Assembly: GCA_965205025.1 (NCBI GenBank)
Contig: CBDBFU010000015.1
Coordinates: 320,001 to 384,000 of the forward strand
DNA: 64,000 bases
Direction: 5' to 3'
Source of the DNA: Candidatus Poribacteria bacterium
Lineage (GTDB): Bacteria > Poribacteria > WGA-4E > WGA-3G
This document shows, piece by piece, positions 1-64,000 of this stretch. The translations under genes were made by a program, and so were the position numbers. Positions within the stretch are counted from its first letter, which is position 1; the number at the start of each line of letters is the position of its first letter. A model generated the notes under the pieces. It worked only from the letters and a program-made list of their open reading frames with translations, was not told the DNA's origin and did not search any database.

Positions 1-2
1 TT

Positions 3-176
3 GCTGACTTAGAAGAGGACCAGACACGATTAGTAATCTTTAAGACTGGGGGTTGGTTCGATAGAATAGATGGAATTCCTGTAGAAGAAAGACATCCAAT
101 TATTGCCAAATATCTTGAGGAAAACTACGAATTGGCTATTGATATTAATAATACGGAGATATTAATACGTAAGTGA
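3..176 (+). CDS. C-terminal fragment of a gene entering from the left edge (possibly a membrane glycosyltransferase-like protein)
   Basis: Hand translation of frame +3 is open from the edge: ADLEEDQTRLVIFKTGGWFDRIDGIPVEERHPIIAKYLEENYELAIDINNTEILIRK*. The product is a guess. Confidence 0.5.
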   Translation, partial: ADLEEDQTRLVIFKTGGWFDRIDGIPVEERHPIIAKYLEENYELAIDINNTEILIRK

Positions 177-233
177 CGAATGGATTGGATCCTAAAAGTA
201 TTTTAGAATAGTAGACACAAACATAGTAAGAAC

Positions 234-1301
234 TTAATTCTGTTGCTGGTCAATAAAGATACGATAGATCTCCTCAAATATTCTTACATCTGTTAGTGTG
301 TCTTCTGCTGAGGAACGGAATGGTTCAGGATTTTGAAGGTTTTTGATAAAGTATTCTGCTTCTCTGTGATATGCCCAAGTCCAAGATGGTCTGGGTATTG
401 GTCTTGTAATTTCTTGATCCTCTCCTGCCCGGTATATTTCAACTTCTGCGGGTGTATTCTTCAGCAATAATGGTGGGGCCCATGTGTGTATCCAACCGTG
501 TTGGAAATAAACCTGAGAATGCTCATCCCAACGATAGTGTGAAACATGACCCGTTTCGAGTGTTACACGCACACCCGCCATATCAAAGATTACAACTCCT
601 GTATACCCATTTTCATTTAGATCTACTGCTTTAACGGTTACATCATCCCCTGCGTCCAGTAACCACCGCATTAAATTGACATTGTGTGTATATTGTTGAA
701 GATATCCGATGTAGGATCCCCATCTTTCTTCTGGGAGCCAGTCAGGAAATTTTTGCGGGGCACTGGGTTTAGATTCCTCTGTACTTTCCATTGGTGTATC
801 TAAATTACACACCCAGTCTCCACCAAATGCATGATTTCGTGCATAAGTCAACCGTCCAAGTTCTTCAGTTTCCCGGAATTGTGCGATCTTCTCTTTGACG
901 ATTTCGTTTCCAGCATCATATCGTTTCATATATCCGACCATCAACTTCTTACCGGATTCTTTGGATGCGTCTACAATAGCTTGTGCTTGTTCTACTGAAA
1001 CAGCCATAGGTTTTTCCATAAAGACGTGCTTACCAGCCTTTAATAGATCTTTGGCTATTTCACCTTGTAATGCGAAATCAGCAGAGACAGCTACTGCTTC
1101 AATATCTGGATTTTGTGCAAGCTCAATATGATCTTTATATAGATGTGGTATATCAAAACGTCTCTGAACTTTTTTACCAAGTTCTGTCCGTACTTCTGCG
1201 AGTCCAACAAGTTCACACTCAGGTATACTTGCGAAATTTGGTATATGGACTTTCTGTCCCATAAAACCGCAACCGATATATCCTAATTGAACTTTCTCCA
1301 T
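234..1301 (-). CDS. Gfo/Idh/MocA family oxidoreductase
   Basis: N-terminal GYIGCG Rossmann motif, HVFMEKP motif, VGYMKRYD; GGAG RBS upstream. Confidence 0.9.
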   Translation of the reverse strand: MEKVQLGYIGCGFMGQKVHIPNFASIPECELVGLAEVRTELGKKVQRRFDIPHLYKDHIELAQNPDIEAVAVSADFALQGEIAKDLLKAGKHVFMEKPMAVSVEQAQAIVDASKESGKKLMVGYMKRYDAGNEIVKEKIAQFRETEELGRLTYARNHAFGGDWVCNLDTPMESTEESKPSAPQKFPDWLPEERWGSYIGYLQQYTHNVNLMRWLLDAGDDVTVKAVDLNENGYTGVVIFDMAGVRVTLETGHVSHYRWDEHSQVYFQHGWIHTWAPPLLLKNTPAEVEIYRAGEDQEITRPIPRPSWTWAYHREAEYFIKNLQNPEPFRSSAEDTLTDVRIFEEIYRIFIDQQQN

Positions 1302-1338
1302 CTATAGTCTCCTTTACTGATACAGGTATAATCTATGC

Positions 1339-1782
1339 TCAAATCTGTTTCTGCTCATAACCTGACTGAATCTGCTCAATTGCAGTGATTGCTCCTTGCC
1401 GGACAAGGGCTGATGTGTCGTTTTGAGCAAGTTCTTTAAGTTTTGGCAAACTGAGTGTAGCTTCTAATTTCCCAAGTGCGACAGCGACAAAATAGCGTAC
1501 ATCGGAATCCTCATCCTCAAGTGCATTGATTAATATTTCAGTATCCGCTTGTGTTGCTATATGTCTATCCGCATCGCCTATATTTATAAGGGATTGTGCT
1601 GCAATCCGTCGTGAATGTATATCACCATGTAGAAGTGATGCAATGAGTTCATCATTATCATTTGATATAGCAGACAAGTTATCCCAATCACAATCCAGAC
1701 AAAACCAAGAGTTTTCATCCAACTTCTGGATGTTTTTCTTGCCACACTGTGGACATTTATTATATAATTGATAGCTATCCAT
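1339..1782 (-). CDS. Zn-ribbon + HEAT-repeat protein
   Basis: CPQC...CLDC followed by HEAT-like repeats (ALEDEDSDVRYFVAVALGKL). Start moved to ATG 1782, which overlaps the upstream TGA (TGATG coupling). Confidence 0.75.
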   Translation of the reverse strand: MDSYQLYNKCPQCGKKNIQKLDENSWFCLDCDWDNLSAISNDNDELIASLLHGDIHSRRIAAQSLINIGDADRHIATQADTEILINALEDEDSDVRYFVAVALGKLEATLSLPKLKELAQNDTSALVRQGAITAIEQIQSGYEQKQI

Positions 1783-2153
1783 CAAATATTCATTGCCTCC
1801 ATTTCTGGTAGGTCTCTCCATATTTCAGGACCTTCTGGTTTGAAGTTTATTGTCGCGATGAACTGCATTCCGTGATAAAAGTTAATTTTGAATTTTCCAC
1901 CACCGTAATTCTGTTTAAGATATTCCAGTGGAGCATCTATTAATGGTCCCATTTCATCGGCATAGTAAAAGGCGAGTGCTTTGAACTTTACAGTGTTTCC
2001 CACAGGTTCCTGTACCAAGAGTTGTGCAGATGTTGCAGGAAATAACACTTGAAATGCATCCCATAAGTCTGCAACCGTGGGATTATCCTTACCGATTCGT
2101 TTTTTGAAGTCATTCTCAAGATATTCTGAGAATGTGTTGAATACCCAGTCCAT
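1782..2153 (-). CDS. hypothetical protein
   Basis: 123-aa ORF translationally coupled to the HEAT gene; no motif recognised. Confidence 0.7.
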   Translation of the reverse strand: MDWVFNTFSEYLENDFKKRIGKDNPTVADLWDAFQVLFPATSAQLLVQEPVGNTVKFKALAFYYADEMGPLIDAPLEYLKQNYGGGKFKINFYHGMQFIATINFKPEGPEIWRDLPEMEAMNI

Positions 2154-2192
2154 AGATTTTTGTTTTGGTGATACACCATTTAGCCGAGCAAA

Positions 2193-2762
2193 TCAAAGAT
2201 CAACACGCCTATAGATTTCCTTTAATGATAATTTACAACTGATGGTAGAAAGAATAAGAATATCTGTTGGATCTTCTAATGTGACCAATTCCCATTCTGT
2301 TCCTTGCATAACATAATGCTCAAGCGAGATTTTGTCTTGTGCTACGAGGATATACTCTTTTAATGATGGTAACTGCTTATAGTATTCAAATTTCTCACCC
2401 CTATCGTATTCCTCAGTAGAAGGTGAAAGCACTTCTATGATTATGACAGGATTTAGAAGAGTATCGAATGAATCATCTTCGAATTCAGGTTCATCACAAT
2501 AAACAATAACATCTGGATAAAAATAAGAAACATCTGGTGAGGTTTTTACACGCAAATCGTTTGTTACTACTCTACATTCTGATTCCCGTAATTGGATGTT
2601 GAGTTCAGTAGCTATATCTACCGTAATAAGACCGTGTGTAAGGCTGGCACCAGACATTGCAAAAATCTCTCCAAGGAAATACTCGCTCTTGTAAGCAGCT
2701 TTACGCTCTAATACAAGATATTCGTCTGGTGTAAAATGTGTTCTTGCTCCAATTGATGACAT
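2193..2762 (-). CDS. Uma2 family (PD-(D/E)xK) endonuclease
   Basis: MSGAS..H, YPDV, IIIEVLSPSTEEYDRGEKF..Y, EYILV motifs. Confidence 0.92.
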   Translation of the reverse strand: MSSIGARTHFTPDEYLVLERKAAYKSEYFLGEIFAMSGASLTHGLITVDIATELNIQLRESECRVVTNDLRVKTSPDVSYFYPDVIVYCDEPEFEDDSFDTLLNPVIIIEVLSPSTEEYDRGEKFEYYKQLPSLKEYILVAQDKISLEHYVMQGTEWELVTLEDPTDILILSTISCKLSLKEIYRRVDL

Positions 2763-2851
2763 GCTATCTCCAACTCAAGATATTCTGAGAATGTGTTGAA
2801 TACCCAGTCCATAGTTTTTTGTTTTGGTGATACACCATTTAGCCGAGCAAA

Positions 2852-3421
2852 TCAAAGATCAACACGCCTATAGATGTCCTTTAATGGGAATTTACAGCTG
2901 ATAGTAGAAAGTATAAGAATATCTGTTGGATCTTCTAAGGTGGCCAATTCCCATTCTGTTCCTTGTATAACATAATGTTCAACTAAGATTTTGTCTTGTG
3001 CCACGAGGATATACTCTTTCAAGGTGGATAACTGTTTGTAATACTCAAATTTCTCACCCCTATCGTATTCCTCAGTAGAAGGTGAAAGCACTTCTATGAT
3101 TATGACGGGATTGATAATTGAATCCATAAAATCATCTTCAAACTTGGGTTCATTACAAGCAACAACTACACCAGGATAGAAATATGCCTCTAAATGATTA
3201 ATCCATACTCGCATGTCGCTGGAATATACTTCGCAATCTTGTTCCCATAACTGATTGTTTATTTCAGTAGCAATATCAAGGGTTATAAGATTATGGGCAC
3301 GGCTGGCACCAGACATTGCTACTATCTCTCCACGGAAATACTCGCTCTTGTATGCGGCTTTGCGTTCTAATACAAGATATTCGTCTGGTGTAAAATGTGT
3401 TCTTGCTCCAATTGATGACAT
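2852..3421 (-). CDS. Uma2 family endonuclease (paralog; PD motif reads YPG)
   Basis: Same motifs as the neighbour. Start placed at MSSIGARTHF (3421), giving the same 189-aa length. Confidence 0.9.
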   Translation of the reverse strand: MSSIGARTHFTPDEYLVLERKAAYKSEYFRGEIVAMSGASRAHNLITLDIATEINNQLWEQDCEVYSSDMRVWINHLEAYFYPGVVVACNEPKFEDDFMDSIINPVIIIEVLSPSTEEYDRGEKFEYYKQLSTLKEYILVAQDKILVEHYVIQGTEWELATLEDPTDILILSTISCKFPLKDIYRRVDL

Positions 3422-3606
3422 ATTGTCTCTAATATATTGATGGATAGTATTCAACAATCCAATAGGGATACCATATCGGTATAATCCAATGGCTTTTCTT
3501 ATCAAACCCGATTCAAGCACTAACTTATAGATTAAAATCCTGGTGCCTTCAAGAAGTTCTTCCAGTCGAAATCGGGCAGAGGGAACTCCTCCGTGGCTTT
3601 ACATTG

Positions 3607-4020
3607 TCAGAATGTGGATGCCTGTTCAAAGAAATCTATATCAACACGTTCAACTTGTGCTGAACGGGCATTTTCTGCTACACGTTGAACGACCATTTCT
3701 CTAACAAAAGGAATAGGAATCCGTTTAACTCTGTGTACGACTTCTTCAGTACAAGGGACATTTGTGTTATCAAGAAATGGACCATCCACCTTTGGAATTT
3801 CGGCAGGATGATCACATGTCTCTGGCACCAATTGTTGTAATCGCATTGATACATAATCAGTGACCCATTGTTGGAAATCCTCCGTACCCCCACCATCAGC
3901 AACTGCAGTTTGCGATGGTTGTTCCAACTTATCATTTATGCTTGTCAAAAGCGTCTCTAACCGTTCTAATCTATCTTCAACATTTGTGAGTCGTTCTTGA
4001 ACCTTGTTTTGCCCACTCAT
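3607..4020 (-). CDS. coiled-coil protein with C-terminal PCP_red-like (BchB/ChlB C-terminal) domain
   Basis: N-terminal heptads; C-terminal CTEEVVHRVKRIPIPFVREMVVQRVAENAR...VD matches the W-T-x-E-A..RL..VP.FVR module; AGGAG RBS. Confidence 0.75.
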   Translation of the reverse strand: MSGQNKVQERLTNVEDRLERLETLLTSINDKLEQPSQTAVADGGGTEDFQQWVTDYVSMRLQQLVPETCDHPAEIPKVDGPFLDNTNVPCTEEVVHRVKRIPIPFVREMVVQRVAENARSAQVERVDIDFFEQASTF

Positions 4021-4029
4021 ATTTACTCC

Positions 4030-4749
4030 TTAAATAGCCCAGTATTTCCAAAGATCTTCTGGAATTTCGTACCGAATCTCTTCTCGTTGTTTATGGTGGT
4101 ATCGAGCAAATATACCAACACGAGGTATGTCTCTGATATTACCAGAACCCGTATGACATAAATAAGCGTGCCATAGCACAACATCCCCTGCTGCCCCGAT
4201 AAACTCGCGTGGTCCCTCTGGTGATGAATCTGAGAAGAGATGCCATCCCCATCCTTCAATATCCCTAAAACTTCCATCTACTTGTTCAGGATACTTAAGG
4301 AAGTATTCGTGGGTTGTATGATGACTCTTTGGCCAAAATACGAATGCTCCACCACTGGGTTCAACATCATAGAGATAGGTTGTTGCCCCCATCATAAACG
4401 GACTCCAACCACCTGGACCATAGGCATCAATGTGACCACTTCCCGGCATAGACCATTCATCATCTTTATTTGGCCATTTCACTAATGGTGATCCCCCACC
4501 ACCTGTAAAGTGTCCTCCACCTAATTGCTCAATTATCGTCTGCATTTCAGGTAATTGACCAAATTGTGGTGAGAAACCGAAGTTCTCCACTACATAATTA
4601 TCGGGCCATGTCTCTGGAGTTTCCAAGCTGGAATCAAAATGCTTCCATATCTGTTCCCGCCATCCGTTAATTATATCTGTATCTATAAGATTTTCAAGTA
4701 TAAGATATCCATCTTCTTGAAAGGATGTAATTTGTTCTGGTGATAGCAT
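4030..4749 (-). CDS. phytanoyl-CoA dioxygenase (PhyH) family protein
   Basis: LSPEQI..F.EDGYL, HID, GDVVLWH...H motifs; start at MLSPEQ with GAGGTG RBS. Confidence 0.88.
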   Translation of the reverse strand: MLSPEQITSFQEDGYLILENLIDTDIINGWREQIWKHFDSSLETPETWPDNYVVENFGFSPQFGQLPEMQTIIEQLGGGHFTGGGGSPLVKWPNKDDEWSMPGSGHIDAYGPGGWSPFMMGATTYLYDVEPSGGAFVFWPKSHHTTHEYFLKYPEQVDGSFRDIEGWGWHLFSDSSPEGPREFIGAAGDVVLWHAYLCHTGSGNIRDIPRVGIFARYHHKQREEIRYEIPEDLWKYWAI

Positions 4750-4803
4750 ACAATGCACCTCTACTATTTATATCAACGACTGTATGTGATTTGTCCAAAT
4801 ATT

Positions 4804-6105
4804 TTAACGTCGTGGTCTAAAAGAGGGAATTCCTGTTTTATCAAACCGTTTTTTGACAGTCTGCATGAGTTCAGGTGTAATTTCATGATGTCCGTTTTCC
4901 CGTGCATATTTTTCAACACTCTTGACAACCATTCCCCGGGCAAATGAAGGTACGCGTTTTAGTCTTTGTTCTGCAGCCTCATTCCAGGTGAGATCATACT
5001 CTGGTTCTGATGCAAAGGCAGTCCGTTTTTCAAATTGAATAGGTTGTTTTTCTTGTCCTGGTTGATATTCACAAGATTCATCCGCAGCAAGGTAATTATT
5101 CGTAGTAGCATACGCGCGTGCTCTACAACCTCCACAAACCTCTTTAAATTCACAAGCACCACACTTTCCTTCAAGACGATTTCTATCCCTCAAATCGTGA
5201 AAGGTTTCAGAATCATTCCACAGTTTGACGAAACTTTCTTCTTTTAGATTACCGACACTTACTGGAAGATATGGACAAGGTGTAAGCTCCCCTTCAGGAC
5301 TAATACGACAGTAGTAGATACCACATGGACAAGTTCCACTTGGGTAACCTTGAAGAAATGCGGAATCGGACTGTTGTTCATAGATAACACGTTTGTAATG
5401 TGGAGCACATTTCGCTGCTATTAACATTTTCCCACTATATTCTGACTGTAATTGAAACATGGTCTCTAACATTTTCTCATATTGTATAGGAGTGATATCC
5501 ATAACAGTTTTCCCTCTTCCTGTCCGAACAAGAAAATAGAGATTTAGAACTTTCGCCCCCAACTGATATGCATATTCAACAATCTGTGGAATCTCATCGT
5601 AATTCCATTGTGTGACGGATGTTTGTACGAGAAAATCAAGTTTGGCACGTTTTAGTGCTTCTACACCATTCATGGTTGCTTTCCATGCGCCTTCCATTCC
5701 ACGAAATTTATCGTGACTCGTAGGTTGTATGGAATCAATACTCAAACCTGCGCCTGTAACACCGTTTTGTTGCATTTTCTCAACAACTTCATCATTGAGC
5801 AAAACCCCATTTGTTCCCATTACCACAAGGAATCCAGTGTCAGAAGCATATTTTGAAATTTCCAGAATATCTGGTCGTAATAACGGTTCTCCACCTGTGA
5901 GGATAAGTAGTATATTTGGATTGATTTCAGCAATTTCATCAATTACATTAAAACATTGTGATTGGGTTAATTCTGTGTCTCTTACGTATCCTTGAGGAAA
6001 TTCTTCAGTATCAACAAAACCTGCGGGAAGATAGCAGTGTGTACATTTAAGATTACACAACCGGGTTATATTCCAAGAGACTGCCTGAACTTTAGTTTTT
6101 TCCAT
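4804..6105 (-). CDS. radical SAM/SPASM protein, AhbC/AhbD/NirJ-like, with C-terminal PCP_red-like domain
   Basis: WNITRLCNLKCTHCY, TGGEPLLR, SPASM cysteines (CPCG, PC, CGAC, CGGCRARA); C-terminal WNEAAEQRLKRVPSFARGMV. Confidence 0.88.
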   Translation of the reverse strand: MEKTKVQAVSWNITRLCNLKCTHCYLPAGFVDTEEFPQGYVRDTELTQSQCFNVIDEIAEINPNILLILTGGEPLLRPDILEISKYASDTGFLVVMGTNGVLLNDEVVEKMQQNGVTGAGLSIDSIQPTSHDKFRGMEGAWKATMNGVEALKRAKLDFLVQTSVTQWNYDEIPQIVEYAYQLGAKVLNLYFLVRTGRGKTVMDITPIQYEKMLETMFQLQSEYSGKMLIAAKCAPHYKRVIYEQQSDSAFLQGYPSGTCPCGIYYCRISPEGELTPCPYLPVSVGNLKEESFVKLWNDSETFHDLRDRNRLEGKCGACEFKEVCGGCRARAYATTNNYLAADESCEYQPGQEKQPIQFEKRTAFASEPEYDLTWNEAAEQRLKRVPSFARGMVVKSVEKYARENGHHEITPELMQTVKKRFDKTGIPSFRPRR

Positions 6106-6564
6106 TTAAATTCTTAATAGCAATGCCAGTGCGATAACAATTAATCCTGAAAAGAGTGTTAAATGTCCGAATAGATTGATATGTGTTGGTATGCTGATAC
6201 TGCTATTGGGTGGTGCTACTTCAAGTTGTTTACGATATAGAGAACTGTATAAACCCCAAAATAGAGCCATCAATCCGAATGCTCCTAATTTTGCAGCAGA
6301 GAAAATCATATATTCGGCACTTAATTTCATATCGTTGTTCCAAGCAACAATAAACACAACGATTGCACCAGTTGTATATAGTACATGTATCATCAATGAG
6401 ATGATACCACGAAATCGATTGTGTATTTTAAGTAGGTCTTGCGTTATCAAGTTCTGTCGAACTATTGGCATTGTAATTAATGTTGTGAAGAAAACACCTC
6501 CAAACCAAATTATTGCTGAAGTTAGATGAATAAACCTGATAGAGAGTTCTACTATCGTCCGCAT
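6106..6564 (-). CDS. 4-TM membrane protein (CopD/DUF4149-like)
   Basis: RFIHLTSAIIWFGG motif; four hydrophobic segments; abuts the radical SAM start. Confidence 0.65.
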   Translation of the reverse strand: MRTIVELSIRFIHLTSAIIWFGGVFFTTLITMPIVRQNLITQDLLKIHNRFRGIISLMIHVLYTTGAIVVFIVAWNNDMKLSAEYMIFSAAKLGAFGLMALFWGLYSSLYRKQLEVAPPNSSISIPTHINLFGHLTLFSGLIVIALALLLRI

Positions 6565-6638
6565 TGTTTATATCAGATTATCCACTGTATTCTAAGATTA
6601 TTCTGTTTCCAGGTATCCATAAGACTTCAGATAACTAA

Positions 6639-7334
6639 TTAAGATTGCGATTGCATACGAGCGATCTGTTCTCTAAGTTCAACGACTTCTGCTTCAGCAG
6701 TATCAGCTCGTTTTGCTTCCTGTTCTGCTCGGGTTTCTGCTGCTTCTGCGGGGGTTTGTAACCACTCACTCGTAGATGGATTATAAATACCTAACCCTTC
6801 ATCCAATACTTGGAAATCTAAGCCGATTGAGGTAGCATGGATACCGTTCTCACCTTGGGGTAAATTGACATAATTGCCATCTTTTAGCTCAAATCCCATC
6901 AATTGCGATGGTAGATATAGATCTTCAGCATCATATAGGAAATAGTTTTGTATTTTTAGTGCTGCATAAATCTCGATCTTGTCAGTTAAGTCTTTATCGT
7001 AAGTGTTCTTGCTACTGAACTCCATCACAAATTCTGGTGTCTTCCCTTCTTCCCATACCTTATAAGTTCTGCGTTGTTTCATACCTACACCGAAAGAGAC
7101 CAAGACATCAGGTGATATAGATTTAGTTGGCAAACCTTCTTCGTAATATATCAGAATATCACCTGATACATAGACAGTTGGATCTGTTGCGTAGAATGCT
7201 TCAATAACGTGTAACGTCCTGATTAACTGACTTCTGTGTAGATCGCTTGCAGCCATTGGCTTTCCATCTTCTTCAGGATATAATGAATCTGTAGGGACAA
7301 AGGTGAGTTTTTTCTTTTCTCCGTTAGCCACCAT
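6639..7334 (-). CDS. Uma2 family endonuclease with coiled-coil tail
   Basis: YPEEDGKPMA..H, SPDV, FVMEFSS..T...D, YFLYD; start at MVANG with GGAGG RBS. Confidence 0.9.
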   Translation of the reverse strand: MVANGEKKKLTFVPTDSLYPEEDGKPMAASDLHRSQLIRTLHVIEAFYATDPTVYVSGDILIYYEEGLPTKSISPDVLVSFGVGMKQRRTYKVWEEGKTPEFVMEFSSKNTYDKDLTDKIEIYAALKIQNYFLYDAEDLYLPSQLMGFELKDGNYVNLPQGENGIHATSIGLDFQVLDEGLGIYNPSTSEWLQTPAEAAETRAEQEAKRADTAEAEVVELREQIARMQSQS

Positions 7335-7446
7335 TGATAATCCTCCTGACGTTAGAAATATTACACACAAAGGTTAAGAGTTGACATCTTCCAAGTAGGT
7401 TAATTATAGTCTTAATAACTTGGACTCATCAAACCAATTTGTGGGT

Positions 7447-7968
7447 TTAGAACTGTGCAGGGAAGTTCCCACGTGCTTGATCCATTACCTCGGCAGTGAT
7501 TTCTGTATGTCCATTTTCTTTTGCGAAACTTTCAATCCCCATTTTTGCCATTGGTCGAACAAACGCAGGTATCCGTTCTAAACGATCTAACGCGTCTTGT
7601 GTCCATTCAATACCTTCAGTTTTAGGTTCGGATTCCTCTTCGTAAGCTTCAGAAATAACGGAGGTGAAGGGACATTTCCCACCTTCAGTTTCACCTGTAT
7701 TTGTATCGAATGTTGGGTTTGGCATCGAATCTTCTTTACCTGTTTGCAGTTGGGAACGGACCATCTGCATCGGTTGTGCAGCTTCATTATTGCCACCAAG
7801 CTTTAAATCCATCGATTTCAGCATTTGTGTTTCGGATGGATTTAAGAACATTGCTATTTCTGTAAAACAGTCAGGACATTCGAAAACAGCGGTAATAGAT
7901 CCTTGTTCAGGACGGGTTACATCCTTAAATTTCATTGCAGTTTCACATTCTATACATAGGAATTTCAT
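7447..7968 (-). CDS. Zn-ribbon protein with C-terminal PCP_red-like domain
   Basis: CIEC...CPDC, GKCPF, and IEWTQDALDRLERIPAFVRPMAKMGIESFAKENGHTEIT. Confidence 0.8.
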   Translation of the reverse strand: MKFLCIECETAMKFKDVTRPEQGSITAVFECPDCFTEIAMFLNPSETQMLKSMDLKLGGNNEAAQPMQMVRSQLQTGKEDSMPNPTFDTNTGETEGGKCPFTSVISEAYEEESEPKTEGIEWTQDALDRLERIPAFVRPMAKMGIESFAKENGHTEITAEVMDQARGNFPAQF

Positions 7969-8015
7969 TTTTTATCTCCATAAATGTTGTAGGAGAAGTT
8001 ATGTTCAATCACATG

Positions 8016-8903
8016 TTAAGTTAGTGTGGTAAAGTATTTTTGTATATTATGAGCTGTCTCAACGATAGCTTCACTTGCCGGATTATTGGGGAATTGTTCT
8101 AAATAGGGTATTCCACTGTCATTACACTGTGATAGTTTTGGATCAAAGGGTATCTTACCGAGTAAAGTGAATTGGAAAGTATTTTCAACAGAATCTTCAT
8201 TAGAAAAGAGTGATTCACTCTCACCACAATGATGACAAACATAGTATGACATATTTTCTACAACCCCAATAATTGGCACCTTAAGGACGTCCCTCGCCAT
8301 CGTCACAGACTTCTTTACAATCAGTTGTGATACATCTGAGGGAATAGTTACAACAACCACACCACTAAGAGAGGGTATCAGTTCAACGACGTTTGCTAAA
8401 CGTTCTGAACCAGGTGGTAAATCAAGGAGGAGATAATCTAACTCTTCCCATTCTGTATCTCCTATAAATTCTCGTAATGCGCCAACCTCCATTGTACTAC
8501 GCCAAGTAAATGCATCCTTCTGAGAATGTGCATTCCATAATACTGGTGCATGATCTTCGGATAGGAGTAGATCCATTGAGATGACTTTTACTCCGAGTGA
8601 GGTGATTGCTGGCTTGACACCTGTTGAAGTATATTCTAAATTAGTATCTCGTACTCCCATCATTTTCGCAATTGATGGACCGTTTATATCTGCATCAACA
8701 ACACCTACAGAACAACCTGCTAAAGTAAATGCGGTAGCTATATTGGCGGTGACAGCACTTTTACCGACACCCCCCTTTCCACTCATTATTGCTATAGTAT
8801 ATTTTACAGAGTTTAACCGTTGATTTACTCTGTTTGCTTGTGCTTTAACTTGTCCAACGATGTTAGAGCCAGCATCATCGGGTAGTTCCTTGTAGCTTTT
8901 CAA
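8016..8903 (-). CDS. mrp: Mrp/NBP35/ApbC Fe-S cluster carrier ATPase
   Basis: SGKGGVGKS, DADINGPS, LDYLLLDLPPG, GVVENMS..CHHC. Confidence 0.9.
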   Translation of the reverse strand: MKSYKELPDDAGSNIVGQVKAQANRVNQRLNSVKYTIAIMSGKGGVGKSAVTANIATAFTLAGCSVGVVDADINGPSIAKMMGVRDTNLEYTSTGVKPAITSLGVKVISMDLLLSEDHAPVLWNAHSQKDAFTWRSTMEVGALREFIGDTEWEELDYLLLDLPPGSERLANVVELIPSLSGVVVVTIPSDVSQLIVKKSVTMARDVLKVPIIGVVENMSYYVCHHCGESESLFSNEDSVENTFQFTLLGKIPFDPKLSQCNDSGIPYLEQFPNNPASEAIVETAHNIQKYFTTLT

Positions 8904-10213
8904 TTTTTCTGTCCAATTGCATACAAGGCATCATAACTTCGTAGGTATAGTGTGCCATTTAATATAACAGGAGATGCTGCGATTTCTTCGTCAATATTAT
9001 TTGTAGCAACTATCTCAAAGTCTCTACCTGCCTTCACAACATTTACAACACCATCTCTTGCGGTTAGGTATATATGTCCGTTTGCATATACTGGAGATGA
9101 ACGGTGTCTATGTCGATGTGTCTGGTGTCTATAGAGTTGCTCACCTGTTTTTGCGTCAATACAGATCAGATCACCATTCTCACGACACAAATATACTAAA
9201 CCGTCGTGTATTAGAGGTGAAGGGACATCAGGTGTACCTCTACTTAGTTTCCACTTTTGCCATTGAGTATCGGTAATATCACCACTTCCTGATGGGTCAA
9301 TTCCTATCACAGGACCATTTTTTGCTGAAGGCACAACTATTAACCCCTCAGTTGAAACTGGTGAAGCGACCAATCGGAAGGATCGGTTGTAATTTTCTGC
9401 TGGATTGAATCCACCACATCGCCATATTTCGTTTCCATCATCAAGCTTATGTGCTGTGACATAGTCTGCCCCATGGACAACAAGAAATTCCCGTTCAGCG
9501 TCCCTATATAACATAGGTGATGTATATGCCTGTTCAGATTCTTGTATAGCATCACTCTTCCGCTTCTGTTTCCATACCTCTTCACCGTTCATCTTATCAA
9601 GTGCAAGAACTAACCATGCATTACTATGAATTAGGTGCAAGTATAACCTATCTTTGTAGAGGAGCGGTGAAGTTGACATTATAAAATATAGGTTGAATTC
9701 CCCGTACCGTTCTTGCAGGTTTGTCTTCCATACCTGATTTCCATCATAATCATAACAAACCAGATCCCCATTCCCCAAAAATGCCCATACATGTTTACCA
9801 TCAGTGGTAGGTGACGGTGCAGCGAAGTTAACTTCATCCCCACGAGATCTTCTATTGCCTGTTGCTAACGTGCGTTTCCAAACTTCATCTCCTTGTGTGT
9901 TAACACAAATCAATACCACATTAGCACCATCAGCACAGGTAAGAAAGATTTTATCATCCCAAATTACAGGTGTGGAAGCACCCTCTCCAGGCAGTGGTAG
10001 ACGCCATTTAACATTTTCTGTTTGACTCCATTTTTTTGGAACTTCGGTGGCATTACTTATTCCATCGTTGTTTGGTCCACGCCACTGATGCCAATTATTA
10101 CTTACAGCGTTTTCTGTATCAGCAACAACATGTGTCCAACTGGTCTTTAAGAAAAAGAGAATTAAAAGACTTAATACTGTAATTACTCGATTTATAGAAA
10201 TTTTATTGTTCAT
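8900..10213 (-). CDS. secreted PQQ-like (BamB-like) beta-propeller protein
   Basis: Signal peptide, NWHQWRGP, repeated SP/G..VW blades. Confidence 0.85.
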   Translation of the reverse strand: MNNKISINRVITVLSLLILFFLKTSWTHVVADTENAVSNNWHQWRGPNNDGISNATEVPKKWSQTENVKWRLPLPGEGASTPVIWDDKIFLTCADGANVVLICVNTQGDEVWKRTLATGNRRSRGDEVNFAAPSPTTDGKHVWAFLGNGDLVCYDYDGNQVWKTNLQERYGEFNLYFIMSTSPLLYKDRLYLHLIHSNAWLVLALDKMNGEEVWKQKRKSDAIQESEQAYTSPMLYRDAEREFLVVHGADYVTAHKLDDGNEIWRCGGFNPAENYNRSFRLVASPVSTEGLIVVPSAKNGPVIGIDPSGSGDITDTQWQKWKLSRGTPDVPSPLIHDGLVYLCRENGDLICIDAKTGEQLYRHQTHRHRHRSSPVYANGHIYLTARDGVVNVVKAGRDFEIVATNNIDEEIAASPVILNGTLYLRSYDALYAIGQKN

Positions 10214-10323
10214 TACATCCCTCCTGCATCAGAGTTAATATGTGTGTTATTCATGATTCTTAACACCTTAGAGCCCTACGAATTGTTAATCCTACATGTA
10301 TTTAAAATAACGTGAGTTCAATA

Positions 10324-10789
10324 TCACCTATTTTCGTCTGTCCACAAACCACGATCCGGACCGTTCCACTGAAATGGAACTATTTTCGACAACTTACCGA
10401 CGTTGTACTCAGGAAATGTATATCCTGCCTTCAACAACATAACCTTCATTTGTAAAAAGTGGAAATTCAAGATTTTGGAGAGAGGAGGTTGGTTCAATTT
10501 CCAACCAAACGTCAAGTTCACCGAGAACGGTCTTATAGAAGAAGTCTGCAGAATGGGATTCATGCTTCAGAATCATGATAACCCCTGATTGTTTCACTTC
10601 TCCATTTGATGAGGATACTTTTAAGGCAACTAACAAGTCTTCTTGTGGAGGAGGATCAGATTTTACTTTAAACCAGAGACCTTGTGTGGAACCTTCTGCA
10701 GCACCTTCATTTGGACCGAGGATCTGAAAAGTAATAGTGGGTAAATCAGCCATATCGATCCTATTGCTATTAATACTCAGCAGAAACAT
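10324..10789 (-). pseudogene. hypothetical protein, probably frameshifted near 10410-10435
   Basis: ORF 10409-10789 ends EGYVVEGRIYIS*, while the overlapping +1 frame continues AGYTFPEYNVGKLSKIVPFQWNG... Confidence 0.45.
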
Positions 10790-10813
10790 CTATTGAATAC
10801 TGGATTAACCTTT

Positions 10814-12715
10814 TTACTCTTGCGTCTGCTGATAATATTCACCTAATACTTCATTTGCCAGACTTCTTCCATCCTCAATAACGCGTGCGGCAAAATCGAG
10901 AGTTATTTCAGTAATTTTTGCTTCATTTGCTCTCTGTTCTATGCGGGTTTGGGTGATATTACGCATGAAACCTTCAGGGACTAAGTTTAACCGGTCAATT
11001 GCTTCTTCTGTCCATTGTAAAGAACTTGCAAAGTTGTTGCCGTCTTGAGTGTTTTGTGATTCGGTCTGAGTTTGCATGGCTCTAAGTTCCGGGGCATCTT
11101 CACGAACTGCTGCTGCTTCCCCCATGCTTTCGTCAATAATGTGAGTTGCAAAATCATTTGTAATAGTATGTATTTTTTGAGAACGAGCAGATTTTTCAAT
11201 TCGTGCTTTGACATTTCGACGCATGTAGCCACGTGGAACGGTACGCAACGCCTTTTTCGCTTGTTCGGACCACTGTAGACGTACACCATCGAATGTTTCC
11301 TCTTCTTCTGCACCACCTTCATCAATAGCAATATGATCCAGAGAATCCTTATTAACCATCTGAAATCGTTCTGGGGGAGAACTGCATACGGGACAAACGA
11401 CAGGTTGTTGATTATGTGCAGCATACCCACATTCACCACAGATATATGTCTGGACATCACCTAATTCGATTACTTTCTGTTCAGCGATCTCTTTTGCCAC
11501 GCGTGTTAATTTCTCTGAAGCGCGTTGTGGCATAATTGCTTCCATAGCCTTTTCAATAACACTCTCTGTAATGACAGAATGTCCGCGTTCGATAGCAAAC
11601 CGATGCACAGCAGTCTTTGCTATACCGCGTACCAGAGGAGGCGCTTTCTCCATTCGATCCATTGCTTCTTGAGTCCATACTAATGTTTCCTCTGCTTTTA
11701 CATCTATTTGTGGGAAATATCGTTGACTTGATAGGAGTACATTACATGGTGCAAGACGTAGTAGATTCTCTGCAGTACTTCCAATATCCATTTCTTGTTC
11801 GCTATGGACACCGATGCGTCCTAAAACGAGTAACCATGGTTCTGTTTTACGGGTGTATTGTATTATTTTTTCGTAGGCTTTACCATCAAGTAGTGTGATT
11901 TTTAGATTATAGTCGTGTTCCTCTTTTGCAATAGAACGAGCGACTTCTAAGTGGGATTGATATATCTTCGCTAATCCAGTATCAATTACCTCTTCATGTA
12001 GTTGTTCCTGTTCTTTAAATCTGAATGTTCTTGCGGCGCGTTCAGTAAGTACGTTCACTACAGAGTTAAAAACGATATAGTGTAGATATGGATCGTATAC
12101 ACCGACAGCTTCTACCTGTTTGTTGAACTTTTGTCCGAGTTGGATAGCGGTTTTTAGTCCTGAAAACGATTCAGGACTTCCATCAATACCGACAAGAATG
12201 TTACCTTGCTGTTCTTCGATTGGGTCAAGGTTTCGCACTACGAGTGTATCGGTGGTAATCCGTCTAACAACGCGTTCAGTAACTCCACCGATTAGGCTAT
12301 CTTTTACTGCCCCCATCCCGAGTGCCCCCATAATTACGAGATCATAATCCCCTTCTTGGATATCTTCTACAAGCTTAATGTAGTGTTTCCCTTCAGGCAT
12401 TTGTGGTTCAAATGGTATATTGAACTTTTCACACTTCTTCTTCATAACCTCAAGGTAGGAGTCAGAAATGAGTTGGAGTCCCATAGTAATAAGTGTGTCA
12501 TGTATACGTCGCTGTTTTTCGAGTTCAACTTCATCCTGATATTCTTCTGGAAGGGTATACTCCATCTGTTTAAAGCGTACGTCATGCATTTTCGCTGCGT
12601 AAACGTGGGATCCTACCAACTGTGAATCGAAGTGTTTGGCGAATTCCACAGCTAAGTCGATACTTGCATCAGAATAATCGGAGTTGTCAACAGGGACGTA
12701 TATTTTTTTCATCAT
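10814..12715 (-). CDS. tandem universal stress protein fused to a rubredoxin-like Cys4 module and three PCP_red-like domains
   Basis: Two USP domains (KKIYVPVDNS; ILVGIDGS), CGECG..CPVC, and three W(T/S)xEA..R...(V/A)P modules. Confidence 0.85.
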   Translation of the reverse strand: MMKKIYVPVDNSDYSDASIDLAVEFAKHFDSQLVGSHVYAAKMHDVRFKQMEYTLPEEYQDEVELEKQRRIHDTLITMGLQLISDSYLEVMKKKCEKFNIPFEPQMPEGKHYIKLVEDIQEGDYDLVIMGALGMGAVKDSLIGGVTERVVRRITTDTLVVRNLDPIEEQQGNILVGIDGSPESFSGLKTAIQLGQKFNKQVEAVGVYDPYLHYIVFNSVVNVLTERAARTFRFKEQEQLHEEVIDTGLAKIYQSHLEVARSIAKEEHDYNLKITLLDGKAYEKIIQYTRKTEPWLLVLGRIGVHSEQEMDIGSTAENLLRLAPCNVLLSSQRYFPQIDVKAEETLVWTQEAMDRMEKAPPLVRGIAKTAVHRFAIERGHSVITESVIEKAMEAIMPQRASEKLTRVAKEIAEQKVIELGDVQTYICGECGYAAHNQQPVVCPVCSSPPERFQMVNKDSLDHIAIDEGGAEEEETFDGVRLQWSEQAKKALRTVPRGYMRRNVKARIEKSARSQKIHTITNDFATHIIDESMGEAAAVREDAPELRAMQTQTESQNTQDGNNFASSLQWTEEAIDRLNLVPEGFMRNITQTRIEQRANEAKITEITLDFAARVIEDGRSLANEVLGEYYQQTQE

Positions 12716-12744
12716 CTTATCTCATTAATAATTGTAAGGTTATA

Positions 12745-13008
12745 CTACTCTATTTTCATATCATTACACGGTTTATAGTGATAGCCAATCCATGTTCCAA
12801 TGATATGTGCGAGTAATGTAGCTGGCCATAAATACACTAATGCTGTCTGCCAATGCCATTGAAGAATAAAACGACGTACTACAAAGTTTAGGACTATTGG
12901 AATATATAAGCATCTACCCCAGGGACGACTAAATTTTCTATATCGAACCCGATAAAATCCGAAAGGAAAATGTATCAGAAAAGCAAGAATAGAGATTAAA
13001 AGGTTCAG
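12745..13008 (-). CDS. small membrane protein absent from the ORF track (probable CTG start)
   Basis: Open 87 codons: (M)NLLISILAFLIHFPFGFYRVRYRKFSRPWGRCLYIPIVLNFVVRRFILQWHWQTALVYLWPATLLAHIIGTWIGYHYKPCNDMKIE. GAGGA lies 6 nt before the CTG; the ORF fills the SCO-USP gap. Confidence 0.65.
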   Translation of the reverse strand: MNLLISILAFLIHFPFGFYRVRYRKFSRPWGRCLYIPIVLNFVVRRFILQWHWQTALVYLWPATLLAHIIGTWIGYHYKPCNDMKIE

Positions 13009-13655
13009 TTATTTTCCTCATTCTTGAGTAGTTGCTTTATATCCTTTCGTATTTTCTGCATAGCAGCTTTACTGCGACTGTCATAGTAGTCATGTATTGT
13101 TCTATCGGGTTTTATGACCACGAATTTTCTACTATGTGGAAATACACCTTCATGATATGCAGCAGGTAATTTAAAACCATTGTTAGCTAAATTGTAAATC
13201 TGTTCCTTATCTCCCGTTAGGAAGTGCCAACTATCTTGTTTTGCTCCATAATCTAATGCATATTGAGAAAGAACTTGCGGTGTATCGCGTTCTGGGTCAA
13301 CAGTGATAGACACAAAAATGACCTTATCGTTTTCAATTTCTGCCTGTAGTTCTGCCATTTCTTGTGTCATAATTGGACAAATTGTTGGACAATTAGTAAA
13401 GATAAAATCGACAACCCATAATTTTCCATCCAAATCAGATATACCAAACGACATACCTTGTTGATTTGTTAGACTGAAATCAGGCACACTTGCCAATGGA
13501 GTATGTTCAGGTGCTTTATCATTTGAGTTTACAGATGACCAAAGTGTAATTCCTGCAACACAAAGAATAACTACACCTAATACTATCCAAGGAATAGAAC
13601 TTTTTTCGATTCTATGTGCCTCCTGATTAGGGTTTTCGTTAGGATTATCCATCAT
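13005..13655 (-). CDS. SCO family copper chaperone
   Basis: DFIFTNCPTICP, SITVDPERDTP, conserved His; N-terminal TM segment. Confidence 0.92.
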   Translation of the reverse strand: MMDNPNENPNQEAHRIEKSSIPWIVLGVVILCVAGITLWSSVNSNDKAPEHTPLASVPDFSLTNQQGMSFGISDLDGKLWVVDFIFTNCPTICPIMTQEMAELQAEIENDKVIFVSITVDPERDTPQVLSQYALDYGAKQDSWHFLTGDKEQIYNLANNGFKLPAAYHEGVFPHSRKFVVIKPDRTIHDYYDSRSKAAMQKIRKDIKQLLKNEENN

Positions 13656-13693
13656 TGCCTACCTATAGAATAGGAACAGGTTTAAATTTGATC

Positions 13694-14032
13694 TTAGTGA
13701 TCGGATGTATTTACTACTTCTGTCGGGGGTTTTTCCACACCTTCATGTCGTGAATCTGATGTTAAATCTGGTATTAACATAATCACCAGAAAGACACAGA
13801 TAAGAAATGGAGTAATTACAATTGCTGCTAAGGTCCGTTTCTCAAGTTTCAAATGCATGAAATAAGCTGCAACCAAGTATGCCTTCCCACATGCTAATCC
13901 AATGAGGATTATAGCTTTGAGAACTACTGAGTATTTAGGAATGGCTACTCCAATCTCAATAGCAGTTAGCACAGCCAACCATATAAAAATTAAAAAATAT
14001 CTTGGATGTTTGTGGTGTCCATCTTGAGCCAT
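13694..14032 (-). CDS. ctaF: cytochrome c oxidase subunit IV family
   Basis: LAVLTAIE, KAYLVAAYFMHLK. Confidence 0.88.
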   Translation of the reverse strand: MAQDGHHKHPRYFLIFIWLAVLTAIEIGVAIPKYSVVLKAIILIGLACGKAYLVAAYFMHLKLEKRTLAAIVITPFLICVFLVIMLIPDLTSDSRHEGVEKPPTEVVNTSDH

Positions 14033-14044
14033 ATTTGTTTCCTC

Positions 14045-14695
14045 CTACAATAGATAGATAAAAGTGAAAACCATAATCCAAATTAGGTCAACAAAGTGCC
14101 AATACAGACCTACTATTTCAACTTCATGGTTGAAATCCGCAGTATAGCGTCCAGACCAACCATTTCTCAAAATTACAATAAGGTAAATCACTCCACCAGT
14201 TACATGTAGACCGTGAAATCCTGTGATTGCATAAAAAGTAGGTCCAAACAATGTTGATCCGCTGATCATAGCACCTGAAATACTGTGTTCAGGTATTCCA
14301 GTGAGTGTCAAACCGTGCGTAATCAAATGGTACCATTCATAGGCTTGTAATCCAAGGAATATGATACCTCCAAGGATAGTAAGTCCAAGAAAGTCACACA
14401 TTCTACCCACATTACCTTTTTGAATTGATTCTAACGCTTTTACCATTGTGACACTACTACAGATAAGTAAGAATGTCATAAAAGCAGTCAGGTTAATACC
14501 GAGTATATCACTTGGAGGAACCCATCCAATTATACCTGCTCCAGCACGGATTGCAGCATAGGCTGCAAGTAAAGCTCCAAATGACATGGTATCCCCTATT
14601 AAGAAGATCCACATCCCAAGTTTACCGAGACTGTCAGGTGTAAGCGATGGTTCGTATACGTCTTCAGAATGATCTAAAGTGGTAGCTTCTTCCAC
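14045..14695 (-). CDS. ctaE: cytochrome c oxidase subunit III (second copy)
   Basis: KLGMWIFL, FYAITGFHGLHV, GLYWHFVD. Confidence 0.92.
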   Translation of the reverse strand: MEEATTLDHSEDVYEPSLTPDSLGKLGMWIFLIGDTMSFGALLAAYAAIRAGAGIIGWVPPSDILGINLTAFMTFLLICSSVTMVKALESIQKGNVGRMCDFLGLTILGGIIFLGLQAYEWYHLITHGLTLTGIPEHSISGAMISGSTLFGPTFYAITGFHGLHVTGGVIYLIVILRNGWSGRYTADFNHEVEIVGLYWHFVDLIWIMVFTFIYLL

Positions 14696-14792
14696 TATAC
14701 TTTACTCCTTTTTATTTGTTTCTGTCCGTTATTACAATTTGCTAAATGATTATAAGAACAATCAGTCTGTATGTATTTTGCGATGCCTCTTG

Positions 14793-15680
14793 CTAATGTG
14801 TTCCAACTTCAACTCGAGCATCAGCAATTTCTGCAATTTCAGTATCAATCTCAAATCCGATAAAGTTTCGTCCTTCCATACGTGCTGCGATACCGGTAGA
14901 ACCTGAACCAGCGAATGGATCACATACGACTGACCCTTCAGCGGAGAATATCCTAACTAAATGTCGTAGTAGCGGAACAGGCTTTGCAGCGATGTGTCCA
15001 AATTTCTCCCGTGGTTTAGTTACAGGTATCACAGTACCTGGAAATCTGTCGTTTTCTACAACTGGGTCCGACACATCAATAAGACCTGTTCGATGCTGAA
15101 GCCAATTGTCAACGAAAGTGCCTTCTCGTGGAGACTGTGCAAGAATAATAAGCTCCATTTGTGGCTTGAGTTGCGGTGTTTTTCTACCCCCCAAAACCTT
15201 AATTATTTTCTCCTTCTCATCCTCTGGCAACTTGCTTTTTCTTACGAAATGATCTTGTGTAAACGCTTTAGCTTGTCCTTCATATCGCCATGCTAACATG
15301 TCTCTAATTTCAAAACCTGCCTCTTCTATAGCAAGAGCAGAACGATGTGATAGTCTTGGATGTGAAAAACAGAGAACAAATCCACCTGGTTTAATTATTC
15401 GAAACCATTGTTCTGCGACAGGTTTCAAAAACCTGTATAGGTTATGTCCTTGTGCCCGATCAAATTTCATCCCTACTGGGATTCCACCGATTACCCCTTT
15501 TTTTAGTCTTGATTTGATTCGGTTTGTATCCCAATTGTCATCCAATCCATCCAGGAAATATGGAGGGTCAGTTAGGATTAGAGACACACTTCGCGATGCC
15601 AGCTTAGCCATTCCTTTTCTACAGTCAATATTCTGTACCCAGGAGTCAAAACTATTATTTTTTAAAGCATCGCTTGACAT
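14793..15680 (-). CDS. site-specific DNA methyltransferase (N4/N6, beta class), orphan
   Basis: ILTDPPY precedes H...KP and DPFAGSGSTG; no nuclease gene adjacent. Confidence 0.9.
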   Translation of the reverse strand: MSSDALKNNSFDSWVQNIDCRKGMAKLASRSVSLILTDPPYFLDGLDDNWDTNRIKSRLKKGVIGGIPVGMKFDRAQGHNLYRFLKPVAEQWFRIIKPGGFVLCFSHPRLSHRSALAIEEAGFEIRDMLAWRYEGQAKAFTQDHFVRKSKLPEDEKEKIIKVLGGRKTPQLKPQMELIILAQSPREGTFVDNWLQHRTGLIDVSDPVVENDRFPGTVIPVTKPREKFGHIAAKPVPLLRHLVRIFSAEGSVVCDPFAGSGSTGIAARMEGRNFIGFEIDTEIAEIADARVEVGTH

Positions 15681-15702
15681 ATTCTTCCTTCAATGAAGCT
15701 GT

Positions 15703-15930
15703 TTATACATCCTTATTAGGGTTAGCACGTTTGTAGTGATAGAATACAGTACCCCCTACTACACCGAATACGGTGAATGGCATAGCCATCATAAAAAGAA
15801 CACTCCAATTAAAACCCTTTGCGATGGGTTCATCTAATTCTTTACAAGCAGGACATGCCTCAAGTGTAATGGGAATTGCTAAAATTACAAACCCAAGAAT
15901 GATTATCCATAGAAGACTTTTTTGTAACAT
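15703..15930 (-). CDS. small membrane protein with ACPAC motif (cox-operon associated)
   Basis: Signal/TM segment, EACPACK, GFNWSVLFMMAMPF TM segment. Confidence 0.7.
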   Translation of the reverse strand: MLQKSLLWIIILGFVILAIPITLEACPACKELDEPIAKGFNWSVLFMMAMPFTVFGVVGGTVFYHYKRANPNKDV

Positions 15931-15939
15931 ACATTTATC

Positions 15940-16530
15940 CTATGCCAGATATACTAATATATAGAGAATTGGCCAAAGAGCGACAACATAAATCCAATAT
16001 ATCGTACAGGTTTCTACACCAGTATGATGTGTGTGAGAGTACTTTAATGCTATAGCCTTTCCTGTAACTACCGCTAACCAGATTACAGCACCGAATACAT
16101 GGACAGCATGACATCCAATCAGTACATAGAAGATACCGCCATATATACCAGATTGTAATGTCAATCCTTTACCGATTAGTTGAATCCATTCACTTCCTTG
16201 AATCCCTAAGAAGAGTAGACCTAATACTCCAGTGAAAATCAACATATTTCGGAGTTGCTTAATTCTATCTTTCTGTATAGCACGCAACGCTTGAAACATT
16301 GTATATCCACTTATAATCAACAACACGGTGTTTATCCCTGTGACCAATCGTGGAAGATTAATTTCAGCGTGCGATAAAGGTGGCCAAGTAACACTCCCCA
16401 TTCTAAATACAAGAAAAGCACCAATCAAACCTACAAACAACATCGTCTCAGCACCGAGTAAGATAAAAATAGCCAATTTTGCATTACTCAATGGTCGACT
16501 TTCAGTTATTTCAATGTGAGTATGATTCAT
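15940..16530 (-). CDS. ctaE: cytochrome c oxidase subunit III (first copy)
   Basis: ETMLFVGL, NTVLLIISG, FYVLIGCHAVHV, YWIYV. Confidence 0.88.
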   Translation of the reverse strand: MNHTHIEITESRPLSNAKLAIFILLGAETMLFVGLIGAFLVFRMGSVTWPPLSHAEINLPRLVTGINTVLLIISGYTMFQALRAIQKDRIKQLRNMLIFTGVLGLLFLGIQGSEWIQLIGKGLTLQSGIYGGIFYVLIGCHAVHVFGAVIWLAVVTGKAIALKYSHTHHTGVETCTIYWIYVVALWPILYILVYLA

Positions 16531-16548
16531 CTTTTCGAGTCTGTTCTC

Positions 16549-16830
16549 TTATCTTCCAGTTAATTGCCTTAATAGTCGAAATAATCGTCCAAATAATTGA
16601 TGAGTCGCCTTAATAATTGAAGAAATTATCATTATAAGTCCAGGACCAATTAGGAATATCCCAATCCCAGTTGCGACTATTGTCGTAACCCCAGAAACGA
16701 TAGTTTTAATTAGAGGAGGAACATCAACCTGCAAGATAATCCATAATGTTGCGAAGGCAAATAATACCAGAAACAGTAACCCTAAAAGCATTCCAAGCTT
16801 CAAATTTGCTATACGTCTCTCTTGTTGCAT
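16549..16830 (-). CDS. small 2-TM membrane protein
   Basis: Two hydrophobic segments; AGGTG RBS; in operon. Confidence 0.65.
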   Translation of the reverse strand: MQQERRIANLKLGMLLGLLFLVLFAFATLWIILQVDVPPLIKTIVSGVTTIVATGIGIFLIGPGLIMIISSIIKATHQLFGRLFRLLRQLTGR

Positions 16831-16852
16831 AAATTCACCTTTATATATTTAC

Positions 16853-17782
16853 CTATATTTTATCAATTACCATTGCTATAAAAAGAAGTGGTAGATGGAT
16901 TAACGATGCATATAGGACATAACGTGCTGCCTTCAAAGAATGTGTTTTCTGTAGATAGATTCCACTGACAAGAAACATTCCACCAATGAGTAGTGCTGCA
17001 AGAAAATAGAACCCGCCTGCAATGCTGAACATTGTCGGTAGTAATCCTATACCGAATAGAGCGAGACAGTTAACTACTATTTGCCTCCGTGTACTTTTGC
17101 CATCAGGATGTATGACAGGTAGCAACTTTAGACCTGCATTTGCATAATCTTCGCGGTAGATATATGCAATGGCGAGTGAATGTGGCAATTGCCATAAAAA
17201 GAGTATTGCGAACAATACCCATGCTTGGCCCGATAGACTACCTTGTGCTGCAACCCATCCAACGACGGGGGGTAATGCCCCTGGAAATGCTCCGATAAGT
17301 GTACATAGGGATGTTTTTTGTTTTAATGGTGTATATACAAACAGATAACTGACGACTATAAGTGAAATGACAAATCCACTTATTGGATTAACTATGAACG
17401 TTAGATATAACATTCCCCCTGCAGTGAGAACGGTACAGAACAGGAGTGCTTGCATAGGAAATATTCTTCCCGCGGGAATAGGTCTCTCCTGTGTTCGCTT
17501 CATCTGAGAATCTATATCGCGTTCAAGATATTGATTCAATCCTAAGACACCAGCAGCAGTTAACCCTGATCCGATAAGGGTATGTAGAAACATCAACCAA
17601 TCCACAGTGTTTTGTGAACCAAGATAGTATCCTGCAGCAGTAGTAATCAGTATCATTACTACCATTCTGGGTTTAATGAGTTCAATATAATCCTCAACTC
17701 TTTTAGCAAATACAGAGGATTTCGTTGAGGATTGTATATTATCTGTGTCAGGTAATGGAACTGTTGTATAACGCATATTCAC
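16853..17782 (-). CDS. ctaB: heme o synthase (protoheme IX farnesyltransferase)
   Basis: LIKPR, NQYLERDID.QMKRT..RPIP.G, YTPLK, WQLPH. Confidence 0.95.
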   Translation of the reverse strand: MNMRYTTVPLPDTDNIQSSTKSSVFAKRVEDYIELIKPRMVVMILITTAAGYYLGSQNTVDWLMFLHTLIGSGLTAAGVLGLNQYLERDIDSQMKRTQERPIPAGRIFPMQALLFCTVLTAGGMLYLTFIVNPISGFVISLIVVSYLFVYTPLKQKTSLCTLIGAFPGALPPVVGWVAAQGSLSGQAWVLFAILFLWQLPHSLAIAYIYREDYANAGLKLLPVIHPDGKSTRRQIVVNCLALFGIGLLPTMFSIAGGFYFLAALLIGGMFLVSGIYLQKTHSLKAARYVLYASLIHLPLLFIAMVIDKI

Positions 17783-18756
17783 TCTGTGACCAATTTATTG
17801 CCAATTGTTGTTTCCACAGGTATTGAGGATAATCTTGACCGAAACAATTTTAATGTCATAACAAAACTACTCACCAACATCAGTGCACCAACAGCGACAT
17901 GGGTAGTGGTAATTAGATCCGTTAGAACAGTAGATATTGTTTCTCCAATAAATGTCAATCTTGTTAGATAGGCACCAATTCCGAGTATAATCTGTACTCC
18001 TACTAATCCAAGTAAGACTAAAGGTAATCTCCCGCTAATTTCATGTGATTCATTTGCTACAGTAAAAAATCGTCTGATAAACAAAAAAATATGAAGCGTA
18101 ATCAATAGGGCAAAAAGTATATGTATACCTATTAAAATATATAAAAGAAGTGTTGAACTTAGTTTACTCCCAATATGTCGTAACAATGCTCCGAATATCA
18201 GTTGAATATATATAAGACATGTTGTTAGTAGACTTAATCTTTGTAATCTCTTTGTATTTTGGCTATTATCTACACCATCTGTTTGTTTAGTGTTTGTATA
18301 CCATTTGCGTGATGTAAACCAACTAATTCCGCACAATAATGCGAAAAATGCTTGTGCCAAACAGGCATGTAGAATTGCTAAAGTAATGCTGAGTTCAGTT
18401 ACCCGAAGTCCACCAAGAACCCCTTGAATTATTACTGCGATCAGTGCTACTAATCCAAGCCATTTCAACCACCTTCGGGTGTCTATTGCTAATAACATTA
18501 CCAACAAGGTAATCGTCAACAATCCAACAAGTGATCCCATCAATCGATGACTGTGTTCATATAATATGCCTCCCACCATTTCTGATAATGGGTAGAGAAA
18601 CATGTTATACCCAAAGGTTGTTGGCCAATCTGGAACAGCCAAACCTGATTCAGTACTTGTAACAATTCCTCCTATTACAATCAATAGGAAGGTTGCTCCT
18701 GCAGTGAGAACTGCAACCCTGTGTAACCAAGGATTATAACGGATTTCGTCATTCAT
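17779..18756 (-). CDS. ctaA: heme A synthase COX15/CtaA
   Basis: GLAVPDWP, YEHSHR, QGVLGGLRV, conserved His residues. Confidence 0.92.
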   Translation of the reverse strand: MNDEIRYNPWLHRVAVLTAGATFLLIVIGGIVTSTESGLAVPDWPTTFGYNMFLYPLSEMVGGILYEHSHRLMGSLVGLLTITLLVMLLAIDTRRWLKWLGLVALIAVIIQGVLGGLRVTELSITLAILHACLAQAFFALLCGISWFTSRKWYTNTKQTDGVDNSQNTKRLQRLSLLTTCLIYIQLIFGALLRHIGSKLSSTLLLYILIGIHILFALLITLHIFLFIRRFFTVANESHEISGRLPLVLLGLVGVQIILGIGAYLTRLTFIGETISTVLTDLITTTHVAVGALMLVSSFVMTLKLFRSRLSSIPVETTIGNKLVTE

Positions 18757-18797
18757 ACAGAATCCCGCAGAAGCATCTTCCTATGACTCATGTTCAA

Positions 18798-20735
18798 CTA
18801 ATCACCACCAGTCGCGGGTGCATGTTCAGGTTGTGCTTGTGGAATCCAATCTGATTCTTCTCCAGGGACACTATATTCATAAGGTCCTCGGTATACAGTA
18901 GGAATTTGTGCAAAATTGCCATGTGGTACAGGAGTCGGTGCTTCCCATTCCAATGTAGTTACATTCCATGGATTCTTTTCTGCGACCTTGCCACGCGCCA
19001 TACTCCAGAAGAAGTTGAATAAAAGGATTAATTGGGCAAAACCGAGTGTAAAAGCACTCATCGTTATAAAGATATTAATACCTTGTAATCCTTGCAAGAA
19101 CTCGTACTGCATTGGATTTGAAATCCGACGCATATGTCCACCAACGCCGAGTATGTGCATTGGGAAAAATGTGCAATTGAAAGAGATGAATGTTAACCAG
19201 AAATGTATTTTTGATAAGGTATCATTCATATATCTTCCATACATTTTTGGGAACCAGTAGATGATTCCGCCAAAGATTGCAAAGAGACTTCCCCCGAAAA
19301 CAACATAGTGAATATGTGCAACAATGTAGTAGGTATCATGAATATAGATATCTACCGGTGTGTTTGCCATGTAGATACCACTCAATCCACCAATTACGAA
19401 CATTGAAACGAAGGCGATACCATGTAGCATAGGTGTTGTAAACCGTATAGAACCACGGAACAACGTACCCAACCAGTTGAATGTCTTAATAGCCGAAGGG
19501 ACAGCAATAAGCATTGTTGTGGTCATGAAAAATGCCCCAAGACCAGGTTGCATACCACTTTGGAACATATGGTGTCCCCAAACAATCCAACCCAAGAATG
19601 CGATTGCAATCATAGCATACACCATAGAGCGATAACCGAAGATTGGTTTTCTTGAGAAGACTGGAAGAATCTCAGAGGCGATACCCATTCCGGGTAAAAT
19701 AAGGATGTATACTTCAGGGTGTCCGAAAAACCAGAACAAGTGTTGCCACAGTAGCGGGTCACCTCCCCCTTCAGCGGTTGAAGTGAAGAATGTTGTTCCG
19801 GCAAGTCTATCAAAGATGAGAAGTGCTAATGCTGAGGACAGTACGGGAAATGCCAGTAGCAGAAGGATTGCGACGACAAATAAGGACCATATAACTAATG
19901 GTAACCGGAAAAAGGTCATTCCCGGTGCACGCATATTTATTACAGTTGTAATATAGTTAATCGAACCTACTAATGATGAGAATCCTTGAATTAACAGACT
20001 GATTGCCCATAGATTTTGTCCCCAATCGACACCTGTCCACTGCGGATCAGCGGATAGCGGGGCATATCCAGTCCAACCGGCTGCAGCGTGTCCTCCCGGT
20101 ACAAAAAAGCCTGCGGTCATTATAACTGCTGCCAGTACAGCCAGCCAGAAAGAGAGCATATTTAGAACTGGGAACGCCATATCCCGTGTTCCAATCATCA
20201 GTGGAATTAGGAAGTTCCCAAATGCCCCCACAAGGATTGGCACAACAACGAAAAAGACCATAATGGTGGCATGCATTGTAAATAGCATGTTGTAGAACGC
20301 AGGTTCAATAACACCACTTGGCATGTTAACTTCGATCCATTCTTCCTTATCCGAATCGAAGATCTTTTCCCACATCTTATCAGCCCCGGTGACAACTTCT
20401 CCTTCATCAATATACTGTTGAGAAGCCCCGATTATGGGAAGAGGTTTTTCTGGGTAAGCAAGTTGCCATCTAAAGAGTAAGGCAAGTCCACCACCTACAA
20501 AGAACATAATCAGACCGTAGATAAGGAATTGCTTCCCAATCATCTTGTGGTCAAGTGAGAAGATATATTTACTTATGAAACTTTCTTCGTGATGATGGTC
20601 ATGGTCGTGTTCGTGGTCATGGTCGTGATCATGGTCAACATCATGGTCATGTGATTCTGTAGCATTGTCACCATTCGCAGGCAGATGGTGTTCATCATTA
20701 TCATTTTCATGTGACATATTTTCATTTTCTTGCAT
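18798..20735 (-). CDS. ctaD: cytochrome c oxidase subunit I, A1 type, with His-rich N-terminus
   Basis: DHK.IG, TMHAT, RDMAFP (D-channel), FWFFGHPEVY, WGHH, AHIHY, K-channel Lys in AIKTF. Confidence 0.97.
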   Translation of the reverse strand: MQENENMSHENDNDEHHLPANGDNATESHDHDVDHDHDHDHEHDHDHHHEESFISKYIFSLDHKMIGKQFLIYGLIMFFVGGGLALLFRWQLAYPEKPLPIIGASQQYIDEGEVVTGADKMWEKIFDSDKEEWIEVNMPSGVIEPAFYNMLFTMHATIMVFFVVVPILVGAFGNFLIPLMIGTRDMAFPVLNMLSFWLAVLAAVIMTAGFFVPGGHAAAGWTGYAPLSADPQWTGVDWGQNLWAISLLIQGFSSLVGSINYITTVINMRAPGMTFFRLPLVIWSLFVVAILLLLAFPVLSSALALLIFDRLAGTTFFTSTAEGGGDPLLWQHLFWFFGHPEVYILILPGMGIASEILPVFSRKPIFGYRSMVYAMIAIAFLGWIVWGHHMFQSGMQPGLGAFFMTTTMLIAVPSAIKTFNWLGTLFRGSIRFTTPMLHGIAFVSMFVIGGLSGIYMANTPVDIYIHDTYYIVAHIHYVVFGGSLFAIFGGIIYWFPKMYGRYMNDTLSKIHFWLTFISFNCTFFPMHILGVGGHMRRISNPMQYEFLQGLQGINIFITMSAFTLGFAQLILLFNFFWSMARGKVAEKNPWNVTTLEWEAPTPVPHGNFAQIPTVYRGPYEYSVPGEESDWIPQAQPEHAPATGGD

Positions 20736-20802
20736 AATTATCTTTACTCCTTTCGTAACCTATCAATCCTAAACCTGTTATGTTAGGTCACTCCTATAGA
20801 GT

Positions 20803-21471
20803 TTATTGAGGAGGCCACCTTTCTGCCTTCCAAGCATCGTAATCGGCTTGTGAATGAACAGTTAGATATCCAAGCATACCAGAATGTTGGAATCCACATA
20901 GTTCAGCACATGGAATTTCAAATTTACCTGGTTTCGTTGCTTCAAACCAGACAGTGATGAATCTGTTTGGTAATGCATCCTGTTTTAGTCGTAAATTTGG
21001 AACAAAAAAACTATGGATTACATCAATGGATGTTAGGTGTATATGTACAACTTTGTCTTCAGGAACATGTAATTGGTTTTCTAATTCGAGGTCATCTTCA
21101 GTGCCAAATTCACCATCTGGACCTGGATAAGTCATATCCCAGTTAAATTGTTTGGCACTAACCTGAACTATAACTTCTGGAGGTGGTAAATCTGTTGGTG
21201 ATTTTATTTTATTCCATTGTGGATAACTAAACAAAGCTAAACCAAAAACAATAACCGTTGTCACAGTTGTCCAAAGAATTTCTAACTTTGTACTACCCTC
21301 AATATAGGTTGCCTTATGTCCTGGTCTGTGACGGTATAAGATGAGAAAAGCAATGAGTGTAACCGTCACCGAAATAAAGGCAATCAAAGTAATCCAATAG
21401 ATTAACATGAAGAGTTCATCAACGCCTTGTCCGAACGTTGAGACGTTTTCAGGGAGCCATTTGTCCATCAA
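20803..21471 (-). CDS. ctaC: cytochrome c oxidase subunit II
   Basis: LEILWT, DVIHSF, CuA motif CAELCGFQHSGM; no fused cytochrome c. Confidence 0.95.
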   Translation of the reverse strand: MMDKWLPENVSTFGQGVDELFMLIYWITLIAFISVTVTLIAFLILYRHRPGHKATYIEGSTKLEILWTTVTTVIVFGLALFSYPQWNKIKSPTDLPPPEVIVQVSAKQFNWDMTYPGPDGEFGTEDDLELENQLHVPEDKVVHIHLTSIDVIHSFFVPNLRLKQDALPNRFITVWFEATKPGKFEIPCAELCGFQHSGMLGYLTVHSQADYDAWKAERWPPQ

Positions 21472-21547
21472 ATTCTCCTTAACATGTGCACATTAATTTG
21501 TTTTGCCACTTTATTTAAAGTGCACTTTGAATTCTTTTCCGAATCGT

Positions 21548-22330
21548 TCAAATTCTTTTGGAGGACGCTGTTAACGTAGCCCCCAAATAAGTCAATACAC
21601 AAAAAATAGATATAATAATTATAGAGAGTGTCAAAGATGGTATGTTCTCCATCTGTTGATATGTGTTTTTATATATACCAGACCTAAAAGCTGCAAGTCC
21701 GTATGTCAAAGGATTTAATTTCATAACCCATTCCAACCAGATGGGTGTTCCAACAGTTGGGAAGAATGCCCCTGAGAGCAACCAAATGGGGATGAGTATA
21801 AGGTTCATTATTGCATGAAAACCTTGTGTAGAATCCATTCGCCATGCAATGATTAAACCAAGGTTCGTTAAACCAAACGCCAAAAGTGCCATTACACCAA
21901 CAGTAATTATGATGGATGTAATGCTGAATTTAATACCGATTAGCGGTGCAAGACATAGTAGAAGGATACCTTGAAGAAGTGCTAATGATGTTCCACCTAA
22001 AGCCTGTCCGAGCACAATACTTCCGCGTGACACAGGCGATACGAGTACACTTTGAAGGAATCCTTCACGGCGTTCATTTACGACAGAGATTGTAGCGAAT
22101 ATGGCTGTGAAAAGCAATACTAAAACAACTATGCCGGGATAAAAGTATTCAATATATCCTATATCTTCATTGAATCCTGACGGTTGAAATGATGCATTAA
22201 GACCGCTACCAATGAGAATCCAAAATACTAAGGGTTGTGCGATAGCACTGAGAAGTCTACTTCGCTGACGATAAAATCTGATGATTTCGCGCCACCAGAT
22301 AGTTGAAACTGGTACCAGAATGTTAACCAC
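21548..22330 (-). CDS. ABC-2 type transporter permease
   Basis: WWREIIRF, ERREG, LSGAFFP, NPLTYG; six TM segments. Confidence 0.9.
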   Translation of the reverse strand: MVNILVPVSTIWWREIIRFYRQRSRLLSAIAQPLVFWILIGSGLNASFQPSGFNEDIGYIEYFYPGIVVLVLLFTAIFATISVVNERREGFLQSVLVSPVSRGSIVLGQALGGTSLALLQGILLLCLAPLIGIKFSITSIIITVGVMALLAFGLTNLGLIIAWRMDSTQGFHAIMNLILIPIWLLSGAFFPTVGTPIWLEWVMKLNPLTYGLAAFRSGIYKNTYQQMENIPSLTLSIIIISIFCVLTYLGATLTASSKRI

Positions 22331-22342
22331 TTTGTGTATTCC

Positions 22343-23260
22343 TTACACAAATTTGTTTCCTGTCAACTTAATAAAGACATCTTCCAAAGTAGGTTTGCTC
22401 AACCGAACACTCAGTATGTCATCAGGAAAAGCTACCATTATATCTTTTACGAATTCATTAGCACGAGTAGATTCAATATGTATGAAATCTTCAGTTATTG
22501 TAGTAGAAACACCAAACTTATCCTCAATCGCATTAGATAAGGATCGACTATTTCTTGTCTCTACCGACACCACATCTCCCCCAATTTTTGATTTGAGTTC
22601 GTCAGGAGTTCCGAGTGCAACTAATCGTCCTTCATCCAATATAGCAACTCGAGTACATTCATCCGCTTCATCCATGAGATGGGTTGTGAGTAAAATAGAA
22701 ATATCTTCATTCTCTGCCAAAATAGAAAGATATTCACTCAGTTGTTTTCGAACTCCTATGTCCAACCCACTACTTGGTTCGTCAAGTAATAATACTTGTG
22801 GAGAATGAAGTAGTGCTTTTGCTATTTCTACTCGTCTTTGTAATCCTCCAGATAATTCTTCTACAAGATCTTTTTTTCTATCATTTAAATCAAACTGAAT
22901 TAGAAGTTCATTGATCTTGTGGTTAAGTTGTCTACCTCTAAGTCCGTATAAATGTCCTTGATGTCTTAAATTCTCAATAACAGTTAACTTAACATCCAAT
23001 GCTGGACGTTGAAAAACAACCCCTAATAGTTTTCTAATTAATTTCTGTTCTGTATATATGTCATGTCCAAATATATTGATAACCCCTGCAGTTGGTGTTA
23101 TCAATGTAGACAGAATCTTAAAAAGGGTTGTCTTACCACTCCCATTTGGACCGAGAAATCCAAATACTTCGCCACGGGATACGGAGAAATTAACATGATC
23201 TAACGCACACCGTGTGTCGTAAGTGTGCGTTAGATTTTCAACCGTAATATGATTACTCAC
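22343..23260 (-). CDS. ABC transporter ATP-binding protein (DrrA-like)
   Basis: GPNGSGKTT, LSGG, LLLDEP, TTH, PTLEDVF. Confidence 0.93.
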   Translation of the reverse strand: MSNHITVENLTHTYDTRCALDHVNFSVSRGEVFGFLGPNGSGKTTLFKILSTLITPTAGVINIFGHDIYTEQKLIRKLLGVVFQRPALDVKLTVIENLRHQGHLYGLRGRQLNHKINELLIQFDLNDRKKDLVEELSGGLQRRVEIAKALLHSPQVLLLDEPSSGLDIGVRKQLSEYLSILAENEDISILLTTHLMDEADECTRVAILDEGRLVALGTPDELKSKIGGDVVSVETRNSRSLSNAIEDKFGVSTTITEDFIHIESTRANEFVKDIMVAFPDDILSVRLSKPTLEDVFIKLTGNKFV

Positions 23261-23266
23261 ACCATG

Positions 23267-24055
23267 CTACTTGTTAACTTTTACAGAAAAATCCTGCTTG
23301 GTTTCTTCACCAGATTTGACAGTTACGGACATTGGGTCTTTATTATTATTGCCACAGTATTCATGCCAATACCCTAATTTATATGTTCCAGCCGGAACAT
23401 CTTCGAGTGTGAATTCACCCTTCTCATTTGTCACTGCAAAGTATGGATGTGGTACATAAGCGATCCACGCCTTCATCCAACCGTGTATATCACACTTCAC
23501 TTCTACGGGACCTTCAGCTTTTTTGACACCGGGGAGTGGCATTCTTCTCCGGGTTTTTGTTTGCTGCTTGTTTACCGGTTTATTGACAGAACTGAATATA
23601 TGAACGTTATGATTAATTTTATCAGTATTTAACATCGTTATGCGTTCACCTACTGGGACAATTTGGACATGTGGACTGAATTTACATCCCTTTTGGTCAA
23701 TTTCTATTTTTGCTTCTTTGTCAAAATCTTTTCCTTTGGAAATGTCGATCAAGTAGACAATCGTATTTTTCAATACATTTCCTTCACCGACGACAAGGGA
23801 TTCATCAAACTTATCTTCAGCACCACAAACCTTTTCGTCCTTAGTAATTTCAAGCTTTTTCTTTTCAGGTATTTCACCGTTGAACTTAACAACACCTGTG
23901 ATTTTACCACCAGCACTAACTGACATTGTAGTATACTTTTCTGGAAATACAAGTTTATTCATATCTTCATCTTTCTCGTGATGGGATGCGAAAACAATTA
24001 GACCAAAACTACACACGAGAAGAACTGCAAGTGAAGTCAACAATTTAGTCTTCAT
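23267..24055 (-). CDS. secreted cupredoxin-like / carboxypeptidase-regulatory-like domain protein
   Basis: Signal peptide; DQKGC.F.P, HNVH, CDIHGWM, then GEFTLEDVPAG.Y. Confidence 0.75.
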   Translation of the reverse strand: MKTKLLTSLAVLLVCSFGLIVFASHHEKDEDMNKLVFPEKYTTMSVSAGGKITGVVKFNGEIPEKKKLEITKDEKVCGAEDKFDESLVVGEGNVLKNTIVYLIDISKGKDFDKEAKIEIDQKGCKFSPHVQIVPVGERITMLNTDKINHNVHIFSSVNKPVNKQQTKTRRRMPLPGVKKAEGPVEVKCDIHGWMKAWIAYVPHPYFAVTNEKGEFTLEDVPAGTYKLGYWHEYCGNNNKDPMSVTVKSGEETKQDFSVKVNK

Positions 24056-24147
24056 TTTTTATCTCCTTAGTATTCGATGCACATTTGTTTATATGATGCA
24101 CCATTATTAACTGTATATCTAATTAAGATGTATGATATATCTTATGT

Positions 24148-25887
24148 TTACTGCTCTATATCTTTTTCAACAGATACAGAGTTTCTTCGTAGAACAAATC
24201 CGCGTAAACCGAACAATAAACCAACAGAAAGTAGAGCAACGATGGGTGGATAGATGAATCGTCTGGATGATGGAACAGGTTCCAATACAAAAGAATACCA
24301 ACTCGACATTACTCTTTTTATGTCTTTATCCCCATTCGCACCATCCCATGCTGAAAATGCGATTGGAACAAAAACACCCGATTCAAGTTGTAGATCTTTT
24401 TTGTCATCAGTTGCTAACGTTCGTTTTACCCATAACCTATATTGTCCGTTGTCGTATTCACCCTTGACATTTAGGTCGCCTTGCTTCTCTTGAACAGTTA
24501 CATTATTGACTCCTTTTACTGTTAGTTCTGTAATCTGATCTTTTGCAGAAGCTTTCCATTGCCAAACATAGACAGCCTTTTTTCCTCCCCATAGGAAATA
24601 AGGCTTTTCATCCGTTGGACTTTTGGGAGGTTTTACTGGAAACTGAATTGCAATTCCATCCTCATAGGATGTGCCTGTATCTTCGTTTTCTTCCATTTCA
24701 GTATTATGTGTCCGATCATCCCAAATAAAAAGGAAAGCAACTTCTGTATCGTTATAAAAGGACTTTACTCTTACAGAGTCAATCGTTGGATTGAATTGTC
24801 GTGGTTCAATAACAACCTGTCCAACAAGAGGATAATAACTTTCTTGAAGTGTATCCCATGCCTCATCACCTAATATTGGAAGATCCTCCGTCCTGTACTG
24901 TGATCGTAGGACGTTGTTTCCGATAGCAGTTTCAGGACGTTTTTCAGGTGAAAGAGATTTCACATAGTTTGCGAGATGCCAACTTTTTTCATAGACGATT
25001 TTCATTGCATCATCATAAATTTTTTGTGCTTCAGGTGTGAGTTCAGTTCCTTCAGCCAGATCTAATAGTGCCTCTACAGCTACATCCATTTTCTCATATA
25101 ATTTACCTGACTCTTCCTCCTCTTCAGGTGTCATTTCATCTTTATTTTCCATTTCAGAAAGTCGTTTAGATTCTTCTTTTGTTAATCCGAAATGTTCAAA
25201 ACTATCCCCTTCAAAAGCTGGCATAGGCGATCCTGCAATTCCACCAATAAACCTTTTAAATATATCCTCGGTATCCGTCCCTCCCCTAAAGTTCCAATTC
25301 TCAGCGAGATTTGCAGGCCATGTCCGGAATCCCCATTCATCTGTTAGTGTAGCGGCAGATGTTCCATCACCTCTTCCAACGTTTCCATGACATTCTATAC
25401 AACCTTGAGCCGTATATAGAACTTTCCCTATTTCAACACTTTCTTCCGAGTAGGGTATCTTATCTTTTAGACTGATCTGTCGAGGTGGAGTTTCACTTTC
25501 TTTAAAGCCATCATAGAAGGTCTTAATATAACTGACTACTTCCCATCGTTCATCAGCTTTGAGTTGTGTTTCCCAACCCGGCATTGACGAACCCGGCATA
25601 CCTTCCGTGATAATATCAAACAGGTCTTGATCTGTTGGAAGTTCTCCACTCTCAGTGGATCTTATTTTATATAATCCACGCGTAAAATCTCTTGGTTTTG
25701 GTAGCAGGTTTTCTGCAGCACTACCATCTCCCCGCCCTTCAATACCGTGGCAATGTGCACAACTTTCTTCATATACTTCCTTACCTTCGGCAGAAACTTC
25801 TGGAGCGTCTTGTGTATATACCTGTATTGATATAAATAAGGTAAAACCTATTAAAATAGATAGAAGGACAAATACTTTTCTAAACAC
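24148..25887 (-). CDS. diheme cytochrome c fused to an ethylbenzene-dehydrogenase gamma (EB_dh, NxrC-like) domain
   Basis: CAHCH and CIECH; C-terminal WDD..., DGIAIQFP, IAFSAWDG...K; C-terminal TM anchor; GTG start at 25887 after GGGAGG. Confidence 0.85.
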   Translation of the reverse strand: MFRKVFVLLSILIGFTLFISIQVYTQDAPEVSAEGKEVYEESCAHCHGIEGRGDGSAAENLLPKPRDFTRGLYKIRSTESGELPTDQDLFDIITEGMPGSSMPGWETQLKADERWEVVSYIKTFYDGFKESETPPRQISLKDKIPYSEESVEIGKVLYTAQGCIECHGNVGRGDGTSAATLTDEWGFRTWPANLAENWNFRGGTDTEDIFKRFIGGIAGSPMPAFEGDSFEHFGLTKEESKRLSEMENKDEMTPEEEEESGKLYEKMDVAVEALLDLAEGTELTPEAQKIYDDAMKIVYEKSWHLANYVKSLSPEKRPETAIGNNVLRSQYRTEDLPILGDEAWDTLQESYYPLVGQVVIEPRQFNPTIDSVRVKSFYNDTEVAFLFIWDDRTHNTEMEENEDTGTSYEDGIAIQFPVKPPKSPTDEKPYFLWGGKKAVYVWQWKASAKDQITELTVKGVNNVTVQEKQGDLNVKGEYDNGQYRLWVKRTLATDDKKDLQLESGVFVPIAFSAWDGANGDKDIKRVMSSWYSFVLEPVPSSRRFIYPPIVALLSVGLLFGLRGFVLRRNSVSVEKDIEQ

Positions 25888-25888
25888 T

Positions 25889-26665
25889 TTAGTGTCCCTC
25901 CCCAAACGTTCTATATCTATAACCTGTATAGTCAGATAAGAATAGGATTACATCCCAAATTTCTTCTTGTGTGAGATGATCTTCCCAAACTGGCATGGCA
26001 CTATTCCAAGGTGTTCCTGATGCTGGCAAACCTGGTCCACCTTTACTAATTCTCCAGAAGAAGAATGATTCTTGGAAGTTCGGGATAATACCGGGGTCTT
26101 GGAAGTTTGCTGGTAGTGGTTGAAGTCCGTGTGCAAAATGTCCTTGGCCATCTAAGTGATCGCCATGACAATAAAAACAGTTATCATAATAGACTCTTCT
26201 CCCATTTTCCACATGCGACTTGAATGTCTCTGGATCGTCCTTTTCATAATGGCGGTAAGGATTTTGTGCCTTCTGCATTGTATCTATGACTTCATCTTTA
26301 TATTTTAACTCAAGAGGAGGTGTAGGATGTGCATCGCGTGGATCTCCTGGTGGAGGAGTTTTTTGTGCTAAATTTGTATATGTAAATCCTGTGAGAAATA
26401 ATGGTATTGCTATGACTAAAACAAGTCGTCTGACACGGTATTGATCATTGACAAGTGTTTCATGTATAGGTCTGAGAAATTCCCGAAATCTCGAATCTTC
26501 AACCGAAACATGGACTAAAATTGCCACGAGAACTAACGCCATATACATCCCAATAACACTATTCGGAATTGGTTTAGAAATAACACCTCCAATAACAAAC
26601 TCAAGAAAAACCCAACTTACGATGGATATAACGAAACATATTGTGAATAGTGAAATGCGTTTCAT
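25889..26665 (-). CDS. membrane-anchored monoheme cytochrome c
   Basis: Three TM segments, CFYCH, WRISKGGPGLP...PWNSAMP. Confidence 0.88.
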   Translation of the reverse strand: MKRISLFTICFVISIVSWVFLEFVIGGVISKPIPNSVIGMYMALVLVAILVHVSVEDSRFREFLRPIHETLVNDQYRVRRLVLVIAIPLFLTGFTYTNLAQKTPPPGDPRDAHPTPPLELKYKDEVIDTMQKAQNPYRHYEKDDPETFKSHVENGRRVYYDNCFYCHGDHLDGQGHFAHGLQPLPANFQDPGIIPNFQESFFFWRISKGGPGLPASGTPWNSAMPVWEDHLTQEEIWDVILFLSDYTGYRYRTFGEGH

Positions 26666-26705
26666 GGGTTATCTCCTATTGTGTTATCTTCTTTGAATTA
26701 TTCTA

Positions 26706-28262
26706 CTATTCAGCGACTTCTTCGCTTGTATCGTCTGTATCTTCAGATGCTTCAGCGGATTGTGTTTCTTCTGTTGATGTTGAACCGGTCAATGTACTTA
26801 GATAAGCCAATAGATTTGCTTGGTCTACAACGGACAATAGAATTGGAAAGTTATCCGGCATTGGTGATGTGACATGAAGTTTCTTACCTGAACCAAGAAT
26901 GAACATAGTGCTACCCTCTTCAAAGTCCCAAAACGGGTCGTATGTTTCTTCACTACCATCAACCATTATTACGATTTGCTCACTATCCATATCCCCTGAG
27001 ATGAGTTCTCCAATGATTTCCTCACGATCAGCTTCCATAATACCGCGGAACTGTTGTTTTACAGCATCTTTAGAAACTGTTTGTGTAGAATCACCTACCT
27101 TTAGTGTTACACTCTCAGCAGTTTCTTCAACAATTTCTCCACTGATAGGACCGTCAGCATCAAGTGGAGTTACAGTTAATGTAAGGTAACCTCTTCCTTT
27201 AAGATTATCAAGTTCTTCTATTGGTTCTTCATCCAATTCACTCAAAAGTATAGTATGCTCAGTTTCAATCCCGGCATCATCCTTTGTTTTTACAACAATC
27301 TGTTCATTATCTTGTGAAACAAGGGTGCCTTGATATGTAATTCCATTAGCGGTTACAGTGACTTTTCCGTAACCACTGACAATCTGTGCATGGGGTAGTA
27401 GAATAGATTCTTCTATATAACGCAATTCATTGAATGCTGCGATTTCGGATAGGTCTGGAGCAGTTACAACTTCAAAATCTTCGTTTGCTTCTCCAGCATT
27501 AGGATTGACTAATCCTTGAATTTCATGACAAGAAATACATGCTTGCTTGATGAAAACTTTTTTACCTTCTTCTGGATCCCCAGAAAGTAATGGAGGAAGT
27601 GCTTCAGCTGCAGTACCGATTTCAGCTCTATCTATCGGTTCAGTGAATGGTTCAGGATCAATATCACCACCCAGACTTTGTAAAAAGGCAATAACAGCTT
27701 GAATCTCTAACTTAGAAAGTGCAATAGGGTTTTTCCATACCTCAGGCATGATTTTACCGTACCCAGGCACTAAGTATTTTCCAGGATCATAGAGCGATTC
27801 GATGAGATATTCCTTTGCTCCCATACCGGGTACACGAGTGGCGGCATTCATCCCGATATCCGTGAGATCAGGACATCTCCCTTTTGGGGCAGAGGTATCT
27901 AATGTGTGACAGGCACTACACTGTCCTTTGGTATTAAAAATAGTTAAGCCGATTTCAGCTACAGCATCCGGATCAGACCAATCTAATGATGTTACATCTC
28001 CAGTAGCAGTTGATGTATTTGGCACAAGTGCTGCTACAAAAGCATAAAACCATATCACACCCAGAGAGAAAGACACCAATTTCATAACTGGATACCATAA
28101 CACCATATTAACCAGTACAGAAATCGTAAACCATACAGACCAAGGTAAAACTTGATCGTTCTCGGTGTTGATCGGAAATGCACCAGCACCTGAAATAAAT
28201 GCTATGAAACTAATTACCATTATTATCAGAGATACAATTTTAATAAGTGTGTTCTTGGTCAT
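26706..28262 (-). CDS. membrane-anchored diheme cytochrome c with acidic beta-rich inserts
   Basis: CSACH and CISCH; N-terminal TM segments. Confidence 0.85.
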   Translation of the reverse strand: MTKNTLIKIVSLIIMVISFIAFISGAGAFPINTENDQVLPWSVWFTISVLVNMVLWYPVMKLVSFSLGVIWFYAFVAALVPNTSTATGDVTSLDWSDPDAVAEIGLTIFNTKGQCSACHTLDTSAPKGRCPDLTDIGMNAATRVPGMGAKEYLIESLYDPGKYLVPGYGKIMPEVWKNPIALSKLEIQAVIAFLQSLGGDIDPEPFTEPIDRAEIGTAAEALPPLLSGDPEEGKKVFIKQACISCHEIQGLVNPNAGEANEDFEVVTAPDLSEIAAFNELRYIEESILLPHAQIVSGYGKVTVTANGITYQGTLVSQDNEQIVVKTKDDAGIETEHTILLSELDEEPIEELDNLKGRGYLTLTVTPLDADGPISGEIVEETAESVTLKVGDSTQTVSKDAVKQQFRGIMEADREEIIGELISGDMDSEQIVIMVDGSEETYDPFWDFEEGSTMFILGSGKKLHVTSPMPDNFPILLSVVDQANLLAYLSTLTGSTSTEETQSAEASEDTDDTSEEVAE

Positions 28263-28277
28263 TCTCTTGTCCTCTGT

Positions 28278-30188
28278 TTAATCGTCGTTCCCTGTAGAAA
28301 CTTCGGCTTCAAGTTGTACTGAGGTATCTTTTTTCTTTTCACCCCACAGACCTAACCAGAAGATAAAACCTACAAGTGCGAAAAAGATTACCATTATGAC
28401 GGATACAGTGTTTACGGCACTACTCAATGAAGGGGTAAATGCATCTGGTGATCTATCTTTCATAACTCCAAAGATATGCCATCCTTCTCTTAAACCGGAC
28501 CTTGCATACCCCATCAATCCCATGAGTGATGTAAAGGTGATAGCAAGGAGAATAAGCACGTATTGGGATCGTTCGCTTATCTGTCCCCATCTGATAGTTC
28601 CAGAAGTTGATGCTTTACGGTACATGAATATGTCAAGCACTGTGACAGCAAACATTACAGTAAGCGCAATCACAACCTGCCAAGGGGTCAATATATTCAC
28701 ACGAATATCTGTATCAACTGTGAATCCAACTATTCCAATTACTACAATAGACACGACACCTAAGAAGAAGATAACCGATATTATGATGTTACCGATTCCT
28801 TTCCAACTCACAGTAGGTGACTTACCCGATCTTCTATAGAACAGAAAACTTAGGAAGGTTGTTAATATGATGATATTAACAGCAGTATTTTTTGCAGTCA
28901 TTAACCCAAATAACCCAATGTGTGGATGGTTCCCACCTCCCATTGCACTGAGTTCAGAAGCAGTTGAAATTTTCGATAGTGTTCGCGGTGTCATCCATAT
29001 TCCAACACATATCACAATTATTGCTATCATATAAGGTCGATAACGTGCATAGACTTCTCCGCCATCTATCCGTCCCATTCCAGACCACAGATAGTAGTTT
29101 GCACCAATAAACAGTACACCGATCATCACTGCTTGTAGGATAAATAACCAAGAGAAGAGAGCACCCATCATGTTAATACCCATTGTGTTATTGAACATGT
29201 AGATTTCTCTACCCAACCAATAACCTGCAAAAGGTAAAGGTATGAGTCCGCATAGTGCGATGAAGTTCCCGTTATACCCCATCCAATCGTAATGTGCTTT
29301 ATCTTCTTTTGATTTTGCAACGAGGAAACGAAATGCTGCGTATGCTGCAACTATGGATCCACCAAAAGCGATATTTCCAATAAGACGATGGATATTGACA
29401 GGCATCCATGTAAAGTTGTTAACTGCTTCCCATACGGTCCCTAAGAATTCACCTGTTGTTTCGTTGTGTAGTGGAATAACAGTGTGATCAGTCACATCTG
29501 CCATGACTTCAGAGCGTGTTAACTCAGGATTCTGTGCTATTGAATTCTCTATCCAAGCTTCCTTAGTTTTCTCAGTTAGCTTACGTAATTGTGTTCCGGG
29601 ACTTGTCTGATAGGTTAACCATGTATTGGAAACAAACATTATCGCTGTTCCCCATACGTTTAAGAGAACACCGAGAAATAGATGCCATCCTTTAAACCGT
29701 CCTTGCATCTTATCCCAACCGTATGAATATAGATATAGGGTAAAGGTCTCCCCGAAAAACAGGATAACATAAAATATCATTGTAGGACCGAAAATCCCAC
29801 TCAGCTTGCTCATGACCTTTGGATAACACCATAAAAGGACAAAGACGAGAACACCACCTAAAAGGGCAGTTGTAGAAAATGCTCCCATACAGAGTTTGAT
29901 AAACTCTTTTGCCATTCTGTCATAACGTTCTTCCTTTGTTTTCCAACCGATGAACTCGATTATAACGGCAAACATTGGAACGCCGAGGATAAAGGATCCG
30001 AACAATAGGTGTAACTGTGCAGCAATCCATGCAGCATTACGTGAACCTATTAACGGGAATGGACGGTACTCTGCATCTGTAGTGTCTTGTGCAAACGCGG
30101 GTGCGACAGATAGCAAAATATATCCCAGTAGCATTATACCGAGTATGAGATAAACTCTCTTTTTTCTTAGAAGAGAATTCTTACGCAT
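28278..30188 (-). CDS. cytochrome bd-like oxidase subunit I (CydA-like, Nitrospira/OR-N-type)
   Basis: QLHLLF (b595 His equivalent), FFGETF, NIHRLIGN (b558 His equivalent), MGYARSGLREGWH in place of GRQPW; no cydB in the window. Confidence 0.8.
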   Translation of the reverse strand: MRKNSLLRKKRVYLILGIMLLGYILLSVAPAFAQDTTDAEYRPFPLIGSRNAAWIAAQLHLLFGSFILGVPMFAVIIEFIGWKTKEERYDRMAKEFIKLCMGAFSTTALLGGVLVFVLLWCYPKVMSKLSGIFGPTMIFYVILFFGETFTLYLYSYGWDKMQGRFKGWHLFLGVLLNVWGTAIMFVSNTWLTYQTSPGTQLRKLTEKTKEAWIENSIAQNPELTRSEVMADVTDHTVIPLHNETTGEFLGTVWEAVNNFTWMPVNIHRLIGNIAFGGSIVAAYAAFRFLVAKSKEDKAHYDWMGYNGNFIALCGLIPLPFAGYWLGREIYMFNNTMGINMMGALFSWLFILQAVMIGVLFIGANYYLWSGMGRIDGGEVYARYRPYMIAIIVICVGIWMTPRTLSKISTASELSAMGGGNHPHIGLFGLMTAKNTAVNIIILTTFLSFLFYRRSGKSPTVSWKGIGNIIISVIFFLGVVSIVVIGIVGFTVDTDIRVNILTPWQVVIALTVMFAVTVLDIFMYRKASTSGTIRWGQISERSQYVLILLAITFTSLMGLMGYARSGLREGWHIFGVMKDRSPDAFTPSLSSAVNTVSVIMVIFFALVGFIFWLGLWGEKKKDTSVQLEAEVSTGNDD

Positions 30189-30290
30189 TATCTATTCTCT
30201 CAATAGTATGACTGATCGTATTAGTGTTTTACACTCTGAAAGGTGTATTGAATCAACAAGACAGATATATTAAATCTGTTTTATAGTTAT

Positions 30291-31055
30291 CTACTTTTTC
30301 TTAGGTTTTCTGAAATCTGTACTCTTGAAGTCAACTGTAACATCACCATCAGCCGTAACTTCAACAGTCTTGTTTGCTGTACCAAGTTCCTCGTGCCATG
30401 CTACAACTCTTACTCTACCGGCTGCTACACCCTTTAAAGTAAACTTACCTGTATCGGCAGATTTTTCATAGGCGTCAGGATGAATCCATTTACCTTCACT
30501 ATCTTTCTGTCCCGTAACAGTAAAATGGTTGCTGTCAACAGCGACGATATAGCCGCTCATCCATGAATGGATATCACAAGTTAATTTGATGGGTTCGGCT
30601 TTTGTCAGCTTATATGGAATAACTACACCTTTATCGGCAACTATGAAATTCTTTGCTTCATTCTTCATTGCATGTGAATGAACATTATGTGCAACAGGAT
30701 CACTGGATGTCACATCAACTGTTGTACCGGTTGGTACTGCGATGACATGCGGTAGATACCGACAGTTTAGTTGATCAACTTTTGGATTCGTCTTTGGTAG
30801 TGTTACCTTTTGTCCCCGAACACGTGCATAAACTACCACATTTTGGATTCCTTTTCCTTTTGATACGACAAGTGATTCAGATTTCATTCCTTTTGTAGTA
30901 TCAAGACAGTGTTTTTCTTGTGTATTTATAGTCAATGCTGTACGTGCTGGTGCATCTCCGTCATAGGTGACTGTCCCAGTAATATTTCCAGCATAAGCGA
31001 TAGTTGCAAATGAAACGGATATAATTAGGGTAATAATGATTTTCAGAGTTTTCAT
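30291..31055 (-). CDS. secreted cupredoxin-like / carboxypeptidase-regulatory-like domain protein (paralog of 23267-24055)
   Basis: Signal peptide; DQLNC.Y.P, HNVH, CDIHSWM, WHEELG. Confidence 0.75.
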   Translation of the reverse strand: MKTLKIIITLIISVSFATIAYAGNITGTVTYDGDAPARTALTINTQEKHCLDTTKGMKSESLVVSKGKGIQNVVVYARVRGQKVTLPKTNPKVDQLNCRYLPHVIAVPTGTTVDVTSSDPVAHNVHSHAMKNEAKNFIVADKGVVIPYKLTKAEPIKLTCDIHSWMSGYIVAVDSNHFTVTGQKDSEGKWIHPDAYEKSADTGKFTLKGVAAGRVRVVAWHEELGTANKTVEVTADGDVTVDFKSTDFRKPKKK

Positions 31056-31250
31056 TGGTCTTCTCCTTAGTTCAATACATTCAATATTAATCTGAACTCA
31101 ATAATATAATTTATTATAGGTACGCTTGAAAACCGTACCTACCTTGGCAGTGAATACAAGATTTATGGCATTAATAACTTCATTCTCAAATAAGGTTCAC
31201 GTTAATATTAACACCTATAGATTTTAATTGGCAAACGGTAAAATTCAACT

Positions 31251-31266
31251 ATCACGGATATCCGTG
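31251..31266. promoter_or_regulatory. palindrome ATCACGGATATCCGTG (copy 1)
   Basis: 16-bp match to the perfect palindrome at 37296-37313. Confidence 0.4.
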
Positions 31267-31270
31267 TGAA

Positions 31271-31627
31271 TTATTGCCTGTATTTTGCCTTAATATAATC
31301 AAGTATCTGCTGTTGGTCTTCTTCATTTAGGTAGTAGTGAAAGGCTGGCATATCGTTTTTCCCATCCCGGATGCTTTTCAGAAGTTGTTCATCGCTATGT
31401 ACTGTCCACAAATTCTCATCAGTCAGATCAGCGGGGTCTAATTTCTTGAATCTCCCAATCCGTCCATTCCCTTCACCATCTTTTCCATGACATCCTGCAC
31501 AATATCTTGCATATTTATATTCTACTTCTGTAGGATATCTGTTAGTCGGATCAATCTGATTTCCTAACCAGATTAATCCGTTAATCCACACAAGAATCAT
31601 GACAATAACAATCATCAGATGTTTCAT
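31271..31627 (-). CDS. small monoheme cytochrome c
   Basis: CAGCH, distal MPAF, N-terminal TM segment. Confidence 0.88.
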   Translation of the reverse strand: MKHLMIVIVMILVWINGLIWLGNQIDPTNRYPTEVEYKYARYCAGCHGKDGEGNGRIGRFKKLDPADLTDENLWTVHSDEQLLKSIRDGKNDMPAFHYYLNEEDQQQILDYIKAKYRQ

Positions 31628-31673
31628 ATAGGACGGAACCCCTATGTAGGGACGTATTATGACCGCACCTACA

Positions 31674-34600
31674 TTAACGACCTAATGAGAGTATGTAGTC
31701 TCGAACGAAGCGAATCTGCTTTTCAGCATCACTTCCAGCATAGTTGCCGTATGGGAGATGTTTGTCATCGACAAGAGGCCATGCTTGTGGCATTGCCGTA
31801 CCTGGTTGTAGTGCTTGTGGATCTTTCAACCAATCCATAAGCCAATCTGGTTTTAATCTACCATTGGCTAAGGATAGATCTGGTCTACCTGCTTTATCGC
31901 TTCCTTGAGATATTATCTCACCTTTTGAAGGATGGCATGAGTCGCACTTAAGTGCATCGAATATCTGCTTTCCTACCTGTAATTCTGTTCGAGTAGACAT
32001 TGGCGGAGCGAGAGTTTCATACGGGAAAGGTTCATCGTCTAATGCCGAGAAGTATTTCACAAGTGCTGTTGCTTCATCATCTGACATACCGAATGATGGC
32101 ATCCGTACCTTAAGTCCATACCTTAATTCAGAAGGATTTTTCAGGAATTCAAATAACCAGTTAGGGTGAACGCGTGCACCTTGTGATTGAAGAGGTGGAG
32201 GTGATAACTGTTTCGCAGTAATCTGATCCAAACCTTCGTGTGCTATGATAACATCGGTATAATCTCCACCTTCACCCTCAATAACATGACATCCGGTACA
32301 GTTATATTTTTCCACGATCCGTCTGCCAGCATCGATCTGTTTCTGTTTTTCAACGCGTTCAGGTTCAACAGCGTGGTCAAATATATAATTGAGTGGGTAT
32401 GGCTGTGGTTGGAAACTCTTTAACAATACGGCGATAGACTTTGCTTCATCATCACTGATTTGGAAAACCGGCATACGGGAAACAATCCGACGGGTTTGAT
32501 ATTGGCGAGGTTTGGTAATCTTCCCAATTGTCCAACCGTGCCAACTATGATCAATATCCACTGTATCACCAAAATCAAGTTCTTCGGCAAGTTTTGCACC
32601 GAATTCACCAAGATCCGCCCCCACCTTCGATTCATTCTCGAATCCTGGTATTTCGTGACATCCGAAACAACCGTAAGTCCTTACAAGCTTTTCTCCTTCA
32701 TTAGGATCTACTTCACCAATCGAAGTGGAAGTGGCAATTGTAGTTGGCTTCTGTAGATTCATCAGATATGCTACGACATTGTCTACCTCACGGTTACTCA
32801 AGCGTAGACTTGGCATCGCAGTATCTGGATCATAAGCCTTAGGATTTTCGATCCATTGTTTGAGATATTGAGCGGTAACTTTTGTGCCTACACTGTCTAA
32901 TGCTGGTGCAAAATCAGTTCCTAAGCCATCAACAGCATGACAAGTGAGACATCCAACTGTTTTTACAGTTTCTTCACCGGCACTGATTGCATTCTCAGAT
33001 TTTGAGTATTGCTCAGATGAATCGTCTAATGTGTCATCGGTCATTTGTGAAAGATAAGCTGCAATAGATTTTACCTCATCCACTATACGAACGACACTTT
33101 CCCTTGAGTAAGGATATACAGTACCATCATCTGCTTTAATCTCATATCCAGTCTGAGTTTCGGTTACTATACCTGTGCGTTGTCGACCATTCTTGAAGTA
33201 GACAACCTGGCTCATTCCCTCAGCAGGGAAGAAATTAGGCATGGTTGTATTTGGGAGATATGCTTCTGGTGTTTTAATCCAACTCTCAAGCCAGGTAATA
33301 TCTTTGACTTTACTTCCAACTTTTTTCAGGGATGGTCCTACTTTTTCTATATTCTTAAGGGCACTATATCCTTCAACCGCATGACATCCATGGCATCCAA
33401 GGTTTTCAAAGAGATCCATTCCTTTTGTAAGATTTGGAGCGTAATCTACTGGTACATTTGTATCCGAATCAACACCATAATCTAACTTCATTACACCATC
33501 ATGACAACGTCGACAATTTGACTCCATATAACCTTTTTTCTCTTCAGAAGTTCTTCCTGTATGTTTATCCAAACCGAGCACAGGTGTGAGCCAATATTCT
33601 GCATGAGTTAAGGCATGTGCAGCTTTGGCAGTTAAGGCGCGTCCTTGACCACCGTGACAGGGGGTACATCCGAATCTTTCAACTGGATGTTTAGCGAGTA
33701 AAACATCTCTATGTGGATGTGTCTGAAGAACTGGGTCATAACCAGTTTCGTATGAAATCTCTATGTCACCAAATACATCAATATCAGTAAGTGTGAGGAG
33801 TCCGGTTTCAGTAAGTTCATATTCTTCAGGTTCAGCATCAAACCCGTCAATTACGACTGTCTCACTACCAAGTTTTACTTTGGGATGTTTTAGTTGAAGT
33901 TTCACAAGTGTTTCGCCATCACCTTCAACTTCTTCAAATAACTCATCACCAGAGGTTTCATATCCACTCTTATCAACAGAAAAATGACATGTAGCACACC
34001 TATCAGCGGTATAATCGAATTCCTCAAGGTAATATTGGACAATGGTGCGTGTTTCTCGAAATGGATTTTCTAATAAACTACCGAGAAAAGTCCGTTTGAT
34101 ACCACCAACGTCTGCTAACTTCTCTTCAAGACGAGAAACAAGCTCAAATTGTGCTTTTTCAGCTTCAAGAACTGACAACGATGCTTGAGAGGCAGTGATC
34201 CCATCTTTTATAGAGGTATCTGTGGGTTTGTATTTTTGTGCAATTAGGTAGGTACTTAGAGCATTGGTAGGATCGTTATTATTCTGATAAAAATCGGCAA
34301 GAGATTTATTTACATCAGCATAGACAGCTTCAGCTACCAGAACCGCTGAAGTCAATTCCCCTTCAATTCGTTGTTCAAACTCATCAAGTTTCTCTTTCCA
34401 TTTTTTGACAGTGTCAGTATATTCTCCGTGTGCTTCATGAAGACTATGTTGATATTTATAATTGATTGCATCTGATTTACTCTGTTCAAATTTCCTGTCC
34501 TGCATTGCTTCATCCAATGCGACTTTCTTATCTTCAATATCCTTTTTCAGTTTTCTCAATTCATTTGCATCTAAGTCTGGTTTGGAGGGTTCTTCAGGTA

Positions 34601-34823
34601 AATTATCCTTAGCTATTACCAATTCTGCTTTTGTTTTCTCATACTCATATTGGTAAAACTGTTGCTGTATCTCTTTCCAAGGTCGACGGGTAATCATCTC
34701 ACTCCAGAAACCCCATATAGTTACCAATCCTAACAGTGCTGATAGAATAAAAAACAATACAGAATAAGATTTACTTTCAGCGGGAATTTCTTTCTTGCTC
34801 CTCACGAAATGTATAACCTCCAA
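31674..34823 (-). CDS. membrane-anchored octaheme cytochrome c of the Rieske/cytochrome b complex
   Basis: Eight CxxCH motifs (CATCH, CTPCH, CRRCH, CHGCH, CLTCH, CFGCH, CTGCH, CDSCH); N-terminal TM segment and coiled coil. Confidence 0.9.
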   Translation of the reverse strand: MEVIHFVRSKKEIPAESKSYSVLFFILSALLGLVTIWGFWSEMITRRPWKEIQQQFYQYEYEKTKAELVIAKDNLPEEPSKPDLDANELRKLKKDIEDKKVALDEAMQDRKFEQSKSDAINYKYQHSLHEAHGEYTDTVKKWKEKLDEFEQRIEGELTSAVLVAEAVYADVNKSLADFYQNNNDPTNALSTYLIAQKYKPTDTSIKDGITASQASLSVLEAEKAQFELVSRLEEKLADVGGIKRTFLGSLLENPFRETRTIVQYYLEEFDYTADRCATCHFSVDKSGYETSGDELFEEVEGDGETLVKLQLKHPKVKLGSETVVIDGFDAEPEEYELTETGLLTLTDIDVFGDIEISYETGYDPVLQTHPHRDVLLAKHPVERFGCTPCHGGQGRALTAKAAHALTHAEYWLTPVLGLDKHTGRTSEEKKGYMESNCRRCHDGVMKLDYGVDSDTNVPVDYAPNLTKGMDLFENLGCHGCHAVEGYSALKNIEKVGPSLKKVGSKVKDITWLESWIKTPEAYLPNTTMPNFFPAEGMSQVVYFKNGRQRTGIVTETQTGYEIKADDGTVYPYSRESVVRIVDEVKSIAAYLSQMTDDTLDDSSEQYSKSENAISAGEETVKTVGCLTCHAVDGLGTDFAPALDSVGTKVTAQYLKQWIENPKAYDPDTAMPSLRLSNREVDNVVAYLMNLQKPTTIATSTSIGEVDPNEGEKLVRTYGCFGCHEIPGFENESKVGADLGEFGAKLAEELDFGDTVDIDHSWHGWTIGKITKPRQYQTRRIVSRMPVFQISDDEAKSIAVLLKSFQPQPYPLNYIFDHAVEPERVEKQKQIDAGRRIVEKYNCTGCHVIEGEGGDYTDVIIAHEGLDQITAKQLSPPPLQSQGARVHPNWLFEFLKNPSELRYGLKVRMPSFGMSDDEATALVKYFSALDDEPFPYETLAPPMSTRTELQVGKQIFDALKCDSCHPSKGEIISQGSDKAGRPDLSLANGRLKPDWLMDWLKDPQALQPGTAMPQAWPLVDDKHLPYGNYAGSDAEKQIRFVRDYILSLGR

Positions 34824-34889
34824 GTGAATCGATATTTACGAACAATATTGAGAACTGAATTTTATCTCTAAATTTAGATATATAAGATA

Positions 34890-35756
34890 TTAGATATTAA
34901 ACCAAGGGGTTACCCAAACATATTTTATATTTAATGCTAATCTCAAGAACATCTTTATGGGTAACGCCATCATTGACAAGAACAAAAAGGAGACAATAAC
35001 GTATCTTACCAGTCCAAGTTGTTGAATGAATTGGCTTGTTTTTCTAAATATGATATAGACGAGGGGACCGAGTGCGAAATATCCAGATACAACGACGAAT
35101 CCGAAGAAACTTGCTGTAACGTCATTACGTATACCGAAAAGGTAGGATAAGTTGATATTAGTTAAAGGTACAATCAGGTGTGGATCCCACTTCTCCCAAG
35201 GCATAAAGATATTCCATCCTGGTCCTCTTAGGAATGTACCGACTATCATCAATACAATCCATAGTATTAGGAATCCGAAACAGAATACTGTAATAGCAAA
35301 TGGACGTTCTTTAAGTGTGTAATACCCTTTTCCTTTAGGGTTGATATCGATATAAGGAATTGCTACCAAACCAGCAATTATAAGCCCTGGTAAGACGACC
35401 CCAGCAATCCAAGGGTCGAAATAGACTAACATCTCCTGTAGTGCGAGGAAATACCACGGTGCTTTGGATGGATTAGGCGTCTTGGCAGGATCACTCATTT
35501 CTTCCAGAGGAGCGTCAATCATAATTGACCAGACACCAAGAACTAACATGACGATTATAGCACAGACAAATTCGTTACGACATAGATATGGCCACACGTA
35601 AACCTTATCATTCAGTTCCGCATCTGATGGAACACCCATCCGATCTGTTTGCCTTGCCTGTTTATATGATAACCAGAGAAAGTATGGTACCAGAAACAAC
35701 ATAGCCAAAATCGGAACATTATCAGGTTTCGATATTAATGCTATAATATTCTCCAT
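34890..35756 (-). CDS. cytochrome b C-terminal part (subunit IV-like), extended
   Basis: DAPLEE..DP..TPNPSKAPWYF (PEWY equivalent), PYID. Confidence 0.85.
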   Translation of the reverse strand: MENIIALISKPDNVPILAMLFLVPYFLWLSYKQARQTDRMGVPSDAELNDKVYVWPYLCRNEFVCAIIVMLVLGVWSIMIDAPLEEMSDPAKTPNPSKAPWYFLALQEMLVYFDPWIAGVVLPGLIIAGLVAIPYIDINPKGKGYYTLKERPFAITVFCFGFLILWIVLMIVGTFLRGPGWNIFMPWEKWDPHLIVPLTNINLSYLFGIRNDVTASFFGFVVVSGYFALGPLVYIIFRKTSQFIQQLGLVRYVIVSFLFLSMMALPIKMFLRLALNIKYVWVTPWFNI

Positions 35757-35878
35757 ATCTAAATCAATTCTCCTTTAACTCTGAATTGTCTATAGTTCTC
35801 GTCTAACCTAATTTTATTACCACAGTCATAAAGAGCAATCTTATTTAACTTATCCAATGTATAGCATGTGTCCATTAC

Positions 35879-36652
35879 TTATAGAGGACCGGAGATACCA
35901 CCGTCTTTACGGACACGCCAAAAATGTAACGCCATTAATGCACTTGCAGCCAATGGGACTGCGACACAATGTAGAATGTAGAATCGTAATAGTGTTGACT
36001 CACCTACCATTGTTCCACCGAGTAATGCGAACCGTACATCATTAGATGTTGTTACTATGTCTGTTGGTGTGAAGGGACCTTCATTACCTAAGACCGGTGT
36101 CGCGCTAGCCATGTTAGTCCCGACTGTAACTGCCCAAAATGCAAGTTGGTCCCAAGGTAACAAATACCCCGTAAAACTCAAGAAAAAGGTGATAAGTAAT
36201 AATATGACACCGACTGCCCAATTAAATTCGCGAGGCTTCTTGTATGAACCTGTTAAAAAGACACGGAACATATGAAGCATCACAGATATTACCATTCCAT
36301 GTGCAGCCCATCGATGCATATTTCGTAGGAGCATACCAAAAGGAATATCAAATTCGAAGTTTTGGACATCTTTGAAGGCGTATTCGGCAACTGGACGGTA
36401 GTAAAACATTAACAAAACACCGGTAACAGCAGTCACCAAAAACATGAGAAATGTGATACCTCCCATGCACCAAGTGAATCTAAAGTTTAGGGCGTGGCGT
36501 GAAATGCGGGGTGGATGTAAGTGAAGCCAAACGTTCTGTAGTATTTGTAGTGTGTAGCGTCGGCCGGTGTCTTCATAACCGTGGCGAAAAATTGATTTCC
36601 ATATATCGGAATCGGTAATCTTTTGTTTTAGTCCTTTACGTTCTTCGTTCAT
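35879..36652 (-). CDS. petB: cytochrome b6-like N-terminal subunit
   Basis: WCMGGIT (heme ci Cys), MHRWAAH...LHMFRV, FTGYLLPWDQ, FYILH...LHFW. Confidence 0.92.
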   Translation of the reverse strand: MNEERKGLKQKITDSDIWKSIFRHGYEDTGRRYTLQILQNVWLHLHPPRISRHALNFRFTWCMGGITFLMFLVTAVTGVLLMFYYRPVAEYAFKDVQNFEFDIPFGMLLRNMHRWAAHGMVISVMLHMFRVFLTGSYKKPREFNWAVGVILLLITFFLSFTGYLLPWDQLAFWAVTVGTNMASATPVLGNEGPFTPTDIVTTSNDVRFALLGGTMVGESTLLRFYILHCVAVPLAASALMALHFWRVRKDGGISGPL

Positions 36653-36710
36653 TATCTTCCTTTATATCTATTGATGCGAACATTGACCCTGACGCAATTT
36701 CAACCTGATA

Positions 36711-37199
36711 TTAGACTTTTAAAGATGCCCCAGCATCCTCCCACTGACCTTTTTCACCTAAAAACTTGACTGATTTGTCAATTTGAAGCTGTCCATCTTC
36801 TGCCAAGGTTATTTCAACCCTTTCAAGAGGTCTTGGTGCTGGTCCTTCATAGTTGACCCCATCCCGGTCAAAACCGCTACCGTGACAAGGACACTTGAAT
36901 TTACTTTCTGAACCGAGCCAGCGAGGCGTACAACCAAGGTGTGTACAAGTTGTAAGAAGGGCATAAAATACACCATCTTCTCGTCTTACAATCCAAACCC
37001 CGAAGGGATCTTTTTTGAATTTTTCACTCACACTCCCCGGTGGATATTCTGCAGGAAAACCTGCCTTAAAGATAGATGATGGTTCATAGAGAACTCGTGG
37101 ATAAAGGTACCTAACTAACCCCGGCCCAAAACATAAACCGAGGGCAGCAGTAAAACTTCCCCAACCCAAGGATCTGAAGAAACTACGTCGAGACAACAC
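36711..37199 (-). CDS. petC: Rieske iron-sulfur subunit
   Basis: Tat signal SRRSFF, CTHLGC, CPCHGSGF, GPAPRPL. Confidence 0.92.
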   Translation of the reverse strand: MLSRRSFFRSLGWGSFTAALGLCFGPGLVRYLYPRVLYEPSSIFKAGFPAEYPPGSVSEKFKKDPFGVWIVRREDGVFYALLTTCTHLGCTPRWLGSESKFKCPCHGSGFDRDGVNYEGPAPRPLERVEITLAEDGQLQIDKSVKFLGEKGQWEDAGASLKV

Positions 37200-37240
37200 T
37201 TATGCCCCCTATATAAGTATCACAGAATTTAGTTTGCAAA

Positions 37241-37269
37241 AGTATATCACAATATAGGATTGTTTGCAC
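37241..37269 (-). promoter_or_regulatory. putative sigma70 promoter of the respiratory cluster
   Basis: Minus strand GTGCAA-17 nt-TATACT with TG extension, about 40 nt upstream of the Rieske start. Confidence 0.5.
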
Positions 37270-37295
37270 GAATTTCAGCGTCTTAAAATTAATGT

Positions 37296-37313
37296 ATCAC
37301 GGATATCCGTGAT
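37296..37313. promoter_or_regulatory. perfect 18-bp palindrome ATCACGGATATCCGTGAT (copy 2)
   Basis: Lies just upstream of the -35 box of the Rieske promoter. Confidence 0.45.
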
Positions 37314-37370
37314 TTAAATAACTGGCTTCCAACCTTAAATGACAGCGGTTTAGCGATTGAATCTTAATAC

Positions 37371-37406
37371 AAAAAGAGGGACATATATTTATATATGTCC
37401 CTCTTT
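37371..37406 (-). terminator. intrinsic terminator of the DUF1501/PPC operon
   Basis: Stem AAAGAGGGACATATA/TATATGTCCCTCTTT with T-run on the minus strand. Confidence 0.8.
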
Positions 37407-37453
37407 GAATCTTCTAATCTCTATAAACAGATTTGGTTCGTATAAACCAATCT

Positions 37454-39944
37454 CTACTTAATGATTTTCACATTGATAATTGGACTTTCTTGTACGAATG
37501 GAGTGCCATTGATAACTGCAGTTCCACGGAACTTCACTTGATACGTCTTTGCTTCTAATGTACTAATTGCTTCAAGATCGACTTCAACATCATTCTCATT
37601 CATAGGTATTGTAGCTTCAGGAACGGTAATCCCTTCTGGTATCAGTATAGGAGTAATAGTTACGATATCCGTGAAACTTCCACGACGAACAATACTCATT
37701 GTGAGTGTGGCAGATTTCTTAATGGGATCGACTTGTTCCGCTGTTTCAATATCAGTATTTTCAGTTGGCGAAGGATTTGAGACAGGTACAACCGCTGCAT
37801 CTCCTTCTACAGCAGCAACAGGTTCATCCGCAGTTTTAGACTTTGGAAACACAATGCTAAAACGTAAGGGTTCGATTGTAACTATAAATGGTGCTTCAAG
37901 GACAGTTAGTGGTATAGCCGGTGTGGCTTCAGTATAATTTTCACGGTTTATATTTGCTGACCCTGTCACAGAAATATAACTTGTACCTGGAGTAGGAACT
38001 ACAGAAAACTGTTCTCGGCGTTCAACTGTTCCAGCTCGAAGAGAAATCATAGTACTATTTTTTCCTGCCGAGATAGTGGCTTTTCCACCAGATACCCTTA
38101 CTGGAATACCTGCCACATTTAATGCAATCGCATCATTAAACCCTTCCCTGCGATGTGCAATTACATGGAAATTTGTCGTTTTATTATGAACAACATTTAT
38201 ATCAATATCTGCTACTTCAAGTGTGAAAGGAGGTGCTTCCATCACCGTCAACAAAATCTCTTTTGGAGTTGCTGCAACTTCTATGCGACGACCACCGATT
38301 GAACCAACCCCTACAATAGAAAAAGTATGTAGACCTAAATCTGCATCGTCAGGAGCAGTTATAGTTAACATCGCTTGATTCTGTGTAGGATATAAGATTG
38401 TTGGACTTACAATAAAACCTTTCGGTAGATCGGGTGAATAAAACTTGAGTCCACCCTTGAATCCATCTATCCGAGCTGTTGAAACGGTCATGACAAATGT
38501 ACCACCACGTGAAATACGTGGGTTATCTGTACTCACATTAACCTGAAACCGCGGATTTAAAGGTCGTATCGTAAGTCTATATGGATAGTCTCCACCCCCA
38601 CTGTTATTCAGGTCACGAACAGAAATACCATAATCACCTGCATCTGGAGCAGAAAATCCGATAATTGCATCTGTTCCACTGGCGTCATCATTTACACTGA
38701 TGACTTGTTCTTCAATATCCTCTTCAGATTCACCTTTTTTATGTGAGTATATCGTTAATAAAGGATCTAACTGTGATCGAAATTGCCTGGATTGTACTTC
38801 GATTACGAAGGTTGCGCCTTTTTCCACTGTGATAGAATATCTGTCAACATCCCCGGCTTTTTCTATTTTCCCATTCACTGTTATTGGTGTACCTATTTTG
38901 GTCTCTTCTTTTAATGTATTATTGGGTTCAGTTTCATTCGTCTCGTTAAACTCACCAATAGCAAAAGGGTAAGGGTTCGTCTCTAATCCTTTTTCAGTAT
39001 TAACACGTAATTCCTGAATTCCAGTTGAGGCATCTGGAGATATATTAAGTTGTAACGTATTAAGAGATCCTAAGTTTGCCCCAGCGACAGTAACATTGTT
39101 TGCAGCACCGCGTTTACCTCCGAGAGGGAAAACACTCTGTAGATATGGCAACTCTCCAATGCTTAATCTATATCTGTGATTTCCACCGCCTTGATATCGA
39201 ACATCCCGTAAATATAGTGTGTATTCACCATCAGTCTGTGTTGTGTAATCAATAAAGGAGTCTAAGCCATTTCCATCTTGACTCTTGACAATTTCATTTC
39301 CTGCTGGGTCATATAATTCAATATAGGAATCTAATGCTGATCCCATACGTTGGGCATTAATATCACAGATTAAACGTGCACCTTTTCTGAGATTAAATCG
39401 AAAATAATCCACATCTTCTATAGAGTTAACAGTACCATTGACGGTGACAGGTAATGTTAACACATTCGCTGCATCCATCATACCATTCGGTTCCTGTTCC
39501 ATCATCTCAGGTAAATCACCGACAATAAAATTTTGTGCATTGGAAACACCGTTAGGTGTTATTAACCGTATTTGATGGTTACCTAATGGAGCATCTTCTG
39601 ATATTTCAAATGACAGAACCAGGCGTGGATTTGTCGGTACATCACCAGAGATGCCAGAACCATTAAAACCTAACTGATGCAGACGGAGCTTTGTGCTTAA
39701 TAGTTGCCGTTATACCCTGATTGTTAAACCATATCTCTGCCTTCTCATTAATATTCTTCCCTTCAAGAGTAATATCAATTGTTTGTCCGCGTTGCGCAGC
39801 ACGGGGTGTGATATTTGTCAACTGCGGGGCAACCTGTGCATGTGTGATACCTGCAGCCAAAAAGAGAATCAGGACTATCTGGAAAAGTGATTGCAGTTGT
39901 TTGTGTCCTGTTTTTGCTTTCATACAAAGTGATATATCAGGCAT
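37454..39944 (-). pseudogene. planctomycete-type secreted PPC/Ig-domain protein, split by +1 frameshift at 39663-39668
   Basis: The signal-peptide ORF ends AGG TTT TAA; the +1 frame continues NGSGISGDVPTNPRLVLSFEISEDAPLGNHQIRLITPNGVSNAQNFIVGDLPEMMEQEPN into ORF 37454-39505. Confidence 0.8.
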
Positions 39945-40054
39945 TTTTAATTACCTCTCTGCCAATCATTTACTGGGTCAAACTATGGTGAAATGTATCC
40001 CATAAGATGTGTCTTGACCACATAACAATCCGCCATGTTAATTCTTCCCTTTTA

Positions 40055-41161
40055 CTAACGAAAATGTAATGATGCTCCCGCCGTGAACTGTAATCGGTTA
40101 ATAAGTTGTATCCCTGTTAGATTTTGGTTTTGGTACACCGGTACCTGAATCTCAAATGCCAAACGGTTCTGTTGAAAATGCGTCCCTGTGGGGATTACAA
40201 AATCAGTTGAAAGAGCGATATCAAGCTGCGTGTTGCCCTGGGAATCTATTTGGTAGATTGGACTTCTGTTTTGATTCAACTTAGGATCGCTGCTGCTAAA
40301 AGCCGTTTTGTGTGAAAACAGAAGCCGTCCTCCAAACTGGAACCAATTGTTTACACGTTGTGTGCTCCAAGCAGTCACAGTGAAAGTGTTGCCATGCCGA
40401 TATTTGTGCACATTTTGATGTAAAGGTAAGGAACTGAGCAATTGACCACCATAACTCCAGTCCTCTCTTGTGCCAAAAAGAGTGACACCTGGGCGCGCTT
40501 CATAGGAACCACTACCCAGTTGCATTGGGTAAGGTAACATCTGACCGTCATCACCCGTTTCTACGATACTCCCAGTTGGTAATGAAATACCGATGTTTCC
40601 AGTGATTATAAAGTACTCTTTTCTTAACAGCGTGAGCAACGTGTCAAATTTGATATCGCCAAAACCTTCACTATCTAACCTATATATCCCTTCAGGGTGA
40701 TTTTGATATACTCTTTGTTGCTGATATGAACCTTCCATTTCCATGATATGCTCATGATAATTTATTATCGCCATCAAAGTAATATGGTCGTGCGGGGTGT
40801 AGATGGCACTTTGCATTTGTGTTGACGTAATCATATACTCTGGTACCAGACCATAATCTTTTTGCACATCTAATGTTTTAAGCATGTCTGTGTCAGACTG
40901 CAATGCCTGAAAACCTATCACTGTGCCTCGGAAACTGTACATTACATCACCTGTTTTATGTCCGTGGGTGGCTATTACACCAATAGGTGCGTTTTCATCA
41001 AGGCGAGTAGGTGCGTTTTCATCAAGGCGAGTAGGTGCGTTTTCATCAAGGCGAGGTGATAAAGTATCCGCAAAAGTTATAGGCAATATAAATAAAAGAA
41101 GAGTAATACTGAGTGCAATTCCCAAAACTTTTTGTTGCTGACATGACATTTTGAATAACAT
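40055..41161 (-). CDS. outer-membrane beta-barrel 'transporter' (MetA-pathway/CopB-like family)
   Basis: APIGV...H.HK.G..M.S.R, GFGDI, ISLPTGSI, LPYPMQLGSGS; start at 41161 after GGAGAG. Confidence 0.72.
   Translation of the reverse strand: MLFKMSCQQQKVLGIALSITLLLFILPITFADTLSPRLDENAPTRLDENAPTRLDENAPIGVIATHGHKTGDVMYSFRGTVIGFQALQSDTDMLKTLDVQKDYGLVPEYMITSTQMQSAIYTPHDHITLMAIINYHEHIMEMEGSYQQQRVYQNHPEGIYRLDSEGFGDIKFDTLLTLLRKEYFIITGNIGISLPTGSIVETGDDGQMLPYPMQLGSGSYEARPGVTLFGTREDWSYGGQLLSSLPLHQNVHKYRHGNTFTVTAWSTQRVNNWFQFGGRLLFSHKTAFSSSDPKLNQNRSPIYQIDSQGNTQLDIALSTDFVIPTGTHFQQNRLAFEIQVPVYQNQNLTGIQLINRLQFTAGASLHFR
40984..41055. repeat. 3 x 24-bp perfect tandem repeat (RLDENAP[T/I])
   Basis: taggtgcgttttcatcaaggcgag occurs three times in tandem. 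Confidence 0.95.
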
Positions 41162-41302
41162 AATAATCTCTCCATTTAATTCAGATACCTGTGTGAGAAT
41201 CTGCAATTGTAGAAGGTTTGTGTTCACAAATTACCCTAAATCAGAAATTTTAGACTCTCCACTAATAACTTCCAAATAATGAATTACCAATGAACTATTA
41301 GA

Positions 41303-41337
41303 AAGCCTGCACTTGAACTACTTTCAAATGCAGGCTT
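41303..41337 (-). terminator. hairpin/terminator after DUF1501 gene
   Basis: Stem AAGCCTGCA..TTGAA/TTCAA..TGCAGGCTT. Confidence 0.55.
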
Positions 41338-41353
41338 CAGAATTATTAGTTAA

Positions 41354-42802
41354 TTAAAAGATACCTGTAATCACTTCACCTTTAACCAATTCGCGTGGTT
41401 GGTCTAAATGGTTCATTACGATGGTATGCGGATCAATTCCGAGTGTATGGTATACCGTCGCAAGTATATCACGTGGATGCACTGGGTTTTCAAGAGGTGT
41501 TGAACCAGTAGCATCGGATTTACCGTATACCTGACCACCTTTGACACCAGCACCAGCGATAAGACCAGTATAGCAATACGGCCAATGATCACGTCCATCA
41601 GGGGCATTACCGTTCCCTGAAGTACTGATACCCATACGAGGTGAACGTCCAAATTCACCAATTGCGAGAACAAGTGTGCTCTCTAACAATCCCCGTTGAT
41701 CTAAATCTTCAAGTAGTGAAGAAACTGCACTGTCTAACTTCGGACAGTGAAGATTTTTCAATGGTCCAAAGTTTGCTGCGTGGGTATCCCATGCAGTAGT
41801 ATTTGGATTACCGTTAGCAACTGATGGCCAGTTCACCTGTACAAAACGAGTGCCAGCTTCTACCAAACGTCGTGCCATGAGTGCACTCTGACCGAATGTA
41901 TGACGACCATACTTATCGCGCATATCATCTGATTCTTGTGTTAAATCAAAGGCATTTCGTGCCTTCTGAGATAAAATCAGATCGTACGCTTTTTCATAAT
42001 ACTCATTCAATGCGAAGGAATCGGCTACCTTGTCAATTTCTGGCATATTAGCGTTAATCGTTTCAAGGAGTGTTTTCCGACGTTGTAAACGCATCGGTGG
42101 CACTTCTGGACGGAGTGACAGATCGTCAAGATTGATCTCTGTGTTCGGATCTTGGAAGAGGAAGTATGGATCATAGGCTCTACCAAGGAAACCAGCATTA
42201 CCACCCTTACCAATGATACCACTTTCTTGCATTGGTCGTGGAAGTTGAACAGCAGCCAACATCGGTTCTTCTGGTGGCTTAAACTTAGAAATATGTGCTG
42301 CAGCATTTGGATGATCAATTGGAGACGGTGGATCAAGTTGTCCAGAAGGAGCAACTTTATCTGGTGTTTCACCTGTTACCATTTGATACATAGCAGCCGT
42401 ATGATTAAATAAACCTGCAGGTGTATAACTTACTGAGCGAATCAGACAGGCTTTATCCATCTGCTGTGCCAATTTCGGCATCGTTTCTGACAACTGAATG
42501 CCAGGTACGTTTGTTGGAATAGGATTAAACTCACCTCGGATATTTGATGGTGCATCCGGTTTTGGATCCCAAATATCTATGTGACTGGGACCGCCTTGCA
42601 AAAATAACAGAATGACAGAATTTGCTTTGCCCCAACCGTTTAGAGGCTTCGCGGCATCAACTGTCGTACTTGCCTTTGCTTGGAGTGACAATACTTGTGG
42701 CAAACTTATGCCCAGCATCGCGGCGCCACCCACGCGGAAAAACTCTCTACGTGAGAACCCGTCACATAATCTCCCGGGCGCTTGTGGTAACGATAACATC
42801 AA
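41354..42802 (-). CDS. DUF1501 domain protein
   Basis: Tat-like SRREFF, LQGGPSHIDIWDPKP, ARRLVEAG, WDTH, GEFGRSP, GRDHW. Confidence 0.92.
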   Translation of the reverse strand: MMLSLPQAPGRLCDGFSRREFFRVGGAAMLGISLPQVLSLQAKASTTVDAAKPLNGWGKANSVILLFLQGGPSHIDIWDPKPDAPSNIRGEFNPIPTNVPGIQLSETMPKLAQQMDKACLIRSVSYTPAGLFNHTAAMYQMVTGETPDKVAPSGQLDPPSPIDHPNAAAHISKFKPPEEPMLAAVQLPRPMQESGIIGKGGNAGFLGRAYDPYFLFQDPNTEINLDDLSLRPEVPPMRLQRRKTLLETINANMPEIDKVADSFALNEYYEKAYDLILSQKARNAFDLTQESDDMRDKYGRHTFGQSALMARRLVEAGTRFVQVNWPSVANGNPNTTAWDTHAANFGPLKNLHCPKLDSAVSSLLEDLDQRGLLESTLVLAIGEFGRSPRMGISTSGNGNAPDGRDHWPYCYTGLIAGAGVKGGQVYGKSDATGSTPLENPVHPRDILATVYHTLGIDPHTIVMNHLDQPRELVKGEVITGIF

Positions 42803-42862
42803 TTATTTCCTCCATTATAGTGATTGCTTCTAACTTAAGAAGTTCACTAATTGGTTTTGGGC

Positions 42863-45349
42863 TTAACGGTTGAATAGAAATGCGGGACTGTTGAGTAATG
42901 CCCACATCAGATCTTGCGCACCTTCCTCTTTTGATTCGGCTTTTGCAAGAAATTCTACCGCTGTCGCATATTCAGTTTTCTGTGGTAACCGGGCAAATGT
43001 TGCAAGATACAACTCCTCAACCAAAGTACGATCATCTTTTTTGTCTTTGATGAGTTGTGCAATTCGTCCATTTGGATCAATAATTGCATCCGCAACAGTC
43101 GGACCGTTAATTAGGTTCATGGCGTGTGCTAAACTAACTTCAGTTGTCCGTTCACATTCACACGAACTTTCCCGTTCAGGACGACCAAACAATTTTAGAA
43201 AACCGTCATCCTTAACTTGACTGTCCGGTAATTGTACTGCACGAAAACTTTTCGGCACACCTTGAAACTTAGGTTGACTTCCAGTAGCAACACCAATCGC
43301 ATCCAACAATTGTTCTGCTGTCAAACGACGGGCAGTTGCGTGTGAGAAATTAATACTATCAGATTTATTCCACTTATTCGTTTTAATACTCTGTTGATAT
43401 GTGCGAGATTTGGCAATAGTCTTCATGATATGTCTAATATCAAAACTATTTTCCACGAAATCTTTGGTTAAGGCATCAAGTAATTCAGGATTGCTGGGTG
43501 GATTACTCGTACGGATATCATCCACAGGTTCAATAATACCGCGTCCCATGAAATAACTCCATATACGATTTACACCTGCTTTAGCGAACATTGGATTTTC
43601 TGCAGATGTTAACCATTCAGCAAATGATTCACGCCTATCCTGAGCTTCCTCTTTGATTTCTCCGAATGGTACTGAGGCTTCAACAACTGCTAATGTCCTT
43701 GGGTGTTTGACTGGTGTCGGATTGAAACTTGTATATACAATCTCTTCACCAGGTAATCGGCCATTTTTCAATTGGACATCGGCAAAAAACGCACCCAATT
43801 CGTAGTATTGATTTTGTGTCCATACTTCAAATGGATGGTCATGACATTTATTACATGAGAATCGTACACCAAGGAATAACTGTGTTGTGTTTTCCACTGC
43901 AGCCGTATATTCACGGGACACACGGAAATAACTTGCAGCAGGATTGGAATATGCGCTACCGGTTGCGGTAATCAAGTCATATACAAACTCGTTATATGGA
44001 CGATTTTCAGTAATTTCGTCATGTAACCACTGTTGGAATAACCACATTCCGCGTTCACCGAGGAACTTACGGTTTGACTGTAAAAGGTCTCCCCATTTAT
44101 GTGTCCAATGGTCAACATATTCTGTTGTTTCTACCAATGAATCAATAAGTTTTTCCCGCTTATTCTTAGATGCGGTTGTATCCATCAAGAAATTACGTAC
44201 CTGTTCAGGAGTAGGTGGGAGTCCTGTCATATCAAAATAGATACGACGTACAAATTCTTCATCCGTACAAAGTTCAGCAGGTAAGATTTTTAGTCGTTTC
44301 AGTTTGTTGTGAACATGTGTATCAATATAGTTATACACAGATGTTTCTGCCCACTCGAAACCACTTCTATCTCCCATTACGATAATACCATTTGTACTGT
44401 ATGCACCTTCATAACGGGTTAATATGGCAGTCTCACCTCTACGTTCAGCTGTTACAACACCATCGTCTGTCACTTTAGCAACATCATTTAAACTACTGGT
44501 GAACTTTGCTTCACGGGTCACATCACGGGTCGAACCATCAGCATAGTGTGCGATTACCAACATCTGTTGTTTGTATCCTGGCATTGATAGTTCAGCTGAA
44601 TCAGGTATAACCTCTAACCTTTCAACACGTTTTGTTTTTCCTACATCGGAAACCACCCCTTCACTTATCCACTGGTGGATGAGTTTATAATCACGTGAAT
44701 CAGGTTTAATTACCTGACCCCCTTTATGTGGCACCTCTGATGTCGGCTTGAGTAACATTAAACTCTGTTCAGGGAATGCACGGTTAAATCTTCTTCCTGT
44801 AATGTCTTCAATGAGTAGTTCATAATCGAAATCCGGATCATATCCACGAAGAGATAGTTTAAATCCGTTTTTACCTTTTGCAGAACCATGACAGGTACCG
44901 TTGTTACAACCTGCATGACTCAAAACCGGCATAACATCGCGTACAAAACTCACCGGCGATGCATCAATACTCTTGACTGTTACAGGCAATTCGGTGGTAA
45001 TATTCTTCACCGAGACGGTAATACTGGATGAACCTACTTCTTCTGGAAAGATATAACCATCTTCATGGATCTTAATGCCAGTAGAAGGTTTTAGTTCTGC
45101 CCATGTCGTCACATCAACCCAATTACCATCTTTTGTTTGACCGGATACAAGAATCCGGCGTCCATCTCGTGCATGTTCTAACGTTAATGATTCTGGATGA
45201 ACCTTCAATGCTGTTATTTCTGGTACATCTACACTTTGAACATTCTCCTCCATCTGAGTGATGCCTACGTTAGCATTTATCAAACAAAAAAAGAACACAA
45301 CAAGTAGTGTAGTTGCCAAATTATAACTGAGTTTCACATTAACCTCCAA
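42863..45349 (-). CDS. DUF1549/DUF1553 protein with Ig-like domains
   Basis: CNNGTCHG, KLSLRGYD, CNKCHDHP, NRIW..FMGRG, CECER, LMWALLNS.AFLFNR. Confidence 0.9.
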   Translation of the reverse strand: MEVNVKLSYNLATTLLVVFFFCLINANVGITQMEENVQSVDVPEITALKVHPESLTLEHARDGRRILVSGQTKDGNWVDVTTWAELKPSTGIKIHEDGYIFPEEVGSSSITVSVKNITTELPVTVKSIDASPVSFVRDVMPVLSHAGCNNGTCHGSAKGKNGFKLSLRGYDPDFDYELLIEDITGRRFNRAFPEQSLMLLKPTSEVPHKGGQVIKPDSRDYKLIHQWISEGVVSDVGKTKRVERLEVIPDSAELSMPGYKQQMLVIAHYADGSTRDVTREAKFTSSLNDVAKVTDDGVVTAERRGETAILTRYEGAYSTNGIIVMGDRSGFEWAETSVYNYIDTHVHNKLKRLKILPAELCTDEEFVRRIYFDMTGLPPTPEQVRNFLMDTTASKNKREKLIDSLVETTEYVDHWTHKWGDLLQSNRKFLGERGMWLFQQWLHDEITENRPYNEFVYDLITATGSAYSNPAASYFRVSREYTAAVENTTQLFLGVRFSCNKCHDHPFEVWTQNQYYELGAFFADVQLKNGRLPGEEIVYTSFNPTPVKHPRTLAVVEASVPFGEIKEEAQDRRESFAEWLTSAENPMFAKAGVNRIWSYFMGRGIIEPVDDIRTSNPPSNPELLDALTKDFVENSFDIRHIMKTIAKSRTYQQSIKTNKWNKSDSINFSHATARRLTAEQLLDAIGVATGSQPKFQGVPKSFRAVQLPDSQVKDDGFLKLFGRPERESSCECERTTEVSLAHAMNLINGPTVADAIIDPNGRIAQLIKDKKDDRTLVEELYLATFARLPQKTEYATAVEFLAKAESKEEGAQDLMWALLNSPAFLFNR

Positions 45350-45392
45350 GTGTGATATGAAACTGAATGTGTGTAATATCCGCTTAAAATAT

Positions 45393-46211
45393 CTACCTTT
45401 CGTTCTTTAACTTACCCCATACAATCGGTAACTTACCGTGTGAGGAAACATCTAAATATTCTGATTCACTCGCTAACCAGTTAATAATATTTTCTGTCAC
45501 TTGATGCAAATTATCTATACTCTCATTATTCTTATGATAGTTGGGAAGACGCCAATTCAAATTAAAAACTTTTCCGTTCCCAGCTTTCCAATATCCAAAA
45601 GCAGCGATTCTATCTGTATAATTTATCCCACCTTCCCAAGCATGTGCCATTGTAGTGAAATTCTTCCATAGCTTATCGTAATAGTCACCACTCTTAGGAA
45701 AACCTGTAGAATTCAGCTGTACTCTATCATTAATTGCTGGATCTTTTCCGTCTACGTTTTTAAGTCCTTCAATCAATCCACTATCAATAGTTTCTTTTAA
45801 AACATTTATACCGACATTACTTCCATCATCCACAATAGGACCAAAGGCTCTGGGTTGTGCATCTTCAAGACCCAGAGGAGTAGCATAACTAAAAGCCTTA
45901 CCTGTTAATAGAAATGCACCACCACTTTCTACATATTCTAAGATTGCATCAAGCTGTGCATTAGACAATGCACCTGGATCGGAATCTCCATCATTCCACC
46001 AGACGACTGCATATTTCTTAAATGTAGCACTATTTATCTCAGCTTTTCCCAATTCCGTTGTGCTAAAGGTGTCTTTAGCAAATTCCAGTGAAGGTTTTGT
46101 AAAATCTCCTAAGTCACCAAGGCGAAGAAAACCTAATTCCAATTGAGCATCTACTGAATTTAAACCACATATTAATAATATAGTCAAGGATAATAGCAGT
46201 ATACGATACAT
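45393..46211 (-). CDS. secreted protein (class I glutamine amidotransferase-like fold?) with Poribacteria-type C-terminal motif
   Basis: Signal peptide, YVESGG, C-terminal DVSSHGKLPIVWGKLK. Confidence 0.65.
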   Translation of the reverse strand: MYRILLLSLTILLICGLNSVDAQLELGFLRLGDLGDFTKPSLEFAKDTFSTTELGKAEINSATFKKYAVVWWNDGDSDPGALSNAQLDAILEYVESGGAFLLTGKAFSYATPLGLEDAQPRAFGPIVDDGSNVGINVLKETIDSGLIEGLKNVDGKDPAINDRVQLNSTGFPKSGDYYDKLWKNFTTMAHAWEGGINYTDRIAAFGYWKAGNGKVFNLNWRLPNYHKNNESIDNLHQVTENIINWLASESEYLDVSSHGKLPIVWGKLKNER

Positions 46212-46561
46212 TTTTCCCCCTAATTATACACTAATTAGAATGTATAGTGTATAAATTTGGTATCTTGATTGAATGTATTACCTCTTATTGAAATATTTCA
46301 GAAACCGATGTTCTCACAACTATGATGGTCAAGATTGTGATGTTTGCATCATCTATGTCCCAACCATCATCTTTAATTTATCTGATCTTGTTCCTATCTT
46401 TTTAAAAGATTATCTCTAATTATCACACTTTATTCAATACAATGCAATAAAATTAAGTATATAGTTGGCTAATTACTCCAACTAATTAACGTGAGTTCAC
46501 TGTAAAATTGAGAATCTATATGAATTCTTGTTGTTTCTCTCTTTTTCATCCTTGATGAACT

Positions 46562-48014
46562 CTACATTGGACCGACTCGTTCGGGACCTTTATCCATAGC
46601 AAACATAGAGGTATCAAAACTTCTTTTTAACAAATCTAATTTCGTGCCTTGCATTTCTTGCACATGCCACAAGTTGTTAAATTCATGAGGATCATCAATT
46701 AAATCGTATAGTTCACCTTCTTCATGTCCATGATATGTTACTATCTTATAACGTTTATCCCTAAACATAGTTGCGAAGGAATGGTTCCGCATCCCGAGTG
46801 CATCATAAAACTCACACCGAACAGATGATCGATGTTGATCCGGATCTACTTCCCCTTGAAGGATAGGTAATAATGACCGACCATGCATTTCTGTTGGAAC
46901 TGGTAAGCCAACTAATTCTAATATTGTCGGAACCTTATCTACAAGTTCTACCAAAGCATCACTTTTTAATCCACTTTCGAAACGCGTTGGACACGAAAAA
47001 ATCAACGGCACACGCACTAACCCTTCATAGAATCGACATCCTTTTTGAATTAGTCCATGGTCACCAAGCATCTCGCCATGATCACTTGTAAATATGATAA
47101 CAGTGTTTTCACGTTCTCCCGTTTCATTCAAGACATCTAATATCCTACCCATCTGGTCATCAATTAGTTTTATCATTGCATAGTATGCAGCAATTAATGT
47201 CTTTGCATCTCTTGCTCCAACCGTTTGATCAGGTTTTCTATTCGGTGAGTGGGGTAGTATAGGACTTCGAATATCCAATTCATCTGGTGTTCGGACTTTC
47301 GACTGAAAATCTATATCTGTTAACTTACGTTGTTGTTCTAAATCACTCTCCTTAAAAAAGTGGTTCTGGCATATCATCGGGATTAAATTGTTCTCTATAA
47401 AACTGTGGTGGATTAAATGGTGGATGCGGATCATAAATATTGACACTCGCAAGCCACGGTCCTTCACGTTTTTCACGAATAAACTCAATAGTCTTCTCAG
47501 CACACCATGTCGTCTGGTGTAATTCTGTAGGCACACCTTCTGGATTTTGTGTTAATTCACCGAGAATAGCACCTTTTGTACGAACCCAATCCGCATAGTC
47601 ATGACCTATTTTCCAATCATCTCTCGGTGCATGGCTATAGTGCCAATATCTATATCCGTCATTGACCCGTGGTTCAATCCTACGGAATGCACTTGCTAAA
47701 TGTAATTTGCCAATCAAACCACAGTCATATCCATTATCAGCAAGTGTCTTGGTTACAAGTGGATATGTCTCTGGATAAAAGTCGTTGCCATTACCATTAA
47801 CATGTGTCGCACTTGGATACATACCTGTTAAGAAACTTGACCGACTCGGCGTACATATAGGACTTTGACAATACGCGTGTGTAAATGCTACTCCTTCTTC
47901 AACTAAACTATCAATGTTTGGTGTTGAAACATACGGATTGCCAAGAGCGGCTATTGTGTCATAACGCTGTTGATCAGTACATATCCAAAGGATATTTGGC
48001 TTTTCAACAGACAT
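46562..48014 (-). pseudogene. sulfatase, split by +1 frameshift at 47352-47359
   Basis: KPNILWICTDQQR, CTPSR, GKLH, DPHPP in the first ORF; CTT TTT TAA then the +1 frame KESDLEQQ... with TSDHGEMLGDHG and ELYDL. Confidence 0.85.
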
Positions 48015-48035
48015 ATATTTAACTCTCTTGTGGAA

Positions 48036-49634
48036 TTACTTTTTAGTTGCTGTAAATCCAGCTGTTTTTATGACTTTTGTCAATTCTTCAACAGATAAAG
48101 TGTCTTTCCGTACTTTAACGGTAGCAACATCGGGTAGAGAGACTTCAGCACTAATTACATTCTGATTTTTTGTAAGTGCATCCTGCACTTTTGCAACACA
48201 AGCTCCTCACGTCATACCTGATACGGCTAATGTGATATCCATACTTGCAGTTGTCTCTATCGGGACAGACATGAATATATTTAACTGTTGACCGGAAATT
48301 GCATCGAATACACGAACTTTTCCATCAAAACCACCGGCTGCAATTTGATTACCATCAGGACTAAATGCAACTGCGAATACACTCACAGTATCACCGGGCA
48401 ATGTAAGAAGTTTTTTGCCATCAACAACATTATATATACGTACTTCACCTGCAGAACTTCCAGTAGCAAATTTACTCCCGTCTGCAGAGAATGCGACTGT
48501 GTCAATGGATCCACCTTGTGGTTCGTATGCTTTAATCAGATTAAAATCGGTATTTCCAACATCTCTACGGGTTTCACGGAACATCTTATATAGACGTGGA
48601 ACTCGGTCTTCGCCGACACTCATGACCTGATCAGCATTTGGATGCCGTGCTATTGCGTTTATCTCTCCATAACCTTTATTACTTGAATTGACATCGTCTA
48701 CAAACGAACCTGTATCTACCTCAACCAATTTAAGTGCCGTATCTCGACTGCAACTTACAAAATGTGAACCGTCTTTAGAAAATACAGTGCCAAACACCCA
48801 GTCTCCATGGTTATCAAATTTAACGATTTCCTTCTCATCAGCAATAGTTATTACACGGACAGTATTATCAGAACACCCAAAAGCAACCTTACTGGCATCT
48901 GAAGAGATGGAGAGTCCATATATTGTGTCATAGGTTGAACGGATGTTTTTAATGAGTTTATTTGTTTCCGTATCCCACAATTGGACTTCACCAAATTGTG
49001 CTGGAGAACCACCTGCTACACCAATTGTCTTGCCATCCATTGTATAGACTATAGATTGGATTCGTCGGGCATTACCTACTAATCGTGCTTTTACTGCATA
49101 ATTCGTAGTATCATATAGTAAGACTTCACTAACACCTGAAATAGCGAGTGTATTACCATCGGGTGAATAAGCCATCGCAGATACAACTGGGGGTACAGTG
49201 TAACTCGGATAGTTTGTTTCACCGGTATTATCTACTTCTTCAGGGGTATCATCGTTAGCCCCTTCAAGAATCCAACGTTTAAAAAGTGCTACCTCTTCAG
49301 CAGTAAGGGGTTCTTGGTTTTGAGGCATTGCTGGCGGATCACCTGAAATAAGTTCTATTATCAAACTTTCATCTGGTTTTCCAGGAATGATTGCTTCTCC
49401 TGCCATCCCACCACGTTTTAACTCCTCATAAGTAGTAACAATTAGATCAGCATTTGGATCACCAGGATGATGACATCCTTGACAACTTCTTTTTAGAATA
49501 GGAAAAATCTGTTTATGGAAACTTACGGGTTCTTGTTTACCATGATTGTCGGCAAATACAAATGGACTTCCTAAAACAAACAGAAGAAGACATATTGTAA
49601 TTAAAAACTGAACCCTAAATTCTGATGATTTCAT
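48036..49634 (-). CDS. planctomycete cytochrome c + WD40 + HMA fusion, putative selenoprotein (Sec at TGA 48207-48209)
   Basis: CQGCH and WD40 repeats; reading through the TGA gives SGMT-U-GACVAKVQDAL...KTAGFTATKK* (HMA domain), ending 22 nt before the sulfatase ATG; SECIS-like hairpin downstream. Confidence 0.82.
48174..48190 (-). promoter_or_regulatory. putative bacterial SECIS element
   Basis: AAGUGCA-GGA-UGCACUU perfect 7-bp stem starting 17 nt after the UGA, with G in the apical loop. Confidence 0.7.
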
Positions 49635-49718
49635 ATTGTTGAAACTCCCTACCTTCCAGTTCTGGAGACAATTAAAACTGTAATATTCACCATAAGTCGC
49701 TATCTTATATTTTTAATA

Positions 49719-49746
49719 ATTATATCATAATTCGGTAAAAATTCAA
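49719..49746 (-). promoter_or_regulatory. putative sigma70 promoter of the WD40/sulfatase/DUF1501 operon
   Basis: TTGAAT-16 nt-TATAAT with TG extension on the minus strand. Confidence 0.5.
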
Positions 49747-49856
49747 TTAAAACCGTCAGTTTTAAGGTTTTTGGCAACAAATTCTACGTGTAATCAACAA
49801 TCATTGAATGTCATAAGCGAGTGTCCGAAACATCGGTTGCGTCCGACACTACTTCT

Positions 49857-49884
49857 GTAGGAGCGACCTCCTGATCGCTCCTAC
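49857..49884. repeat. GTAG-type REP palindrome
   Basis: GTAGGAGCGA-8 nt-TCGCTCCTAC. Confidence 0.7.
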
Positions 49885-49950
49885 AAGTAAAGTGTCTATA
49901 AATCTAAAGTTTATTATATGTTAGATGTATGAATAATGTGAATGGAAAAA

Positions 49951-50080
49951 GTGTTAATATTTATTGTTCTGAGATGATTACGCTTTCACGGAAACCTTCA
50001 CGGAGCAATTTTACGAAACCTTATTCTATAAGGGTTTAAAATTTAATAACCCTAATTCTCCGTGAATCACATATGTTAAT
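49951..50080. repeat. about 130-bp dispersed repeat, copy A (inverted relative to 55977-56110)
   Basis: ctttcacggaaaccttcacggagca...ccttattctataagggtt...tccgtgaatcacata matches the reverse complement of 55977-56110. Confidence 0.8.
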
Positions 50081-50175
50081 ATTTATATAACTTATATAAA
50101 TGGATGCATCTTTGGTTTCATCTGATACCATTTTTATAGATGTTTATCCCATGAACAGTTGATATAATACGGGAC

Positions 50176-50503
50176 TTGAAATACTGCACAAAACTGAAAG
50201 TTTATAATACATTTAGAATTGGTATTAGGAACATTTTATGTGGTATTATTGTATTTAGTTTCTTTTATGGGTTGTAGCAACACCGATGCAGAGACCATGG
50301 ACACAAGGAATTGTGGACGATCTACACACGCTTGATATAATTATTTTGTATACGTTATCTGAGAGTCGTGAGTATCAAGCTGCTGTAAAGAGGTAGAACT
50401 TGACGATGAGAATGTGAAGGAAGCCGTGCAGCGTTTTTCAAAAAATGATGGAATGTCTTGTTGGAACACCGATCAAAGTTTATACAACCAGAAATATGTT
50501 TAA
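50176..50503 (+). pseudogene. degraded lipoprotein gene remnant
   Basis: Signal-like stretch ...ILCGIIVFSFF/MGCSNTDAETMD broken by frameshifts and stops. Confidence 0.3.
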
Positions 50504-50511
50504 GGATGATT

Positions 50512-51096
50512 ATGATACCAAAAAACACATACTATTTGATTGCTTACTTCATATTACATATAGCTATATTTAGCGGTTGTTCAGCTATACCAAAATACGA
50601 TATAGGTGAAGTCATAGAAGTATTTGTAGATGATCCAGACAAAATGCATGACGTTCTCTTTGATTCTATCAAACATAAAGGCAACAATATTAAAATAATG
50701 ACTGCCGAACCCCCAGTGGTAGACTACATATCGGCAACTGGGAATACCTATATTAAGCTAAGGATACTAAGAAAATTAGACGATCCTGTCTATGACTACG
50801 AGGCATTATACCCTCATACCGATTATAAAGAATACGAAATTGGTGAAGTGCTTATAGGTCTCCTTAGAGGTAGAGAGTATCATAAAGCTCGTTTTAAAAG
50901 TGTAACAGAACACAGATTTGTACAACGTGACGGTAATATCATCAAATTAATATTCAACGAGCCCACAATGACGCATTTAGTGACCACACACAGTAGATTT
51001 GAAGCAACTAAGATAAGAATAAAGATTCTCAAGAAAGTAAAAAACAAAAACTACGACTATGAAGCACTATACATCAAAACTTTAGGAAGATACTGA
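50512..51096 (+). CDS. lipoprotein with internal two-fold repeat
   Basis: FSGC lipobox; YDIGEV..GNNIKI..KLRILRK..YDYEALY recurs as YEIGEV..GNIIKL..RIKILKK..YDYEALY. Confidence 0.7.
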   Translation: MIPKNTYYLIAYFILHIAIFSGCSAIPKYDIGEVIEVFVDDPDKMHDVLFDSIKHKGNNIKIMTAEPPVVDYISATGNTYIKLRILRKLDDPVYDYEALYPHTDYKEYEIGEVLIGLLRGREYHKARFKSVTEHRFVQRDGNIIKLIFNEPTMTHLVTTHSRFEATKIRIKILKKVKNKNYDYEALYIKTLGRY

Positions 51097-51268
51097 TTAC
51101 AAATCGAACATAAAGAATTATTTGTAATTATTATGTAACAAATTGTAGCATGATAAACGTATTTGTATAAATAAACCTATAATTTTTTGTTCACCGAATC
51201 AATTCCTTTTCATCTCAAGAATAGGCATGAATTATATGGAACACACATCATTCTGAGGAGGCTACTTT

Positions 51269-52258
51269 ATGGATCGAAACTTCAACATGATCACTATATT
51301 TACCATCTTTCTATTTACACTTATTGTGATAGGATGTCAAACAGATCAATCTGATAAAAGTACAAACTTAAATACAAGTCAAGCAGAAAAACTTAATGTC
51401 GTCGCAACAATCAGTATGATAACTGATATAGTGGAGAATGTGGGTGGTGACAGAATAAAAGTAACCGGTATTATTGGCGAAGGAGTAGACCCACATCTAT
51501 TTAAACCAACAGCAAGAGATACACAACGACTTCAAGATGCGGATATCATTTTTTACAACGGACTGCATCTTGAAGTGAGAATAACCGGGACAGTCCTTGA
51601 TAAAATGAAAGATAAATCCAAAGCAATTGCTGTCACTGATGGCATTGACAGATCACAACTTCGAGCAACTGAGGAATTCATAGGAGGTTATGATCCTCAT
51701 GTATGGCACGATGTGAGAATATGGATGAAAGCAACTGAGACAGTAAGGGATAAATTAGTTGAAGAAGATCCAAAGAATGCAGAATATTATCAAACGAACA
51801 CAAAAGAATATTTGACAAAGTTACAGAATCTACATAACGACCTACTTCGTCTTGTGTCTCACATACCTTTAGAAAAAAGAGTTTTGATAACAACACACGA
51901 CGCATTTGGTTACCTTGGGAAAGCCTACGGTTTTGAAGTACGTGGATTAATTGGAGTGAACACCGAAAATGAGGTGGGTATCGCAGATGTTACTGAGCTT
52001 GCATCCTTTATTATTAATCGCGGAATATCTACGATGTTCGTTGAATCATCCGCTGCACCACATGGTATAAAAGCCGTTCAAGCTGCTGTTCAAGCCAAAG
52101 GTTACAATGTAAAAATCGGTGGCTCTCTATACGCAGATGCAATGGGAACGCCAGGAACATCAGAAGGAACATATTTAGGCATGATGCGTTATAACGTTGA
52201 TCTCATTTCTAATTCACTACAAACCGAATTAGAATTGGCATATTTTGAGAAAGAATAA
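51269..52258 (+). CDS. Mn/Zn/Fe ABC substrate-binding lipoprotein (TroA/MntA-like), stand-alone
   Basis: IGC lipobox, DPHLF, YNGLHLE, DPHVW, THDAFGY. Confidence 0.92.
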   Translation: MDRNFNMITIFTIFLFTLIVIGCQTDQSDKSTNLNTSQAEKLNVVATISMITDIVENVGGDRIKVTGIIGEGVDPHLFKPTARDTQRLQDADIIFYNGLHLEVRITGTVLDKMKDKSKAIAVTDGIDRSQLRATEEFIGGYDPHVWHDVRIWMKATETVRDKLVEEDPKNAEYYQTNTKEYLTKLQNLHNDLLRLVSHIPLEKRVLITTHDAFGYLGKAYGFEVRGLIGVNTENEVGIADVTELASFIINRGISTMFVESSAAPHGIKAVQAAVQAKGYNVKIGGSLYADAMGTPGTSEGTYLGMMRYNVDLISNSLQTELELAYFEKE

Positions 52259-52278
52259 ATAGAATATACGTGATCTTA

Positions 52279-52319
52279 ATCCACCGAATGAAGACATTTC
52301 ATTCGGTGGATATTTTTTT
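52279..52319 (+). terminator. intrinsic terminator
   Basis: ATCCACCGAATGAA/TTCATTCGGTGGAT followed by T7. Confidence 0.88.
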
Positions 52320-52485
52320 GCAACCTTTTTGTATTATCAACGTTTTAGTACGGAAATGTTCGATCCTTTTTAATAAAATATACAAGAAAATTAAATTGGC
52401 ATTCTTACTTAATACAACAGCAATATCCAAATATTCAAGAGAGAACAATCCATATAAATCCAACTGAAAGAATAGGTATAGTAAA

Positions 52486-52551
52486 ATGATTAGTTATCTG
52501 ATGATATTCTTAATTATTAAGAACTTTACTGAAAAACTTGGTAGAAAGTAA
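52486..52551 (+). CDS. candidate 21-aa small protein MISYLMIFLIIKNFTEKLGRK
   Basis: AGGT-containing RBS-like sequence, hydrophobic-then-basic peptide, own terminator 20 nt downstream. Confidence 0.35.
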   Translation: MISYLMIFLIIKNFTEKLGRK

Positions 52552-52571
52552 CATTTCCAAGTTTAACCTTG

Positions 52572-52611
52572 AAAACCCTATCTCCATCCATTGATTGGAG
52601 ATAGGGTTTTT
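52572..52611 (+). terminator. intrinsic terminator (possibly bidirectional)
   Basis: AAAACCCTATCTCCA/TGGAGATAGGGTTTTT. Confidence 0.8.
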
Positions 52612-52732
52612 GTATTACAGATTTGACAGTGTGGTTGGTATTATAAATCTAATTTAATGAGTTGTGCCACATAACTTATTGTTAATCATTCCTTCCACTC
52701 TTCTCTGTCTAATCTGCGATTTAGACAAATTT

Positions 52733-52793
52733 ACTAACAACTAACAACTAATAACTAAAAACCGACAACTGATTGCTGAAAGCAGATAGCTAA
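52733..52793. repeat. degenerate heptamer tandem repeat (ACTAACA-like)
   Basis: actaaca actaaca actaata actaaaa accgaca actgatt gctgaaa gcagata. Confidence 0.6.
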
Positions 52794-52863
52794 TTAACAC
52801 ATTTGCAAATTCCATCCCCATTAGGATATACTTAACACGAAAGACATAGAAGGAATACATCCA

Positions 52864-54042
52864 ATGCGAATCATCTTTTATACAGGTAAAGGCGGAGTAG
52901 GAAAAACAACTATCTCCGCAGCCACAGGTATGAAATTGGCATCACTCGGTTATAAAACAATCGTTATTTCTCTTGACGTAGCACATTCCCTAAGAGACTC
53001 ATTTGATAGTGAAGAAAAACTCATCGCACAATCCAACGAAAAACAGATACAAATTGCAGATAACCTCTGGATACAGGAGATAAACGTACAAGAGGCAATC
53101 GTTGAATACTGGGACGAAGTATATAACTACCTACGTTCACTGCTCAACCGCTCCGGCCTTGAAACCCTCGTAGCTGAAGAAATCGCAGTATTCCCCGGTA
53201 TGGAAGAAATATGTGCTCTCCTCTACATAAACCAATACGTCCGTGAAAACAATTACGATGTCATAATCCTTGACTGCGCACCAACAGGCGAATCCCTACG
53301 GTTTGTTAGTATCCCCACCACCCTTGAATGGTACATGAACCGAATCTTCAAATTAGAACGAAATCTCGCCAAAATCGCCGGTCCACTAATAGAAACCGTC
53401 AGCTCTGTTCCAATACCAAAAGACGCATACTTTCAAAATATACAAACACTATTCGATAAACTTGAAGGAATAGATAAAATACTCACCGATCCAAAAATTA
53501 CAACTGTACGTCTTGTAACAAACCCAGAAAAAATTGTAATCAAAGAAACACAACGAGCTTTTATGTACTTTTGTCTATACGGATTATGTATTGATGCAGT
53601 TATTATAAACCGGATTTTTCCAGATGGTGTTGATCTCGAATTCTTTGAAGTTTGGAAACAAACACAACAACACTATATAGACGAAGCAAATAATTATTTC
53701 TCCGATGTTCCTGTATGGAAAGTAAACCTATTTGGAGACCAAATTATCGGGGAAAACGGTCTACGGAAACTTGGTGATGTACTCTACGCAGATATAGATC
53801 CAGCAGAACGGTTTGCCGACCAAAGTCCATACAAATTTACGAAAACGAATGAGCTGTATCAACTTACTATGCAATTGCCCTTCTTGACGAAAGATGAAGT
53901 AAATCTAACAAAACACGGAGATGAACTCATTGTTACAATCGGTGGGTTTAAACGGCACGTCGCAATTCCACGAAGTTTGGTAGACAGTAAAGTCTCTGGA
54001 GCAAAATTAACAGGGCAGCAACTTGTTATCACATTCAAGTAA
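52864..54042 (+). CDS. ArsA/GET3/TRC40 family ATPase with C-terminal HSP20-like domain
   Basis: GKGGVGKTT, SLDVAHSL, FPGMEE, DCAPTGE, RLVTNPE; single ATPase domain plus beta-sandwich tail. Confidence 0.9.
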   Translation: MRIIFYTGKGGVGKTTISAATGMKLASLGYKTIVISLDVAHSLRDSFDSEEKLIAQSNEKQIQIADNLWIQEINVQEAIVEYWDEVYNYLRSLLNRSGLETLVAEEIAVFPGMEEICALLYINQYVRENNYDVIILDCAPTGESLRFVSIPTTLEWYMNRIFKLERNLAKIAGPLIETVSSVPIPKDAYFQNIQTLFDKLEGIDKILTDPKITTVRLVTNPEKIVIKETQRAFMYFCLYGLCIDAVIINRIFPDGVDLEFFEVWKQTQQHYIDEANNYFSDVPVWKVNLFGDQIIGENGLRKLGDVLYADIDPAERFADQSPYKFTKTNELYQLTMQLPFLTKDEVNLTKHGDELIVTIGGFKRHVAIPRSLVDSKVSGAKLTGQQLVITFK

Positions 54043-54071
54043 ACCTTTAACAAACTATAACGTCACATAAT

Positions 54072-54800
54072 ATGGCATCATTAAAAAACAAATTAAATAC
54101 AGATAAACCTGTATTTACCGTAGCCTTAACCACTTTATTAACGTTTTTAGTAATATTTATTGTTCCAGTGAAATCGTTCGGAATTAAACCAATTTGGTGG
54201 CTTTACCCTAACATACTACTCGCAAGCATCTGGTTTGCTTATCACATTCGATTAAAACCTGATTATACTGAAGATGAATCCTCCCAACTCCTAATAAGAA
54301 GTGTTTTCTTCGGCTGTGCAGTAGTATTAACCTACCTACCACTGGATTGGCTATTTTCAAGAAAAGTAAAGTTCATCGTTTACGGTAGTCTTGATTTCTT
54401 GGGAAATGTCACAACACCAATTGGTATAATATTAAGTTGGGTAATATTCGGCACAGTTTATGTTTACTGCTACCATCGCCTTAAAATGTTTGGTCTACAC
54501 TCTTTACTTGCATCAAGTATTACAGGATGCGCAGCTGCAATCGGAGGGGTAATTATTTATGCACTCGGAAAGAAATTATGGGATTGGAATGCACTATATC
54601 TACAGAATATACCGACCATCGCATCGGTTCCCATTTTTGTTCCGATCACATACTTACTCACTTTCACACTATACCCCTACTATTTTTACCGAAACCAGCA
54701 TGCACTAATAGCAGGCATAAGATGCGGACTTTTCTTAGGTATAGTTATGTTTTTGAGTTTTCTACTTTTTTGGAGAATCCCAAATCCAAGTTTAGGCTAA
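54072..54800 (+). CDS. multi-pass membrane protein
   Basis: About seven hydrophobic segments. Confidence 0.7.
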   Translation: MASLKNKLNTDKPVFTVALTTLLTFLVIFIVPVKSFGIKPIWWLYPNILLASIWFAYHIRLKPDYTEDESSQLLIRSVFFGCAVVLTYLPLDWLFSRKVKFIVYGSLDFLGNVTTPIGIILSWVIFGTVYVYCYHRLKMFGLHSLLASSITGCAAAIGGVIIYALGKKLWDWNALYLQNIPTIASVPIFVPITYLLTFTLYPYYFYRNQHALIAGIRCGLFLGIVMFLSFLLFWRIPNPSLG

Positions 54801-55194
54801 GACATATTCGCACTTGTACTTAAACAGATCATTAAAAAATAACTTTACAATTAAATAAAATTTAATGAAGAAATATAAGTTTAAAGGATCATATATTCTG
54901 TATGAGGGAACTCCGATTCCAACGAATTCCATGGGGAAATATACGGCATACCGAACAATACATAAATGAAAATAAAAGACACAAAATTCCTCACTTTTGA
55001 AAATTTTCGTAACCTGAAAAAAGTGACTATAAACCCACTGTAGGACTGGCGGGATCGCGTGTTTTCTAATGTCACACCATGTGACAAAAAGTGTAACTTT
55101 TCTAAACGACTAGAAACCATTAACTTTACTATAAGTTAATTATTAAAAATCTTTATATTGCTCTAATAACTATAAAACATACGTTAGGAAGAAA

Positions 55195-55758
55195 ATGTAC
55201 GATTTAAATCAAGAAAAAAGAATACGTTCAACAACAATATTAGCTGTACGAAAGAACGGAGAAATTGCTATTGGCGGAGATGGGCAGGTTACATTAGGCA
55301 ACACGGCTATTAAACACGGGGCGCAAAAAATAAGAAAAATATACAACGAACGTGTTCTCATCGGATTTGCAGGATCAGTTTCTGACGCACTCACACTTTA
55401 TGAAAATTTGGAGAAGAAATTAGAACAATATCGTGGAAATCTACAAAAAGCAACTGTAGAACTCGCAAGAGACTGGCGCAGTGACCGTATATTAAGACGC
55501 GTTGATGCCTTGATGATTGCTATTGATGAAAAAGATGGATACCTCATCTCTGGGACCGGGGATGTTATCGTACCAGATGATGACGTTCTCTCAATCGGTT
55601 CAGGTTCACCAATTGCCCTTTCCGCTGCCAGAGCATTATTAAAGTATTCAAAACTATCCGCTTCGGAGGTAGTTGCCGAAGCTTTAAGAATTACCAGTGA
55701 AATTTGCATTTACACAAACGCACAAATTGAAATAGAATCATTAGAAACAAATGAATAA
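55195..55758 (+). CDS. hslV: ATP-dependent protease peptidase subunit HslV
   Basis: STTILAVR, GDGQVT, GFAGS, IGSGS, CIYTN. Confidence 0.97.
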   Translation: MYDLNQEKRIRSTTILAVRKNGEIAIGGDGQVTLGNTAIKHGAQKIRKIYNERVLIGFAGSVSDALTLYENLEKKLEQYRGNLQKATVELARDWRSDRILRRVDALMIAIDEKDGYLISGTGDVIVPDDDVLSIGSGSPIALSAARALLKYSKLSASEVVAEALRITSEICIYTNAQIEIESLETNE

Positions 55759-55827
55759 AACTGAATTATCAGGGTTATTTAATTTTCGATATTTTGGTAA
55801 TTATGTTCACACACGTAACTGCTGTTT

Positions 55828-55948
55828 GTAGGTTGGGTAGAGCGGAGCGAAAACCGATACGTTTGGTTCATGTTGGGTTCCGAAAACTCAACCCATAGGA
55901 TTCTATATCAAAATACCGTACTCCAGCGGAGTACTATGTCTATAGAAA
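55828..55948. repeat. GTAG-type REP-like sequences between hslV and hslU
   Basis: GTAGGTTGGGTAGAG...CTCAACCCA, and atgtctatagaaaa shared with the 57.8 kb and 60.8 kb repeats. Confidence 0.5.
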
Positions 55949-55976
55949 ACTTAATACACACTTAAGTTATAGCATA

Positions 55977-56110
55977 ATTAACGTATGTGATTCACGGAAA
56001 ATCGATCTACTTTAAATTATGAACCCTTATAGAATAAGGGTTCATAAAAATGCTCCGTGAAGGTTTCCGTGAAAGTGGAAACATTTCAAGACGACAAATA
56101 TTAACAGTTA
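55977..56110. repeat. about 130-bp dispersed repeat, copy B
   Basis: Reverse complement of 49951-50080, with internal palindrome TATGAACCCTTAT-AGA-ATAAGGGTTCATA. Confidence 0.8.
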
Positions 56111-56188
56111 TAAATATTAAATTTATGTTTATGGTTTTCAGAAGCTAACGTACAAGGAGAATATCAAACGTTTATTCAGGAGGAAACT

Positions 56189-57676
56189 TTGGAGAAACAA
56201 ATTGCTGAAAAAAGAACTTTAGAACAAGCACTTACCCCAAAGCAGATTGTCGAAGAACTTGACAAATACATCATAGGACAATATGAAGCAAAACGCAGTG
56301 TCGCAATCGCTTTAAGAAATAGGGCAAGACGACAAATGCTATCTGAGGATATGCAAGATGAAGTCGCACCAAAAAACATCATTATGATAGGATCAACAGG
56401 GGTCGGCAAAACGGAAATTGCACGACGACTCGCTCGACTTGTTGATGCTCCGTTCATAAAGGTTGAAGCGTCAAAATACACCGAAATCGGTTATGTCGGA
56501 CGGGATGTCGAATCTATGATACGGGATCTTACAGAACTTTCAATTAGTAAGGTCAAAGAAGAACAGACTGCCGCTGTTGAAGAAGCCGCATTAGAATCTG
56601 CAGATGAACGCCTATTGGACTGCCTTTTTCCCACACCTCGAGCCCTAAAAAATCAGAATGAAAACAGATCTGATGAATTAGATATAGAGGACATTGAAGA
56701 TCTTGATATGGATGAAGCAGTCGATATGCAATTCCCGTTTGAATTAGACACTGACGAAGAATCAGATGAAGCATTAGAAAAACGCCGAGAACGCCACGAA
56801 AAAACACGAGAAAAACTACGAAAACAACTAAAGGACGGGAAATTTGAAGACCGACCTGTAGAAATTAATATGAAAAGTCGCAGTATGCCTTTCGTGGAGA
56901 TATTCTCACCCGGTGGCATTGAAGAGATGGATATCAACTTCAAAGATATGTTCAGTAATCTACTGCCAAATCAGACAAAAAAACGACGAGTGCCTGTCTC
57001 TGAAGCAAGACAAATTCTCATGCAAGAGGAAGCAGAAAAAATTATTGATATGGATGCCGTCATAAGCGATGCTATCGAACGGGTCGAAAATACTGGGATC
57101 GTATTTCTGGATGAAATTGATAAAATCGCCGGACGGGAATCACGACAGGGACCTGATGTTTCACGCGAAGGTGTTCAACGGGATATACTCCCTATCATTG
57201 AAGGAAGCACTATCACAACAAAATACGGTTCCGTACGAACACATCATATCCTCTTCATCGCAGCCGGTGCTTTTCATGTCTCAAGTCCATCTGATCTTAT
57301 CCCAGAACTCCAGGGAAGATTTCCTATAAGAGTTGAACTAAAGAGTCTAAATCAGGACGATTTCAAATCTATTCTCACTGAACCAAAAAATGCTTTAGTC
57401 AAGCAATATACGGCACTTCTTGATACAGAAGGAATCCAAGCTACTATCACAGAGGATGCAATTAACGAAATTGCTGCCCTCGCATTTCAGGTAAACGAAT
57501 CTGTGGAAGATATTGGGGCACGAAGACTCCACACCATCATGGAAAAGCTATTTGAAAATCTGTTCTTCGAAGCACCAGATCTGGAAAAAGAGGATATTAC
57601 AATTGATGCAAATTATGTAAATGGTGAATTAGCTGAGATCGTAAAAGACCAAGATCTCAGCAGATATATCCTCTAA
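56189..57676 (+). CDS. hslU: ATP-dependent protease ATPase subunit HslU
   Basis: [45 protein letters not shown]. Confidence 0.97.
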
Positions 57677-57707
57677 CCATTTATCGTTTGGTCCAATATA
57701 ATTCTTC

Positions 57708-58100
57708 GTGGGGATGGGGTCTCCCCATCCGTTGGTTGAATATAATAACATTTTCAATTGATAGATTTACATTATGACTTACTTGATACAGGGATTATCA
57801 TATACATATTATGAGTCCCGTAGGGACGGAATGTCTATAGCAAAGATGGTTGCTACACACTCTTGAGTCCCGTAGGGACGGAATGTCTATAGCACCCGTA
57901 GGGACGGAATGTAAACTAATACCATTTCTAATTGAAAATGTCTCTTTTTTGTACCACAAACTTTCAGTTTGTGACCTGAAAAATGGCTACCATAATAACC
58001 GCCTAATGAGACAATAATTTATAGAAATGGTATAATTAAGTAAAATTGGTATAACTTCGTAGGGACGGGGTCTCCCCGTCCGTTGGAGGGAATCCGATCC
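57708..58100. mobile_element. REP-containing MITE-like composite element, copy 1
   Basis: 57741-57845 matches 60747-60845; three cccgtagggacggaatgt units; right end taattaagtaaaattggtat; flanked by GT(G/A)GGGA.GGGGTCTCCCC.TCC palindromes. Confidence 0.65.
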
Positions 58101-58141
58101 CCGACATACTTTCTTACATCAAACACACGTTCCGTTAGGAT

Positions 58142-59017
58142 TTAACGATCACCCGTGATCCGACGCATCTGCTGTGCTGTGAGAAGTTGCTGTTCAAAAC
58201 GGGGTATACCTTCCGCTCGTTTAATGAAATCATCTAAATAACGGTTCATCATCAGATGATCCCCTTTTTTTTCATAAACAATTGCGAGTCGGAAATACGC
58301 CTCCACTTCAGTACTATCTAAAGACAATCCTTTCTCATAGGTTTGGATGGCAGGAAGCACTTCATCGGTTTGTTCATAAGCAAGTCCAAGATTGAAATAG
58401 ACTGTGGCATCACCACCATCTAATTCAATCCCCGCTTTATAATATTTTATGGCTTCCTGATAAGATTCTCTGAACAGGAAAGCATCACCAAGATTGTAAT
58501 AGGTATCTACAAAGGTAGCATCAGATTTAATAGCGTTTAGATATGCCTCTAATGCTTCATCAAATCTATCGGATAGCGCGAAAGCATAACCCAAATTATT
58601 ATTGAAGGCAGGATTATCCGGATCAATTTCAAGTGCTGATCGAAACATCTCTATCGCTAACAGGAACATCCGTTGATCTATATAAACTAAACCTAAGTTG
58701 TTATATGCATGTGGATGCTTTTCGTCAAGGGAGATGGCAGTCTGGAAGGATTCTATCGCTTTCTCATGTTCACCTAACTGATGATAGATTTTGCCTAATT
58801 CAATATGTCCTGCTGGATCAATCGGATTGAGTTGTTGTCCCATTTCAAGTTTGAGGGCTTCACGTTTCAGATCTCTTTCTTGCTGGGTTGTCTCCTCTGC
58901 AGGACATCCGAATAGATGACATATAAACACCGTTATGAGTAACAGTGAAATGACACGAATACATTGTCTTATTACATTTGGAAAGGAAGAATGATGATTA
59001 TAGACACACATACACAT
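58142..59017 (-). CDS. TPR-repeat lipoprotein (start uncertain)
   Basis: Repeated AYNNLG/YYNLG TPR motifs; LFGC lipobox. Confidence 0.85.
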   Translation of the reverse strand: MCMCVYNHHSSFPNVIRQCIRVISLLLITVFICHLFGCPAEETTQQERDLKREALKLEMGQQLNPIDPAGHIELGKIYHQLGEHEKAIESFQTAISLDEKHPHAYNNLGLVYIDQRMFLLAIEMFRSALEIDPDNPAFNNNLGYAFALSDRFDEALEAYLNAIKSDATFVDTYYNLGDAFLFRESYQEAIKYYKAGIELDGGDATVYFNLGLAYEQTDEVLPAIQTYEKGLSLDSTEVEAYFRLAIVYEKKGDHLMMNRYLDDFIKRAEGIPRFEQQLLTAQQMRRITGDR

Positions 59018-59830
59018 TTTTATGACCCCACGAGACCAGAAGGTGTACCGTGGCCAAACCCTGATGATGAAATACTTTACCGCACGGTTATGCCAGATGA
59101 TTACAAAAAACTTGCAGTTCCTGAAGGTGTAACGGGGACAGTTGTTGTTGAAGCCAGTAAGTGGATAGAAGACAACAAATGGATTCTGGATCTTGCTGCA
59201 AATGAACCGTATATTGTTGGGTTTGTTGGAAACTTAGATCCTAATGATGAGGAATTTGAAGACAACCTAAATCGTTTTTCTGCTAACCCACTTTTCCGTG
59301 GAATACGCCTCGGTGGTGGTCATCTTCAAGCACTCCACGATACCGATTTCGTTGCAAATATTGAAAAATTGGCTGAAAAGGAACTCACCTTAGACCTGCT
59401 TATTAATCCTGATGCTCTCCGCTTGGTACCAACTTTGGTTGAACATATCCCGACCCTTCGTGTGGTTGTTAATCACATTGCTGGTGTACGGGTTGACGGG
59501 AATCCCCCTGATACGGCTTGGGTATCTGCAATTCAAGAAGTTGGTCGTTATCCGAATCTCTACTGCAAAGTCTCCGGGTTAGCAGAACACACCGGACAAC
59601 AACCTGCTCCCGATGATGTTGCCTACTATACCCCCACAGTTGATGTACTATGGAATGCATTTGGGGAAGATAGGCTTATCTATGGAAGTAATTGGCCCGT
59701 ATCAGAACGTTTCGCACCATACGCCACAGTGCAAAAAATTGTTGAGGACTACTTTAACCTCAAAGGCGATGTTGCTACAGAAAAATACTTCTGGCAAAAT
59801 GCTAAGCAAGCGTACCAACTATCGGTTTAG
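58991..59830 (+). CDS. amidohydrolase_2 family protein (lactonase-like)
   Basis: IIDTHTHF, GIRL, NHIA, CKVSGL, YGSNWPV; AAGGA RBS. Confidence 0.9.
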   Translation: MMIIDTHTHFYDPTRPEGVPWPNPDDEILYRTVMPDDYKKLAVPEGVTGTVVVEASKWIEDNKWILDLAANEPYIVGFVGNLDPNDEEFEDNLNRFSANPLFRGIRLGGGHLQALHDTDFVANIEKLAEKELTLDLLINPDALRLVPTLVEHIPTLRVVVNHIAGVRVDGNPPDTAWVSAIQEVGRYPNLYCKVSGLAEHTGQQPAPDDVAYYTPTVDVLWNAFGEDRLIYGSNWPVSERFAPYATVQKIVEDYFNLKGDVATEKYFWQNAKQAYQLSV

Positions 59831-60396
59831 GCAACCCAACGGATAAACTCACCAGCAGGTTTGCGGTGCGGATCCTTGATTTCATCAGGGTATCCAGTAT
59901 AGAAGAACCCAATAATATATTCCTGGGATGAATCTATTCCCAGCAGTTGATATGTCCGCTCTTCCATAGTAATTGGACCGGTGCTCCATTGCATGCCTAC
60001 GCCAGCATCCCATGCAGCGAGTTGAACGTTCTGCATCGCACAACATGCAGCAGCATAATCTTCTCGTTGTCGTTGTTCATCACCGTCCTGTAGACAGGAA
60101 ACGGCAATGATCGTTGGCTTAGACATAAACTTCTCATAAGCCAACTCACCAATCTTGGCAAGATTCTCAGCATCGACGTGATCAGGTGTACCCTCCATTT
60201 TGATTTCTTTATATCGCTCAGCGAGTATCAATTTTGTTTTTTCACCGATGACAGTAAATCGCCACGGTTCTGTAATGTGGTGATTCGGTGCCCATATTCC
60301 GTAACTGAAAACCTGTTCAATTACATCATTCGGCACGGGTTCCGGTTTAAACTTAAATATCGTCCGTCTTGTCATAATCGCATCTTTCACATCCAT
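59827..60396 (-). CDS. nitroreductase family protein (YdjA-like)
   Basis: TRRTI.KF, WAPNH...EPWRF, AMQNVQLAAW..G.G..W.TG; GGAGG RBS before MDVKD. Confidence 0.9.
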   Translation of the reverse strand: MDVKDAIMTRRTIFKFKPEPVPNDVIEQVFSYGIWAPNHHITEPWRFTVIGEKTKLILAERYKEIKMEGTPDHVDAENLAKIGELAYEKFMSKPTIIAVSCLQDGDEQRQREDYAAACCAMQNVQLAAWDAGVGMQWSTGPITMEERTYQLLGIDSSQEYIIGFFYTGYPDEIKDPHRKPAGEFIRWVA

Positions 60397-60465
60397 AAAA
60401 CTTCCTCCTTGTTGTATTATGGTCAATTGGAACGTTGATTGAAAGCGGTAGAATATACCAACGTC

Positions 60466-61059
60466 TTATCTCAACGCATCTATTAGGTGTCCCACCGCTT
60501 CAACAGTATCCTCAATTTCTTTCTTTGGTATATTAGCAATAGTAGCATGGCTGAGCGGGTTTAAAATACGAGTCCGATACAACTCAATATCGTTAATCAG
60601 TTTCTGGTTCAACAAAGCAGAACCCCCATTTTCAGTTCTTCTCTTATTTTCAATTTTGATTGCATCCCAGAAATCTTGAGCGTCTTGTTTGTTCGGGTCT
60701 CGGCGATATTTGACTGGAAGATGTTCATCCTCACAGAATCCTCAATTATAATACCATTTTCAATTGACAGATTTACATTATGACTTAGGTGATACAAGCA
60801 TTATCATACATATTATGAGTCCCATAGGGACGAAATGTCTATAGAAAACATGTCTATCCTCTATCATGAGTCCCATAGGGACGGAATGTTTATAGAATAC
60901 CTTTTAAACTAAATTGGTTTTTTCCTATCTGGTATTTAATGTAAACTAATTAAGTAAAATTGGTATTATTTCAAACGCGGTGCGCAAATAATTGCACATG
61001 CTTTTGATACGTCCCATAAAAGCCTTAAAGTTTTTAATTTCAATTTTGGTAATTCTCAT
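60466..61059 (-). pseudogene. AAA/ABC-type ATPase remnant (internal deletion plus element insertion)
   Basis: ATG 61059 gives MRITKIEIKNFKAF..., joined to KACA/YLRTAFEII, then an insertion, then GFCEDEHLPVKYRRDP...YRTRILNPLSHATIANIPKKEIEDTVEAV...* at 60466. Confidence 0.7.
60747..60968. mobile_element. REP-containing MITE-like element, copy 2 (inserted in the AAA pseudogene)
   Basis: Imperfect inverted ends TAATACCATTTT / AAAATTGGTATTA; two gagtcccatagggacg units. Confidence 0.65.
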
Positions 61060-63998
61060 GCCTTACCTTCAATGATGCGAATAGGTTTGACACTACTCAT
61101 AAAGAATAGATCAACTGCCACAGGATGCGTTTTTTCATATAATCGCTCAAAAATGTCCCGACACGCGGACATTTTATCTACCTGAATCTCTTCAAGTGAC
61201 GGTAACTGTTCATCTAATAACGGTTGAAAAAAGTGTTTGTTCCCTTTATGAAGCTCGTCTGGCAGATAAGACTCATAAACCATGCCATCAATGATTCGAT
61301 CAAAATATCCAACCATCACACGATCACGGGCGTATTTTAAATCCTTACTGTTTACCGTCGGTTGTTTCTTAAGATAAAGGATATATTCAACAATTTTGTG
61401 TATGAGTGCTCTATGCTCCGATTCCATATCAGGTATCGGAATTTGCGAGACATACCGCGGCACGAATTTTAAAAACGGACCTCGAACCTGTGGAGTCGTC
61501 CGCGCGTAAAACCATGAAACCGCACTGGTGTTCAACACACCGAGAAGCCGCAGTTCCCTTGTAGGTAATAGAGAAACAGGACTGCCAACATAATAACCCT
61601 CATCATCAAAAGCAAACGCTGTTTCACTCGCCATATCTGCATAGATACACTTCGGTTGTGTAAACCGCGTCGTATCCGTTGGAGCCGTTTGGAGTTCATA
61701 CCACTCCTGCTTTCCTGATCTCTTTTCCAGCGCGTCCCGGGACTTTTCCAAGTGTTTCTTAATAGCTGGATAAGCGTTGATGTCTATTCCTCGGTGCGTC
61801 CAGATAAGCCACTTATCTTGTGCCTCTCTCCGTGACTCGTCTGTTGGTTTCACTCGCCAACGTTGAATGTCGCGCGCCATTAGAAACGGCTTTAAAATCT
61901 CTGCTGATGATGGGTGTTCGGCAATGAGGGCATCCCGTGTCTTAAGGTGGACAATAAACGCTTCGTTATATCCTGTAGTAATTCCACTCGACGGGTGTTT
62001 GTGAAGATATTCGCTTAAAGGTTTTCCAGCGTTCCGGAATTTCTCAAGTAGTTCCAACACTGCATAAGATTCTTGGGTTTTTCCCTCAGCAGTCAAGACT
62101 CTCTGTGTTGTGGTAAAACTGTTTACTGGATATTGCTTCAACATAGCGATGATGTCTTGCGGCAGTCTAACGCTATTTCTCCGCTCAAAAGTTGCAACGT
62201 CTCTATATAAGTTGTGGAACGCGGCGACGATATCAACTCCTTTGTCTCTGGCAGTGGTCAGGTCGACTTTTGCTTTATCCCATTCTTTCAGGTGTAACCG
62301 AGCGAGACCGCGATGGCAGTAGGACTGAGCATCATCAGGACTTAGTGTTATTGACCTGTCATAGTTTTCAATAGCTTTCTCAAGATCACCTTTGAGGAGG
62401 TAAGGATTGCCGCGGTTGAAATAGGCTCCGGCATGACATGGCTCAAGGTTTATTGCTGTGTTGAAGTCAGTAATAGCCTTGTTAAACTCAGCTCTTTTAC
62501 CATAAGCAACGCCTCGATTGACATAGGCATCAACAAAATCCGATTTAAATTTTATCGCCGTGTTAAAGTAAACAATAGCCTTGTCAAAATCGCCTTTGGC
62601 GTCATAGACATTGCCAAGATTGTTAAATGCCTCGGCAAACTCAGGGTTGAGTTCAATTGCTTTGTCAAAATCTTTAATAGCACGATCCAGTTCACCCTTT
62701 TCCTTGTAAGCAACCCCACGATTGTTATAGAAAGCAGCATGATTCTTTCGCGCGGGTCCAGGCAACCAGAGGATCCCTTCGTTCCATCGCGGTTTCTGGA
62801 CTATTCTAAGCTCGGTTACGGGATGTATTCTTTTTTTCATCTGACTTTCTGGATGTACAGAAAACTGAACAGATTCCACACGATCACAGGTTGGATGTGA
62901 CTTATCGGGATTTCCTGCTAAGGCAACCTCATAAGAGTATTGATTGGGCAAAAGTCCTGTAAAGAAATCAATCCGACAACCAATATCATCACCTTGGATA
63001 AAAAAATAGAAAAAGTGCAGATGCTCCATAGAATCGTAAACAATATCTGCAGGTTCAGAATTTCTACATTGAGCGACAAATTTGTTAGGAGTTCCGGTAT
63101 AGATAAAATCCCTGATTTCAGCAAATATAGGTTCATGTCCACTAAATTTAGGATAGTGGTACAAAAAACAATGAAACGCTGTTTTTGCTATTGCCCTAAG
63201 AAATTCAGGAATAGATGTTGAATCGGATACCGCTTGAATTGCCTGTGTAAACACTTCTGGATTCTGAAGTTTCTTTGCTGGTATATCATCTTTTGCTTCT
63301 CCTTTAAAAGTATCGCAAAAATCCTGTGCTTTGCCTTGATATTTATCTTCCTCAGGAAATAAAACCAGTAAGGTATATTGAGTAATAGGTATATCTTTGA
63401 TGAACTTAGATTTGAATTCATCTTTTTTGGAAAAGAAACGATTGGCTGATTTCGGTGGAAAAATATACGTATTTCCAAAAATGCAGTATACATCATCCTG
63501 TTCATTATAGTCTGTAATGAAATCCCAATCTAAACTAATGGCATTAAATTCCTCTCGATTTTTTACGATGATTTCCCTTACAGACTGTTTACTAGTGCAC
63601 AAAGTTAAAATTATTTGAGGCTGCAAAGCTCTTACCGTATATTCGGCGGTATTTTTTTCATTACTCTCTATAGTGAAATCATGCAGCAATATATGATCAT
63701 CGTAAACAGGATTTGACAAAAATAATCTCACTGGGTTGACTTCGACCTCTCTTTTATTGTAAACAGAAGAATGTAGCGTTTTATTTTTCTGTCCTAATCC
63801 CTCCTGAATCCGTTCCCAGATATATGCTAGGGGAGATTTTCTTGACAAAACCACATCAAGTTTTCCTAAATGACTATTACAATCTTTACACAAGTGTTTC
63901 CGAATTGCCCACTTGGTCACCCCTTTCTGTCGTAAAGAATCGGGAAAAGCATGTTCTTCATTTAAATCTTTTTCTTCCTTGCAGTAAATACATTTACC
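61056..63998 (-). CDS. HNH endonuclease - TPR - TaqI-like C-terminal specificity domain fusion (5' end beyond window)
   Basis: Frame is open to the edge: GKCIYC...EEHAFP...LCKDCNS (HNH); five TPRs; GITTGYNEAF, YPAIKKHL, WYELQ, LLGVLN, QIPIP (TaqI_C/TRD); no MTase motifs. Confidence 0.82.
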   Translation of the reverse strand, partial: GKCIYCKEEKDLNEEHAFPDSLRQKGVTKWAIRKHLCKDCNSHLGKLDVVLSRKSPLAYIWERIQEGLGQKNKTLHSSVYNKREVEVNPVRLFLSNPVYDDHILLHDFTIESNEKNTAEYTVRALQPQIILTLCTSKQSVREIIVKNREEFNAISLDWDFITDYNEQDDVYCIFGNTYIFPPKSANRFFSKKDEFKSKFIKDIPITQYTLLVLFPEEDKYQGKAQDFCDTFKGEAKDDIPAKKLQNPEVFTQAIQAVSDSTSIPEFLRAIAKTAFHCFLYHYPKFSGHEPIFAEIRDFIYTGTPNKFVAQCRNSEPADIVYDSMEHLHFFYFFIQGDDIGCRIDFFTGLLPNQYSYEVALAGNPDKSHPTCDRVESVQFSVHPESQMKKRIHPVTELRIVQKPRWNEGILWLPGPARKNHAAFYNNRGVAYKEKGELDRAIKDFDKAIELNPEFAEAFNNLGNVYDAKGDFDKAIVYFNTAIKFKSDFVDAYVNRGVAYGKRAEFNKAITDFNTAINLEPCHAGAYFNRGNPYLLKGDLEKAIENYDRSITLSPDDAQSYCHRGLARLHLKEWDKAKVDLTTARDKGVDIVAAFHNLYRDVATFERRNSVRLPQDIIAMLKQYPVNSFTTTQRVLTAEGKTQESYAVLELLEKFRNAGKPLSEYLHKHPSSGITTGYNEAFIVHLKTRDALIAEHPSSAEILKPFLMARDIQRWRVKPTDESRREAQDKWLIWTHRGIDINAYPAIKKHLEKSRDALEKRSGKQEWYELQTAPTDTTRFTQPKCIYADMASETAFAFDDEGYYVGSPVSLLPTRELRLLGVLNTSAVSWFYARTTPQVRGPFLKFVPRYVSQIPIPDMESEHRALIHKIVEYILYLKKQPTVNSKDLKYARDRVMVGYFDRIIDGMVYESYLPDELHKGNKHFFQPLLDEQLPSLEEIQVDKMSACRDIFERLYEKTHPVAVDLFFMSSVKPIRIIEGKA

Positions 63999-64000
63999 TT

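Follow-up and report, generated by a model that had tools for sequence, protein, structure and literature searches.

In a 64,000-nucleotide stretch of a Candidatus Poribacteria genome (the window; contig CBDBFU010000015.1, with positions counted from its first letter), the minus-strand gene at 48036-49634 is almost certainly a genuine selenoprotein gene, with an in-frame TGA at the first Cys position of its HMA motif, GMT-U-GAC. This assignment rests on the pairing of Cys and Sec among orthologs, the conserved UGA, purifying selection on the tail behind it, RNA-level constraint on a downstream hairpin, the Sec machinery of the same genome, and the use of TGA as a stop elsewhere. The recoding signature and the domain architecture of 48036-49634 are established by the analysis; the complete explanation (a selenoprotein gene, its decoding, an exported product and a metal-binding arm) is very probably correct.

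The read-through gene and its product

Translated with table 11, the open reading frame 49634..48207 (minus strand) encodes 475 residues and terminates at ...LAVSGMT-TGA. Past this TGA the frame remains open for 56 sense codons (GACVAKVQDALTKNQ...FTATKK) up to a TAA at 48036-48038, giving a product of 532 residues; the next gene begins with an ATG at 48014, 21 nt from the read-through TAA. The original prediction had placed the TGA exactly on the first Cys of an HMA motif and had the downstream codons completing that domain and closing the gap to the next gene; the open reading frame and its translation agree, with those 21 nt left of the gap. The features of the gene, all on the minus strand, are as follows.

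48036..49634, minus: read-through coding sequence of the haem c-WD40-HMA(UxxC) selenoprotein, 532 aa plus TAA (translation, Pfam; orthologs with the same single in-frame TGA)
49551..49634, minus: predicted N-terminal signal peptide, ~aa 1-28, ...SPFVFA/DNHG (from sequence; AF2 helix 3-22)
49323..49484, minus: haem c domain PSCyt1, aa 51-104, with CQGCH at aa 51-55 and M103-P104 (Pfam)
48270..49178, minus: seven-bladed WD40 beta-propeller, aa 153-455 (Pfam, AF2 model, Foldseek)
48039..48245, minus: HMA domain, aa 464-532, beta-alpha-beta-beta-alpha-beta, motif GMT-U-GAC (Pfam, AF2, dN/dS)
48207..48209, minus: UGA codon 476, assigned as selenocysteine (aligns with Cys in Cys-form orthologs)
48174..48190, minus: bacterial SECIS apical hairpin AAGUGCA-GGA-UGCACUU, 7-bp stem, GG loop, 23 nt from UGA to loop (fold, conservation, bSECIS model)
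48171..48220, minus: 50-nt block, GMT-UGA-xxC plus SECIS, matched by many metagenome contigs with unlike flanks

Pfam HMA (PF00403) matched aa 468-527 of the read-through product with 39.0 bits (cut-off 24.8), covering profile positions 1-61 of 62, and a genome-level scan gave the tail 35 bits with one TGA. In the AF2 model the HMA secondary structure elements (E464-472, H477-488, E493-499, E503-509, H515-524, E528-531) place residue 476 between beta-1 and alpha-1 of the fold, with block means of pLDDT of ~69-90 over residues 451-532. PSCyt1 (PF07635) matched aa 51-104 with 36.7 bits (cut-off 22). C51, C54, H55, M103 and P104 are invariant in 16/16 aligned sequences, which also share a hydrophobic N-terminus (16/16 orthologs); haem attachment is predicted, with M103 as the candidate axial Met, and the AF2 model of the haem domain is of low confidence. 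WD40 propeller families were called by Pfam on ~aa 153-460, the non-repeat loops of the seven-bladed propeller (among them R357-I367 and D298-L303) are strongly conserved, and Foldseek matched it to 7bie_A (E 8.8e-27, TM (target) 0.91). The whole AF2 model gave only generic WD40 propellers among the listed ranks 1-50 against the PDB, none of which suggested an enzyme or a haem c-propeller redox relative. The mature protein is predicted to be exported, with a signal peptide, a His/Met-type haem c (PSCyt1), the propeller, and an HMA(UxxC) arm on a short linker.

Conservation and decoding of the UGA codon

Orthologs were present in 133 of 176 genomes of the phylum (E<=1e-90). Exactly one in-frame TGA occurs in 112 of them, and three more (G036, G030, G088) carry a linker insert followed by GMT-TGA-GAC, bringing the Sec forms to 115; the rest comprise nine full-length forms without an internal stop and nine tail-less forms that end just past the propeller. 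The TGA occupies the same codon in all 115 genomes, down to ~50% identity, and the frame is kept even across the linker insertion. We inspected the motif directly in 37 Sec forms and in four of the nine stop-free forms; all four of the latter (G032, G066, G085, G080) have TGC or TGT at the Sec site. The second motif position is Cys (TGT/TGC) in 24/24 same-genus orthologs. Over 24 orthologs, dN/dS is 0.135 for tail codons 477-532 (pS 0.54) and 0.06 for the body (pS 0.64). The check suggested for relatives thus came out in favour, with TGA or Cys at the exact site and a conserved downstream frame. In an unrooted core-domain tree with 24 rows, the Sec, Cys and tail-less forms are intermingled, and the two-Sec form G064 is sister to the Cys form G066 (support 95/93); an ancestral Sec tail with later losses would be the more parsimonious reading of this tree.

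At the level of contigs from sequencing runs, those of run X1, possibly the source sample, show 0 differences to the stretch, and those of X3 and X4 span it at ~95% identity. None of the 40 listed differences to the X3/X4 contigs (68 more are unlisted) lies at 48207-48209 or within 48157-48224, which is a weak indication; support for the TGA is drawn from the 115 genomes rather than from read data. No RNA run containing the stretch is among the sequencing runs listed.

As originally described, the hairpin begins at the 17th nucleotide past the UGA; in a 60-nt fold it is predicted as the apical stem-loop. According to the Fig. 2 legend of PMC13188914, the bSECIS model calls for a loop of 3-9 nt with a G in its first two positions, an upper stem of 4-16 bp, a distance of 16-37 nt from the UGA, and an MFE <= -7.5 kcal/mol. 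The element conforms to this model, with a loop of 3 nt (or 5 nt when drawn as A-GG-A-U), a stem of 7 bp and a spacing of 23 nt. The folding energy is -9.9 kcal/mol for the 44-nt region and just -6.4 kcal/mol for the hairpin alone. The fold of a 76-nt region is no better than that of shuffled sequences (z -0.37), so support for the SECIS element comes from conservation rather than from folding energy.

That conservation is pronounced at synonymous sites. Among 334 seven-codon windows, normalised synonymous codon entropy is lowest at codons 482-488 (0.074; gene mean 0.627). These codons have a pS of 0.064 and hold 4 of the 8 single-codon columns found among 202 four- or six-fold degenerate columns. 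All Sec forms inspected have CAG-G.., with GGA, GGC, GGG or GGU as the loop, whereas CAGAAC or CAAACT replaces the GG loop in the four Cys forms inspected, of which one also has a broken stem. The stem changes seen are one-sided (A-U becomes G-U in L056, and L029 and L049 lack the closing A-U pair), with no compensatory double change, so the structure is backed by conservation alone. Rfam searches of 48000-48300 and 49600-50500 returned nothing meaningful; to our knowledge, bacterial SECIS elements are not usefully modelled in Rfam.

The likeness to E. coli fdhF that had been suggested holds for the core. In the K-12 record the fdhF element reads UGA-N12-GGUUGCAGGUCUGCACC, is likewise located within the coding sequence just past the UGA, and shares UGCAGG and UGCAC with the element described here. 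The loop here is one nucleotide shorter (mostly GGA, against GGUC) and its GG lies 5 nt farther from the UGA (+24/25, against +19/20); ortholog G064 has the loop AGGUC, as in fdhF. The fdhF SECIS also has a bulged U and a long lower stem.

The genome encodes the machinery for Sec insertion, as anticipated: a tRNA-Sec (selC; 78.5 bits, anticodon tca), selB adjoining the tRNA-Sec gene (366 bits), selA (599 bits), and selD (364 bits, itself with one in-frame TGA), all above curated cut-offs. There is no global recoding. TGA closes 384/2206 frames of >=300 codons (17%), the tRNA-Sec is the sole tRNA with anticodon tca in the genome, and the RF2 gene prfB is present (507 bits).

These data bear on two readings in which the gene does not encode a selenoprotein. 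In the first, the TGA would be a real stop codon or have arisen by a pseudogenising mutation, and the HMA-like frame would be a decaying remnant or a separately translated small open reading frame. This would fit the way gene callers end the protein in the best 120 database relatives and the presence of a GTG-started 50-aa open reading frame (48036-48188) in the same frame as the HMA tail; yet the product of that frame would have no metal-binding loop, and a stop of this kind is contradicted by the retention of TGA and frame in 115 genomes, the Cys codons of the inspected stop-free forms, and the constraint on the tail. We regard it as extremely improbable. Reading of the UGA by a tRNA other than tRNA-Sec, through near-cognate insertion of Trp or Cys or a lineage-wide reassignment of TGA, draws on the fact that sequence alone does not distinguish the inserted residue. 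It is very unlikely given the normal use of TGA as a stop with RF2 present, the single tca tRNA, the location at a catalytic or metal-ligand Cys position, and a hairpin with a SelB-type G-loop that is lost exactly where Cys replaces UGA (four forms inspected).

Role of the Sec-HMA arm

In the mechanism we propose for this selenoprotein, a ribosome at UGA-476 would meet the SECIS hairpin 17-33 nt downstream, and SelB carrying Sec-tRNA(Sec) would bind the GG loop and insert selenocysteine. The 56 further codons would then complete the C-terminal HMA domain with the metal loop GMT-U-GA-C, whose selenolate/thiolate pair may be an extracytoplasmic binding site for a soft metal ion of the Cu(I) or Hg(II) type. 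Sec may be favoured over Cys in an oxidising compartment, where it would stay deprotonated and be more easily re-reduced. The HMA arm would serve the haem c-propeller module and the products of the conserved neighbouring genes (the PSCyt2/PSD1, DUF1501 and PPC proteins), and when Sec-tRNA is scarce RF2 would terminate at the UGA, leaving a 475-aa form like the natural tail-less orthologs. The neighbouring genes are the following.

46562..48014, minus: sulfatase gene downstream of the selenoprotein gene, split into overlapping frames (47352-48014 and 46562-47536)
42863..45349, minus: PSCyt2/PSD1 (DUF1549/DUF1553) protein, conserved downstream neighbour (synteny in 6/8 fetched loci)
41354..42802, minus: DUF1501 protein, conserved downstream neighbour (synteny in 6/8 fetched loci)
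37454..39505, minus: PPC-domain protein, last gene of the recurring cluster (also downstream in L076, L077, L080, L081)

The sulfatase gene sits between the selenoprotein gene and its conserved partners in part of the family. The neighbours give no clue to a metal: no conserved metal-handling gene and no mer genes were found nearby.

A metal-binding role for the UxxC is probable, in our view. The best family matches of the tail are all metal binders; NCBIfam models for CopZ, MerP, the MerA N-terminus and UxxU gave similar scores (32.8-35.1 bits), all below their cut-offs (for CopZ, NF033795 with 34.5 bits against 91 and NF047957 with 35.1 bits against 85). The motif could instead have a redox function, as a thioredoxin-like selenenyl-sulfide/selenol centre supplied by the haem c; the gene would encode a selenoprotein all the same. 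According to the available part of PMC13188914, redox proteins with UxxC or CxxU motifs make up most of the known bacterial selenoproteins; the protein has a haem c of its own, with CxxCH and Met invariant, no conserved neighbour handles metals, and the same genome has a Prx-like TGA read-through, YATSTUTVC. Against this stand the HMA fold with its canonical GMTxxxC loop, the family matches just given, and the classing of known Sec-containing HMA relatives as metal binders or transporters (NCBIfam, and PMC13188914 as far as its available part goes), and we consider a redox centre rather unlikely. A separate question is whether the UGA acts mainly as a regulated stop, yielding a mix of 475-aa and 532-aa forms in a ratio set by selenium supply. 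Nine orthologs are naturally tail-less, so the core can stand alone and a working short form is plausible, but nothing more, from these sequences; RF2 is encoded in the genome, and SelB and RF2 are known to compete for UGA codons in bacteria. The sequence itself bears no sign of regulation, however, and the tail is under purifying selection across 115 genomes, while nine lineages with Cys for Sec (four inspected) would make it constitutively. The long form therefore looks like the selected product, and a mainly regulatory UGA seems doubtful to us.

Related modules, known systems and implications

The 13-nt core GTGCAGGNTGCAC occurs in only three copies on both strands of the 5.66-Mb genome, against ~0.2 expected (base-composition arithmetic by hand), and each copy begins 21 nt after the T of G-M-T-TGA-x-x-TGY. 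The other two copies lie in small exported lipoprotein-like HMA proteins, whose neighbourhoods contain no metal genes. The nucleotide identity of the three paralogous modules may partly reflect common descent of the stretch coding for VQDAL. Across 185,579 species genomes, a scan for the module turned up at least 106 stretches; the 101 matches listed, in 80 loci, comprise 42 WD40 fusions, 58 small HMA proteins and one unclassed.

The genome has four HMA domains, one in a CopA-like ATPase (CPC, DKTGT) with GMHCENC and three exported ones with TGA. For Poribacteria and some Verrucomicrobiota/Planctomycetota we tentatively suggest a compartment rule, which is possible but not the likelier case: each exported HMA domain would use Sec, and the cytoplasmic HMA of CopA would keep Cys. 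A portable 'GMT-UGA-xxC + GUGCAGGNUGCAC' coding/SECIS cassette would supply the Sec and would have been exchanged between small lipoproteins and the haem c-WD40 protein, in one case as a tandem with two Sec, forming a selenium-gated extracytoplasmic layer for soft metals.

In the cation-transporting P-type ATPase selenoprotein TIGR01525 (E1-E2 family), the UxxC is located in the N-terminal HMA domain. That protein, tabulated among prokaryotic selenoprotein families in the portion of PMC13188914 available, likewise has Sec in the UxxC of a metal-handling protein; it is a membrane pump with cytoplasmic domains, whereas here an exported haem c-WD40 protein has the Sec-HMA domain as its C-terminal arm, and the CopA-like ATPase of this genome keeps Cys. 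With the NCBIfam selenoprotein models, this table confirms that Sec-containing HMA proteins have been predicted before. Among those models, NF041115 (UxxU_metal_bind, 'metal-binding (seleno)protein') also describes small HMA-type domains whose metal loop contains Sec; it scored 34.7 bits on the tail and 49.1 and 46.8 on the two small paralogs, below its cut-off of 95 bits; the protein described here has a UxxC with one Sec rather than a UxxU with two, fused to a 460-aa haem c-propeller body. The MerT/CopZ fusion-like heavy metal transport selenoprotein (NF045683) and MerP (TIGR02052) are extracytoplasmic or transport-associated HMA proteins with a GMTCxxC-type loop. MerP is periplasmic, as the tail is predicted to be, and its model scored 32.8 bits on the tail (cut-off 92.55); MerT_CopZ_Se matched the small paralogs only (40.6 and 28.9 bits, cut-off 375). 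Planctomycete-type PSCyt1 / PSCyt2-PSD1 / DUF1501 sets likewise have an N-terminal PSCyt1 haem c and a gene upstream of PSCyt2/PSD1 and DUF1501, with the difference that PSCyt1 here is on a separate WD40 protein with a Sec-HMA tail.

None of the NCBIfam models matched by the tail describes a haem c-propeller-HMA architecture, and we found no description of a haem c-WD40-HMA(UxxC) protein in the literature on bacterial selenoproteins, HMA/WD40 proteins and Poribacteria selenocysteine. The texts of PMC13326102 and PMC12013277 gave zero matches, although supplements and BSepDB could still list the protein, and the available text of the 2026 review PMC13188914 has no match for 'WD40' or 'propeller'. 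Selenocysteine in HMA domains has precedents; what appears to be new is the present architecture, its spread through the phylum, and the split between exported Sec and cytoplasmic Cys. The suspicion that the full protein is unannotated was well placed: the best 120 database relatives are 440-494 aa long, cover <=89% of the read-through protein, and all end at the TGA.

The annotation error is phylum-wide: the protein lacks its metal-binding domain in the 120 clusters closest to it in the database and in at least 115 species genomes, so functional and comparative studies of these sponge symbionts miss it. An enrichment of selA and selB in sponge-symbiont genomes, reported in the available part of PMC5649159, is consistent with the finding. 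The combination of an exported haem c, a propeller and an HMA domain appears to be a new architecture among Sec-containing HMA proteins, and the conserved 50-nt UGA-SECIS block can be used as a probe for further hidden selenoproteins in PVC-type bacteria. The contrast within one genome, three exported HMA domains with Sec against a cytoplasmic one with Cys, offers a natural experiment on the reasons for replacing Cys with Sec at metal sites. If the compartment rule is true, selenium availability would determine whether the cell produces its entire soft-metal-binding layer outside the cytoplasm, the arm of the haem c-propeller protein included.

A predicted selenocysteine codon in a haem c-WD40-HMA gene

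The stretch at 48036–49634 is, with very little doubt, a real selenoprotein gene, and it is conserved not only across its own family but also in related ones of the phylum. The apparent ORF stops at an in-frame TGA, past which the frame stays open for 56 sense codons to a TAA, leaving a gap of 21 nt before the next gene starts (48014). The read-through product of 532 aa has four parts.

Gene and product features
49634 (ATG) to 48207–48209 (TGA), minus strand: apparent ORF, 475 aa, C-terminus ...LAVSGMT-TGA
48036–48038, minus strand: TAA ending the read-through frame
N-terminus: hydrophobic (...VFA/DNHG), read as a predicted signal peptide
aa 51–104: PSCyt1 haem c domain with a CQGCH motif (36.7 bits vs a 22-bit cut-off)
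about aa 153–460: WD40 propeller (profile matches)
aa 468–527: HMA domain (39.0 bits vs a cut-off of 24.8)
48174–48190, minus strand: hairpin AAGUGCA-GGA-UGCACUU

The TGA occupies the first Cys position of the HMA loop GMTCxxC. The original prediction, which placed an in-frame TGA there and had the 56-codon continuation complete the HMA domain, was correct in every detail, and the hairpin that it described was found with its first nucleotide as the 17th after the UGA.

The tail past the UGA is predicted to be translated, because an untranslated frame would not hold the observed selection pattern over 115 genomes together with frame-preserving linker insertions. Among 24 same-genus orthologs, tail codons 477–532 have a pS of 0.54 and a dN/dS of 0.135 (vs 0.64 and 0.06 for body codons 150–475), and the downstream frame is conserved in relatives, also across the linker inserts. 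In an alignment of 16 read-through orthologs, C51, C54, H55 and M103-P104 are invariant, as are long non-repeat propeller stretches (e.g. R357 D358 G360 N361 T362 D363 F364 N365 L366 I367). This invariance may point to a specific site rather than a generic scaffold. An AF2 model built from the same alignment (mean pLDDT 77, pTM 0.64) contains a seven-bladed propeller (aa 153–455) and a β-α-β-β-α-β HMA domain (aa 464–531) with residue 476 between β1 and α1; the haem domain is of poor quality in the model. In a Foldseek search of the PDB with the model, the matches listed (ranks 1–50) were all generic WD40 propellers.

The predicted SECIS hairpin and the decoding machinery

The hairpin is a predicted SECIS element. 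Consensus bacterial SECIS elements have a loop of 3–9 nt, a stem of 4–16 bp, a spacing of 16–37 nt and a G in the first two loop positions, following the pattern N1-G-[G/U]-N-N2 (PMC13188914, Figure 2 legend); with a loop of A-G-G-A-U and a spacing of 23 nt, the hairpin agrees with that legend in loop, stem, G position and spacing. Across the 24 orthologs, normalised synonymous codon entropy is lower at codons 482–488 (K-V-Q-D-A-L-T) than in any other of the 334 windows (0.074 vs a gene mean of 0.627), so that synonymous constraint in Sec-form relatives is strongest at the hairpin. Only eight of the 202 four- or six-fold degenerate columns use a single codon, four of them within codons 482–488, where pS is 0.064, a tenth of its value in the flanks. 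The residue encoded by the loop varies (D, G, A or V), and its codon begins with G in every inspected Sec form; in the inspected Cys forms the residue is N or T (CAGAAC, CAAACT), and in one of these the stem is broken as well.

Compensatory double substitutions in the stem were not seen among the inspected orthologs. One locus (L056) carries a single A-U to G-U change that keeps the pairing, and two sequences lack the closing A-U pair and no other. The folding energy is −9.9 kcal/mol for a 44-nt region and just −6.4 kcal/mol for the hairpin by itself; a 76-nt region is no more stable than its shuffles, and an Rfam search of the hairpin region gave no match. The resemblance to the apical stem-loop of fdhF holds against the E. 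coli K-12 sequence, UGCAGG and UGCAC being common to both, but the loop here has one nucleotide fewer, and the distance between the UGA and the GG is greater by 5 nt.

The source genome (5.66 Mb, 33 contigs, 95% complete) encodes the complete selA, selB, selC and selD set, each above cut-off: tRNA-Sec (78.5 bits vs 47; ARAGORN tRNA-SeC, anticodon tca), a directly adjoining selB (366 vs 242), selA (599 vs 268) and selD (364 vs 125). The last has an in-frame TGA of its own (G000:C4:104148–105074, L019; ...KCAG-U-ASKL) followed by an unlike hairpin, GCUCCGGGUGAGC, and the organism therefore appears to use at least two SECIS designs. A global reassignment of TGA can be ruled out, as had been argued from its ordinary use as a stop: of the 2206 stop-to-stop frames that are 300 codons or longer, 384 end in TGA, RF2 is present (507 bits vs 370), and among the 41 tRNAs found only tRNA-Sec has the anticodon tca.

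Orthologs and the predicted Sec-HMA module

Orthologs (E ≤ 1e-90) were found in 133 of 176 genomes of the phylum; the query used found none in two same-family genomes, G016 (95% complete) and G157 (84%). Exactly one in-frame TGA is present in 112 of the 133, namely in the source genome, 109 of 111 other same-family genomes, G064 and G027. Nine sister-family orthologs are full length with no internal stop. The remaining twelve matches end near aa 462, and inspection divided them into three (G036, G030, G088) with a 15–25-aa linker insert followed by GMT-TGA-GAC and nine that end right past the propeller without an HMA tail. The totals are 115 Sec, nine Cys and nine tail-less forms. Direct inspection of the motif in 37 Sec and four Cys forms placed TGA or Cys at the exact site, all four Cys forms having TGC or TGT there. 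All 10 genomes tested have a SelB match above cut-off; five of them carry the Cys form and four the tail-less form, so loss of the Sec trait does not explain the Cys forms. In the G064 ortholog (L078:9142–10923; also L061), a predicted double-selenocysteine form, GMT-TGA-GAC is present in both of two tandem HMA domains, the first hairpin has the loop AGGUC, and a third TGA serves as the true stop.

The source genome contains three copies of GTGCAGGNTGCAC (about 0.2 expected by our own arithmetic), in every case 21 nt downstream of the T in G-M-T-TGA-x-x-TGY. The other two lie 456 nt apart on a different contig, in adjacent small HMA proteins of 126 and 120 aa (G000:C23:110639–111019 and 111128–111490; L073:240–620 and 729–1091) with in-frame TGAs, the hairpin GUGCAGGAUGCAC, lipoprotein-like signal peptides and the motifs GMTUGSC and GMTUGNC. 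Judging from sequence, both are very likely selenoproteins that annotation has likewise missed; the NCBIfam MerP, CopZ and UxxU models all score below their cut-offs on both. The fourth and last HMA domain of the genome (G000:C13:265620–265805, minus strand) forms the N-terminus of a 742-aa CopA-like P1B ATPase (CPC, DKTGT) and has the Cys motif GMHCENC. The three HMA domains predicted to be exported would thus all carry Sec, and the cytoplasmic one Cys.

On the same contig, C23, a 137-aa ORF (L188:5916–6329, minus strand) matches AhpC/TSA over its first 35 positions only and ends in TGA; beyond this stop the frame stays open for roughly 110 further residues (...VFYATST-U-TVCQGQL...), and the ORF looks like a peroxiredoxin-like selenoprotein cut off by gene calling.

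A scan for the module pattern in one genome per species (185,579 species) returned at least 106 stretches. The 80 loci listed (72 titled Poribacteria, five 'uncultured bacterium', two Akkermansiaceae, one Planctomycetota) hold 101 matches: 42 WD40 fusions, 58 small HMA proteins and one unclassed (L153, also a small protein). In the Akkermansiaceae (L100, L153) and Planctomycetota (L121) MAGs, genes of small lipoprotein-like HMA proteins combine GMT-TGA-xx-C with the hairpin GUGCAGGCUGCAC; the Sec-HMA/SECIS module therefore appears common to PVC-type phyla. Many metagenome contigs match the 50-nt block 48171–48220 alone, with flanks that diverge on both sides.

Gene neighbourhood, function and novelty

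PSCyt2/PSD1 and DUF1501 genes, often with a PPC-domain protein next, follow the gene or its ortholog in six of eight fetched loci from three families, a Cys form and the double-Sec form included; the arrangement is missing from the other two, a same-genus genome and a tail-less form. The sulfatase gene directly downstream (46562–48014, minus strand) is broken up into two ORFs that overlap and differ in frame:

47352–48014, minus strand: Pfam Sulfatase positions 1–191
46562–47536, minus strand: Pfam Sulfatase positions 178–300 and SGSH_C

Both parts are contiguous in a single frame in related genomes (L075, L081), so the copy here is frameshifted, as a pseudogene or through an assembly error. 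Upstream of the selenoprotein gene lie about 700 nt of AT-rich sequence (49635–50340) with no ORF of at least 40 aa on either strand, no Rfam hit and a GC-rich inverted repeat of 10 bp, GTAGGAGCGA...TCGCTCCTAC (about 49856–49883). Past it, divergent genes on the plus strand (51269–54042) encode a ZnuA-type metal-binding protein (51269–52258) and an ArsA/Get3-type ATPase (52864–54042). A link between these and the HMA protein is unsupported, as they are near the ortholog in none of eight related loci.

The analysis establishes a SelB/SECIS-type recoding signature and the domain architecture, with export predicted, and it supports the selenoprotein interpretation. Recoding of the UGA would yield an exported haem c-propeller protein with the HMA domain as its arm. 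Outside the cytoplasm, in an oxidising compartment that may favour Sec, the Se/S pair of this arm would bind a soft metal (Cu(I) or Hg(II)-like). When selenium is low, RF2 would release the 475-aa core, resembling the natural tail-less orthologs. The main functional rival, which we regard as rather unlikely, gives the Se/S pair a redox role as a selenenyl-sulfide. The NCBIfam CopZ, MerP, MerA N-terminus and UxxU models score alike on the tail (32.8–35.1 bits), all below cut-off, and single out no metal.

Sec-containing HMA proteins are on record, as had been stated: the selenoprotein table of PMC13188914 includes a cation-transporting ATPase (UxxC) and the UxxU metal-binding protein NF041115, and the NCBIfam models include a MerT/CopZ fusion selenoprotein. 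The haem c-WD40-HMA protein belongs to none of these, because its scores fall below cut-offs and its motif and architecture differ. The literature searched, selenoproteome papers included, yielded no mention of an HMA selenoprotein joined to WD40 or haem c, nor of Poribacteria selenoproteins of this type. The gene had been thought likely to be unannotated; the best 120 database relatives are all short (440–494 aa, 81–89% query coverage) and named 'hypothetical protein' or 'WD40 repeat protein'. The protein is thus encoded by a systematically mis-annotated selenoprotein gene, whose Sec-HMA module is common to two small paralogs predicted to be exported.
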